Source: Oikopleura dioica (taxonomy: Eukaryota; Animalia; Chordata). Taken from it: 64,000 bases of DNA. The notes below the pieces were generated by a model that was given only the letters and a program-made list of their open reading frames with translations, was not told the origin of the DNA and did not search any database. The translations under genes and the position numbers were made by a program. The stretch lies in the NCBI GenBank assembly GCA_907165135.1, contig OU015568.1, positions 13,206,001-13,270,000 on the forward strand, given 5' to 3'. Below, one piece after another: positions 1 through 64,000 of this stretch (position 1 is its first letter; every line of letters starts with the position of its first letter).

Positions 1-414
1 TTTTTTCAAAATACACTAACTTCAGCGCCCCGTGTGGCAGGTTTGCGTTTATGAATTTTTATCTCTGTACTAGAGAATTAGCCGCTATAAACGAGCTTTC
101 ATTTGCGCTATTGCACGCGTAAAATTGAAAGCCCAAAAAAAAGTAGTTTGCCGTCGAAAATGGCGAAAACGGGGGGGGATCCCTTATTAAGACACTTCTT
201 AAATTTCTTAAAGACACTCTTTTCCGCTCTAGTTGAAGCAGAACACATGTCGAGTCCCGAAAAACAGATGCGCCAAAGGTCGACGAGCAGAAAATTAACC
301 AACTGGTCGACATGGGTTATCCTTTTAACGCCGCGATGAAAGCACTTTATCACACAAACGAAAGCCTAGAGGTTATCAATGCTCTAATAAAAGTCGAATA
401 ACGAATAAAATTAG

Positions 415-1012
415 CTGGCGATGGAGTGGTTGATGAGCAATTTGGACAGTCCAGATTTCAACGAACCACTGAAACTCGACAAAACGGCGAAAAAGGAAGA
501 GAAGACCTTTTCGCCAGAAATAATTGCGATGGTTACATCAATGGGATTTACTGATACGCAATCGAAGAAAGCATTGACAGGTTTGTCCATTATCAGTTGT
601 TTTTCGAGCTTGAAAAACAAATCAACCCAAATCGATTGATTTTCAAAGTGGAAATGAGCCACTTTGCCGATTACATTTCACGGAGCTTTTTTCACTCTGG
701 TTATTTTTAGCAACTGACGGGAATGTCGAGCGCGCTATCGATTGGATCTTCTCACACATGGACGAGCTGAACGATGAATCGTCCCCTGCCGAGTCGAGTT
801 CTTCCGGACCGAACCAGCTGGTTGGTTCTGATTCGTCAAAATACCGCCTCCGCGCCTTCGTCTCGCACATGGGCTCGAGCACGGCCTGTGGACACTATGT
901 GGCGCACGTGAAAGAGGACGCCCGTTGGATCCTCTTCAACGATAATAAAGTCGCCGTCTCCCAGAAGCCGCCCAGAGACCTTGGCTACCTGTATGTTTAC
1001 GAACAGATATAA
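415..1012 (+). CDS. USP5: Ubiquitin-specific protease USP5/USP13 (isopeptidase T) family, last two exons; gene starts before the window
   Basis: Exons 415-580 and 711-1012 join across a GT-AG intron (581-710). They give a UBA-type segment (AMEWLMSNLDSPDF...MVTSMGF...ATDGNVERAIDWIFSH) and the USP His box (FVSHMGSSTACGHYVAHVK...WILFNDNKV). Confidence 0.9.
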
Positions 1013-1246
1013 AAAGAAAGAAAAACAAAGAGAAAGATATTTTCGTTTTGGATATTTCGTGTTTATTTCAAAATGCTCCGAAATCTCCTGAAGCGTAAAA
1101 TTTGACAAATATCAACATTTTACATGTCACCTTCACAGAAAAGTTCAATTATACTGTTATCAGCTTTTTTCCCGCCACTCAATCCATTTACAATACGAAA
1201 ACTAACCATATCTCCATTTCTAGAGCCAAAAAAACAGGATTGAAAA

Positions 1247-2046
1247 ATGAGTGCCACATTGAAATCGGGTCTAACGACGCGCAACAAGAATCTCGATCTA
1301 AAAAGGACGACGAAGAAGACCACCAAGGCCAAGGTGGAAATCTTCAAGGTAAGAACGATTCTGATTTCGATGACAATCAGGAAACGCGTCTTTTTTCGCG
1401 AAAAATCGCTTCCTGTTTTGATTCAAAATGACTCATCATCGTGTTTTAGGAGTCACCGAAAAAACGCCGAGAAGCCAATAAGAAGGCCGAAAAGGCTGCT
1501 GCAGAGAAGGAGAAGACTGAAGAAATTGCAGAGAATTACTGGGAGCTTCTCGCCGAGGAGCGCCGGGTCAAGCTCGAGGCCGCGCTCGAAGAGAACAAGG
1601 ATCTTTGCGAGCTTCTCGAGGTTAGTTGCTGTAACAGGAAATGATACTGGTTCATGTCGTAGTTGATTGAGTGAAGAAAACATCTGACTTGAACCTTGTC
1701 CTTCCTGATTGGCTGGGTTCAAAAGATTTGCGATAAAAAGGGAGAAGTCTTCCCTTTTTCATACCAAATTTCACTCTTTGCGAATGTTCATTTTTCAAAT
1801 GTAAAGAAAGAGGAAATTTCGCAATGATTTATTTGAGACTTGGGTTTTCATTTCCAGACCTTCGCCTTATTCAATTTTCACTTCTAGACCCGAAACGAAG
1901 AGAAAATGGAGCTGGAGCGCGAAAACGAAGCTCTGACAAAAGAGAACGAGTTGCTTCGAGAAAAGGCGATGAAAGTGAACGATCTCGAGAGCATCATCGC
2001 AGAGCTGGTCTCCGACGCCGACGACGTCGCCCAGGAGAGCGACTAA
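1247..2046 (+). CDS. GMNN: Geminin-family coiled-coil protein, 3 exons (1247-1348, 1450-1620, 1888-2046)
   Basis: Spliced product contains YWELLAEERRVKLEAALEENKDL followed by a heptad coiled coil (LERENEALTKENELLREKAMKVNDLESIIAEL). This matches the geminin YWxxxAExRRxAL..ALxEN motif. Both introns are GT-AG. Confidence 0.82.
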
Positions 2047-2330
2047 CTCCATCGCCTGGAACTGTCATCAATCAGCAACAATCGCTCTGTCTGGTTCCAG
2101 AGTCTCCGTTTTTCTCATTCTCTTTTTATTTCCCTCCTATATCTCGTTTTAGGAAACATTTCGCTACATTGCCTCCTTTTCTGATTACCTGACTGTAGAC
2201 AAATGTCGTCTACCACTAAAACATAAAACAACACATTCATATCGGGTGATATCTTCCTCTGCTCATCCATATTTTTCAAGAAATAAAAAAAATTAAAACA
2301 ACACCGATTGACAATCGATCTCACTTTAGA

Positions 2331-5867
<3,537 letters not shown>

Positions 5868-6288
5868 ACAGCACTCCTAATACCCAGTAAAAGCCACCCA
5901 TCCTAGGACCACACTGCCTTTAATTGAAAAGACTTTTCCGCACCCAACTGTATATTATTGCTTTCTTCACGAAATCATTGCCACAAGGCCTTGACAAGAC
6001 CTTTCTTGCTAATATTTTTCTTCCAAATTTATTGAGCCACTTTTTCCTTACATGCTCAAGTTCATTTAAAATTCATAATTCTGCTCACCCAGCCCACTTC
6101 AATTATCCCTTCGTGCGAAGTTCAGGATCAACCCTATCATGTTAAATTATTCCCCAGTAATGCCTGAACTGTTACTGATACGACTGACAGAAATAATAAT
6201 AAACTTCTCAATCCAATGATAAGGAGTAAGCTTGTTCTCCGTAAGCGCTAAATAAAGTTACGGCGAACGAGCCATTTTTTTTTATTTG

Positions 6289-6429
6289 TTATGGAAGGAT
6301 AATCCCCTTCGCATTCATCGTCAAAGTCAACACTTCGGAGGCCTGGGTTGGAGTTTTGTCAACGGTGGTACAGTCATGATTACAGCATCGGATATTAGGT
6401 GGATAATGGATTATTAATAAAATACGCAT
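6289..6429 (-). pseudogene. Frameshifted tandem copy of the 6498-6656 micro-ORF
   Basis: MRILLII...RCC lies in one frame. QNSNPGLRSVDFDDECEGD lies in the adjacent frame and aligns with QNSSGWNLSSVEFDDGCDCD of the upstream ORF. Confidence 0.4.
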
Positions 6430-6497
6430 TAACTCGTGGTGTATTTATTTATCCACTAGTCGGCAGCATAAATTCGGTTATCTAATCCATCTTTTCT

Positions 6498-6656
6498 CTA
6501 ATCATCATCGCAGTCGCATCCATCGTCAAATTCAACTGAACTCAAATTCCATCCGCTTGAGTTTTGCCCTCCTCGTGCAGATCCACAACAGCATTTCACA
6601 GAAATACAAATAGCGAGAATTACAACTGCAGACAATCCAAAGATAAGACCCTTCAT
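6498..6656 (-). CDS. Putative 52-aa micropeptide: hydrophobic segment, CCC cluster, acidic tail
   Basis: Manual translation gives MKGLIFGLSAVVILAICISVKCCCGSARGGQNSSGWNLSSVEFDDGCDCDDD*. It is below the ORF-track cutoff and has a related degenerate copy next to it. Confidence 0.45.
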   Translation of the reverse strand: MKGLIFGLSAVVILAICISVKCCCGSARGGQNSSGWNLSSVEFDDGCDCDDD

Positions 6657-7018
6657 AATCAGGTTTATCTTTTATGTGTTGTCTTATCTGTTTTTACTTA
6701 CAATTAGGCTAAGGATAGATTTGGTTTGCTCGTCCATCTTTCTGTTTGAATCTCACTTATTGAAAATTCTTCGATGGATTACCACTCTTTTTGATTTGGT
6801 TGCATTTTGACTGAATCTAGAGCAAAACATTAAGCTCACAGATTCACGTTCTATCTCCAGCTTTCTTCCAGAACTTATCCCCCAATTTTTTTCCGGAGCT
6901 ACTTAAATTTATCAATTGCCAATCGAGATCGAACAGTTTTCACTCTTGATAAGACATGAATTCCCTGTGGCATGTTTTTAATTTAACCAGTTCGCAGCGT
7001 CTTAATAAATATGACGTA

Positions 7019-7798
7019 CCGTGGTTTTCCATTTTAAGAGCGTTTTTTAGATGACAGGGTTTGCTCAAAACGCTCTTAAATTGGAAATTTTCCTATCGAT
7101 ATAGGATGACAGTGGTTATTTTCATTTTTCAGGGAATTTCGAAAGTATGAAACAGAAAAGATCTAGAAGCAAAAGTATTTGTATATCAAGATGAGAACGT
7201 GAGTGATTTTTTCAGGATTTTCCTCGAGCGTTTTTTCTTAATCTGATCTCTTTCATTCTTCAAAATTTAAACAACGAAAATGTCAGGAGAAGAAAAGAAA
7301 AACACATGTCTTTGGCTTAGAAGAAAAAATATGCGCAGATTCTGGTGAAGGCTCAAAAAGAAAGGATGGGAGAAAGACTGTCATGGAGATCTAATAGATA
7401 ATCCGAAGGAAAATGATGGGGAAGACATGCCTCAGTCACTGAGGCTCAGGGTACATTTTCTAGCCTTTGTAGGAATAGGTAAATTAAATATCTAGGAATC
7501 AGATTAAAAGCAAAAGAGCTCCGACCATGATGGTCCGTCGGCGATGGAGATTGAAGAAGAACCTCAAGTTCAAATGACAGAAGGAGCCGACACTGCCAAA
7601 CCATTGACTTTAAAATGGCCGGAAAAGCAGTCAGAGATTACACGTTTTAGTTAATGATTTATTTGAGTCTAAAAATTTTTTGATTGCATAAAAATCTTCA
7701 AAAACGCTCTTAAATTGGAATTTTCGCAGATAACATAATTTGCAAAATGTTGGCGAAAACGCTCTTACATTGGGCGCTCTTAAAATGGAAAACCACGG
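7019..7798. mobile_element. Non-autonomous Tc1/mariner(pogo)-like DNA element, 780 bp
   Basis: Perfect 24-bp TIRs CCGTGGTTTTCCATTTTAAGAGCG at 7019-7042 and 7775-7798, with TA on both flanks. Subterminal AAAACGCTCTTAAATTGGAA repeats occur at ~7067 and ~7701. Confidence 0.8.
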
Positions 7799-10428
7799 TA
7801 TTCGGCTGGCTGTGGGAAAAAATAATTTCGCGATTTGGATTCAGTCTCGCATTGGCGTTGAGTGTCCTCGAGAAATCGAGCTCTCATATTTGGCAAGCTC
7901 AACAAGCGAGAAAAAAGGGGTCGTTTTTTGTGTCTCTCCGTGTCGCCCTAGCGTACCCCTTGGCTCCAAGTCTACGTGTGTACTACTAAGTAAGCGCTTT
8001 TAGTAGCTTGGAAATGAGAATAAGCGAGCATTTAACGAGCAGGCTCAGATTTTCAACAGAAAAACCGTGTCAGTCAATCAGCCGGAGTGAGAGGTAAGTG
8101 CTATTTGCGTTTTACTGCTAGAGAATCGCTTTTTCGTCGGTAAAATGCAGTAAAATGCTGAACAGTTATTTTTTATTTTGTCATCAGTCAGTTGTTTGCA
8201 CCTAGAAATCATGATGTGGGTTCTTCGTTTTTCCAAAAATATCTTACGTTGCAAAAGCTTAATCAAAAGTTAATTAAGTTTATTGAGCTTATCTCCGCTA
8301 GAATGTGTGGACATCCGGGTTTGTTTTAATTACACCTTGTGCTTTATGAAATTAATTATTCGCTTGTGATGAATTTAACGATTCGTGTACCTGCCACAAA
8401 CACGCACAAATTGGCGAGATAAGTGGGGAGATTTTGAAATGCAGTGTTTTCTGTAGAAATTCTATGCTAAATGTGAGGATAAAGTGATGCGCGCTTCCTC
8501 AAAAATGAGTTTCTGTTTTTGCATCCAAAAAGAATGAAAGCGACCGCAAGATCATCCCCTACACGTCGTTATCAGTACTACTAAGAAACGCAGAATTACA
8601 AATTTTCTATTTTCAACATGCTTGTTTTTCAACCTCAGACACTTATTCGCGCCGCTCCGAGTAATCTGCTCTGAATTTCTCGGAAAAATTCGCATGTTAT
8701 TTGTTCAGCAATTTTCATTGATTATTCCTCTATCCAGCTCATAATGATCATGCTATTCGAAGAATGCAGAGCTGGACAGAAAAATGGCAAGGTCAGTCGA
8801 GGGATATTTTTTGATAATGTCTAGCGAATTTAAACTGATAAGGGCGGAAAGAGATATGACCATGGGAAGTGAAAATATACGAAAAGGGGAATTTGCTATT
8901 GAACAAAATTATAAATTAAAGGTCATTTTTGTTAAGCAAACTTTTTTACTAAAGGAAAAAATACTGAATCTTTTGATAATCAATGCAAAAGCGCGATTAT
9001 CCTCGTTAAATCCATAGACTGCATCTTCGCATGCATCGATTTTGTAAAAGGCGGAGCGAAGAAATGCGCTCTAATGGAAATCGCGCGTGCGATTACACGT
9101 GCATTTGCTTCCTTTTTCTAAAGGCGTCCATTCAATTACCATACTGGAACTAGTACAGTAATGCTTTATTAGCTTTCAATAAAAAAAGTACACCTGTGGT
9201 CTTGGCACTGATTGCGCGGCCAAAGCGGATTAGGCAAACGTGATGATCGCTGAATTTATTGTTTTGGGCGCTTCCTGGGCAATTTGCTTCAAAACAGCTT
9301 TAGGTTATAATTTTTAAAGGAAAAAATAAAGAAAATATAACGCCACGATGATGATTATTTTCGATATTCTCGCAAGTTGAAGTAGAAATCTTACAGTAGC
9401 AATTGATCAAGAAACAACAGTGATTCAGGTGCGTCTTTTTGCGCAAAAAAGCGACAGGCCAATTGACAACAGTTCAAAGCAATCAAGTGCTTCGCGACAG
9501 CTTGTTGGCGGAAGATAATTTAAACATCTTCTTCGGTGACTGTTTGCAGCGACAAAGCTCTTCTGACATGAAACAGCGCATAAATACAATTGAAAAACGA
9601 GTGTTTTAGAAGCTAGATCGCGCAATAAAAAATGCTCTCAAATGCAAGATCGGCGAGTTTTTATTTGAACGAAAGTCCTAAAAACTCTATCGTGAAAGTA
9701 AAAATATCCATTTGAAATATCAGAATTTGGTTAATACAGTGAAAATTCAATGTAAGGCAAATTCTTGTTAAAAAACGTCATATTTTGAGTTTCAAATCAT
9801 CCAGAAACTTTTTTCTAAAGATAATTAATGACTAGAGTAAAAGAAAGCGCTATTTCATTGTTGTTTGTTATCCCAGACGGTAGTATTTTTCAAAGGAAAC
9901 GTACGATTACTGTTTGGAACGCAGATTTACGAAGGAGATTTGATTTAAACCTCTCCCTCGATCCAGAAGAGCCAAGTAAATCAGTTAATTAAGGGGCGCG
10001 TGGATTAGATAGAGAAAATACGGTACATAGACTGCACCCTCGTTGATGGAGCATATTTAATCGCGAACTTGTCTTGACAATATTCCCTTATGACAAACAC
10101 AAAATCGATAGCGTGAAACAGGGGAGCACCAGAAACTAATATCAAAGGAGGGAATAATCTATGAGCTAGAGAGAACGAGCGTGACCACTTGGAAAGCTTG
10201 ATTATCCTTGCTTTAGGTTCGGAAGCAAAGTAGCTAGGTACAGTAAGACAAAGGGCGCAAGTCAAGTGATCAAGTAGCCCAGGGCGTGTGTGACGTCTCA
10301 GTGTTTGGCATTAACCCGCGGGCGTGCTGGTGCTGACAATTGACGCTGAATAGGGCCGTTTTCAATTCAAGGGCCTGGCTAAAATTTATTTAATTTTTGT
10401 TTTCAGCGAAGAGCCAAACTTCGAGGTC

Positions 10429-11511
10429 ATGGAAGAGAGCAGCGAAAACGCGCAGAATCTTATTCAGCAGCAGGAAACCCAGCTCAAATCAAAATATGGA
10501 AATTTGGAGAAGAAACGGGTAAGACTGCCAAATTATTGAGAATAGCTTGTTGAATACATTTTCAAATGTTAATTATCATTCAATATAACACCTTTGAAAT
10601 AGAATTACGATTTCTTAGAAGAAAACAGTTACAAAGCGTCAAATACCGCTTTATTTAGTAAATCATGCTAAATCTTAAATCGCCACGGAGACCATAAATA
10701 ACTTTTTATTATGTTTTGTATCACTAACGGTTTATTGATATTTTCGAAGGTTTGTTCACATTATGTTCATATTATGATATGCAATACTTTTCGAAATATT
10801 GCGGCAATAAACTGTTGCCAGTCTCTGATCTCTGGTTCAATTATTAATGAGGAGATTCTCTCTATGTTGAATAATCAGTAATTATAAATTTTGATAATAA
10901 TACCAACACAAATGCTCAAGGTAGCCGCAAGTCTATGTCAAACGCAATGCGAATAAACAGAGTGGTACGCTTTGAATAGCACTGTGGTTGAATCCGGTAA
11001 TATATTTTGCTTTCTAATTCCACCTAAATTATGTTCTATCTCCTGATGATCTCTTTTATGAATGAGATTTTCGAGTTATGCGACGAGGTCAATGTCGTGT
11101 CACAAATCAAAGTGGCGACTTTACCACTCTAGTATTCGTGGATTTGCATTTGAACCCCCCTGGGATCAATTTTATCATTATTTCGTCTTCTAGGGCTCAG
11201 CGATGCTTAATAAGAAGCTACGTGGATCTTCGAAGAAATACTTTGATTCCGGCGACTACATTATGGAACGTGACCGCTCGGTATCGAAACCGATGAAGAA
11301 TCGACCACCTCAGCTCGTGCTCAAAGGTGAGCCAAATTAAAATGCCCAGGTGTTAACCTCCGCATTAAAGTTTTTAAGTCGTCTCTTCAGTCGGTGATTA
11401 TGGGCTTCCCTGACACTTTTAAATTTAGACATTCAAACGAGCGCCGAAAACTTGCCACCGGTTTTGTCGGAAGAAGGAAGTAGCCCGATCAGACGAAATA
11501 GTCCCGGAATG
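10429..11511 (+). CDS. ENSA: Alpha-endosulfine/ARPP-19 (PP2A-B55 inhibitor); exons 10429-10518, 11194-11326, 11429-11511; last exon unresolved
   Basis: GT-AG splicing gives ...QLKSKYGNLEKKRGSAMLNKKLRGSSKKYFDSGDYIM..., which contains the invariant KYFDSGDY Greatwall site. RRNS is a PKA-type site near the C-terminus. Confidence 0.88.
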
Positions 11512-13123
11512 GTGAGTTGTATTTTGGATAAACATTTATATATCCATGATTTATGACGTGCAGGAGCATCATCACGCAAGTTAACACGGTTAATTTAACG
11601 CTGGACTTGTTCGTGTCCTTCTTTTTCCCCAAACGGTCAAATTTCGCTGCAGAAATGAATCCGATCTTTGCGAAGAAAAAAGTATTTTTCTTGTGCAAGT
11701 GTGGCAAGCCAGTAAAGCTTCTATGATAACTGTACCCGTAACCGCTAAGAAGGATTATGCACCTCCCGTGTCTTCTACTTACCTACATTCGATTAATTTT
11801 CTTCTTCATTCTGCAATAAAAAGTCTTAGAGCTTGATCTCTAATCCAAGGCCACGTTAAATGCTTCTTGTGGGCGAGCAAGTCCAAGAGCGCGGCACTAA
11901 GCTAACCGATAGTTACTGACCTTACAGAAGACTTATCATCCGATTTAGTCGCCGCTGATCAAAAACGCGCCCACCGAGCCGCTCTTCACCAAATAATCCG
12001 AATGAAAAATTCTGTTTTATCTTCCAGCTCATTTTCTAAACTCTTTCTTATTCTACTATCATTACTTCATCATTATTATTGTAATTCAATAAAATCGTGC
12101 CTATCACCAAAAGAATTCAATAAACAAACAAATATACAAATTTAAAACCTAAATTTTAGATCATCAAGTTTATGTTAACAATCTCCAGTTTATGCAAGAC
12201 AACTAAATGCACATCATACACCTAGCCACAATTTTCCGGGCAGGGGAAATTGATAAACGAGTTACACTTGAACGATCATTATCAAACACGTTCTGATTTA
12301 TCAAATGATGAAAGGTGTTATTTCTATTTCTATTTTGATTCTAATTGATTTCTGATTCAATCAACTCGAAACAGTTGCCGTCTCATTGATCTTATTATTG
12401 GCATATCAATATTTGTAATAAACAGATTTTTGCAAACTTCGTTTAAACAAAGATATTAGCTTCCATTCAAGGCCAAGAAATCTAAATCATCGATGAACTT
12501 TTCGAAGAAACAAACATTTTTCTCGGTAATAAAGTTCAACGATTGTCACGTTGTATTTGGTACATCCCGCCTTAGGAACAATGATTATCGACGATCGTCT
12601 CGGAGGCTCTTGCGCTGCGTTTTTACCGTTGAAGTAATCTCAAACGCGGTGCACCAAATCTGGAAGAGGTTTGTTTGCAAGAGGACGGATGACTGAAACA
12701 ACAAGCGGGTCTACACTTATCTTGAACGAACGTTTCACTTCCAAAAAGACATTCATTTTGTGTTTTCTTTGATAACGTGTATTTTTTTCTCAGACTACGT
12801 GCAGAAGATCGACCACATAGTTTGAGAGATTCTGTCATTTTAAGTATGAAATTCGAGTATATCTTACGTAAGCCTTGTCCGGAAGAGATCAACTTATAAA
12901 TTCATTAAGCGGATTTCGTTTTAATAATCAGCTGAATGCTCAATCAATTTTATTGCGATTTGTTAAAGGCAAATGCAGGAAGTTTCTACTCTACGAACTG
13001 TTGATTTTTACCCAGCCTCCATGACATTTTTAAATATCAAGCAAATAATAAATCTCGAAAAGCAAATAATACCATAAGAAGCAAAAGACACTCTCAAACA
13101 GACTCTCGCAGAGAATTTTAAAG

Positions 13124-14030
13124 ATGAAGGGCCTGATCATTCCAGCAGAATTTGTTGCAAACTGGAACAACGCTAAGCCGTGCCATTATTGCAAGGGGTA
13201 AAATATATTATATGAAAATGTAATAATTAGAAGTGATTTGATATCTATTCGCTTGTTTATTAGAATATGTGAAAAAATGTACAAAAACACGGGATTCGAG
13301 CCAATGTGCCGGCCTTGCGCTGAAGAAAACGTCAAGGACAATCCAGACTACCTGAAAGGAACTGACTTCGTAACTGACGCTCGATTCAAATGCTTGGCAA
13401 AAGCCTGCAATGCTACAGGCCTCGTTTTTAAAGAGTTTGTCATTGGCTCGTGCTGCTACAAAGCGTTTCTGAAAGCTACGGAAGAATATCCGACAACTAA
13501 AATCGAAAAAGATGTCTACAGAGTTCTTACTGTTGCGAAAGGCTTCTTCAACGCATCAATCGGTCGACAGCAAGACACTCTTGGGAAGATGCTTCAGCAA
13601 AAATGAACTATACGACCGCACACGAAGCATATATTGCTGCTCGAAATGAATTCAACAAGGCCGAGGAACGTTATAATAACGAGAAAGATGAGAATGAAAC
13701 AATGCAGAAGATCATGGAATCTTCAATCAAGAAAATCAATGGCATGGTTCACGACCCTCGTAATAATCATCTTATATACATTTTAAAATTGTAAACTTAC
13801 ACCTTTAAAAACGAGTTTGTTCCAAATTTATTCTAGTCGCTGAAGACGGTGGTCAAAAGAGCGCATGCAACTTGTGCATGGAGAAATTCGACAGCGAAAT
13901 TCGAATGGAGGCTACCTTGAAGTGTGGGCACGTAGCATGCATCAAATGCCTAACTGAGATGTCCGAAAAGATCTGTCACATCTGTCGAAAAGAATTCAAA
14001 AATGAAGAGATCATCAAACTCTACTACTAG
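13124..14030 (+). pseudogene. Cys-rich N-terminus + coiled coil + C-terminal C3HC4 RING; one-base frameshift at an A5 run (13599-13603)
   Basis: Last exon encodes CNLC...CGHVACIKC...CHICRKEF. Introns are 13198-13263 (GT-AG) and 13742-13836 (GC-AG). LQQK* and MNYTT overlap and would be continuous with one more A. Confidence 0.7.
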
Positions 14031-16312
14031 AAACCAAACTTTGAAAAACTTCTTCCTGACAATTTATTAATAAATCTGATTGCAGCAATATTTGTGTTTA
14101 AAGGATTGCCACGACGCCGTTTTTGTCAGAGAAAGCATTTTTACAAGCATTCTAGCAGTCAAGTACTAGTCAACGCAAATCGCGCGCGGCATTGCGCTTC
14201 CGCGGCGCGCTTTTACACCGTGTGCGCCACCACCAGCGCCGCGCTCACGCACGTGGAGATTATTCATCATCATCATCGACGGGTGCCCAAAGTTCCAACG
14301 AGCAAGCCGTTCAGTAAACGAAGAAGCTATTTACTAGAGACACTCTCATTTTGAAAATCGGACCACGACGCAACGAAATCTATATTAGAGTAAACACCTC
14401 CTAGTTCAGGTAAAGATTTTATGTCTATAAAATCCCTATATCATCCTTGTATTCTCCATTTTCAACGAATCGTAAATTTCCTACTAATATATTGAAAAAG
14501 ACCTTATTCGAAGACACTGTCTACTTGACAGCTCAAACTAAAAAATAACAACAACAGTATCTCAGTGTCTATGCTTAGAAATATTATTTATATTATAAAA
14601 ATATATAAGTTTTTAAAGCAAATACAGGGTATCAATCCATTGTACTTCAAAATTTTCCACGATGATTTTTTCGAAACGACATTTTTCAGAAAAATCTTAA
14701 TAAAAAAAATTTTTTTGCAGAATTTTTGATTTTCAGCACGATTTCTAACTCTAGCATCCTGGAAGACAGATGACTCAGTCACCAACTTTCCGACCATTTT
14801 TATTATAATGTTCATTCTTTTATCATCATCAGTTTCCGCTTTTGCACACGCGTAATTACAGCGTTTGCGAAAAAAAATCAATCACTAGAATTTCCTCTCA
14901 GTCTGTTTTTTCTGCTCCTCAAAAAGTCATCACTCAAGATAATTCATCAGAATCTTTGGAAGCCTTTTATTCTCCCTTCCCGCGTACTCAATCAAGTACT
15001 TTTTATGCCGCGGTGGGCTGCTAACACTTGAATTCTTAATTGCTTTTGCGATTTTTGAGAATTTCCCACACGTAATTCAATAATCCAAAAATTCGACAAA
15101 AGATCACTTCTTGAGCTGGATTTGGCGAGTTGTAAGAATGTGCCGACCAGCAGGATATCAAAGCGAGATAGACACGAAGCTACAATTTTCATAATCCGGG
15201 CGGAAATTTTCTAAGTTGGTCCAGACTGTCACCGGCGCGTTCTTTGAGCGGTTAGAAGTTTGGGCCGGCATTTAGACCTTCCTACTGTAATTCTAGTCTT
15301 AGCAAGAAATCGAAAATATGAAATATATATAAAATTACGCACGTTTTGAATACCGCCTTTTCAGGCAAAAGATACTGTCATTCGTCATTTTCAGTTACAA
15401 CTTCTATCCGATCAAATGTCGCATCTAATTTATATTCAGTCAAACAAAGAGAATAAAGAGGGATGAGATATCGCCCGCGCCTGACACTATCTTCGCTGCT
15501 TTTTGTCTTACAGGAATTGGCTCACAAATGCAACGTTCCTGGCGCACGTCTCGATTTCGATCAAAATATCGGAAACTATTAAAATCAACCGTCCGGTCGA
15601 CCTTAATCCTATTTAATAACGTGCCCAGTTTTCACGGTAAGATTTGAAAAAGGCGTTCATCAAATATTGCCAATATTATTTTTGGGATAAAAATTTGCCT
15701 TTTCAAATAAAAACAACGGCCAAAATAATAGACAAATTCTTCGAGTTAATTCTAAAAATAAGGCCCGCCCTCCTTCAAAAACAGCATCCTGCTATGCGTT
15801 TCTTGAGCTGACCCTTAATTAATAGCATATCAAATTCACGTTTCCGCTCCACGAAATACCCGGGGCTGAACCTGATAATTTTTATTCCAAACAAAAGCCC
15901 TTCAACTTTGTGGCGAGCTTTGCCACAAGAATCGACCATTTCTTATCATCATTAGAAAGCGGCGGTTCTTGATAAAAAAAATACGTCTTCGGTAATAAAT
16001 TCGCATCGTAAGTATTTACTCAAATACCTCCATAAATGCCAGGCATTTTATGGAATTTTAAAGAACAAGCGTCACTTTCTTGAAACTTCAGTGGCCATTT
16101 TTGATGATTTTTGAGCTCTAAAAGATTGCTTCATCGCAAGAAATATGTGGAAAGTGGAGTGAATCTGGCTCGTTCTCTGGCGTATTGGATAGAAGCTGTA
16201 AATTTCAACTCGAATCGAGAAACGGTGAACGCATAAGTTTATTGCTACCGGATTTCTATGAAAGGAAAGAGTCGAGAACAACCTAAAATTCTTCTCACTG
16301 TAATATATAATA

Positions 16313-16669
16313 CAGTGTACTCGCACAATTTGGACCTTTTTTGTTTTGCAGATTTCTCGAAAAAGGGCCGAATTGTGCGGGTCCGAAATTCGGATTAATT
16401 TGCTGCTCCTTCAAAAAAGATCAATTTTGGAGCGCTAAAATGTTAAAATCTCACTTTTTTCGTCAATTATCCCCGTAAATTCTACGTGTTAATCAAAAAA
16501 AAAGAGTAAGAAATAGCATTTCTCTCGTAAATAAATCTTACAAAATACGTTTGAGCAAGCAAATTTGACTGAAATTCACATAGATGGCTAATTGAGCGAT
16601 TTTCATTAATTTTCGCGAAATTCGAAAAAAGGGCCGAATTGTGCGGGTCCAAATTGTGCGAGTCGTCTG
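16313..16669. mobile_element. Tc1/mariner-like MITE, 357 bp
   Basis: Termini CAGTGTACTCGCACAATTTGGACC and GGTCCAAATTGTGCGAGTCGTCTG are imperfect TIRs. The left flank is TA and the right flank is CA. An internal direct repeat GAAAAAGGGCCGAATTGTGCGGGTCC occurs twice. Confidence 0.7.
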
Positions 16670-17744
16670 CAGCATAATTTCGCGCTAAATTTTAACATTT
16701 TTTTCCTCCGAAAATTTAGCACCATTGAATCGTTTAGTCTATTTGCACTTGCTCACCACCGTAGCTCGTTCTAAAGAAAATAGGCTAAGAATCATTAATT
16801 GAACTCTTGAAATAGAAGCGACGGTGCACCTTGCGATGAAAATTATTTGGTCATCGAAGCAAGCGGGGGTAAACGTTTAGGTAAGATCGCTTCCGAAAAA
16901 TGCCCTTCGTGAGCTTACTTAATTAAGGACCACTTTGTCTTTTTGGGGATGATTCGGCTAATCGACGTTTACGAAGATCCTCGCAATCGCAGACAAATCA
17001 CGTGTTCCCTGATAAGGCCGTAAATGTCCAATTTATACGGGGTCCAAATGGTAAGTCGAAGAAAAACGAATAAAAAATGAAATTTTTAAAGGCGGCGCTA
17101 AATTTGGATTCGGCTTCAATTTCAACTGGGAGCTGCTTCCTGGGCTGAACCCAAAGGCATTTAATCTTCCTAAATCAACTCCTTCCCCGAAATTATGTCG
17201 ACCAGGAGAATTCTTGACGCGCTATTCGAAGCACGCCGATGACCGGACCCAAATTTGGAAAGACATTCGACTATTTGGAAAATCACTACTCGCATTTGCT
17301 AAGACATTCCAACGCTACCGGCCCTATTGCAAGGAGACGGCCACGATCGTCCCGTGCCATTCTTTCAGGTTCGTTCCTAAGTGTCTTGAATTCGCTTTCG
17401 CCCCATCTACCAAGCATTATCTTATTGCCAAAATAAGTTGTTACAAAGTTTTATTGAAAGTTTAAAACAAAAAAAAAACTCCAAAAATTTTTGATGAAAG
17501 CTTTTATCCAAGTGTGGGATTTTCTCTTGTTCAACACGGCTTAATGCTGCAAGAACATGGTTTACTTTCGGTCACATAAACCTTTCCACGTAGAAATTAA
17601 CTTGCTCTTGAAATCTTCCGGAGTCTAGACCACTTTAATTCCCATTCTAACATTGATTATGTCAGAGGAAGTTCACGAGCCACACGATGATTTTTTCGCC
17701 ATCAAAGATCTAAACCGCGGTATTTAGTGATAACACGATCCATG

Positions 17745-20700
17745 GCATAGTCGATCGACTTGACTTTGAACTGGCACATACTCTCAGAAGATGCGTCCCG
17801 AACTTCGGATGGAAGTGGCAAGAAGCTATTCAAAAAATCAAGGTGAGCTTTAAAACTGATCAATTATTGGCGTCAGATTATCGCAGAATCAATAAACGAA
17901 ACTGTCAAATTGTACAAATTGAATATTCAGTCGCAACTTCCAGAGACAAGCACTGCCGCTCAAGAAACAATTCAACCAACGATTGCAAGTTCCGGAGAAA
18001 ATAAACGTCCGGGAGCAATAACCGGAAATAAACCGGGGAAAAACTTTTCTAAATATTCAACAACAACTTCTACGACTACAACGACCAAGACAACTACATC
18101 GACAACAATAACAACTACACAGAAAACAACAACATCTGTAATCTCAATAACAACCACAACCACAACCAAAACAACTACTACAACAACTAGTACAACGACA
18201 AGCACATCTACCACCGCTCAAACAACCACAACTACTAGTACCACAACAACTACAACCACAACCACAACGACGACTGAGAACTATGAAACAGAAGACTCTT
18301 ACACTTCAACAGAAGAACTTGGAACATCAACAACAACAGAGTGGTGGACACACACCGATACCACGGGCACGACGAGCACTGCCTACACGACTGACGAGCC
18401 GACAACGACTTCAACAACAACAACCTCTCCTCCGCCAACAACTACGTCCGAAGCTATTACCTCAACTCCTATGTTCAGCGATGAGTATGAACGGCCACAA
18501 CTCCCACAAAAATGCCCCTATAATTGGATGTACAATCTTTATGGACGCAAAGGACCGGTTACAAATCAAAACCGTCACGGTAAACATTATTGAAAGTTCA
18601 GAACGTGTCGAGAATTTATCGATTACGTACTCGTAAGGCGTCGCTTGTGTAACCGAGCGCAGGAGAATGCGATTTGAAGCACTTCGCAATCTGCACCACC
18701 CCCGAGTTAGGCCGTCTCGCGAGCGGAAGCTGCCGCCGGACGGAGATTGTGTTCAAGTATAACGAGATTGCTAGTGAATTCAGGTGTGTTAATTTTCTTA
18801 AGCTAATGTGATCAAAAAATCTCTCAACCGCGAATTTGGCAGTGAAAACAAACTTGAGCACGTTCGCGAATCAGATTATGATCAACCGAGTCCACAATTT
18901 TGTCATTTTCTAACTAGAAATTTTCTAGCCGACTGGCCGCCGCTGGAAAGGGCGATCGAAGCTGTATCTATGTCGTCGAAAGTTTGCCCTGCAAGAATCT
19001 TCGCTACAAGCGAATTCGCTCTGCGGAGGATTTTTATTTAGAATTTGCGAACACTGCCGCCATGGTTTTTGACGCATGCGGCAAAGACGCGTACGAAACA
19101 AAGTGGCAAAAGCAACTTAACAAATTAAAGGACTTGATATTTACGCCTTGCAGTGATCGAGGCATTGTTGACGAATTACCTCAAATCGATAACACTGTTG
19201 AGGGCTTTTGCTCGCCGACAAAGTACGGCCCTAAAAATTCTAACACTTTCCAGGACTCACTTTTGCTCGTCTCCAACGAGAGCGTGGCAGTTGAAAAGTT
19301 CAACCGAGCCGTGGAGATTTTCGAAAGCGCTCCCTTCGAGTGCAATTTGTCAAAAAACAAGGTCCCTTGTGATTTGATTAGGATGCCTCAAAATTCACCA
19401 GCGTGTGAATTGGCAATCAGAGTGTACCAACTTGGCGAGTACTTGCGGCCGAGATGCTCTCTTGAGGTGAGATTTGATTTTATATTAATTTCAATACTCT
19501 CTTGCTTTTAATTTTGCTACTTGGAAGGACATAGATATTTAAAAACGCCTCAAAACAATTTTGAGAAAAATGTAACTGCTATTAATTTTTGAGATACCGC
19601 TACTAAACTGCCGCAAAATCTTCCGGTCATGACTAACATTCCGAATACCGTGGTTAGAATCTAAAAGACAAAAAACAGCAATTAGCAGGGTCGATCTCGT
19701 AATAACAAAACAGTGTTTGTCTTGTTTATTTATTATTAAACAGTCACTAATTTACCTAATCGGCCATTAACTCAGTAACTAGAGGACAGGAGGACAAGCC
19801 AGTTCTCTACGAATGTAACCAACAGCTTTCCGGAAAGAATAATATGACTCGGAATTTATTCAGAATTCTAAAATGCATGAAATTCTACAGAACTTCCTTG
19901 CGGTTCAGCTAAACTCAAGCTCGATATGATTCTCACCGTACGATCTTGTTAGCAAACGTGCACAAAATACACGTCAAAAATTTTTTAAAAACAAGGTGTC
20001 AAAATTTCCGACCTTTGAAAATTTAAATTTTCCGGTGTTCTTCCAAAAGCTTTAAATTCTGAATTGTCCTTTAAAATTGCATATATTTGACAAAAATTAT
20101 TAAATTAAGACCTTTGTGAATTATGCGACTTGTGTTCCAAAATGAAGGACAGTTTTTGTCGCCTAAAAACAAGGGTCTTCGACAAACCGCGTTTTAATTT
20201 TTTGATTAGATCGGAAAAGAATTGGACCGCGTTACAGATGATCTTCTTACTGCCGTGGAGCCAGTATCTGGGCAATGTTCTGCAGATGCATTTGCAGCAA
20301 TTAAATCGGCAATGAGAAGGGGAGAAAAACTGAACAGTTCTTCTCAACTCGCTCGTTCGGATTCGGAGGTAAGTCCCAGTAAAGGGCGATTCTTGCCCGG
20401 TAGAATGCTGTGCCTGCTCGACACAAACGTGAAGCTGCGCTATGCTGTTGAAGTATTTAAAAGGTAACTCGTCGATCATGCACGTCAAAACGTCTAGTTA
20501 TTTGTGTCACTCATGCTTTTCTCGTTTCGATTAACTTGCTTATTCAATCATTTGAATTGTATTTTCTTTAATCGATTCTTGATGAAAGTTTATTTCTCGA
20601 CCTCTGCAAATTATAATTGACGTTAATGCTCACTTAAAAATTCAGCAAAGAAACTTCGAACAAAGACCATGGCCATCAATTTGTCAAATTCAAGAGCTAC

Positions 20701-20850
20701 GTTGAATATCTACTGGAACGCAGAGGATGTTCTATAAACTGCGAAGACTTTAGCTCCCTCTTCTCAATTGAAACGTCTCCAGTTCGCAACGTAGCCTCCC
20801 TTTTGAAAGCAGCGAGGAAAGCCGTGAATCAAGTTGCGACGAGTTGCTTT
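17745..20850 (+). CDS. Multi-exon gene for a Thr-rich mucin-like, Cys-containing protein of unknown function; limits uncertain
   Basis: There is a long open Thr/Ser-rich frame at 17910-18590. Other exon-like blocks, several with GT-AG edges, lie at ~17745-17842, 18650-18783, 19040-19467, 20211-20369 and 20646-20850. Confidence 0.5.
18055..18275 (+). repeat. ACA/ACT/ACC trinucleotide-rich low-complexity tract encoding poly-Thr
   Basis: Runs such as acaaccacaaccacaaccaaaacaactactacaacaactagt encode TTTTTKTTTTTTS. Confidence 0.85.
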
Positions 20851-23276
20851 TTGTAAAGAAATACGATTGATTTATTCGTACAAGTGTATATTTTCTGTAA
20901 ATAAAATTAAGAATGAGTTCATTAAAAAGTGTTTTTTTTTTTGTTGATTGTTGAGAGTGGTTCAGCCGAGGAGACGCAGATTTGCGTAGATTTCTTCCAG
21001 GTCTTGGCAAAAAGTGGTGCGAGCGAGTTTTTGACATGTTCTTGCCTCATTTCAAGGTTGATAAGAAAATGAGAATTTCATTAATTGACCATTTTTGAAT
21101 GGGATTAAAAATTAAGGGGCAACCTACAACGATTATTTAGGTCTTACCCTTCTTTGTTTCTGATTCTCTTATTTAAAAATATCAACCGTTCCTTATGATT
21201 AGTCTTTTCGCAATATCGACAAGTCAGTAAATACTTTTGCCTTCGCGAGAATCCAGATACAGAAACGCCCTGAATGCGCTGAATTAAATTAGGAAGTCTA
21301 AAGTTCGGCGCGTACGATTCGTAACGCGCAAATTTTTATTCTACATTTCTGAAAAATCAAGGTTAAAATTACCAAAAGCAGAAACATAAAACTCCACAAG
21401 AAACGCATGTCTTCTCTTTTGGCTTTTTCTTGAAACTGTCTTTTTGTTTTGCTCTTTGGAGCAAATCTACCTAGTCAAAGAATTCTGTGATGAGCGTGAA
21501 GAAACAGATGAATTAATTCTCTATAAATATTAAACGGAGGCGCACGAGTAACAGAATTTACTTGCAGTAGTCAAGTCTCCTTTTCCTTTAATTTTCAAGA
21601 GCTTTTTACTTTTGCTTGTTTGACCAACGTTGTTCGAATTTTAAATGAACTGCTAATGCTATCTTTCAAAATTAAGTTTAGGTTTCTTATTAAGGCCTCG
21701 CTATTTTATTGAAGGCACAACTGTTCTCATCATAGTTAAACTCATGTCCAACATAAATTTCTGATTTTCAACGTGGGTCTTTCTGTTTTCAGCAGTGCGG
21801 TTAGTGATCTTGAGTGCAACTCATTGATGTGCTCGTTGATTCTTGATTTAGTTTTCTGACTAAAGTTTGAAAGAAGGGACAGCCAAAGTTTGGTGATGCT
21901 TTCTTCGGTCATTTTTTTAATGAGAATCGTCATTTGAGGCGATGGAAGTTTGGTCATGACATCTCAAAGGAGAATGCTCTTCACTCAGAATGTCACCTAT
22001 ATTATATTGGCAATAGACGCGTTTGTTCCCGGGGGATTTCATCAATTCTCCGACGATCTTCTACTTGTAGCTTATACATTTTAATCAAAATATATTATAT
22101 ATATTTATATGAACATAAGTGTCTAGCATCAATTCGTGTACTTCAGTTTCCACCTGAAGCAGAGATAATTCTGAATTTTCTTCCTTGATTCCATCGGAAA
22201 ACTTGAAACATTAATGATGTTACATTTGGCGCTTGCAATCATTTCTCATCATTACTCTGACATTTATTGGATCCGATTTGACGATAAATTTTAATAAGCG
22301 CCTTTGACTTTGAACTTGAGAAAATTCAAGAATAAAAAATAAATACTACCGTCATGGCGACAGTTTGACGACGGGAGAGCTCTTGAGACTCCCGAAACGG
22401 CGATAAGAGAAAGCCAATGACTCTCACTGGCCATAACGACACGATAATTCAATAGTCCATTATGGGCTCTTCTGTAAATCCTAAACAGCCCATGAACTCT
22501 AGCTCATTTTATGACACAGCAAGATTTTTCGTTAAAAAATCTCGTGAAAAGTGTGTTTTTATTCAATTCTAAATATAAAAAAATGGACAATTAGTCGGAA
22601 GGATTATTGAAACACAAAAAGATTTCAGGAAAATCGAAACTGCGACGCAGCATCGCTCTCATGAGAAGCATTCTATGATTTTTTGATTATAAAATTTGCC
22701 AATTTTATAATTAAAATTGTTCAATAAAATCACTTATAACCTCAAGTAACATGTTACGTAAGAGCACTTCCGGAAAACCCCTATGATGAGGGCCTTATCA
22801 AAAGCCATCTGGCTGAGATAAGGATAAAGATGTGATAATGATCAATAATGAACTGCTGGTTAAATATGTTTTCAATCACTTGTATTTCCTACGATAAAGA
22901 GGACACGGTCACAAGACCACATGTGAGAAAAGCTTCTTGAGCTTGTTTTAATAGTATTGTATTGTTGTCGTTTTAAACAGTATGTTCAGCTATTATTTAC
23001 AGAGATTACAGGAATGCGATTTTTGTGTTCGCATAAAGAGAAGATTGGCATTTGACGCGTGTTGATATGAACTTATAAAAAATCTCGATAGACAGAAAGA
23101 AGTGAAAGTTTTCTGGAGAGTAATGAAATTTATAAAAAGCTAAAATCGGTTTATGAACTTGAGGATAGCTTGAAGAAGTACAGACAGTACCTTGATAGTT
23201 GAAAGTTAAGTTTTGACTATTGAATAAAAGACAGAATGCTGATAAAAGTAGAAATCTAACGAAGCTTTGAAGAAGA

Positions 23277-24800
23277 TTAAGACCCATCGTCCGCAATAAC
23301 AACAGTTACTGTATGATGGTTGCCGGGGCGGAAGTTGAGGCCGTCCGACGTTTCGCGCGAATAAGGAGGGTCCTCGGGATAGTCCATTTCGGATGGATCC
23401 ATGACGACTTTTCGGTCAAAGTCGCCGCTGCGCAAACACTTGTCAACTTCGGAAACCCAAGAGCGAATGCGTCTGAACAATTATTTGAAATAATAATTTC
23501 AATAATAACCCATTCAAACTCAAAAGCTGAATTATAACCGTCTTTTGACAATATAAGCTGTGTTAGAACTAACACACGCCTTTTCGAGCATGTTTGACGA
23601 CGGAGCTTTGACGAACGGGGTTAAATTCAGTTTGAACTGGCAGAGATCTTTCTCGAAGACAGACCAAGGTGAATGCGAATAGCCTCTATTACACTCTGAC
23701 ACAAATTTCTCGATACCAAACAAACTCGAAAGTGTCGATATTTGTCAATAGTGTCTCCGATGACTTTGATGTTTCAGAAGTCAAATGGGTAATACTCGGT
23801 GCATAGAATATATTTCTGGGTCATTTAAAACGTACCTGTAAAAAGCGTCGTCGATGCCTTCCGTGACGTAAAGATCTTCATTCTCCACTGGGTCTCCTTC
23901 TGAGTCCTGAAGATTATTGTTTATTTCTTGAGCACGTTTGTGAACTTGATCATTCTCAGAACGGTTAGCTGTGCAAAATTAACTCGTTATGGCGTTTATT
24001 CTTTAACAATTTAAGTGTTTGCTAGTTGTCACATCAAAGCGAATACGAAAAATGCTCAGCTTCCATTTTTGAGATGAGTCTATTGATTTTTTGATGTGTT
24101 TTGACAAAATCAAAGTACCTTCGTCTTGGACCCTTCAGTAGATTTATTTGACTTGATCGTTTGAAGTCGCTTGCTTGTCAGCTTCCCATTCTGCTCCACT
24201 GATGAGTTCTTCCTAGAGTTCTTCCTGGTATTCGTGCTGCTGTGCATGCTCATTTTTCGAGTTTCAGAGTCTGATCTCAACTGTGATCTACTTCTGTGGG
24301 TGTCGCCGGTTGAGATCCGTCGAGGATTCGCTCCTGAGAGACGGTTCGGTCTTTCCATTGACCTGCGTAAAATGTTTGATTGATTCTTCCTGTCGATGCT
24401 TACAGCCATAGGATTGTTCGAGCTAGTATTGTAATTGTAGCTTCCTCTGTTGTTTGTCGTATATTCAGCTGGAGAATTTAGCCTTTCGTATGGACTAGGG
24501 GAAAGTTGATTCGCTTGCTCGCGCGTCGTGGTAACCGGTCGGGAGTAATGTTGCCGTTTCGACGACTGCTCGGTTCTCGGCTTTTTCAGTTTATCAAAGT
24601 ACTCATAACTCTGCATCAGACGCGAGGGTTTTTCTTTTTGGTGAAATTCATTTTGAATTTTTCGGTAAAAACTGGAAATGTACATTGTCATTTTCGCAAG
24701 AAGTTCTCTTCCTTGATTTCAGGTGTCAAAAAACAAAAATATTTTTTGCATAAACTATCCTTGAGCGTTGATAAGTCCGCACAACTTTTGGATCTGAAGA
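23277..24800 (-). CDS. Multi-exon gene of unknown function with a Ser/Arg/Asn-rich N-terminal region
   Basis: 193-codon low-complexity ORF at 24110-24691. A terminal exon RRIRSWVSEVDKCL...IADDGS* follows a GT-AG intron, with exon-like blocks in between. Confidence 0.5.
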
Positions 24801-26496
24801 GATTAACTTAAGATTTTTGTGTGGTCGTTTAGATTTGAAGCTCATGAGCGCCGCGGTATTCTACCGCAAATAATTTTACGTGCGCCAATTTCTTACACAA
24901 TCAAATTCAAAGTCACGAAAGTCTTCAGTTATGTCATAAGCATAAAAGTAATATAGAGCTCATAATATAACCAGGAGCTTTTCAAATTCGGGACTATTCG
25001 GGATGAAGGCCAAACGAGGGGCAGGAACTCTCTCCCTTTCGAGTGAAAACACACGGTTATACATTTAAACATAATTACCAGTAATAATTGACTTCTTATA
25101 GACTTGGGAAGAATTCAAGTTGAACAATTGAAGTTTTTTAGCTCAGTCCTTGACGGTCAAGGCTTTACTATAAAATAATTAACTACGCATAACTTATGCG
25201 GCATAAGGATGCAGCATAAGAATTTTTTGCTTATAAGGCTAACCCTAAGTTATAACTTTTATTTTCACTTTGTTATTTTGGTTACGTTGCTAAGCTTTTT
25301 TACGATAAAATTTGTTAAATCGTTTATGGGACAATTATCAATCGCAAAAACAGCTTGCCAGGGTGAGAATAAAAATGATAGGTCAGTAAATCTGTGTCTG
25401 TCGATAACGCACCTTATGTTGTATTTATTTGGCATTTTTGCGGCTCACAGGTGTCAGCCTGTTTTCCCAGTGATACAACGTCCCTGAACCTCGCTCGCCT
25501 CGGGGCAAGTCAAGGACGGACACTGGCGCCTCTAAAAGAGCATAACCTCTATAAAATCTACATAACAGGATCTTTTGCAACGTGAGTTAAATCTTTATAA
25601 TTAAAATAACGCAAAATTAAAAAAGAAGACTTAATCTTCCTGGGAGTCCTTCAAATCACTGTTGTAACAACGATAATTACTTTCGGATGGTTATTTCTCG
25701 ACAAATATGAGGCTGTCAAGGGTTAGAGATCTCGAAATTGTCACGCAAAAGAATGTGAACAAATCAAATAGTATTACCCCAGAAGTACCCCACTTCAAGT
25801 TCAAAGAAGAAAGTGCGTAGCGATTTGGAGATTTTCATAAAACCATTCCGGCTCTTGAAGCTAGAACGGACAAAACTTTTATGGAAAACTATTTCCGCAG
25901 GTGGTTAATATGCCAAATTGAGGTAGTCCTGTTCCATGTCTACCTTTTCATTCAAAAGGAAATTTTTTCACTTCTAAAAACTAAAATTTGAGACTCGAAA
26001 GGGAACTGTGTTATGAAGTTACGTTGTGTCTGGTTATTTCTATTTACGTAAAATGGTGTGAGCCGAGCTGTAATCTGCCAAAGACCTGTCAGATACTTAT
26101 CAATGCTTGCATCAGACATATGCGTAAATTCGCTGTTCAAAGTCTACCTCGCCAAAAAACCAGTAGCGCAAGATAAGGACGATAAGTCAATCTGTCGTGA
26201 CATTTTAACAAGTGCATCGAAAAAGAACTTGAAGATCCGTTCCGATTAAACAGGCCTTAGAGATGGCTTCTTGTTTTCTTAATAGCTGCTAAATACCCTA
26301 GTGACGTAGAGAGAACGTCTTTTGTCCTTCGTCTTTTTCGGCGATTTCAAAGCAACGCGGACGAGTGGAAAAATTTGCCGAAAAAGATTAGCTATGCTAA
26401 CAGCTTCGCCAGATTAGCCAGGGTTAATGATGAAAAGATGGCGGAAGTTCGGAGCTCACACGAAAACGGATTCTACCGCGTGTCAAGAAACACCTT

Positions 26497-26699
26497 TAAA
26501 GGGTTAGCGCATTCCGGGCGAACCCGTTGAACTTTGATACTGATCAGTGGGACGTTGCGCGCGCAGTGCCAGTCTCGGCTGGTGAGTTGTCTCTCGAATA
26601 AAGTAGAAGCAGCAGCTAGAAACTAGAATTGTTGTCTTTTATTCCCAGGAGCTAGAGTCTCAGTGGGAGAGTGTTTCCAGCAGTGCATTGACCCTTTTA
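26497..26699 (+). repeat. 5' LTR (TAAAGGG...CCCTTTTA)
   Basis: Direct repeat of 29606-29808 with 202/203 identity. It contains AATAAA. Confidence 0.95.
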
Positions 26700-26700
26700 G

Positions 26701-26710
26701 TGGTGTCAGA
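26701..26710 (+). promoter_or_regulatory. Primer-binding site TGGTGTCAGA, compatible with the 3' end of a tRNA-Leu
   Basis: Begins 1 nt after the 5' LTR and starts with TGG. It matches the reverse complement of ...UCUGACACCA known from metazoan tRNA-Leu; the host tRNA was not checked. Confidence 0.7.
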
Positions 26711-27367
26711 GACTACGCTTCATTCGACATAGAGAACTCCCGCGGCCCCAGAACTTACACCTTCAACCCTCCACCTTGTCTACCGCTCGACACATCCATC
26801 TTATCGCCCGAAATTCTCCAAAATCAGCTGAGTACCCTACGATTCGACAAATACCACCCACCCTACCCAACTTTTGATCGTCTTCTACCCTGTCCAGCGT
26901 TTTCTCCGCCCAAGGCCGTTACGAACCTGGATCAGCACTCGTGTACTTACTTCCGGTATTCGCCGCGTGTGGAAAAGTACCGCCGCGCCAACCGTTTTGC
27001 CACGTCAACTTGAGCAACCGCTGCGATTTCGATCTCGCGCCGCCGCTGACGCCTATTTTCAACGACATTTCGCGCTCTCCAAGTCCGTTATCTAACTTTG
27101 ACCCTCAAAAGTCTCAGTTAGTCGGACCGGTCGAGGTAATTTCGCTCGAAAGCAGTAAATCGGCCTTTCTTAGCCCGGCAGCTCTTCCAAATCGCACATC
27201 TCCCGCCAAGTTACGACATCAATCAACTGCTACGACCGCTATTGAATCTTCATACGCGCTTCAAACCCCGTAAATTTCTCCTAGACAATTCTTGTCTTTG
27301 AGAAACGGGTCGGTCAAGGTAGAAATCCTCGAAATCAGTGATTCGCCCGTTCTAGTACATCTCGGAG

Positions 27368-29395
27368 ATGCCTAATCTCCCCGAAACCGTCGAAAGATGC
27401 GACGGCGCCCTGGAACAAATCGCCGACTTCATCGCTGATCTCAACAAGAAGCTCAAATCCGCTCCGACTGATAAAGCACTACAGACGATGAAGGAAGAAC
27501 AGCTCCAAAAAGAACGTGAGCTATTCTTGCACTACAAGGAACTCGTCCGAAAACGCAAATACGCCAATCCACCGGCCGAAAATTCCAACAGGGAATACGA
27601 CCAGCGCGAGCAGCACATATGCAACTTGTTCTACAAAAGCTTCGCGTCAATCCAGCCCTTCAAAGGGAATAGCCCCGGCCAGTTTGTGGATTTTATAACA
27701 GCGATGAGGGTATTCAAAGACAGTCATCTACGCCGCGACGGCGACGAAAAAATATTCCTCAACGCTCTTACCAGCAAACTAGCTCCGAACGTCGCCCGAT
27801 TTATCGGTAACGATCTCCGCGCCTGTGACGACGTCGACGCCGCCATCGGGCTTCTCAAAAAGCACTATGGCCCAAAAATCTCGCATTTTCTACTGATGCT
27901 CGATGTCAGCGACATCGTTTTTGACCGATCTCGCCCCGTGACTCATTTTACATCCGAACTAGCTACAAAACTTGCTGAGGCAAAAGCCGCGTTTCTCGAA
28001 ACCTTCAAAGCCGCTAACAACGATGCTGAGCCAAATGTGGAAGATATCCACGAAGCATGGGCAACAATGTTCGCTGTCAGAGCCCTCCGAGACCAGGAGC
28101 CCGACACTTACAATGCTCTTCTGACCTCCATCGACAAAACCTTCACGCTAAATGACCTCGCACTCAAAGCCGAGACCAGTCGCCGAAACCGCGTTTCTTC
28201 AGATGTCATCAACGTCAACAAAACTCAACCCGGATCCAACAACAAACAGAAGCAAGGTTATGGAAAACATGGCGAGGGTAAACGCTCTTGGCACAATCGG
28301 GACCCGAATTCTGCGCAGAAAAAGGACGAGAAGTCCGAAAAGCCCGACCAAATGCAGCGTAAAAGCCACTACAATGTGGAACCCGATAATTTCGCCGATG
28401 TCCATGCCCTCTTCTCTGCAATTCCAGTGCACCTGACCGAGAAGGTCGAATTTCGCCCTGGATATTTTCTACGCGCCACATTTCAGTCAGGACAAGATTC
28501 GTTCGACTGCAACATCGAATTCGATACTGGCGCATATTCAACAATTCTACCTTCGCATGCCATCCCCCAAAACGTGCTACGCAATTTGAGCGCTCCAAAC
28601 CACGATGTAGCCGGTATTAGCGGAGTAGCTGAAACTCCAAGGGGAACCCTCTTCTGCAAGGTTAGATTCGACAAAGGCCCTCAGTTTGAGCTCGCCGCAA
28701 CTGTGATGGATGGCCAATGCCGCCCAGCACTCTTGGGACGAGATTTTTTGCGCAACAGCAATATCTCCTCCTACTCGATAAACAATTTACTTGGAAACGT
28801 CCAGTTCGAGTTCACCAAAGCTTCGAAACTGAAACTCCAAGTTGTCAAGCTACGCCCATTCGCCGGAGAGGCCAAAAACTCTAACGCAAAATGGAGTGGC
28901 CCCTCCACCCTCAAATCTACCAGCCAGCAGGTCTGCCTCGTCGAAAACGCAAACCACACCGTCGACCTTATTCATCGTTCCCATGTCGCCGCGATCGAGG
29001 AAAGAGTTTCTTCCGCTGATGACTACGATCAAAATCTGGACTCGACCGAATGGCCACACTTGATCAAAAACTTCAAGTCGAAAATAAAGCAGAACGATCA
29101 TGTGACTAGGGGAGGTAAGGGTATCGAGTCACAATCTCGGTCATGCAAGCCCAAGCCGCCCGAAAAGATCCCATCTTCTCTCCCTCCGATCGCTCCGCCA
29201 AAGCCTCTATTCGAAGCTCCAAAATCTGGCTCGGCGACGGAGTCAACATCTCTGATCCCATCTTCGCTCCTGATCCTGGCTTCGCCAAAACCCCAAAGGT
29301 CTACTCCCAATCCGTCTACTCCTTGCCCCAAGCGGAATTTTCTCCGTCCATCTCGCCTCTCGCTGGATTCTACGAAGAAAAAGTACGAAGGCTAG
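27368..29395 (+). CDS. Gag + retropepsin aspartic protease + apparent integrase C-terminal (GPY/F-like) remnant
   Basis: Capsid-like IQPFKGNSPGQFVDFI, protease IEFDTGAYSTIL (~28523) and ALLGRDFL are present. They are followed by KWSGPSTLKSTSQQVCLVENANHTVDLIHRSHV. No YxDD, RNase H, HHCC or DDE motif is seen. Confidence 0.9.
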   Translation: MPNLPETVERCDGALEQIADFIADLNKKLKSAPTDKALQTMKEEQLQKERELFLHYKELVRKRKYANPPAENSNREYDQREQHICNLFYKSFASIQPFKGNSPGQFVDFITAMRVFKDSHLRRDGDEKIFLNALTSKLAPNVARFIGNDLRACDDVDAAIGLLKKHYGPKISHFLLMLDVSDIVFDRSRPVTHFTSELATKLAEAKAAFLETFKAANNDAEPNVEDIHEAWATMFAVRALRDQEPDTYNALLTSIDKTFTLNDLALKAETSRRNRVSSDVINVNKTQPGSNNKQKQGYGKHGEGKRSWHNRDPNSAQKKDEKSEKPDQMQRKSHYNVEPDNFADVHALFSAIPVHLTEKVEFRPGYFLRATFQSGQDSFDCNIEFDTGAYSTILPSHAIPQNVLRNLSAPNHDVAGISGVAETPRGTLFCKVRFDKGPQFELAATVMDGQCRPALLGRDFLRNSNISSYSINNLLGNVQFEFTKASKLKLQVVKLRPFAGEAKNSNAKWSGPSTLKSTSQQVCLVENANHTVDLIHRSHVAAIEERVSSADDYDQNLDSTEWPHLIKNFKSKIKQNDHVTRGGKGIESQSRSCKPKPPEKIPSSLPPIAPPKPLFEAPKSGSATESTSLIPSSLLILASPKPQRSTPNPSTPCPKRNFLRPSRLSLDSTKKKYEG

Positions 29396-29596
29396 TGTTG
29401 GCAATTGGGTTTTCTGATGCTTTTTGGGGATTGGAAGTTGTCTACTGCTTAGGATCAAAAATGTTTGCTGCTTCATCACCGTACAAAAATCTCTTCAAAA
29501 ATCTGCTGCCGACTGTCCCAACTCTACTGATGTTTCCTTCGAGCCCGAAAGGGACATTCTACCTGTATCTTACTTATTGTCGCACTGTTCTGTATC

Positions 29597-29605
29597 AAGG
29601 GGAGG
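29597..29605 (+). promoter_or_regulatory. Polypurine tract AAGGGGAGG
   Basis: All-purine run directly abutting the 3' LTR. Confidence 0.85.
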
Positions 29606-29808
29606 TAAAGGGTTAGCGCATTCCGGGCGAACCCGTTGAACTTTGATACTGATCAGTGGGACGTTGCGCGCGCAGTGCCAGTCTCGGCTGGTCAGTTGTC
29701 TCTCGAATAAAGTAGAAGCAGCAGCTAGAAACTAGAATTGTTGTCTTTTATTCCCAGGAGCTAGAGTCTCAGTGGGAGAGTGTTTCCAGCAGTGCATTGA
29801 CCCTTTTA
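29606..29808 (+). repeat. 3' LTR
   Basis: Direct repeat of 26497-26699, followed by the TSD CCTT at 29809-29812. Confidence 0.95.
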
Positions 29809-32800
29809 CCTTCTATGTCAAGGCGAGCGACTACCATGTTTCACCGGGCGGAGATTCTTCTGTAGGAGAATCTCAAAAATCTATATTGAAAGGAAGTGAT
29901 TCAAGAGCTTAAGTTAATTTATTGAGGCATTCTTGAGAATGATCCTTTGAGTAATATTCTCCTTCTCACTATCTTAGGAACCCTGAATCTTTATAGGATA
30001 CTTGCCCGAAAAAAGCGGGCTTTGGGAGACATAGAAGAGTACCAACAACAACAAAGATATTTTTTCAAAAATTGGAATATTATTGGGCGAACTCTTGAGA
30101 AGGTCAAATAAAAGTCAAGTAAAATCGGAACGGTAGCCTTCATTTGACGTGAAAGTTTCAATTGGGCCGGATAATAGAAACGCGAAATGCTTCCAAATAC
30201 AGAAGCTCTAATCAAATTTGATTTGCTAGAAATGGCTTTTAAATGTCACGTTACGTGACAGCCCAGCTTATCAGAAATTTGTAAGTAAACAGGCTACTGT
30301 AGATTTCAAGAAATAGAAGTTTCTTCGATTCGTCTATCAAAAAACAATGGTCAAAGAAGGAGAATAAATAACACTTCCATAAATAATCAAAGAAGTATTC
30401 TAATGAGACGATAAATATAATGCTGATTCGACTCTTTCAGCAGTGAATAGCCCCGGAAGCCCAAAAGGAACCCGGCTGTTGTAGATTACGAAAACTCAAT
30501 TATTCAGAAGAATATTATTTTGAACAATAGGGTCTAAGGTGTTCAGGAAGTTCGGATGAAACCCAGCCAGGTTATACCAACATGAGAAGAACGATTTTAA
30601 ACATCAGTGAATTAATTGTGTAAGGGGCACTTCAGATCATTGAAAAATAATTAATTCGCGAGCAAACCTGGCAAATCCCAAGCTGCTTGCTGACGGCGGT
30701 CGCGGTTTGAGAGCAACTTTTTGGCAGAATGGTTGACTCGTCCAGATACCGTTGACTTGGACCTAGTCGAAATTCAGTACGCATCTTTTTTTAAGTATTC
30801 ATGAGGACTTACAGTTTTACCTCTACTTTGCTGGCGGGATTTGGCCAAATTTCTTAGGAAATCATCTTCTTCGTTATGTTGGAAACTGAAAAAATGATTG
30901 AAAATTGCATCTATAGAATCTCATCAAAAGAAGGAAATTATCTTCTTGCTAAAAAAACAAATATTTCAAGACTTAAGAAAAATTAACCTATTATTCTCGA
31001 TTCGGTCTCTCTCAAACTCTGAATGATCCAAAAGAGCATAAACGGAGCTGTGTTGCTCCATCGCCAGCTCAGTAGAAAACGGGCACAATGAATGATTTGT
31101 CTTATTCTGCAGAACATGGATGAAACCGAAAACCATTCAAAAAGAAGAGACACAATGAAACGAAAAACAATTATTACGCTGACGTTAATGCGCCCAGTAA
31201 CGATAGGTCGACATTGAATAGAGTGGTCGACTATGCGGCGGTGCGGTTTCGTGAACTCTTCTAACTTGATTACTTTGCGGAATAAAGGTATTGCAAAATT
31301 TTCCGCGAGACATGAAGTTTCGCAAAGTTTTCCTACAAAATACGTTGTCTCTGAGGATAAACCCGCATTATTTACAAGCCTAATAGAATATCTGTCTTTT
31401 TGTTAGACCATTTCTTTAGACTAGAACTCCTCGCCTTTGTTCTATGTGGCAAGATTGACGCAATTACATTATCGTTCGATTTTCGCCGAAAAGCGGCGGT
31501 TGTTTTTCAATAAATTTGTGGAAAAATTGTTAATTCATTCAATTCTGAAGGTCAAACTCTAGTGAACTGTACTTACACGGAAAGCATCGGCGGATCGTGA
31601 CGGCTTTGCGGTCGAGACCGATCAAAGTAATAACTGTCTTTTTTCAAGCGATCGAGATACGGTCTTATTGAGCAATTCATTTGAATGATTCTCTAAGAAA
31701 ATGCACTGTCGATTACTTTCCTGATAGAAATTGCCGTCGTCGCTCAAATTTTCGATGTGCTGAGCTCTTCAAGGCGATCCTTCACGCTCTCAGGCGATGA
31801 AAAAATCACTCGTTAGCAAATTTACTCAACTGTCAAAGATATCCAAAAAATCAATCGAAAAAATCAAAAAAATATAAATCGTTCAACAAATTGTGTGTCT
31901 TCTGGGAAATTTAATCAACTTGAATTGCAAGAACTAATAGATAATGGTGCAATCAGCAGGTGCTGTGGCATTAGTAATCCTGGGTTACAGTATGTTATGT
32001 ATGGTTTACATCAGTTTGGTTCTTGTAGGGCGAGTTAGAATTGCTTGAATCAAAAAGAAACAATAATCCTGGACAAACTTGTGGTAAGGTGACATGATGT
32101 CAATGACTTCAATTATGAAATCAAGAAGGACTACCCTCAACATCCCTGACGAAAAATTCAATAATGCAATGGCTGTGATAAGTTTTTCTATCCGAATAAT
32201 CATTAAAGAAACTATTTTCTATGCAACTTATTTGAAGAATCGCAGCCTGAGGACTCCCAAACGACTTTTTCCAAACTTGCATTTTTTTTGTCTCTCTATC
32301 TTCTTTTTTTCATCAGAGGTTCCTAAAAACAACATAAAGTTCTCTCTTCTTTTCCCAAACAAATTTGCATTGTCAGCAAAACAGGTAATCTTTGTTGAAT
32401 TTCGAGTGCAAATATTTTCACAGATTTAGGAATTAAGGAATCGCAGCTATTTAAATGTTATGACAACTTTACCCCTAACATTGAGTTGCTAAGCACACAT
32501 TGATGGGAAAAAGAGAAATCTCTGATTTTCAGCCTTCTCTTTTCATTTATCAGTTATAAATTTTGCTGTGAATAGAGGTATTTCTTTTTAACGTTCTATC
32601 TCATTCTGTATTTGCGCGATGTCAACAAGGAGTAAAATTTCTCGCGCTCAGGCTTTGAACCTCAAGGACGTCGCCTTAAAAATTGCGAGGTAGCCCTTGT
32701 GGGCTCAAGCTATCTCATACAGCAGTAGATCACATTTACAGAAGGTGATAATATTCTGTGTAAAAACTCGGAAGTAAGAGAAAATATCAATACACAGGCT

Positions 32801-33503
32801 TCTCGTGATACTGCTATAAATTCTCGAGTATTTCCGCGAAGGAGGGGAGGGCAATTAAAATAACCCGGGGTTATGAAATTCATTGACGCAATATTTTCGA
32901 ATTCAAATACTTGACAATTTTATGAATGGTAGATGTTTCCAACAAATATTATCTCGTGATCGAAGCTGATTGTTTTCAGCCATTCTTTATGTACCTTTCT
33001 CTGGGTCGATAGGACAGCTCTGCGTCTTATATTTATAAATATTATCTAAGGATGTGCTTCAGCGATGTTACGTGCGTTGAGGGCTTTCTGAGTCAAGTAT
33101 TTGCTGAGCGGGTTCTCCAATTCGCACAATGCTGCAGGAAGAACTCTCTGTTGTGTCCACTCTTATAATTCTCTCATTGAAAGGAGAGTAAGTAGAGTTA
33201 AAAATTAGCCATTCACCGAAAAGAAAGAATAACTTTGACAGTTGTCTGATATCGTATCGGCGATATCTTTGCTCTTGTTTGGGAACGACTTCGGTATCGC
33301 CCGCGGCGTGAATTCTTGACAGCCCGAAAGCTCTCCCAGAACGCTCCGTCTTACGTTGATCACACAACAAGGGAATGATACTATCGTTTTGGGACTTCCG
33401 TCCGTATTATTCGACCTTTGGACAATCTGTATTTACTCTCGGCCCTTAATAAATCTGTGTTTTTGTTTCTATTTACAAATTACCTTTAGAAAATAATATT
33501 TTA

Positions 33504-36378
33504 TCAAGTCAGCCGTACGGAAAAACGTGTGTTTCTCTTTGCGTAAGTGGATAACTTGTTCATTGAATTTGGAATTGATGATTGACGAATGCTTCCGTTT
33601 TTGTCCTTGTCAGCGGATGGATCTTTTCTAAAATGAACAAAAACGGCTCCAATTAGCCTACAAAGTAGGCAAAACAGTAGTTCAAAGAAAAAGCTCTGAA
33701 TGAAGACCTTGAACGATGACATTTGGTAACATGAATATTTTATTTTCGTAACACAAAAAAATAAACACCACCGACTGCAGCGTACGCTAAAATAAAAACC
33801 ATGGCAGTAATTCCTGCAGCAAAACCAGCAGTGTGTCCTTCTGAGCTCTTTCTCGTGTCAGCCGATGCCTTGAAGCAGTGAGAAGTCTTCGTTGTATCCC
33901 AACAACAGCCCAAATCTACGAATGTCTCAATTACACTTTTCTAGCTTCCTTCAATCAATTACCGTAGCAGCTCTGTTCCGTTGTACCAGAATTAGAACCT
34001 GGACAGTGGTGGATCTCAGCAGTCGCGAGGCAATTCTCAAACTTTTTCATTTTGCTGCAAATGTATCCATGAACAGCCGTTGATTCCTTGAAATGAGTTA
34101 GGAACGCTTTTTATAGAATCAAAAAACCTGAGACTCCCATCTCCCATCCACAAGCATAACTGCATTTTCTTCGTTGTCGTTTTCAACGACGAAATTTGAG
34201 AAGACAAAGTTTGACCCGTCCATCCACCTCCACGCTCCACTTTGAGTTCTTTCAGCGCCGATCCAGGCCGTCTTCAAATGAGCGCCTGTGTCTGTACTCA
34301 GAAGGCTTTTTACGAATAAATTCGTCGTCTGAGCGATAAAGTGGATAAAATTCAATGATTCTTCCTTACCAAATCATGAACAGAAGCAACAGAAGCATCA
34401 AAAGACAAGCAACTCCTACGAGCCTCAGCATAAACAACTTCTTTTCCGAAAGTTCTGAAGCAGTCAAGTCCTCCGTCTAGTGATGTCCATCCATTTTCAC
34501 ACTCGACAGGGCTCCCCAGGTGAGATGGGGCATTTTCGTCAGGAGGAGTAATCGTGTACTTGTCAAGTTTACATACAAAATTCTTTCTCGCCTCGCAATT
34601 GTTCGTCATTTTCCATTCCCATTTCTTCGGAAATTCCATAAAATTCTCAACAAAAGCACAGTTGTCTCCTGAAATGGTTCCGTCATTGCTATAAATGATG
34701 AATTTACTCGAACCTTGATGAATTCCAGGCTCATGGGCTGCCCAATTCGTGTAGTCGACTGGTAGATTATCATCCCAGACAAAGCTCGGATTGTTTTCAT
34801 CCCCATTAACAGAAAGCCCGATCCAAATTGACCTCGGCACATCAAGTTCTTGTCCGAATGCTTCAAAAACTTGCGAGTAAAGAAACGAGTCTTCATAGTG
34901 ATTCCAAATGGAGGCCAAGTGAGCGGTTCCATTGATGTTCCAATTGTTGTTCTTTCCTTCTGATTTACAGAAGTCATCTGCTTCCTGGTATGAAAGAGCC
35001 TGAGTTGTAATAACTTTGTAGCATGCACTGAAGTACGGTTTGTAGCCAAATGTACAGTTGAGTTTATATTTATCAGGATAGGAGCCCTTGTTTGTCAGCG
35101 AACTGCTCGCTGGAATCGAGCAAACGGAATACTGAGTGTTTGTCACTCCTCCAGCGACATCTTCCCAATCTCCAGGGTAAATCGACGATACCGATGGGAG
35201 CATTGCTAAATAATTAAAGTATTACAGTTTTCACGCCATTCTACCGTAGTCATCCCCTGCCTTGTAATAAGGATGGAGAACTGTGGCCACTTTATCCTGG
35301 TTAGGGCCAGCTTCGTGATGAGTGGGGTGTAACAGACGCCATTGCGAGTACAATAGTGGCTCGGAATTCGCCCATTGAAAGTGCTTCCCGATCTCAGAAT
35401 CAGACATTACTCCGATCCAAACATCAGAATCAACAAGAGATGTAACAAAAGCATGGTGAAATGGCTAAAAAGATAATCAGTCAGAAAACTGGAATAGCAA
35501 ATACCGTTGGAAGAATCGCCAAATGCGCATCAGTTCCAAGTGTCTGGCAGCTTTTTTCAGCTTGATCGAATGTTTGCCGTGAGTATTTATCTCCAGAGAA
35601 GCCGTTTTTGAGCTTGAACTTGTAGCACATGCCTGCATAGTGAATCCAGTCGCCGGATGGACATCCTCCAGCGGGGGGATTAGGTAGATCAGGATGGGGA
35701 CTTCCGTCGAGGTAGTACTCGCAAATGTAAGCTAATCAGTGTTTCCGGATGATTCATGTTTCAAAGAGATAATCCTTTATCTGATGGGAACAGGACCTGA
35801 GAGCTCATCGCATTTGTTGTCGTTCCACTCTCCCTCAACCATGTCAGTGCAGTGTTCTGTAAAAAAGATAAAAATCTTAAAATTCTACGGAAATCGAAAA
35901 ATAATCAGATTATCTTCTAAAAATTTTCATCCCCAAACAACACCGCCGACATTGTTCGGCTCTCCATCTCGCCAGATCTCGAAGTCAACGGGAGTGTGGT
36001 CCGACCAGGTGAAGCCGCAAGTAGGACAGTTCATTCTCAAGCCGATCCAGAACTGTTTGCCTGTCTCTGCTGAGCCCAAGAGATTGCGAATAGATTGCAG
36101 TTCTTCCTCGCTGTGAATTGACACAAGATGGCCATCTTTTCCTGGGAAAATTTGAAAAGAAAAATTTGGTTTTCTCAATTACCTGCTGGAGCAACTCGTT
36201 GGCATTCTTTCTCCGAGTCTGACCAGGTTCTTGGTCGGTTAAAAATCGGGTTCGAAATATCGTAGATAAAGGGCTTTACGCATTTATCAACCCCATTTAC
36301 TCTTATTTTCTCGAAATCAGAGCCAGGACAGCGGGCACACTCTGATAAGCAAAACAGTAATAATAAAAGTTTTTTCAT
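33504..36378 (-). CDS. Type I membrane receptor with about 4 C-type lectin domains (mannose-receptor-like); 3' end uncertain
   Basis: Signal peptide MKKLLLLLFCL, repeated HLxSI/WIGL(A)/W-N-W lectin motifs, EPN...WND in the first domain, and a TM segment (GFAAGITAMVFILAYAAVGGVYFF) near 33770-33840. Confidence 0.85.
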
Positions 36379-36850
36379 AATCTCAGACAGAATATTCGAT
36401 GTCTGAGATGTGCGAGACTTATTGGAGGTGTGACAACTTGGATCTTTGTTGGTTCAATAATGGAAGAAGTTACGAACTCGAGTTGTGAAGATTGCATCAA
36501 TTTGGGTTATATCATTTTGCCCTTATCAAGCGGGTGACTCATGCAAATACAGGTTCCGGTCAAAACCAGATTAGCACGCGCCGCAGGTCATTGATAATGG
36601 CGCCACCTGTTTTCCCTTTTTTGAAACGCCGAAGTGATCACAGTCACTTCAGTCACATTTTTTGCAAATTTCGAGACTTCCCTTTTCTCAAATTTTTCTA
36701 GACTTCTGTTTCAACTGGAGAAAATCTTCAAAAAAGGCATCGCGGAACTAGCGGAATAAGCTCGCATTTTTTGTAAGTCAATCATTCTCAGTTGAATCTC
36801 TCATCCCAAAAGTTGATTCAGAAACCATAACTTTACCGAGCGCCTGAGAG

Positions 36851-38381
36851 ATGAAACAGAAGACGAGCCGCAAGTGTAAGAGAAAAGTGAAAGTCAAACA
36901 AGAGATGCCTAACATGAACAAACGGTTGAAGGTGGATCCGGAGGTGATTGAAATCGAGGTAAGAGCGTTAAAATAGAGATTTCTCGGGGATTGAAGGGAA
37001 GTATGACTCATCGATTTAAAGGCGCCTAATCCGCAATCGAGCAATTTTTATTCACAAGCAGCTTGCTTGAAGCAGGTATTTTTCACCTTTCTGGCTTCAG
37101 GAGGCGAGCGAAGACATGAGGATTGAAGATGTTCCCAATGACGACATCCCTGGCCCTTCCAACCGGTACATTCCTCCACCGCCAAGCGTAGACCTCGAAA
37201 ATCAAGGTAAGAATTTAGCGATAACTTTTAATATTTCATTCTCATATTTTCAGGTCTGAACAATAACGGGAATATCGAAGAATTTCGTGAGCGTAGACGG
37301 GCTATTCTTGACAACGTAACTACATCCTTGACGGAGATGGAGAACGATTACTACACGGTAATTCAAATCAAATTTCAAATCAGCAAATTTTAGCTTTTCT
37401 CGTGGAGTAAATTATTTTCAGATCGCCGATTTAAACAAAGAACTTCTCCTTGATCGTCAGGCTCGCCAACGCCTGAAGCGAGACATCGACGAACTAGGAA
37501 GGGTCTTTATTTATTTTCGCTCGAATATTCTTAGTAATTAGTGAAAAACTCAAACAGATGCTGAAATTCAGCAAAAAACTGCCAAGAAAGACGTCTTGGA
37601 CAATGCTTACAAGAAACTCTCCAAGAGGATTGACGAGAATGAAAAATCGCTCGACAAGGCGCACGAACGAATCCGAACATTCGAAGTCTGCTACAAAAAA
37701 GTTGAGCCCAAGCCCGAAGAAAAACCAGGACAAGTTGGAGAGTTCGAGTGCCCGATTTGCAAGGAGATCTGTGGCACGGAGGAAAAGCACATGGTGTGCC
37801 TTTCGAGCTGTGGCCATCGATTCTGCAAGGACTGCATTGACAGAGTCCTAGGAACGGTTCTTTTTTCTGTTGATAAATTTGTTAATAACAAGGCAGAACC
37901 ATGAACAGATGATGCGCCTATGAATGGCCAAGCAGACAATGCTCTCTTCAATGGCGCAGGAGTCCCTGATGGAGTAAACCGACGAGATCAGTTACGACGA
38001 GATGCAGAAGAGGTTCGACAAGAGAGACGAAGATTGGAACAAGAGGTACGAAATGCGGCCAATCGTTATCTTCTCTTTCGGCAACAAAGACCCGCTGCTG
38101 TCGTTCCTCAACCACCGGCTGCCCGTGCAGCAGGTAAGAAGGGTTTGAAAATATTTTCGTAGCTTATTCTAGGAGACAACAACGCTGCGGCCCCAGTGGC
38201 AAATGTTGCCGTCAATCCACCAGCAAATCCTCCACCCCGCCATAATCTGTACTTTCCTCCCCAATTTAACCAAGGACCGGCACACGTCGTGCGGGCTCGT
38301 GCATACGATCCCCGTTTCAACCAGCGCCTTTACAACAGGAAGCGCTGCCCAACTTGCCAGACAGACTTCAGGAACTGTTGA
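36851..38381 (+). pseudogene. Split-RING protein, copy 1; in-frame TGA at 37902-37904
   Basis: Basic N-terminus, VIEIE motif, coiled coil, CPIC...CGHRFCKDC, then a long insert and terminal RCPTCQTDFRNC*. The TGA aligns with TGT (Cys) in copy 2. Confidence 0.75.
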
Positions 38382-39159
38382 CAATATCATCTTAACATAT
38401 TTCAGGGGTTAATTTCTTAAAGTTCAAATCAATCTAAAGACATTTTGTCAACTCTCTGAAACAGCCGAAATAATGTTGTTCGTCTCTTCTAGTGCGCCAA
38501 TCAATCCACGAACAACGATTCAGAATCAAACGCTCCCTTACTGAAACCTTTTACGCATCACACTGTCACCTTTATCTTCGATCTCATATTAGACGAATAA
38601 ACCTTACAGAAAATTTTCTGACCGGGGAGTTTTCTCTATTGATGCAGCGTTAAATAGTTACAAATATTGTTGATCTTTAATTTGTTACTTACTTTTATAA
38701 CGTACAAGTAACAAGTCACGGATAACCAGAATCTTTGTTGATTTAATTTTCGAAGAAATAAACGTTAAACGAAACCGACCTAATTTATTTTGCTCTTATC
38801 AAGCAGGTGACTTATAAAAACCCATTTTCCGGTCATACTCTGATTAACACGCGTTACCAGATGATGGCGCCATCTGTATTTTATTGGCACACCAGAACAG
38901 TCACAATCATTACAGTCAGTCACATTTTTCATAAATTCCAACGCGTTTTATTTTCCCGCACTTCTACTTTATCAGACTTTATCATTTCGTCAAAAAAGGT
39001 ATCACGCCGATATTTTCGATCATAAAAATAAACAGCCCATTGATAATTGCCGAGAAAAACGATAATTTTGTCAGCATTCGTCATTTTTAGTCGGTCTCCC
39101 TTTCATCGCGAATTCCAAATCAGAGACCATAACGCTCGCGCGCGCCCGAGAGAACACTC

Positions 39160-40764
39160 ATGGGACGCAAGCCAGCTCTGAGAACGAAAATAAATCACGA
39201 GAAAATAGAACTTGCCAAGAGAGAACTGAAGATGAACCAAGAGACGGAAGCGAAGCGGATGAAAATTGATCCGGACGTGATCGTCATTGAGGTGAGAACG
39301 CTGCGAGAGAGCTGTAATAAATCGAAGTTTTTCTCGTCTTGGAAAGGAAAAATGACTCAGAATCGGCGCGCCCAATCCGCAGCCGGGCTGTTTTCCCCTT
39401 CACAAGCAGATTTTTCATTTTAAGCAGGCGAGGAACGACATGAGCGACGAAGATCTCCGAGACGAAGACATGCCTGGCCCTTCCCACGCGTTCAATCCCC
39501 CATCTCCAGCTGATGAATTCGACAATCAAGGTAACTAGCGGTGGTTTGTTTTTATCAATTCATGAGCTTTTCAGACGTGAAAAACTATGCGAACATTCAA
39601 CAGGAGTTTCGTGATCGTCGACAGGCTATTCTCAACAACTTGAATTCTTCCTTGAATGAAATGGAAGCTGATTATAATGCGGTAAGCCAATTTAGCAATG
39701 TTTTCTTTGTCTTATAATGAGTTTCACGAATTATAATTTTCAGATTGCCATCCTCAATGACGAACTTCTCCTTGATCGACAGACTAGCCAACGATTGAAG
39801 CGCGATATCGACGAACTAGGAATGTTTTAATAAAATAATGAATGAATAAATAAATGAATATTAATTCCAAGAATTCAATTAAAAACATCGAACAGCCGCT
39901 GAGATTCAATTGAAAAGTGCCCAGAAAGATGTCCTCGATAAAAAGTACGAGACTATCAACAAGAAGATTGAAACGAACGAAAAATCCCTCGATAGTGCAG
40001 AAGAAAGAATCCGAACATTTGAAGTTCGATACAAGCGAGATCAACAGAAACCCGACGAAAAGCCGGGAAAAGTTGGCGAGTTTGAGTGTCCGATTTGCAA
40101 GGAGATCTGTGGCACGGAAGAAAAGCACATGGTGTGTCTTATAAACTGTGGCCATCGTTTCTGCAAAGACTGCATTGACAGAGTCCTAGGAACGGCTCCC
40201 CTTTATGTTACTCGATTTTCTTGAAAACAAGGAGGAACCATGTAAAGACGACGCCAACAATGATAGAGAAGAAAGACGCCGTCATCGAATCAATGCTTTT
40301 CTCGACGAGCAACAACGTCTATTCAATGGGTTTGATGGAGTACGGCGAGAAGCAGAACAAGCACGACAAATGGCAGTAGAACTACGGCAGGCAGCTGATG
40401 AAATACGACGGGGTCCCCGCCAAGCGCGAATTGCAAGAAGAGCAGCCCGTCCTTATGGCGTGAGACTTGATGTCCCTGGGGATCCCGTTGCTGCCGATGC
40501 TCAACCTGCACCTGCCGGCGCAGAAGGTAAGAAAGTTGTCAAAGTCTCTTCCCAAAAGAATCTTTAGGAGACAACAATGCTGCAGATCCTCTGGCGGATA
40601 ACGTCGCAAACCCACCGGCGGCCGGTCGTCAAATACCTCGCCTATACCAGCGTCACCGTTTGGGAAGGCACATGATGATTGGCCGTGATTGGAGAGATGA
40701 CAATTTCGGCCGCTTTCTCAACAAACGATGCCCAACATGCCAGAAAAACTTCAGGAACTGTTGA
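39160..40764 (+). CDS. Split-RING protein, copy 2 (tandem paralogue)
   Basis: Same exon layout as copy 1, with a VIVIE motif and a near-identical CPICKEICGTEEKHMVC..CGHRFCKDC exon. It has a GC-AG intron at 40195-40231 and terminal RCPTCQKNFRNC*. Confidence 0.8.
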
Positions 40765-42181
40765 AAGATAATCATAACATGATTCTAAAGACTTTTGCAG
40801 AAATAAATCAATTTTGAATCGCCCCAAATTATTTTTTTTATTTTTCAACATGCTGAAAAAGACGAGAAAATGTCGTCCGACTCTTCTAGTACTTCAACCA
40901 ACTCACGAGCAAAGACTTAAAAACACACATACACCGACTTCTTATTGAAACCTTTCGTCCATTTCTCTCTCACCTTGATCTTCGATTCTTATCAGTCAAA
41001 TAAACCTCCCATAAAAACTGATCAACTCTGAGTTTCATCATGCAGATAATTTTATATATCAAGCAATACGGAGCTGAAAATGTTTTTGATATCGAGTGGT
41101 TCGACCGGGAAGACAGCTGCGCTAAATTATTCATCAATCGCAACATAGCTGGTTTCATACTTACTCTTCGGTACTCTTCCTTTTCAATGAACGTCCATTT
41201 TTGTCGACGAGAAAATAAAACAGGACGATGAGTGATATTTGTGGACAGAAAACGAACTTTGATTTTTATATTCTTGCTGGTCTCATGGTCAACCTTTTTC
41301 TTATAGGTAAGCATTTATGGTACGGCCATTGATTTTTAATAACCGATAGGGCCGTCTATAATGTGGGTAATCCTCCGCTATTTCTCAAAAAAGCTCGATG
41401 AAGGAAGAGAGGATGTCTATGGCAGGCCGATTGTTCCGATAACTCCTGGAAGAAGCTTCTCAGCGGCAAATTGGTCTGGATTTATGAGCGTTAGAGACAT
41501 TGAAGACACTGATTTCTACTGATTAGAATTAAATAAATGAAATCTCTAGAAAAATGATACTGAATGTTTTGAAGCGAGATATTTATTTCAGTTTTCCTGC
41601 TGGAGGCTCTTGAATATTTAATAGGAAGAGTTCAATTTGTTTTTTCTTGAAATAGAAATGAGTTGACATAATAATCCCTGCTCTTTTAGACCACAAATTA
41701 CCTTTTGCTTAGCCCAATTTCATTCTTTTAATCCACGCACCTTCACTGCAAAGGGTTTAAAAACAGTTTGAACCCAATCAGTTCTTTTTTTAAATGTCAA
41801 AGAGAAATGATGTTCTTCCATCCGGCGCGAATCTCAGAAGAAAACAAAGCGTTACTAAGAAGTTGAAAAAGTACGCCATACAAAATTAATATTCATTAAA
41901 TGTCATTAAGGCTACTGGTGGCTTTCACGTGCACCTCTACGCTGACCGACGAGTTTGACTCCGTGGATGATTATGAATTGCCCTTCGCGGAGTTCGACGA
42001 TGTCCGAACAATTCGAAGCTTCAGAAACTAAAGATCTGTGCAGATACGAAGATGATATTTATTTAACAAAATAAGCAAGAATAATGGATGTTTTCTATTC
42101 GATTTCGGTTTGCTTTAATTTTTGATATAATGGTAATAGTCTATTACTAATAGACTGAAGCAGTATTTTTTCTTGACGCGT

Positions 42182-44197
42182 TTATCGTTGTTTTGAGGTA
42201 TCCGATTTGAAGACAGGTGTATTTGGCATGTGCTAAAGATTTAATTGACGTATAAAGATATTGCATTCAATCTCAATTACGACTCACCAATGGTTCGAAG
42301 CCTCTAATTATATCTGATGCTCTTTCAGCGATAGCAATCGTGGGTGCATTCAAATTTCCTGAATGATAACTTTTTTTTAGACCTCAGCTCTATTCTTACC
42401 TGAGGCAACAGAAGGCATGATGGAAGAATCAACGACTCTTAGATTTTGAGCACCCATGACCATGCATTTTGAGTTAACAACTGTCATCGGGTCATCTTCT
42501 TTTCCCATTTTTGCGGAGCAACTAGGATGATACGCTGTCTCGGCGGCTTCTTTGACCCATTCGGCGATCTCTGAGTCGGATTGATATTTTTTTCCAGGGA
42601 TGATTTCTTCGAGACGATGCTCGTCCATTGCCTTTTGGGCAAAAATTTCTCGAGTAAGTTTAACAGCAGCTACGAGATCGGGCAAGTCAACTGGATCCGT
42701 GAAATATCTGAAGATGCTTTGAAATTTGAGTTGAGGTTAATAACAAACCGTGGATCAATAACAGGATGATCACGTGGATTGTTTGACTTGAGCTTGAGGC
42801 TTCCGAAGGACTTAGCCCGTAAAGTGCCAACATGAGCTTGAAAAGCTTCTTCTTTTGGTAGAGTTCGACCGTGGTCAATTACTTGCGACGGGAGGAAGTG
42901 GAATTGAATATCTGGGTGGTTAATTTCTGGATCGGCGCTAGAATGAAAAATGAAAATCCTGATCTAGTAAACTCAAACCGTGATCTGATGAAAGCTCCGG
43001 CATGCATTTGATTCCCAGCACAAACTCCCTTGCCTTGAAGAAACCACTGAACCCCGATAGCCTGCATCCAAGGAATATGCTGGTATTTATAAAGTGATTT
43101 GCCCCTGGTCGTCTTGTGCTGAACATAAACCTCCAGATGATCCTGGAGATTCTCTCCAACACCAGGCAAGTTGATGCGCGGCTCTACTCCGACAGATTTG
43201 AGCTCATCCGCATTTCCAATACCAGATTGAAGGAGCAGTTGTGGCGAGTTGATCGCTCCAGAGCAAAGAATCACTTCACCAGCGTTAATTTCTACCTTTT
43301 TGTCTGCTCTTTTGAAGTGAGAAATTTGAACGCCAGTAGCAGTTGTGCGATTGAAGAGGATCTATGACCGGATAATGGTATGATTAATTGACAAAAAAAA
43401 AAAATTATCCCAAGTTCCTTATCAGTAAAGGTGCTCGTAAGAACGTCGAGATTTTCCCGCTTGAGAGCAGGCCTCAAATATGCAGATGCAGTGTTCCATC
43501 TTGTTCCTTCGTTAATATTTACGGTACATGGTAGTCGACCGAAGCCCTCTTGCTATAAATCAATTGTATTCTATATTAATTTGTATCGAACCTGGAAGCC
43601 ATTGAGATCATCTGATTTCGGGTAACCGGCTTGAACGCCAGCTTCGATAAATGCATCAAATAAGGGTGTTGCTTCGAAAGACCCCTCAGTTACGTGAAGA
43701 GGTCCATCTCCCCCTCGATATAAATCACCACCTTTGTAAAAGCACTGAGCTCTTTTGAAATAAGGTAACATATGGTCATAATTCCATGTCTCGTCACCGC
43801 ACTCTCTCGCCCATCTATTTTGATCCTCTGCATGCCCTCTCACGTAAACCATTGCATTGAGCGAACTTGATCCTCCAAGAACTCGGCCTCTTGGCCAGTA
43901 GAACTTTCGATTGTTGACGTTTGGCTGCGGGACCGTGTGATAGAACCAGTTGTACTTGTCGTGGTTCAGGTTGTACATCATCGCCGAGGGCATGTGGATC
44001 GTCCAGTTGATCAATTTTCCGAGCTTGTTATGAACGGGCACATCGCTCGGCCCCGCTTCTAAGAGTAGAACTGACTTTGATCCACATTCAGTCAATCTGT
44101 TTGCTAAAACGCAGCCTGCAGAACCGCCACCAACGATGACATAATCATATGTTTTCTTTGCCGCCTGAGTAGCTGCTCTCTTCCAGTTAAAAAGCAT
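42182..44197 (-). CDS. CHDH: Choline dehydrogenase (GMC oxidoreductase), multi-exon
   Basis: Motifs seen: [81 protein letters not shown] and [16 protein letters not shown]. Confidence 0.92.
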
Positions 44198-47100
44198 CGC
44201 AAAACCAAATGAGGATAATATGAACTATTTTCGAAATCTTCCATTTTCGGCCAATGTCAATATTTTCGAGCAAGAGCACATAAATTGTACATAAAGAACT
44301 CATGTGGGGTAAATATAAACACTCCTCGAAAATAATGCGAATTTTCCAATTCTATGGCTGAATAAAACCAGACACCATTTATTGGCAATAATTTGCAGTA
44401 ATGAAGTCATCAAAATGCATGAATACCAAAATAACCCGTCAAATGTGGCACAGTAACGATTTTAAGACAGTTCATGAATGGCTCGTTGAATGCAGCCGTC
44501 GATCAAATTAAAGAGCAGCAATGTTCGTGCTTAAAATATTTAATTACTTGTTAGTTTAAAGAGAGCCCTTCACTCTAATGCCAACACATAAAATACTAAA
44601 CAACACTGTAGTTCAATAGAGTCTGTTTAACTCCAGAATATAACCAGACAAGAGAAGGCGATAAAAGTAGGATCTACTTTCATCAAGCCACGGTTAAAAT
44701 TCAAACGGCTATAAATCATCTGACCGTGATTTATATACAGTAATAAGCGTTTTATATAAAACAGAGTACAGTAGCTATCGACTGATTTTCATCAATAGCA
44801 TTCAGATTTGAATTCTTTATCCGATCTCAGCCGTCTCCCGTCGGTTCGCACCACTAATTCGAATTCATTAAAATTAACAAATAATTGGCAGAAAACGAAG
44901 AAAAAAACAATCCCACAGAGGTAGAGAAATATGATGGAATCAAACAACGAGGAAGATTCGTCTTATTCCGACAGGAAATTTAGCACAATTTCAGAAAAAG
45001 AAAAACAATTTTGATAATCATAATTATAAACTCAGTGTTAAATTTGCCAAAGAATGATGGAAAAAGTCGCATTTATAAAAGGAATGGTTAATTACTCCCA
45101 ATGTGATTGGCGGAATGACTAAAAATAAGAACTAAAACGTGGATCCTTGAATGACAAATTTGATTTGACAGTCTAAATTTATAATTTTATCACTGGCTGC
45201 AACAATTATCCAATGAAGGTATTCCTATTGAACAGCTGCGGATGCAAATGGCGCCTGAATCCTCGAAAGAAATGAGCTTTGAAAGGTGATTTGCGTTTTT
45301 AAGTAATCAAATCGCGTCTACTACCCGAGTACGGGTTAAACATTTATGCGAAAGAAAATAATGTCACTGTGGACCTGCGGATGTGCCCCTTTTCAAAGCT
45401 CTTTCAAAGAGAACTCATTCCACAAGAAAGAACAGGGCAATATGGGCAAACGGACATCCAGGCTGATAGAGACGATTAACGCTGTTTCGAGGAAATCAAC
45501 GAATACCGCCGTTCAAAACTCTTCAGAAAAGTAAGAAAAATAGCCATCTGAGATGGCCCATCTCCTCAATACAAAATATTCTAAAAGCTTCTGTTTTTGA
45601 TTATAGTTAAATAATTAAGAATATCAGCCTTCTTTTGTGTGAGAAAAGGGATGAATACTTAAAAGTCCTTTTCTTTGAGGAGTTCTTTTAGAAATTTGGC
45701 TTATTCTTGAGGACAGAGAAAATCAGGGACTGTTATATTTTTTTACAAGAAAGATGATCTTACAAAAGGTGAGAAAATAAGAAGAAATTGTAAGAATGGC
45801 GCTTCTGAAAAGAAACGTTTTGAAAGTGGTCAAATAGATTCTCAAAGTCAGATTTAAACTTTAGAATTCTAAAATAGATTGAAAATATTCTGACATCAAC
45901 TGATTGAGATCTCCATTTGCTAAGCGTACCGCGTGCCCCGAGATATAAATTAATCTTTCATTAGAAATGCGGCTGACTTTTTGTTTAATTTTGTTTGACA
46001 ACAAGGCATTAGTATTAGTGACGGGCAAGTAGTATTCAGAAATGAAACGCAAAATCAGACGCTTGTCCATTTCTTTTCAGATTTCCTCCTTCTAAATATT
46101 TAATAGCAGGTGAAATATTTAGCTACTGAGTACCTTTCTGAGTCCCCAAAATTGTTCAATTCAAGAGCAGCTAAAGTACATTATACAAATACCGAGACGG
46201 ACGTCCATCATAACTGCGATTCTAGTGAGAACAAGAAAGAGAAGAACGACACGAAGGTCAAGAAAAAGAAGAAAATGAATGAGCAAAAAAAGAAGAGCGC
46301 TTGCGTCGGACTTCCGAATAATGCTTTTAGAAATGAAATGGCGACTTTGCTCTATGCCCAGGTAGATCATCAAAATTAACTACCCCAATTTGTTTATATT
46401 ATTTTTAACTATATACTAGTTAAACATGTATATAGTAAAAAATACATATCAGTTTGGTAAATATGAAAAAATATTCAGGAGCTTTTAGAATCATTTTTTA
46501 TAATTTGCTGAAAGAATTTTGTCTATCACATGTTACATGTAAATTAGTATTTGAGGTCCATATTACATGTTAGAAGATTTTTTATGCGCCCTTTTCATAT
46601 TTTTGGTGACTTAATCCATCATTTTGCTAAAAGGGGTGAATTATTCTGATCCAAGGCTGCAAATGTGCAAGTATAAAAATAAAGGTTACTTGATTTCCTT
46701 TTCAAACAATCTCTTCAAACAATTATTAATACAAGATGCTGAGGACTTGTTTAATATTAAGTTGAACGAGCTTGTTCACTTGAGGAAGCGAATTATTGAA
46801 AGACAACTCTCGTTAATCCTCTTTGGCAAGTTATTATTCCCCCAGCGAAATGAAGAAAAAATATCTTTAATCTATCCGATAGATTCTATCGTGGTCGGAA
46901 TCTCAAAAATTCTCCCTTACCTTCACCAATATTAAATTACTTTTCAGTTCAACAGCGAGCTCGAGTTCGGATCTTCAATACCTGGCACGAAGTGCAGGAT
47001 CAATCCGCCGCCTTATAACAGGTAAATAAGATCAAGGTTGCTCACGAAGGGATCTGTCACCAATCATTCAAAATGAAGTCAGCTCAATTAGCATTTGAAA

Positions 47101-48919
47101 ATCAACAATGATTCTGACAATAGCATTTGCTATTTTCAGCATTCAGAATATTTCACAAAAGACCTGCCAGAGAATATTAAGCTTCAAAAAAGAGTTTTTG
47201 ACATGAACACGACTGCTATGTTTATCTTACATTGATACATAAATATTCAACGGGCCACTTTATAAAGGCAAAAAACAACAACTTGGATGTCTTTTAAGTC
47301 TTTTGACCAGAAATAATGAAGAATACTTTTGCACGTCTTTCCCAGAGAATCAAGCAAAGCCCCAAGCTTGAAATGCTCGGATATGGAAATGGCACTGCTG
47401 CCTTAGGATAGTTAATATTTTAATTATTGCAAGATTTGATGACTACTCAACACTTCTTGTAAAACCTGCTTCGTTTAAGTATTAATTTTCACAGATGTCA
47501 GTTCCGAGTATTCGTACTCGAACTTACACTATGATAACCAGTTTTTGGGAATCAACAAGGACTCCAATTTGACGCCGGGATCTACTTTTAAATACGATAA
47601 CTTAGAAAGGTAACAGTCGATTTTTTTGATGAAAATCTTCATAAACGCATTTGACAGTTTTTTTAATTCTTTCATCAAATGAGAAAAATTGATTTTATTG
47701 AAAGGGAAAATAAGTTTGGTCACTTTTGTTTAGCTTTGCTAGCTGTCAGATAGTTATCGACAATCGCATAAACGTGCCTTCTATATAGTCAGGGCGACGA
47801 AACAATAATCTTTTAATATAATCGGAGAAAAACAAACGTTTCCTTTTTCGATTTGGACGAATTCCATGCAACATGAAAGCACAAAAGAAGGCAGAGAAAG
47901 AGCCTCTGGAAAAAGAGCCGGACGGATTTTACGTCGGCGATAAAAGAAAAAAATCCTTTCGAGAGGTTGGCCGAGCTTTTACGCTTCCATCAATTACAAG
48001 GGGAAAACCGGATGGCGTGTTTGAAAGAGGCTTTACTTAGAGTTTGAACGTTTTATACTTGAATTTGAGATTTGAATCATTCAATTTGAGTGACTTTATT
48101 TCAAACTCGAATTTTATGTTGAAAAGAATGACGACCGATCCCGAAATGTTGACGACTCTTATCTCGGCTTCTTTTATGAGAATGGGGTAGGTATTAGTTT
48201 TGTTGTTGATCAAAAAGTCAAGCAAAGGTAGTACTACTACCGTAGTAGGGGGTCAAAAGTCGGGGAGCCTCTAAGCCTAAGCCTAACCCACGGGCTACGC
48301 CCCCAGGCCCCCCAAAGGCCTAACCAAGGGAGCTTCGCCCCCGGGACTCCCTAGCAGGTAGGGTCCCCTAACCCTCACACTAACTAAGATGAGGGCTAAT
48401 AGAGGACAGTCATTTATGGCGCCCGACCGAGTACCCCGCTACATCAAAGTTAAGATTGAATATTTCATAGAAGCAAAGAAAAAATACTTTGCGATAAACT
48501 TTTCAGAAGGTCCTTTTGGAGATTGCCCTAAAGTTTTTTTAACACTTTCTAAAAGAAAGCTTCTAAAATTTTAAGTGGACAACTACTTCAATGACAAGCT
48601 TCATGTACCTTGTCACCACGACAGTGCATAGATTATAGTTGTACTTTCCACAATGAGTTTTTCATTTTTAATTCAGCGAGGCAACTGTGCCTCCAACCGA
48701 CCGAACAGTCGGTTTTAGTTGCACACATTCATTTCATCCCAACTTGAGTACAAAAGAAACCATTTTAAAAGGCTTTATTTTTTGAAATAATAAACTGTGA
48801 AAGAGATTAAAAAGAGACTTGATTATGGCAAGGCGATTGAGCCAAATAACTGTCAGTTAGTGGTTCAACTTAAGGATAAATAAGCTCAAAAATTGAAGAT
48901 TTTTTTAAACAGAAATCTG

Positions 48920-49236
48920 AACCTTTACAGTACTTATGACCTCGACGCAGGCCCATTTCAAGGGGGACGGCGCAAGTCTCATATCTCCCTTCAGTCAGAC
49001 TTCGCGACCTCAGTCTCGGTGTTCAACCTTCTTTCAAAAGACCAGCTCGAACCGAGCTCTTTAATTGTGAACCCTTTCAAAGACACATGGGGTGCATTTA
49101 CCTCTGGCCGTGCAAGTCGACTTTCGTACGACTCTCGAGACTGGGCTCAGTCGCGACCAGGAGGCTCTCGCTTGTCCAAATACTCCTCGCCAACTGACAG
49201 TATTCGCACTTATGCCAGCAGTTTCTTTGGAAGGTA
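48920..49236 (+). CDS. Ser/Arg-rich exon-like block of an unresolved gene
   Basis: Open, GC-richer frame (YDLDAGPFQGGRRKSHISLQSDF...ASSFFG) ending at a GT donor. No family was recognised. Confidence 0.3.
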
Positions 49237-50783
49237 CAGAAACAGTAATGGCACTCGTGGATAAACCTTTGCGGACACGCGCGGAAATCTATAATCTTTA
49301 GAAGATAAGCCCGATTTTATATCTTCTAACACGATAAAGAGCTCTTCTTTTTTCAGTCGCTCATTTTCAACTGAAAAATAGGCGTTTTTTATATGTATTG
49401 GAGGCAAAAGACAAAGAGACAAAACTTAAACCCTGATTAGAATTATAATATCCTGCTGCTTAGAGATATTAGAATATTTAATTGATTTTTTGTGGATTTC
49501 CTTCCTCGGAACGGCGAGGTTAAAAGTTAATTAGGCGCATTTATATGCATGGATATCGGCTGACTAAATATCACCCCGATAAGTTGTTATTTCGCTCCAA
49601 GACTGCCCTAACCAGGTGCGGTTCAACGGGCAGAACTGCTCATGAATAAGTAATTAAATAAGCTGGCATCGAAAAAAAGGAAATCTCTCAAAAATGATTT
49701 GATCGTCAAGCTAGAGATTCCATTAACCACCTATTTCGGCAAATTTTATTCGTATTTTTCGAACTCTTTTCTAAGATGATAAAACCAGGCGACTTGGCAA
49801 AAAATCTGCTCGCACCAGGTTTAAACACTAGAAATTAAAGATGAATCACTTCATCAGAAATTAAAATCTACAGATAGCATGTGATTTTAGCGTTGATGGT
49901 TCCAATGCTGACGCGGTTTTACCCGACGCCAGAAACTAGCACGTAAGAAATCTAACAAGTCAATTTTAAAGTGAGCTTAAAAAAAATCTTTTGTTGATTA
50001 TTCTAAAAAAACAGCTTCAAAGTTTCAGAATTGAAATCTTAAGTAGGCACCAAGAAAGAAATAAGCCAGATCAGTTAACGTACATCTTCAGTTGTTCACT
50101 GATTATCAAGCTCAGAAGAGTATACTACCGTATATACCGTGATTAACTGAATAAAGCGGACTGAATAGTTATCGAACTAGTTGTCGCTCTGGTGTATGTT
50201 GATGACCCAGGAGATGATCCCTTGACGGTGCAATATTCTTCCATTTAATACCATCCTCTGTCCGCAGAATCATCCCATTTCCATAATGCTCCCGTCACAT
50301 CAGACAATTCACAACTGAATGCTCCATTTTTCCCAGTCTTCTAATCATAAAAATAGACGACAACCAGCAAAATGCTGGAAAGAGCATCAACGATCAAGAG
50401 AAGGTTGTTTTTGATATGAAATATAAGAGAAATTTTCCCCTTTTTTCGAGTTTAAAAAATCTATAAAAAGTATAAAACGGGTATTTTACTCAACCAGAGA
50501 ACGCTCTCTTAATGAACTTAATGATATCTTGAACTCAAGATCCCCATAAATGAACTCACTGACTCAATAGACCAAGTGTCAGAAAAAAAATGAGAATTGC
50601 GTAAAATACGACTTGAACCCTTTCATCAATAATAAAAACGCGGACACTTAATTAAGGAGCTAATCTGACCAACAGCATTACATCAAAGCGTGGTTATATT
50701 TAAGTCCGCTCATAAATTTATAAGCCATTTGTTCAAATCTTCTGAGCAGCGTACTGTATTTGCCATAATTCTGGTTAACTTAA

Positions 50784-52703
50784 ATGAAAGGCGAAAAATA
50801 TACACTTTTGTCGCGACTCAGCTCGAACGAATCTGAGTGTCTTTTCAAAATTATTCGATTCGTTTATGATGTTTTTAGGCGAGCGAGCCATGCTAATGTT
50901 GGAAAGGGAAAACCCGAGAGACCGAAAGTACCGAGATTTATGCGAAAAAATGGCCACTGTAATATACGACAAGCGGCACAAGACAAACGCGAGAAATATA
51001 TGTCCGATCTCTTCACTACATTCGTGGATCTTGACTGGATGTACAGGTAAAATTGTCGATCTCGAAATTATGGAAAGTAAATTTAGATAAAAGTTAACTA
51101 GTTATATTTTTAAGTATCGCCTTGTTTATCGGCTTCTATGCTATTATCTGGGTCATCTTTTCATTTCTTTACTGGGTTGTCGCTTTTATCCGCGGTGATC
51201 TTGGTAAGTCCCGTGCTGAGCCCCAAACTCTTGCTAAAAAATTGTAGCATACTGGCAAGCGCAGCAATTGTTCATGGACAACTTTGTCAAACTAGCAAAA
51301 GCGAATGAAACTGACAAGATTAACTTTATGCAAGTAGCGCGAGATCGAAGAATCGCTTCGATTGTTATGAATTCTATGAGTGTTGCTGGCGTCTTCAATG
51401 GAAAATATGAAAAATACAGAAATATTCTCAGAAGTAAGAGTTTCAGTCGAACAGTTTTGTTTAGCATGTTAATTTAGGCTTGATTTACTATCCGTCTCAA
51501 GCGCACAAGCCTTGCTTCCAACATGTTCACAGCTATGCGACCGCTTTTCTATTTTTCATCGAAACCGAAACCACTGTCGGTTATGGAAAACGGGCCATCA
51601 CCGACAACTGTCCCGAAGCAATTCTTCTGCTTGTTTTTCAGGAACGTCAGAAACATTCTAATTTTCAGCCAAAGTGCTTGATTTCTGTTTCGAGCTTACA
51701 AAAAGTGTCTTCTTGGAACGTTAGTGGATGCCGTTCTTGTCGGCTGCATTTTTATTAAAATCTCCAAACCAAAAAATCGAACAGACACACTTATCTTCTC
51801 CGAAAAAGCTGTAATTGCCCAAAGAGATGGAAAGTTCGGATTTATGTTCAGGTACTTTTGGCAATCTGAAAGAAGTTGTAGAAGTTTAAGGGTCGGAAAT
51901 CTGAGGAATTCTCTCATTGTTCAATGCAAAATCAGGGCGAAATTCGTTAGATCGCGACATACTGAAGGAACTGGTTCTTGTTGACTTGATAAGTATTTTT
52001 GTATTTTTATATTGATGTCATTTATGAACCAGCTCAAAGAAGGCGAGTTCATTGCTCTTGACCAAACAGGTAGAATATTACTGATATTCTATCAGTCTTA
52101 AAACAACAATCATTACAAGTCAAGGAAGGAGAGAATCGTTACTAACGACTATTCAGACATAAATATTGGATTCGATACTGGTGCCGACAAGCTTTTCCTC
52201 GTGACGCCATTGATTGTTTTTCATGAAATCAACGAGAAGAGCCCATTTTGGGATCTTTCAGAAGCGGACATCTATAACGAGCCTTTTGAAATAATTGTCA
52301 TTTTGGAAGGGACGGTTGAGAGCACTGGAATGATTTGCCAAGGTGAAATTTTGCTTGAAAGTCTAAATTTATCAATTTTTTAGCGCGGACATCGTATTTA
52401 AACAGGGAGATACAGTGGGGCTATCGATTCATGCCCATGCTCTTCCTTGATCGACATCATTTCTCGGCGGATCACTCGATGTTTCACTCAACCTATGAAG
52501 TGAGGATGCCAGTCTACTCGGCAAAACAAGTTTTTAATCAATGTAAGCTCTCGCTTTAAACTACCCAAACTTATTTTATCAAAGCCGGCGAAAAAGAAGG
52601 CGACCAGCGTAAGTCAGGAAACCGTAAAACCGGAAGAATGGCAATCGGATGCGATTCAGCATCCTGTAATTCCGGAGCAACCATCCCAACTCAAGAAATT
52701 TGA
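50784..52703 (+). CDS. G-protein-gated inward-rectifier K+ channel (Kir3/GIRK), multi-exon; ends approximate
   Basis: Motifs seen: [89 protein letters not shown] and WGYRF. Confidence 0.93.
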
Positions 52704-53244
52704 AAATTTCTCTTGCTTTATGTAAATTGTTCAAACTGTTACATTATTATCAATTCTTCCGATGGTCATGATCGTGATCATAAAGTTCATCGAGCTCGTT
52801 CATTTATTGAATAAAATTTGAGTAAACATTTAATACATTTAATGATATTCCTGTCAAAGTTCGTTGAACTTTTCAAAAGTTTTGGACATGTAATAGTTTT
52901 GATTATTTTCCCTAATAACGTCCGTTATTCTCATATAAACACGTATTGCTTCGAGGAAATCGACTGTTTTTGGTTTGTAATCAGTAATAAACGCTAACTA
53001 CTGATTACTTCCATCTTGGTGATTTTCAAACCAAAACCTTCAGGCAACCGTTGGATAATTGAATCAAAGAGGATTATTCTACCCGCAGCAATTTGAGATA
53101 TCTCTCTTGTTGTCATCTCGGTTTTCTCCGAAGTCAATAAGCTCCAAAAATCTAATCGACTCATCTCCAAAGTACCCATTTTTCGTTTATGACGTTCGTC
53201 TTCACAAACCATCATTCTCCCCGTGCTGCGACGGATTTAAATTC

Positions 53245-54536
53245 GGCTGCTCCTGGATCGCGCGGAATCCTGGATCGCGCGGATCCCGGATCGCGCGAAT
53301 TCCTTGATCACGCGGATCGGGTGATTCAGGATTCTGCGCGATCCAGGATTTCGAAAAATCTGAAATTCAATTTACAATTTTGCTTTTCTTATCAAAAATG
53401 GCCAGAACTGTTGTTAACTTCTCAATACACGGGCGCGCGACTAAGCGCTCAAAACACGGGGTCGGGTGAGGGGACCACAATGCATTATTCAGCCCCCCGC
53501 GGCGCGCAAAATTCGGAGTGTGATAAAGAGCGCTCAAGACTTTTAGCTCTAACTTGCGTTTCCGGCAAGCAAAAAGTTTCAATACATATCGCTGGAAAGG
53601 TTGAACACTCTCCTATCAAGATTTACAATTAATTTTGCAAAATACTTTTTGGATTTACAGCTGATGAGTGAAAGATAAATCCGGTGCAAAACGCCACCAC
53701 TTTTGAGAAAACTTCCGAAATTTCACAAAGTGGTTCGTTTTCGACACCTTAGCTCACATTTCAAAAATCAGGTCAAATGGATTATCACAACAGAAATTAC
53801 GGCGGCTCAAAGTCGCCGTGGTCGGTTGAACCGACCACGTGTATTGAGAAGTTAAGCCATGTAATTCTTATCTTTTCAATTTAGAAATGTCAGAATATCA
53901 AATAAATATAGAACCTTCAACGAATTCATCATTCAACGATTTTAGTTGTTTGATTTCCGGGACCTACTTTTATGCGCAGGGATTAGCAGGGCGCAAGTTC
54001 CATTTGGAGGTGACAAATGGTCCATTTGAAATGGATGGCAGTCCCGGATTTTCATAGGGACAGATTAGGATAAAAATTGAGAGCTATTCTTATTTAAGAT
54101 AAATTATTTATCATCGATTCCCTTCATTTTCTTCTTTTGATTCTTTTCAAAACGTTTCTCAAATAAATAGCTGTCCCTGCGAAAATCCGGGAATACCTTC
54201 CATTTGTCACCTCCAAATGGAACTTGAGCGCTGCTAATCCCTGCGCATAAAAGTAGGTCCCGGAAATCAAACAACTAAAAATAGTTGAATGATGACTTCG
54301 TTGAAGGTTCTATTAATTTGATATTCTTACATTTCTAAATTGAAAAGATAAGAATTTCATGGCTTAACAACAGTTCTGGCCATTTTTGATAAGAAAAGCA
54401 AAATTGTAAATTGAATTTCAGATTTTTCGAAATCCTGGATCGCGCGGAATCCTGAATCACCCGATCCGCGTGATCAAGGAATTCGCGCGATCCGGGATCC
54501 GCGCGATCCAGGATTCCGCGCGATCCAGGAGCAGCC
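53245..54536. mobile_element. Mutator/Foldback-like non-autonomous element with ~370-bp TIRs
   Basis: 9-bp TSD TTTAAATTC at 53236-53244 and 54537-54545. The left arm is 53245-53417 plus 53856-54063, the right arm is 54171-54536, and the spacer is 107 bp. The outer ends are built of GGATCGCGCGGA(A)TCC modules. Confidence 0.88.
53418..53851. mobile_element. TTAA-specific (piggyBac-like) MITE, 434 bp, nested in the left TIR of the foldback element
   Basis: Perfect 14-bp TIRs CTTCTCAATACACG. TTAA is duplicated on both sides (53414-53417, 53852-53855), whereas the right arm has a single TTAA. Confidence 0.88.
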
Positions 54537-54760
54537 TTTAAATTCACTTGAGATGATGCACTGGAGATATTTTTTATCCTTCACGTAAAGTTACTGCTCA
54601 CTTATCCAGCCTGACGTAAATATTGATTTCTTTCGCAATGGAATTAGATTTTGTATTTAATGATAAAATAAGTCCCAATTGGCGTTTTCCGCCTTTGAGA
54701 ATATGTCAGTCAGACAGTAAGTGTGTCGGTCAGAGTTTGGAAAGGTTAAAGATACAAAAA

Positions 54761-55236
54761 TTAGTCATCTTGGGAGACAAAGTCGCCAAGCCAGTCAGAT
54801 CGGTTAGTTGAGCCGTCAGTTCCATCGTCGTTGAAAAAGTTCGTTTCGACGCAATCCGTAGCTCCATCGCAACATTGTCGGCAAACGGAATTCTCGATTT
54901 TGATATTGTTGAAAGGTTTGCACTCTTGCCACTTCCACGGGCCGCGAGCGTTGTTGCTCTTGTTGTTGAGGCAAGCGTCGACTGCTTTGCAGCCAGCCTG
55001 GACGAAGTAAGTCTTCCCTCGCCGTTTTCGGAGTGTCACTTCACATGATGTTTCGTTTGGTTGGCACTCGACTGTGGTAGAACTGGCTAAGCACTCGGCA
55101 ACGCTGGCCGCATTGCAAGTCATGCAGCTAATAAATATTTTTTAACAAAAAAAAAACCAAAAACTTTGACTTACGAAAAAGGATCAGCAGCTTCTTGAGA
55201 AAAGACTACAGCAGTGAAAAAGGCGAAAATCTTCAT
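54761..55236 (-). CDS. Small secreted Cys-rich protein (three-finger-like / larvacean Cys-repeat type), copy A
   Basis: Signal peptide MKIFAFFTAVVFS and one GT-AG intron. Mature sequence is CMTC...C...C...C...GC...C...C...SVCRQCC...C. Confidence 0.75.
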
Positions 55237-55921
55237 TATTGATATTCTGATTGTTTTGTCGAAAGTATTCTGATGGTTTCAATTCTGACTGTTTCGGTTT
55301 TTATACTCGCGCGCAGTACTCATGAGAACTCAGGGGGCGCGCGAGAGATAACCGATTCTTCGAAAAGTAATATGTTTCATCTCAACTCTTTGCGTTTTGA
55401 AAGTTTCATCAGGTTATGAGGCCGCGTGAAATAGAGTTCTGCAGTACTTGATGAATAAAACATGCTAAGAAAACGTGTTTGATTTATCTTTTTTTCACAG
55501 TTTTATCAGGAGTTTTGTAAACTCAAGATAAGATACTTCCTTGTGGTTTTAACTTTAAAAACTTTTTGCGAGTTTTTTTCAAATACGAGCAAGTAAAAGG
55601 AATTCCTCATCATTAAATTATTTTTCTTATTCAAAAACTGATTCGATTCTGGCTTTTGAAAGAATTATGGAACGGATCTCTAAATCTTTATTCTATTTGC
55701 ATATGTAGACAGAATAGAAAGTAGAGAAGCGTATGTCTAATTTTATTTCATAAAGAATGGAACTTCCGAAAGTATTTTTGCAATCAGATATCGACAAAAT
55801 TAAAACGTTCACGTAAGGGCTTTTCCGGGAATATGCTGCTAACGTCCGATCAAAGGGAGGATGAGAAATCTGATCTGTTGTCGTCAGAGGCTAATGCCAC
55901 AGAGTTCGGGCAGCGTTGATT

Positions 55922-58228
55922 TTACAATAGTTCTAACGTATAGGCAGTCGGCCACAGATATTTGACGCCTTCTATCATTGGATCGATAAGGTAACGAGGA
56001 GAATTAACAGGAAGATTATAGCTTTTAGCTCCACTTGAATCTTTTTGTCGTGTTAATATTTTATCGAAAAAAGTCATAAAGTTCATTTGTCTTCTGACAA
56101 TAACAAGAGACTCAAGATATAGATTATACTGAAAGAAAATAAACACATTCCTTTTATAACGAACTCGTCTTCGTTTCTGTCGTTCTTAACAATTTTATCA
56201 ATGACAACTGAGTGAAATCCGACTTCTCCTTGAGATAAATAACATATTGTTCCAATCATCGGCTCACACGCCTGCAGATCGTACCTAAGAAAAATTTCTC
56301 TCTGAATCATCTTTCTTGGCGAAAACGAAGCTCTGCTGAAATACTCTGGATACTTTTCTTGCATCTTTGTCATATGCAAAATGATTTTCCAACCTTCATC
56401 TTCAAGGTACGATTTTTTGGTAAGCCTATTCAGAACTCTTATTAATGCTGTTGTCTGGAGATCTTGCGTGCTCGTATCGATTTCCGGTTCATGTTGTTGA
56501 AGGTCGAGGCCTTCAGCTGTACGAGGAACCAAATTGAAGATGATTGTAAGAAGAATATTTTTTTGTGTCAACAAACTATCTCCAAGAACATCTTTTTTGT
56601 CATAAAAAAGTCGACGAGACAGCAGAAACTTCTTTATGCAATATCGGAAAATGTCGGAGACCGCGAATATTGTGCAAAGATAGGTGCTTTTCTGATCAAA
56701 CGCTGTCCGTGAAATCATTAAACTTCTTGACAGCATAATTTGCTCCAATGAAAAGTCAACATTCTCGAAGTTATGAGAACATAAAGTTCTCACTCCTGCT
56801 TGTTCGATTCCAAAAATATTGGAATTGAAATTGACTTCTACAATCGACTGAGCTCGTTCGACCATCTGCCAGATTGTTAAATGATAGGGTCTGTTTTCTG
56901 AGAAGGCTGTCATAATATTTTTAAATTCTGTTCGAAAGTTCAAAAGACCAGCTTCTGTGAATCGATCGTCAATAAATAATTGTTCTTGATAATTTTCAAT
57001 ATGATGGAAATTGATTTTCCAGGCACTTTCCCAGTCGCAAAGAAGGAAAATCATGATCCGGAAGAGGGGTTGATTATTTGCAACGCCTTGATAAAGCTGC
57101 TGGCCAACGCAAAACCCGGGAGTTCCTCCCTTGAGTCCCCCGCCATCAGTTATCTTAAACTTTGACCCATTTCGGATGTATCCCATTTCACGAAAGCTCT
57201 TTTTTCCAGTCGCTTCGCACATAATTCCAAAATCTGCGAGTCGCAATTCATATTTTCCTTCTTTATTTTTGATGAGTAGAATGTTTTGAAGCTTCAAATC
57301 AAAATAAAACAATTGTAGTTTCCATAAATAAGCGAGAACTTCTTTAAGTTCTATGACAATCCTTTTACGTTCAGTTATGTCAATTAGATTCCGTTGCAGA
57401 GCAGTTGAAAGATCCATGTCAGCCCGTGAAGAAACTGTTATCCATCCAAGACAATCCTGCTCATTTGTGTCGTCCTCGTGAAAAATTTCAACGTTGACGT
57501 AATTGAAAAGGAGGTTTTTATGATATGGGAACAAGCCTTCTTCTTTGTGGACTTACTTATTTGCATTACAGACTATGTGGAAAATTTATACTTGATGCAG
57601 AATCAATGCGTAGGGAAAAGTAAATCTTTTCCTGAAAGATTGTCCTGATTTACATGATAAAATTGATCAGCCTTATTTATCCTCAATTTTACATCAAGTC
57701 GAACTGTTTTGCTAAAAAGCGCCGACGAGAAGGGGTGAAAACGGTAGACAAATTTCTTTTGTAAAATCTGATCGCCAAGCACCAACGCCTCCCCTCCACA
57801 GGAGATAATAGCGGGGTAAAATAGCTGAGATTCCAATTCTACCCATTTTCCCTGAAAAGGATGATGAGGAATACGATAGTTTAACTTACTTGATTCCCTT
57901 CTAAGTTGTGTTTATGAATTTGTATAAAGCGTCTTTTCGGGTATTCAAAGATGAAATTTCTAATCACCCATTTTTGATATGCGCTCATCGAATGACTCTC
58001 TAGGAATTCTCCTTGGTCATCAAGAACGTCCATTTTCTTCGTCACTGTGTCAAAATTAGCGACTGACCATTCCAAATAATTGTTCTTATTTAAGAAATTC
58101 ATTCGATTGACGGACTCAATAAGCAAGCTTCGACCATTTCTGTGACATTCCCGAGCGATCTCTGGGCGTTTGAGTAGCCTTCGGATTTTCTCTTCAGTGA
58201 AATTATTACAAAATTCTGAAAGCCCCAT
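55922..58228 (-). CDS. Divergent protein-kinase domain fused to a C-terminal papain-fold cysteine-protease-like domain
   Basis: Kinase motifs are ISCGGEALV, HKNLL, YFDLKLQNILL, LADFG and GGTPGF. The C-terminal part has FDQKSTYLCTIFAVS (Q-x5-C) and GFHSVVIDKI. Confidence 0.75.
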
Positions 58229-58420
58229 GTTCTTTGATTAATTCTTTGATAATAAGAGCGACAAGCCATGAGATGTCGAGTTTACTTTCCCTTTTCCTTT
58301 TTCATATTTACGAATCTTGTTTTATGATGACTCAAGTCAAACAAAAGCGATTCAAAAGATTCAATTTTATTAGTAAGAAAGATCATGTAGGAAAAGGTAA
58401 AAGACATAGAGGTAAGTAAG

Positions 58421-59064
58421 TTAGAACATATCAGTGGTCCAGTCAGAGACGGGTCGAGCTGCAGCTTCGAGACTTTCGAGCCAGTCTTTGCCGTCGTTGG
58501 GATCAGCAGTTGGGAAGCATTGGCGGCAAACGGAAGAGAGTTCAGCGCCGTTAGCTAATAGTTGAATGAATAGCTTGTCTTGATTGATTGAAAACTTACC
58601 GTCTGTAAGAGCAGTAGTGCACTGGCCATATGAGTTTTGCTTCATGTTGTTCTTGCATGCTCGCTTTTGCTTGCATCTCATGGAGACGGACTCAATCGCA
58701 CCACCTCGTCGTCGTTCTTCCAGCTGGCATGATCCTTGATTAGCCTGGCAGTCGACCTCAACGCCGGAGCTAAAATATTTTTACACGTTTTTTTTTCAAT
58801 CTGTTGAAGCAATTTTAATCCTTTGCGACCTTTTTGCTGCCATAAAGGTTAAGTTGCCTACAATACTCAAAAAATTAGTTTTTCTTTTCAAAAATACTTC
58901 CTAATTTAAAAGAAATTGTCTGATAACAAAAAAACATTCAATGTTATTCGCTATGAAATTTTTACTTACGCAACACAGTCCGCAACAGTTGCTCCGTAGC
59001 ACTCAAAGCACTTGCTGATTGTTTGAGCAGAAGCGAAGGAAGCGATGATGGCAAAAAGTTTCAT
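58421..59064 (-). CDS. Small secreted Cys-rich protein, copy B (paralogue of 54761-55236)
   Basis: MKLFAIIASFASA signal peptide and two GT-AG introns. KCFECYGATVADCVASGVEVDCQANQGSC...CKQKRACKNN...SVCRQC aligns with copy A. Confidence 0.75.
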
Positions 59065-59449
59065 TTTGTTTTATTTGAAAAGTGCTCGGAAAATATTTTT
59101 CGATGATGAGAACGTCTTTAGACGCTGCTTTTATAGGGTTTATCTGGCGCTGTTGGTGGTGTTTTGGATATAGATTCGCGTCTAGGTAAGGCCTTAATCA
59201 CGGTTCTGTCAATTGGAGATTACCCACGTGGATTGATCCTAAACCTGCTCAGATTTCAGCGCTCAGAGCGTAAGTCGTTATCAGATTATGAAAAGTGTGC
59301 ATTAGAAAGTTCGAAAATCATAATGTAGAATTTGGGTTTAGAGGCGTACCCACGTTACAAATTAGAATTTTCTGACGTCATGTGTATGTTATCATAGGCA
59401 TCTTTATTAAAATAAAAATACAAAAGTTCGGATACAGATTTTGAACTCA

Positions 59450-59822
59450 TCATTCCAGGTACTCGTCAGCTGTTAAGTCGCAATCGTACTGAAAGTGATT
59501 ATTTTTCAAAACAAAAAGGGGTAAACTTACCACAGAAGAAAACCCTTGCTTGAATGCCCTTTCCATCGCTGATGTCATTTCAAGTGATGATTCAAGCGAA
59601 ACTAAAGATGGAACTTATGACCGGAAAAAGACGATAATTTCGATTGAAAATTCGAAAATCTAACGAGCTTCCTGTTCTGGTGAACTTACCGAAAGCATGC
59701 GCGGCGCAGCCTTGCTCTGGATCGAAGTTCCTTGAGATGAAAGAAAAATAACGTCCGGTCGTGCTATCGGTCCCGCAGTAGGAGACCATATGAAGAGGGA
59801 TGAATGTTGAATATGTCAGCAG
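59450..59822 (-). CDS. MAPK8IP1: JNK-interacting protein (JIP1/JIP2-type) PTB domain, last three exons (59690-59822, 59531-59601, 59450-59488); 5' part unresolved
   Basis: Spliced sequence is VSYCG...RYFSFISR...AHAFVSLESS...ERAFKQGF...YDCDLTADEYLE*. It parallels the JIP1 C-terminus as I recall it (ISFCG...KYFGFITK...CHVFVSEDST...GRAFQQFY...YTCPTEDIYLE*). Confidence 0.72.
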
Positions 59823-60968
59823 CTGAAATTTTATGATCAGAAATAGACTCATCTAAAATAACATCAAAAATACATAAAAAATCTCAAACTACTCCAAACT
59901 GGTCACGTGACCAAAGTGAAGGGTGATTTTTATCAGATGATTCAAGTAGGAGTGATAAGCCTCGGAGCTCCCGTCAAGGATCGCGCACAAAAGAGGCTGA
60001 ATGACGAGGAAAATTTTAAGAGAAGGAAAATTATGAGCTCAGTTGCCGCTACAATAAGCTCTTATACGAACGGACTGGAAGAGGGAACGTTTATTATCTG
60101 ATACGGCTTCTAAATTGGTTATAAATTTTGTTCAAAATATTCAAGTTAGAAGCTCGGAAAAGTGATTGTTGTAATCAAGCGAAATTCGAAGCGCGTCTAT
60201 ACGCTTGCTTGCAGGTTTGCCAAGTTCAAACAATATCTAATTGAGGAGATTTTATAAATGCTGAGCTACTCAGCGAGATTAGGATTAGCTCGGAGGATTA
60301 AAAGGACTTTAGTGCGTCGACGTTGACCTCTGCCAGGAGTGCTACGCGTCAGGGACAGTTTTTGGCTCCCACCAGAGAAACCATACTTGGTGAGTTCTGA
60401 GTTATGCAATTAAATTTCGTCACGAGCTTCCATAACGAGTAAATTTCTAGCGTTTGGCAGCGAACAGGGCAGAACTCATTTAGTTGCTCTTGTGGCGAGC
60501 GACATATCATCCGAACGCTATTTACAGAGCATTTCACGAGGTACAGACTTAACTGCGGAAAACATCGCCTGACTCGAGTCAGTCGTGCATTGTCTAGGAT
60601 CGCAACAACTCCCTTTGCCACTCTTATCAGTTCGATAATATCACTTACACTTCACAAAAGAGAAGCTAGAATATGGGTAGAAGTGAGCCTCGGAGAATTC
60701 CTCCGAGACTGAGCTATATGAGCATGCTAGGGAGTTGTTTTAAAATAAGGGCATTATTAGTAATTATCTACTAAGTGAGCGCCATCAAAACTGGGCGAAC
60801 GGAACAACAGGTTCCACCCAGACCACTACTACCACAAATAACTCCTCCACAGACGCGACAGATTCTCACGTAATTGGCGCCTCGAGTCCGTCAACACCGA
60901 CTGCATCATCCGCTCCATCAGAGGCAAAATAATCACTTCACTTTCAAGGCTAACCAGATATTCAGACA

Positions 60969-62950
60969 ATGGACAGACGCGCTCGAGTAAATGAACTGCT
61001 TGGAACTTACCACCCTTCCAATCAGAGTTCAAACGTACCAACAACAAGCTCTTACTCTTCGATTCGAGGTACGAGCAGAGCTGGGGACTATCTCAATCCA
61101 GGACCAGTTGCAGAAAGGCGACTCAGGACAGGCTATAATATTCTAAATTGTGGTAATTTGTGGACAATTTCTGTCTCCAATAGTTTTTGAATAAGCCAAA
61201 CTCAAGCACTGAGCGACGATCGAGCAACATTTCCCTGGGAGATGATTCGAGTCCTTCATATACGTCTAGCTATCGCTCAAGATCTCCGTCAAGATACAAT
61301 CCCGAGAATTCAAATTACGCGCAACGACGTGCACGTCTCGGCCTTGACAACAACGACGACTCCACACCTTCTTATTCCGCGACAAGGCGGGCTCGTTTAG
61401 GTTTGGACAACGACGACGACAATAAGTAAGTCGTTATAGCGAGACTTAACTCAAACCTTTATAGTTCTTCTTACACATCTCGACGATCCCGACTTGGTCT
61501 CGATAACGATTCGGCTGGAGATTCTTACACAAGTAGATATGCAAGGCAGAGAAGTGAACGAGAGAGTAGCGCATCAGATATCTCCAGAATGTCAAGAAAC
61601 TTAGAACGTTCAGTTTCATCCATTCTATCTGGTAACTTCAAATATCAGAAATTATTTTCTTGATGTCAGGTGATTACCGACGAGGTGCAGAGTCTCGATC
61701 CTTTATCGAAGAGTACGAAAATGATAGAAGAGCTAGAAACGGTCTATCTCGCCTTGGAAGCGAAGAGCCGTCTACTTCTCGATCGACAAGATACGGTGCT
61801 GATGAAGAAGAACCTTCTGGAAATGGTGGTTTGTCAAAAGAAGAGGAAGAAATGGCCGCGAAAAACTTGGGTGGGTTGACGAAAAAGAAGCGGAAAAAAG
61901 AATCGGTACTGGCTGGTACGAAAAAGAGAAACAACGTCAAAATCAGGAATGAGATCAAAATTTTTTATTCATCACCAAATTGTCTGGGGTCTATTTTGAT
62001 CTGATAAAAGCAAGCTGAAGCCGAGAGGGTATCGCAAGAAGCTATTCAACAAGAAGAAGAAGAGCTTGATTTGGAAGAGGAACTAAGCCCAGAAGAAATT
62101 GTACTCCGAATGAATAATGTAAACATAAATGAATTCGGTCGAGACCCAGACAAAGCTTCGGTTCAATAGAAACAAGATCAGACTTTGAGCTGATGGTATT
62201 TTATGAATTAAATATTGAACCATGCTAAAAGGTGATGTTGTTTTCTTGGCGCAGTGTCAATGCTTCCGAGCAGAGTCAGAAATCATCAAAAAGCACTCGA
62301 ATAAATTGACAAGACTTGTCGAGGAGCACATTGGCGAAGAGTTCATTCCCCTCGAATGTTCCGCAGTTATTCTTGATCATTTGCTCAATTCGTTCTACAG
62401 CATTTCGAGATTAAAGTTGGAAACGATAGGTAAATTATTTGATTTAAAAGCTAAGCTAACGATGATTATAGAATGTCTGATGCTTTTGCACGCCGCACAG
62501 CGATATGAATGTAGAAAAACACGTGACTGGTGCGTCGAGCAAATCAAGAAAACACTCGTGTCCTCAGATGCGATGGCGTTATTAGTGGCGCTGGACATTG
62601 TCGCTAGATATTGTCAGAATCCACCACCTCAACTTGACAACCTTGTAGCCAGCTGTGTCAACTATCTTATCAACAACAACGCGTTTGGACGTATTGAGGG
62701 AGTAAAGCAATTCCATCCAAAGATTTTCGCTATGGACGAGTCAGTCCTCACACAATTAGCGGTTGGTGTCGCCGAAAATGGCTCAGGGAAAGGGTCAATT
62801 CATGAAGAATTGGAAAGATTAGCCAGAACTTTTATAGAACCCTTCGAAAAGGAGACTCGATCGTCGAATTTTGAAAAATTCTTAATCTTTGGGCGGGAGA
62901 GCAACGGTAAACTTGTCATAAAAAGCTTTATAACTAGGGGAAATCACTAA
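60969..62950 (+). CDS. BTB/POZ(-BACK-like) protein with a repetitive Ser/Arg-rich N-terminus
   Basis: GDVVFLAQCQCFRAESEIIKKHS...LLNSFYS...LLHAAQRYEC...WCVEQI fits the BTB/BACK pattern. N-terminal exons carry three RRARLGLDN-type repeats. Confidence 0.7.
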
Positions 62951-63903
62951 TAATTTGACTTTTTTTAGGGCTTAGTAGGGTGGGCTTATAATACATTTTT
63001 AGAAAGCCCAGAAGCTGGGAAACATTTTGACTATAGATACTTGGGGGTGATCTCGTACCCTGAGGGCATTTAGGTACGTCCAAAGTCCCAAAATCTGGCC
63101 AATTCCAGAAATTGGAATTTTTGAGGCAATAACTCGACCTTTCAGAAGGTGCAATCTATCCCAGATTGTAGCCCAGGCTCTGAGGGTCATTTTGAGATAT
63201 AGAAAAGTACTGAGACCCGGGGGTTTCTGAGGAGGTAGAGGCTCTTGAAGTTGGGGCACTCGACAAAAATTGAGTACTTTTTTACAAAAAGTACACCATT
63301 TGTGTCACAAATGCCTCCCAAACACTTTTTATCTATGTTTTTTCGTTAAAAAATATTTAAGGAGTCATTTGGGGCATCCGAGGTCAGATCGGGTCACTCA
63401 TGAGAGTTTTCTAAATTTTTCATAATTTTTGACCTAGAGTGACCTCAGATGACCCCAAATGACTCCTTAAATATTTTTAAACGAAAAAACATAGATAAAA
63501 CGTAGATAAAAAGTGTTTGGGAGGCATTTGTGACAAAAATGGTGTATTTTTTGTAAAAAAGTACTCAATTTTTGTCGAGTGCCCCAACTTCAAGAGCCTC
63601 TACCTCCTCAGAAACCCCCGGGTCTCAGTACTTTTCTATATCTCAAAATGACCCTCAGAGCCTGGGCTACAATCTGGGATAGATAGCACCTTCTGAAAGG
63701 TCGAGTTATTGCCTCAAAAATTCCAATTTCTGGAATTGGCCAGATTTTGGGACTTTGGACGTACCTAAATGCCCTCTGGGTACGAGATCACCCCCAAGTA
63801 TCTATAGTCAAAATGTTTCCCAGCTTCTGGGCTTTCTAAAAATGTATTATAAGCCCACCCTACTAAGCCCTAAAAAAAGTCAAATTATTAGTGATTTCCC
63901 CTA
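62935..63903. mobile_element. hAT-like non-autonomous, almost fully palindromic element, 969 bp
   Basis: Termini are TAGGGG...CCCCTA with an 8-bp TSD TTTATAAC at 62927-62934 and 63904-63911. The arms are 62935-63386 and 63440-63903 around a ~53-bp spacer. Confidence 0.9.
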
Positions 63904-64000
63904 TTTATAACCATACTGTGATATTCAGCGAAAGCTCCCGAGGTGCACAATTAAAAGATATCCTTGAGTGTCTAAGGCTTGAAGATAAGCTCAACTCTAC

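Follow-up and report, generated by a model that had tools for sequence, protein, structure and literature searches.

The window analyzed here (the whole stretch of 64,000 nucleotides of DNA from the planktonic tunicate Oikopleura dioica, Okinawa assembly OKI2018_I69, chromosome PAR) harbors two tandem paralogues of what is probably (at a probability of roughly 0.7) a lineage-specific Oikopleura RING-HC ubiquitin-ligase gene, the RING of which closes around an extruded insertion. Copy 1 corresponds to the annotated gene g12231. The two units of ~2.3 kb each (36480-38700 and 38760-41060) could be aligned over their full length, promoters included, and both copies were found to consist of eight exons, with three GA..AG introns in each. 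The conserved upstream blocks probably represent a shared promoter, as judged from the alignment. The spliced proteins of the window were used for counting and pairwise alignment, searches were carried out per exon, and folding was performed with the database proteins P0019 and P0024. The features are as follows.

36518..36660, + strand: upstream blocks common to both units in the alignment (copy 2 counterpart at ~38790-38930), including CTTATCAAGC.GGTGACT, TTCCGGTCA, ATGGCGCCA.CTGT and TCAGTCACATTTTT
36851..36943, + strand: copy 1 exon 1, basic, NLS-like N-terminus (MKQKTSRKCKRKVKVK...), ending at the upstream GT donor used in the X1 RNA contig
36944..36958, + strand: copy 1, 15 nt coding for VIEIE (SIM-like), between two in-frame GT donors (GTGATT at 36944 and GTAAGA at 36959)
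37101-37206, 37254-37357 and 37422-37497, + strand: copy 1 exons 2-4, from X1 contig joints and sequence
37558..37851, + strand: copy 1 exon 5, end of the coiled coil, RING ligands C1-C6 and central helix IDRVL
37909..38345, + strand: copy 1 RING-loop insertion, exon 6 and the first part of exon 7
37909-38133, + strand: copy 1 exon 6, Arg/Glu-rich helix
38134-38172, + strand: copy 1, 39-nt GT..AG intron inside the insertion, joint 38133/38173 in the X1 contig
38173-38345, + strand: copy 1 exon 7, first part, Pro/Ala/Asn-rich, then basic
38346..38371, + strand: copy 1 CPTC (C7/C8, 38346-38357) and start of the tail, with the GA donor TTCAG/GAACTG at its end
38372-38464, + strand: copy 1 intron 7, GA..AG
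38465..38492, + strand: copy 1 exon 8, mini-exon coding for ..RNNVVRLF and the stop TAG (38490-38492), from the deposited model and the homologous copy 2 joint in RNA
39160-39276, or to 39291 with VIVIE, + strand: copy 2 exon 1
39428 (or 39425)-39530, 39575-39681 and 39744-39819, + strand: copy 2 exons 2-4
39896..40189, + strand: copy 2 exon 5, end of the coiled coil and RING ligands C1-C6 (40087-40173), with a GA donor
40248..40728, + strand: copy 2 insertion, exon 6 (40248-40526) and the first part of exon 7 (40568-40728)
40729..40754, + strand: copy 2 CPTC (40729-40740) and start of the tail, with a GA donor
40755-40861, + strand: copy 2 intron 7, GA..AG, joint 40754/40862 in a metatranscriptome contig
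40862..40889, + strand: copy 2 exon 8, mini-exon coding for ..RENVVRLF and the stop TAG (40887-40889)

In copy 1, exons 2-4 encode an acidic/Pro-rich stretch with a PGPS motif, after which a long coiled coil begins, and the RING ligands C1-C6 lie at 37749-37835. Both copies carry CPICKEICGTEEKHMVCL..CGHRFCKDC within one exon, followed by a distal RCPTCQ..F. This is in agreement with the sequence-only reading, which had put ~145 (copy 1) and ~159 (copy 2) residues between the two parts; with the correct junctions, the C6-C7 distance is reduced to 138 aa in copy 1 and 152 aa in copy 2. The insertion spans two exons in both copies and is rich in Arg, Ala and Pro, as had been described. The loop contains no Cys, and hence no alternative ligands are present there. 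Pfam provided no family for the insert exons, and its RING models reached only profile positions 1 to 25-35, which are encoded by exon 5. No further copy of the insert was detected in the genome and no donor was found; even exon 6 of copy 1 and exon 6 of copy 2 fail to find each other. A literature search on RINGs with long insertions (San1, 'split RING') yielded nothing usable.

The RING signature, C-x2-C-x(9-39)-C-x(1-3)-H-x(2-3)-C-x2-C-x(4-48)-C-x2-C (quoted in PMC6118397), accommodates the C2-C3 loop of 16 residues, whereas the C6-C7 loops of 138, 152 or, in the Atlantic protein described below, 96 residues are two to three times as long as the accepted maximum of 48. The residues contacting the E2, i.e., Ile of CPIC and Pro of CPTC, are present in the sequence; all split members have Gln directly after C8, at the 'linchpin' position that is occupied by Arg in RNF4 and most paralogues. 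The Gln could result in weak activity. The oversized loop and the loss of the linchpin Arg would also be expected of a degenerate RING, in which the insertion blocks zinc site II and the protein serves, without ligase activity, as a coiled-coil scaffold or as a partner or inhibitor of canonical members. Moreover, the family member L004 has lost C7/C8, which indicates that RING decay does occur in this family. However, the pattern of divergence between the copies argues against decay. Amino acid identity is 94% in the N-terminal part of the RING and 79% in CPTC plus tail, compared with 37% in the insert, which bears out the earlier observation that the insert has diverged strongly while the terminal block is retained, and dN/dS is 0.17 for CPTC plus tail vs 0.38 for the insert. 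No lineage seen deviates at C7, the intervening Pro or C8, so that loss of the terminal cysteines in orthologues, which would have spoken against a RING split in this way, was not observed there; the tail mini-exon and its GA..AG intron are likewise retained in all lineages, and both AlphaFold models place the two halves in one RING. A degenerate RING is thus considered unlikely. The insert itself maintains an open frame over 138-152 codons despite its 37% identity; the copies differ in length by 54 nt in exon 6 and 12 nt in exon 7, both multiples of three, and an allelic CAC insertion at 38081 in copy 1 exon 6 is also in frame.

The search for more family members revealed a module of coiled coil and C-terminal RING with at least 147 matches in the genome. 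The paralogues share the motifs C.(I/V)C, CL..CGH..C..C and CP.C, a 13-residue tail ending in (I/V)(I/V)(K/R)L(F/Y) before the stop, and a coiled coil just upstream, and the genes of the window show the same pattern of RING motifs, tail and preceding coiled coil. In the 28 paralogues checked, the C6-C7 loop is only 6-18 aa long; most of them have a tail of 13 aa after C8, which is precisely its length in the two genes of the window. The occurrence of the same motifs and tail in the short-loop paralogues suggests that the distal CPTC is the true last ligand pair and that the intervening sequence is an insertion. In an alignment (A1) of four split proteins with 26 canonical paralogue ORFs, the invariant residues were C178, C181, C198, H200, C203, C206, C345, P346 and C348 (P0019 numbering), with F352 nearly so, and the insertion was the sole large gap in the paralogues. 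All eight ligands, in the RING-HC order C-C-C-H-C-C-C-C, are invariant in A1 as well as in a second alignment (A2) with 26 canonical paralogues. Atlantic O. dioica and a metagenomic lineage likewise carry such an insertion (~83-152 aa). The loop measures 96 aa in the Bergen protein CBY15737.1 (P0020) and ~83 aa in the metagenomic lineage L054, where the same GA donors recur and the tail reads KKNVIRLY before the stop. Basic, SIM or PGPS exons were looked for upstream of the Bergen gene and none were found. A word-index protein search with the canonical paralogue L005 returned 73 candidates, none of which scored.

Introns 4, 5 and 7 of both copies were found to be GA..AG and not to use GT donors; in copy 1, exon 4 terminates at CTAG/GAAGGG and exon 5 at CTAG/GAACGG. 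A few bases further downstream, after 'DELGR' and 'RVLGT', lie GT donors, but none of the AG acceptors is in frame with them; the GA donors adopted in their place are conserved between the copies as well as in other lineages. The C-terminus also had to be revised. It had been read as FRNC followed by a stop, but a GA..AG intron joins the mini-exon at this point, and the proteins end in ..F(S/R)R(N/E)NVVRLF. For copy 2 this ending was seen in a metatranscriptome contig, and for copy 1 the deposited model (P0001/P0019) shows it. With the real stops at 38490-38492 and 40887-40889, the end coordinate of 40764 given by the sequence-only reading is too early.

RNA evidence for the joints was provided by the X1 contigs, covering exons 1-2 (36943/37101, record 1), 2-3 and 6-7 of copy 1 and exons 7-8 of copy 2; record 3 among them covers 39894-40099, in the exon 5 region of copy 2. 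Three bulk RNA-seq runs under the species label gave 0, 2 and 0 reads on the stretch and hence constitute no test of expression. The cDNA contigs L052 and L053 (Atlantic type) contain one unbroken ORF running through the N-terminal part of the RING, the insert, CPTC and NVIRLF to the stop. Transcripts that splice out the insert would have undermined the reading of a split RING; instead, the two spliced cDNA contigs show that it is still present in mature mRNA, and the X1 contig joins exons 6 and 7 in RNA. If the main mRNA were to skip the insert, a canonical RING would be produced and the long loop would occur only in an isoform that is minor or unproductive. The frame would survive the skipping of exon 6 (225 and 279 nt), which is symmetric with phase 1-1, and the Okinawa exon 5-exon 6 joint has no read coverage. 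Skipping of exon 6, however, leaves ~60 insert residues encoded by exon 7; copy 1 has a single AG just before CPTC, which is out of frame, and copy 2 has none, and a single exon of the Bergen genome holds both the insert and CPTC. In view of this and of the cDNA evidence, such a splicing artefact is regarded as very improbable.

Tertiary structure prediction with AlphaFold, carried out on two orthologues (P0019 and P0024), placed both halves in one RNF4-like RING, in line with the earlier proposal that the RING closes around a large variable loop; the invariant C1-C8, the conservation among lineages and the retention in cDNA point in the same direction. In P0019, pLDDT was 90-96 for the N-terminal part of the RING, 89-93 for its C-terminal part, 94-97 for the insert helix (233-271) and 92-98 for the coiled-coil helix (58-161). 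Superposition on the RNF4 RING (4ap4_A) gave Z 9.0 and rmsd 1.7 Å for P0019 (57 residues over 176..361), with 60 of 64 residues aligned to 2xeu_A, and Z 9.3 and rmsd 1.7 Å for P0024 (57 residues over 108..251). Both models thus match whole RNF4 RINGs over 57-60 residues at 1.7-2.2 Å, with an aligned range that spans both ligand halves, although the predicted closure is partly imposed by homology since the AlphaFold alignments included canonical paralogue rows. Foldseek with the whole model matched only the N-half of RINGs, at E above 0.02; the insertion breaks the local alignment, and VIA-align was needed.

The oligomeric status was evaluated by predicting two chains of P0019 165-361, which scored 0.53 vs 0.01 for the best of three controls. 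In the calibration of this test, the mark was reached by 20 of 30 solved one-chain pairs and 1 of 23 solved single chains (17 of 29 and 0 of 30, respectively, for eukaryotes). The runs showed contact agreement of at least 43% and a partner pLDDT of at least 56. The predicted interface comprises residues 170-177, 184, 194, 196, 198-201, 347 and 358-361, including the tail. The tool itself warns that such a pass may stem from memorized RNF4 dimer structures, and the dimer, like the RING fold of the split proteins, stands as a prediction of the models.

The sequence-only reading had further proposed a STUbL-like ligase, which would recognize sumoylated targets through SUMO binding by VIEIE/VIVIE and ubiquitylate them with its RNF4-like RING. 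The basic N-termini followed by VIEIE (36944-36958) in copy 1 and VIVIE (39277-39291) in copy 2 are indeed encoded. The motif fits the SIM core (V/I)(V/I)x(V/I) with acidic flanks and aligns with DDDIQIVDV of lineage L054, and RNF4 is the best solved match to the family RING by fold and sequence (E 1.2e-9 for a tandem construct and ~1e-4 for single RINGs, with the family's canonical RINGs). However, only one SIM-like motif is present per protein and not a tandem array. The other matches to the pattern fall in the RING tail and in a coiled-coil stretch of copy 2, which indicates that the pattern is not specific. VIEIE is exonic in P0001/P0019 and intronic in the sole RNA contig covering copy 1 exon 1 (X1), where the upstream GT donor at 36944 removes it. 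The Atlantic cDNA begins at MGNLQ, without any N-terminal region, and the core of the motif is lost in the Tara lineage L056 (QNVAAR). The RNF4-like RING, moreover, is common to at least 147 paralogue matches with unrelated N-termini. Hence, of the features that mark STUbLs, neither tandem SIMs nor a SIM conserved in the mature protein was found, and a dimeric RING with a C-terminal aromatic tail is predicted. The resemblance to RNF4 resides in the RING fold and tail, common to the whole paralogue family, and the STUbL proposal is left with a slim chance.

On the preferred reading of a RING-HC ligase with an extruded insertion, the protein would comprise, from N- to C-terminus, a basic, NLS-like N-terminus, an optional SIM-like motif, a coiled coil of ~100 residues, C1-C6 with the central helix, an insertion of 138-152 residues, CPTC, and a 13-residue tail ending in VVRLF. 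Within the insertion, an amphipathic helix of ~40 residues rich in Arg and Glu would be followed by a disordered linker rich in Pro, Ala and Asn and then by a short basic stretch. The RING would fold as a normal cross-brace, with the insertion looping out between the point where the central helix ends and zinc site II, beside the E2-binding face, and two RINGs would pair through the N-flank and C-terminal tail in an RNF4-like manner. Zinc binding and ligase activity of the split proteins are putative, as is the role of the insertion, which would most likely be that of a fast-evolving partner- or substrate-docking or regulatory arm near the E2~ubiquitin site. There is a small chance that it acts as a switch, zinc site II closing or E2~ubiquitin entering only once the Arg-rich helix has docked on a partner, which could be nucleic acid, an acidic protein or the coiled coil of the protein itself. 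If so, this would be a ligand-gated RING with a fast-changing loop setting specificity, in a family of more than a hundred members.

As a variant of a very common domain, the split RING is unusual, yet it can be explained. The transcribed, conserved subfamily carries 83-152 residues where the signature allows 48, with every ligand and the predicted dimerizing tail kept. If active, it would show the carrying capacity of the last RING loop and provide a natural functional module grafted beside the E2-binding face. It also bears on annotation, as domain scanners recognize only three quarters of a split RING and gene predictors that ignore GA..AG introns truncate the proteins; five of seven database relatives were found to be cut off or read through there. 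In addition, it reveals that a single module of coiled coil and RING has undergone a very large expansion specific to Oikopleura.

Among known systems, RNF4 (PDB 4ap4, 2xeu, 3ng2) shares with the split proteins the C3HC4 arrangement, a long C2-C3 loop, CPTC as the last pair, and a C-terminal tail that is short and closes with an aromatic residue, with the N-flank and tail used in the dimer (here predicted). It differs in its C6-C7 distance of 9 residues, vs 96-152 in the split genes, in its four tandem SIMs without a coiled coil, and in its linchpin Arg vs Gln; it is likened here by fold and sequence match and not as an ortholog. In Bre1 and RNF20-RNF40, a long coiled coil likewise precedes a C-terminal RING, with a tail CPKCNAAFGANDFHRIY that is spaced like CPTCQTDFSRNNVVRLF. 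Bre1 matched the models by fold (Z 8.6-8.8) and a paralogue by sequence (E ~1e-4), and it was not among the 18 matches of a library-wide search with exon 5; the Bre1 proteins differ in their size of 700-1000 residues and in their short RING loop. In San1 of yeast, the RING region is far longer than canonical owing to a disordered insertion, and disordered regions bind substrates; San1 would be a precedent for a RING tolerating a long loop. Its C279 lies within the RING according to the literature, and it differs from the split proteins in its unrelated sequence, without a coiled coil or a helix-rich insert. The canonical family members of O. dioica itself differ in having 6-18 residues between C6 and C7 in one ORF, where the split genes have 83-152 residues and introns.

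Oikopleura dioica harbors a RING-HC subfamily with an insertion of 83–152 residues in the last RING loop, which is real, transcribed and conserved, and the subfamily is part of a very large lineage-specific family of coiled-coil and RING proteins. In the Okinawa genome, it is represented by two tandem genes, copy 1 (annotated as g12231) and copy 2, each with eight exons separated by four GT..AG and three GA..AG introns of 39–157 nt.

36851-38492, plus strand, copy 1 CDS, 374 codons
39160-40889, plus strand, copy 2 CDS, 396 codons

The copies are alignable from the promoter through the 3' end. Introns in the window (source assembly, 64.3 Mb) are tiny, and several splice donors read GA instead of GT; such GA-AG introns occur at high frequency in O. 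dioica (PMC7072748). With GT donors for introns 4 and 5 the frame cannot be kept in either copy; the GA donors CTAG/GAAGGG and CTAG/GAACGG place both introns in frame in both copies. A third GA..AG intron (donor TTCAG/GAACTG) begins inside FR/NC-stop and leads into a mini-exon, and the C-terminus of both copies is ..NVVRLF rather than the FRNC assigned by the sequence-only reading. A library-wide protein search matched copy 1 exon 5 at 100% identity to P0001, a deposited copy 1 model (cluster names Oidioi.mRNA.OKI2018_I69.PAR.g12231.t2 and.t1 [Oikopleura dioica]; CAG5089478.1, CAG5089475.1). The GA..AG introns and the tail of P0001 and of the second deposited model, P0019, are identical to those of our copy 1 model.

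Of the eight zinc ligands (C1–C8), C1–C6 are encoded in exon 5 as CPIC, 16 residues and C.H..C..C. The last pair, C7/C8 in the distal CPTC, is displaced as had been noted from the sequence, by a C6-C7 loop of 138 (copy 1) or 152 (copy 2) residues, not the ∼145–160 first given; 13 residues follow C8. Pfam RING models matched exon 5 and full-length P0019 only from profile position 1 to 25–35 of 39–44, and a canonical paralogue at positions 1–42 of 43. The only close relatives of exon 5 in the genome were the two tandem copies, weaker matches being coiled-coil and RING genes with the equivalent motifs within a single ORF. The search for further family members with the RING and tail of one canonical paralogue (L005) gave at least 147 genomic matches (E ≤ 0.001), most reaching the final tail residue; copies 1 and 2 align to its first half only. 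Across 28 paralogue ORFs, C6 and C7 are separated by 6–18 residues (commonest 8), and the tail mostly has 13 residues and mostly ends in (I/V)(I/V)(K/R)L(F/Y). An alignment of four split proteins and 26 canonical paralogue ORFs (A1) has no variation at the eight ligands or at the Pro of CP.C, and the paralogues show a single long gap exactly at the extra sequence of the window genes. The alignment and the paralogue motifs therefore identify the distal CPTC as the homologue of C7/C8 and the intervening sequence as an insertion, placed by sequence comparison after the central helix (..CIDRVL).

Two family members depart from this arrangement. In L004:1441-1599 (minus strand; Okinawa genome G000:C1, about 6217412-6217570), C1–C6 are intact and the tail ENIIKLY is present in an ORF without CP.C, so that on its sequence it looks like a RING having lost C7/C8. 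L046 (minus strand, G000:C2:7949000-7952300) encodes C1–C6 and then a stop, and an ORF ending in CPHCRTSFCDEDMIRVHE begins 774 nt downstream of the RING start; either a long intron interrupts the same loop, or L046 is another split RING of independent origin.

The insert exons showed no Pfam family and no further copy in the genome. Their reading frames are open, with exon-length differences between copies in multiples of three, and the loops are Arg-rich, with zero Cys and a pI of 10.3–11.1. Comparison of the copies bore out the view that the inserts diverged (37% identity) and the terminal CPTC block was kept (79%); as dS is saturated outside the RING, the dN/dS ratios are rough.

Comparison of copy 1 with copy 2 (region, amino acid identity, dN/dS)
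RING N part, 94%, 0.11
CPTC and tail, 79%, 0.17
Coiled coil, 67%, 0.13
Insert, 37%, about 0.38

At the 3' end of exon 5, the 114 nt encoding the RING N part (37738-37851 and 40076-40189) are 90% identical between copies, and the first 180 nt of the exon 71%; dS is 0.36 in the former and about 1.6 elsewhere. Gene conversion or nucleotide-level constraint could account for this.

Non-coding sequence is also shared by the two copies. Conserved blocks are located at 36518-36660 (copy 2, about 38790-38930; CTTATCAAGC.GGTGACT, ATGGCGCCA.CTGT and TCAGTCACATTTTT) and in intron 1 at 36990-37075 (copy 2, about 39340-39410; ATGACTC, GCGCC.AATCCGCA and TTCACAAGCAG), and are probably shared regulatory elements. 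Directly upstream of copy 1, minus-strand ORFs at 35927-36378, with a signal-like start (MKKLLLLLFCL) and a WIGL..C..C..W.D motif, resemble in sequence a C-type lectin-like secreted protein.

Among 1.84 billion representative proteins, only 18 matched exon 5 at E ≤ 0.001, seven of them in the split-RING subfamily. CBY15737.1 of Bergen/Atlantic O. dioica (P0020) and the metatranscriptome relatives P0024 and P0004 contain an Arg/Glu-rich loop of 96 residues followed by RRCPTCQKNFSKRNVIRL(Y/F) and the stop. Five of the seven (P0002, P0003, P0005, P0006 and P0007) are mis-predicted, being truncated or read through at the GA..AG intron. In the Bergen genome (L051), one exon holds the insert and CPTC, and the same GA..AG intron separates it from the tail mini-exon. 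In a metagenome contig of a third lineage (L054), RVL is followed by the GA donor, and the loop, of about 83 residues, contains NAADDAANP, a motif in common with Okinawa GDNNAA.P; CPTCQKHF, the GA..AG intron and KKNVIRLY come next. The terminal cysteines are conserved in these orthologues.

Transcription was evident in contigs of a marine-plankton metatranscriptome (X1), whose copy 1 pieces matched without mismatch. Joints were observed at 36943/37101, 37206/37254 and 38133/38173 in copy 1 and at 40754/40862 (GA..AG) in copy 2; for the Okinawa genes, no read spans exon 5–exon 6. Three bulk RNA-seq runs with the species label gave 0, 2 and 0 reads, too few to test expression. Two Atlantic-type cDNA contigs, L052 (1489 nt, JGI metatranscriptome) and L053 (1042 nt, RNA run), carry the entire ORF uninterrupted with the insert present, and the insert is therefore kept in mature mRNA. 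One X1 contig contains an in-frame CAC insertion at 38081, after a complete codon; the one extra His makes the length of the loop variable between alleles.

In Atlantic O. dioica (cDNA L052:1-700 and L053:1-250; genome L051:5700-6010), the upstream gene encodes an astacin-like metalloprotease with a poly-Thr tail. It is cis-spliced to the exon containing the RING gene start codon, about 40 nt past the protease stop, and the transcript is bicistronic or operon-type.

The combination of a SUMO-interacting motif (SIM) with a RING had suggested a SUMO-targeted ubiquitin ligase (STUbL). VIEIE (copy 1) and VIVIE (copy 2) do fit a SIM core with acidic flanks and align with DDDIQIVDV of L054. The STUbL assignment itself was not upheld: each protein has a single motif, the RING tail matches the same pattern, an X1 contig is spliced at the GT of the Val codon and lacks the motif, L056 reads QNVAAR at the core, and Atlantic cDNA starts at MGNLQ without the N-terminal region. 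In both copies, in-frame GT donors spaced 15 nt apart lie on either side of the motif codons (36944-36958; 39277-39291), the upstream one used in the RNA contig and the downstream one in the deposited gene models; alternative splicing could toggle the five-residue motif.

Tertiary structure prediction of P0019 by AlphaFold, with A1 as alignment, showed a helix at 58-161 (pLDDT 92–98), RING-N at 175-212 (90–96), an insert helix at 233-271 (94–97) with hydrophobic residues in a heptad pattern by eye, a short helix at 333-340 and RING-C at 341-360 (89–93); 216-231 and most of 284-330 were disordered (pLDDT below 50). Foldseek matched the N half of the RING only. VIA-align superposed the model on RNF4 (4ap4_A: Z 9.0, 1.7 Å, 57 residues, model range 176..361; 2xeu_A: Z 8.8, 1.9 Å, 60/64 residues) and on Bre1 (8ieg_A: Z 8.6). 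Both halves are needed in the superposition on RNF4 because 57–60 residues are aligned and the halves comprise about 40 and 21. The model of the cDNA-verified orthologue P0024 agrees (Z 9.3, 1.7 Å, 57 residues, range 108..251; insert helices 149-193 and 214-229), canonical paralogues being among the alignment rows for both models. The proposal that the RING closes around a large variable loop is supported by ligand homology, conservation across O. dioica lineages, the insert in cDNA and this predicted whole-RING superposition.

For residues 165-361 modelled as a pair, dimer prediction gave a score of 0.53 (best of three controls, 0.01), with contact agreement between runs of at least 43% and partner pLDDT of at least 56; in calibration, the mark was reached by 20/30 same-chain pairs vs. 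1/23 solved single chains (17/29 vs. 0/30 for eukaryotes), and, as the tool warns, the pass may reflect memory of solved relatives. The confident interface comprised residues 170-177, 184, 194, 196, 198-201, 347 and the tail 358-361. The insert lies outside it, and our best guess is that it forms a docking or regulatory arm adjoining the E2 site. The predicted interface has an RNF4-type arrangement, and on these models an RNF4-like fold and dimer are most likely for the split RING.

Follow-up and report, generated by a model that had tools for sequence, protein, structure and literature searches.

The window, that is, the whole stretch of 64,000 nucleotides of Oikopleura dioica DNA that was analysed, carries on its minus strand a gene of four exons and three tiny introns (positions 58228-55922), the predicted product of which has about 687-692 residues. 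An uninterrupted open reading frame of 483 codons (56083-57534, minus strand) leads from a kinase C-lobe to the Gln, Cys and His of a peptidase domain, and the original prediction that one frame passes from a kinase through Gln-x5-Cys to a His was thus confirmed to the base. The exons were handled separately in the searches. The features of the gene (window positions, minus strand throughout) are listed below.

57890-58228 (-): exon 1, 113 codons, ATG at 58228, ending in ..EGNQ; family-specific N-terminal region
57852-57889 (-): intron 1, 38 nt, GT-AG, with a canonical GTAAGT donor at 57889
57632-57851 (-): exon 2, kinase N-lobe, aligning with the family sequence ISEGGEALV...AVR(V/I)
57803-57786 (-): SCGGEA, the Gly loop, in exon 2
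57752-57741 (-): FVYR, with Arg at the expected beta3 Lys, in exon 2
57553-57631 (-): intron 2, with a non-canonical GA donor at 57631 (CAG/GAAAAG)
56151-57552 (-): exon 3, kinase from beta4 onward, continuous with the peptidase domain
57306-57283 (-): YFDLKLQN, the catalytic loop, read directly in exon 3
57234-57226 (-): DFG, in exon 3, which also holds TPGF and the CDW of helix F
56700-56656 (-): FDQKSTYLCTIFAVS, in exon 3, holding the Gln and Cys of the peptidase
56694-56692 (-): CAG codon of Gln281 (numbering of the 483-codon frame), in exon 3
56676-56674 (-): TGC codon of Cys287 (same numbering), in exon 3
56220-56191 (-): GFHSVVIDKI, in exon 3, with the CAC codon of His441 at 56214-56212
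56166-56152 (-): EFVIK, the last stretch of exon 3 before intron 3
56041-56150 (-): intron 3, 110 nt, GA-AG, phase 1 (AAAG/GAATGT ... AAAAAG/AT)
55922-56040 (-): exon 4, including the stop at 55924-55922; the protein ends in ..YLWPTAYTLELL

Exon 1 is 49% identical over 91 aa to an exon of a relative from Bergen (copy B, see below), and the junction at intron 1 (..NQ/GKWVE..) agrees with the family motif G(K/E)W. For intron 2, candidate acceptors are the AGs ending at 57552, 57543, 57540 and 57537 (80-95 nt), and an alternative GA donor candidate lies at 57604; the relative L053 requires a homologous GA donor, CAG/GAAAGG, at this intron. No GT-AG solution for introns 2 and 3 keeps the frame open, only GA-AG pairs do so, and GA-AG introns are numerous in O. 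dioica, with RNA support (PMC7072748). The position of exon 2 also refines the original prediction: the coordinates of all motifs held, but SCGGEA and FVYR lie in another frame than the later motifs, on a separate upstream exon.

Intron 3 is the sole splice pair that gives ..FVIK-D-SSG.., and if it is not removed the frame ends 22 codons past EFVIK, at 56083. An Asp codon, split between G at 56151 and AT at 56040-56039, falls at the family Asn position; exon 4 completes it and encodes the last strand, ..YLWPTAYTLELL. The relatives L053, L054 and L055 are intronless at this site and read continuously through F(L/I)(V/I)(I/K)DS(Y/I)G. In the environmental fragment P0029, which is 96% identical, the same frame is kept and the exon is conserved, while the read-through past EFVIK differs, as expected if intron 3 is an intron. 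EFVIK, first read as the strand following the His, needs exon 4 for the third residue, Asp; both this putative catalytic residue and the last strand hinge on the predicted GA-AG intron.

Two Cys-rich open reading frames flank the gene (54761-55123 and 58421-58681, both minus strand) and both contain SVCRQC; beyond this motif they are not significantly alike, and neither has a Pfam match. They were rejected as exons of the gene, since stop codons intervene and matching frames are found at corresponding places on the Bergen contig. One of these, L055:7820-8329, shares 65% identity over 170 aa with the downstream frame of the window. About 1.4 kb downstream of the gene there is a 173-nt inverted repeat (53245-53417 / 54364-54536; 99% complementary, 946 nt between the arms), inside which a second, 81-nt pair is nested (53940-54020 / 54200-54280); it looks foldback or MITE-like.

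The kinase part of exon 3 matched the Pfam family PF00069 (Pkinase) at residues 42-115 of the exon-3 frame with 35.5 bits (E 9.2e-9; the cut-off is 31.7 bits). Its YFDLKLQN and DFG align to HFDLKPEN...DFG of DAPK1, and the family kinase profile matched TLK2, CDK9 and DAPK1 from beta4 to DFG (E 2e-10); a PDB sequence search with the gene and the family returned kinases only. In the family and in the window copy alike, the Asp, Lys and Asn of the catalytic loop and the DFG motif are retained; the window copy has Tyr for the His of HRD. The kinase motifs common to the family are a Gly loop of the form (S/E)GGEA and AVR where VAIK is expected (VYR in the window copy), and throughout the family TPGF stands instead of APE and the CDW motif of helix F is kept. 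The oddities noted in the original prediction (degenerate Gly loop, Arg at the expected beta3 Lys, no APE) are real and family-wide. It should be mentioned that the Arg is assigned to the beta3 Lys by motif order, the profile match to solved kinases starting only at beta4; with the kinases of the family the window kinase aligns throughout.

The peptidase domain was studied in an alignment of 147 sequences composed of deposited proteins, exon pieces from 42 loci of the genome and metagenome fragments. Four residues are conserved in it, Gln (79/86), Cys (81/88, with Ser in 6), His (84/89) and Asn (77/88), the Cys standing six residues after the Gln, the His 133 after the Cys and the Asn 16 after the His. 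In papain the corresponding spacing is 6, 134 and 16. The window copy shows the order Gln281, Cys287, His441 and then, by the predicted splice, Asp. Against a family profile of 142 rows that excluded its own clade, the peptidase part of exon 3 scored 90.9 bits (E 1.7e-29), with Gln, Cys and His on the family columns and the residue after FVIK on the Asn column. This score, together with that for Pkinase, argues that the observation is not due to chance. The proposed clan CA layout of the Gln, Cys and His is thus borne out by their conservation, order and spacing in the family and by the fold of a paralogue model described below.

Variants of the domain were also met. Two near-identical paralogues (L004:811-2817 and L005:856-2577; C4, at ~3.23 and 3.29 Mb) have Ser for Cys (..FLSVPFSV..). 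In the 686-aa protein P0157 from an ENA metagenome the order is peptidase-kinase-peptidase, two papain-like domains flanking a kinase C-lobe, and the second peptidase copy (..HAVILFD..FKNS..) is closer to papain's own motifs.

At the level of sequence profiles the domain stands apart from described peptidases. In the exon pieces and the C-terminal domains of the relatives Pkinase was the sole Pfam family to be matched, and no peptidase family was matched even at E 10. There was accordingly no match to the C1 profile (PF00112), and no signal peptide or prodomain is visible in the gene, as had been predicted; the C39 profiles (PF03412/PF13529) gave no match either, and the resemblance to C39 is structural and feature-level only. 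Ordinary C1 peptidase genes are present elsewhere in the same genome. When the family was compared by hhalign with C1 peptidase fragments of that genome, the result was not significant (probability below 1%), and the single local path paired DQKSSNLC with DQGQCGSC.

The fold was modelled with AlphaFold2 on the paralogue P0008:418-697 (147 rows; pLDDT 84.4, pTM 0.77), which is only ~25% identical to the window copy; the latter was placed on the model through a profile alignment. In this model helix 58-73 begins with the Cys, and strand 188-199 contains the His. A model of the closest relative, P0002:67-383, built on a shallow alignment of 17 rows, reached a pLDDT of 44. The window copy is without ~34 residues that are present in L053, L054 and L055; in the P0008 model they make up a helix and a hairpin that separate the Asn strand from the last one.

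In a structural search of 48,161 chains with the P0008 model, all 50 listed matches were papain-clan peptidases (Z 10.0-5.8), including xylellain, Der f 1, cathepsin B, PCAT1/ComA, UfSP and ATG4. A second structural search gave 57 chains with Z of at least 8, papain among them at 9.4 (151 residues aligned), and all 50 top matches were likewise clan CA peptidases; the top Z was 10.4, and a value of ~10 exceeds the usual best background score of 7-8 by a moderate margin only. The start offsets place Gln52 and Cys58 of the family on the catalytic Gln and Cys of papain, cathepsin B, cathepsin C and ComA, a mapping that presumes that the first few aligned residues are gapless; we take the catalytic pairs to be 19/25 in papain, 23/29 in cathepsin B and 11/17 in ComA. 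Shape matches in the ESM Atlas were C39 and C1 peptidases, and the language-model features of P0002, a member of the window clade, were nearest to C39, C58 and IpaJ peptidases. A papain-like fold, as originally proposed, is thus supported by the paralogue model and the structural searches but not by Foldseek, which against the PDB gave nothing at E <=0.001 (best 0.025; the weak top matches were staphopain and ComA). Taken together, these comparisons identify the C-terminal domain as a predicted, very divergent papain-fold (clan CA) peptidase domain.

Such a fold also occurs in enzymes of other activity, and the domain might serve to detach ubiquitin or a ubiquitin-like modifier, or might have amidase or acyl-transferase activity, the kinase-like part recruiting its substrates. 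We regard this as unlikely: like the cytosolic UfSP, ATG4 and ZUFSP, which were among the structural matches at Z 6.7-7.8, the domain has neither a signal peptide nor a prodomain and no conserved disulfide cysteines, but the top matches are C1 and C39 peptidases rather than deubiquitinases, the family shares its Gln-6-Cys and His-16-Asn spacing with papain and ComA, and no ubiquitin-binding feature was seen in the window copy.

The gene belongs to a large family. In the genome searched (64,281,565 bases in 19 pieces) the kinase and the peptidase domain each gave at least 90 matches, mostly as adjacent pairs. Among 1.84 billion representative proteins the peptidase domain found 209 matches; the top 150 of these are mostly short fragments, and the named ones that were looked up all come from O. 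dioica. The relatives are deposited as 'unnamed protein product' or 'Protein kinase domain-containing protein' (e.g., P0003, P0008), and a literature search on an Oikopleura kinase expansion or a kinase-papain fusion yielded nothing relevant. Judging from these searches, the kinase-peptidase family, of roughly 100 genes and undescribed, appears to be specific to Oikopleura. The statement that no standard chordate protein has a kinase-papain architecture agrees with these results.

Within the family the window copy is isolated, its nearest other relative in the genome being 33% identical. In the tree, the window copy and the metagenome contigs L053 and L054 split from 40 other copies with an SH-aLRT of 100% and are set apart by a very long branch; the third putative catalytic residue of this clade is Asp. 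The window gene is thus, as far as the tree indicates, the sole local copy of an old, deeply separated side branch. The intron positions were also compared. At loci L002-L042 most paralogues have an intron at position ~162/163 of the peptidase profile and several copies are intronless, and the window copy has no intron there and one after FVIK instead. Intron positions turn over within the family.

The sequence of L054 is that of copy A on the Bergen contig FN653271.1, and the same contig carries copy B (CBY14282.1). The copies compared are as follows.

Window copy: all parts of the kinase present, the only such copy among these
L053: ten codons of the kinase catalytic loop absent, ~700 nt insertion
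Bergen copy A (FN653271.1, L055:974-2984): tandem duplicate, intact peptidase; N-terminal and kinase N-lobe exons absent upstream
Bergen copy B (FN653271.1, L055:4392-6838): tandem duplicate, intact peptidase, annotated as two genes; 314 nt of the kinase (DFG through helix F) replaced by 417 unrelated nt

The kinase is deleted, interrupted or incomplete in three relatives, all with an intact peptidase, and no relative has lost Gln, Cys, His or Asp. Counterparts of the two Cys-rich open reading frames of the window lie on the Bergen contig, one on each side of copy B. Synteny is thus conserved between the window and the Bergen contig, with a tandem duplication in Bergen. Pairwise pN was 0.13-0.34 against a pS of 0.33-0.84, and omega was 0.18-0.33 where dS was unsaturated; between the window copy and its relatives synonymous sites are saturated (pS 0.70-0.84, pN 0.20-0.31). 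These values indicate that the peptidase part is under purifying selection. What is new for the window copy is its clade position, its synteny, the pattern of selection and the kinase losses around it.

These data also bear on the suggestion that the window copy is a decaying or non-functional gene from which no working protein is made. Two non-canonical introns, an odd kinase, the ~34 residues missing in comparison with L053, L054 and L055, the stop that is reached soon after EFVIK if the last intron stays unspliced, and the decay of the kinase part in relatives would all fit with it. We nevertheless consider decay quite improbable, because the 483-codon frame has stayed open despite saturated synonymous sites, none of the four peptidase residues or of the kinase catalytic-loop residues is missing, the environmental fragment P0029 retains the same frame, and O. 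dioica has many GA-AG introns that are supported by RNA (PMC7072748).

We therefore favour, with fair though not high confidence, the explanation that the gene encodes a family-specific N-terminal region of ~110 residues, an atypical kinase and a predicted C-terminal papain-fold cysteine peptidase, without a visible signal peptide. That the kinase and the papain-fold domain belong to one gene, as first proposed, is seen from the single exon shared by the kinase C-lobe and the Cys-His core. The peptidase is probably enzymatically active and the protein probably cytosolic, and its two domains may be coupled; control of the protease by the kinase in a signalling or defence module, as first proposed, is conjectural. 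The peptidase would then work as other clan CA enzymes do: Cys287, at the start of a helix, would be activated by His441 on the facing strand, the Asp, as the first residue past the last intron, would orient the His, and Gln281, six residues ahead of the Cys, would form the oxyanion hole, so that a peptide or isopeptide bond could be cleaved in the cytosol. Since relatives of the window copy have lost kinase elements but kept the peptidase, the kinase would not be an obligatory catalyst; it would have a regulatory, ATP-binding or scaffold role. Thus the effector role probably falls to the predicted peptidase, and the Arg-for-Lys kinase is probably dispensable, with a regulatory or scaffold function; the three relatives in which an intact peptidase accompanies a damaged or incomplete kinase argue against an obligatory catalytic relay from kinase to protease, which seems unlikely in the window clade.

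A more far-reaching idea, to which we give little credence, is that the family forms an animal-specific intracellular surveillance or conflict system with a kinase-like sensor or decoy in cis with a papain-fold executioner, the window clade being the ancestral housekeeping form and the source of the fast-duplicating sensor copies. Least probable is a double pseudoenzyme, with both domains inert and the protein serving only for binding or as a scaffold: Arg at the expected beta3 Lys, Tyr for the His of HRD and Ser for Cys in 6/88 members would suit it, but Ser can still act as a nucleophile, and ~90% of the family and all of the window clade have preserved Gln, Cys, His and Asn/Asp despite 50-75% divergence, a pattern typical of active sites.

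Protein kinases and papain-fold peptidases are each very well known. Here the two are found in a single chain, in ~100 genes of the smallest free-living chordate genome, and no published description of this was found. If both parts of the fusion of atypical kinase and predicted peptidase are active, it would make a compact two-enzyme switch that combines phosphorylation with irreversible cleavage. The peptidase domain would also found a new family of clan CA. The window copy, being single-copy and syntenic across O. dioica lineages, is a useful comparator, and the natural variants with a broken kinase and an intact peptidase hint at which half bears the selected function. Should the surveillance idea be true, O. 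dioica would have built a new module of innate immunity or of self/non-self recognition.

The kinase part can be compared with the KSR type, a pseudokinase with Arg at the beta3 Lys position. KSR-type pseudokinases likewise combine Arg at the Lys of VAIK with a retained catalytic loop and DFG; the window kinase has no sequence relationship to them beyond the kinase fold, and its own Arg is placed at beta3 by motif order only. Compared with the O. dioica family as a whole, the window copy shares the N-terminal region, the kinase oddities and the peptidase motifs, but it is only about 25-38% identical to the other members and single-copy in the genome, has Tyr for the His of HRD and Asp for Asn, lacks an N-terminal hydrophobic segment and differs in intron positions.

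Among known peptidases, UfSP1/2, ATG4 and ZUFSP have the papain fold, are cytosolic and have no prodomain; their structural scores (Z 6.3-7.8) are below those of C1 and C39, and they have no sequence similarity to the O. dioica domain. The C39 domains that process bacteriocins (ComA, PCAT1) reached Z 9.3-9.8 with an rmsd of 2.8-3.0 over almost the whole small domain. They resemble the O. dioica fusion in having no prodomain and in being fused to an ATP-using module, and their Gln-6-Cys and His-16-Asp arrangement has Asp as the third residue, as in the window clade. However, they are bacterial, sit on an ABC exporter and cut double-glycine leader peptides, whereas the window gene has neither a transporter nor a PF03412 match. 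The papain family C1 (papain, ervatamins, cathepsins B/L/S, Der p 1, xylellain) differs from the O. dioica family in its signal peptide, prodomain, disulfide pattern and PF00112 match; the O. dioica family for its part has an enlarged helical lobe, an extra helix-hairpin before the last strand and a kinase in front, and the window copy has Asp, at His+21. C1 nonetheless provided the best matches of all (Z 9.4-10.4 over 150-165 residues), and the two families share the same Gln-Cys-His-Asn order with near-identical spacing.
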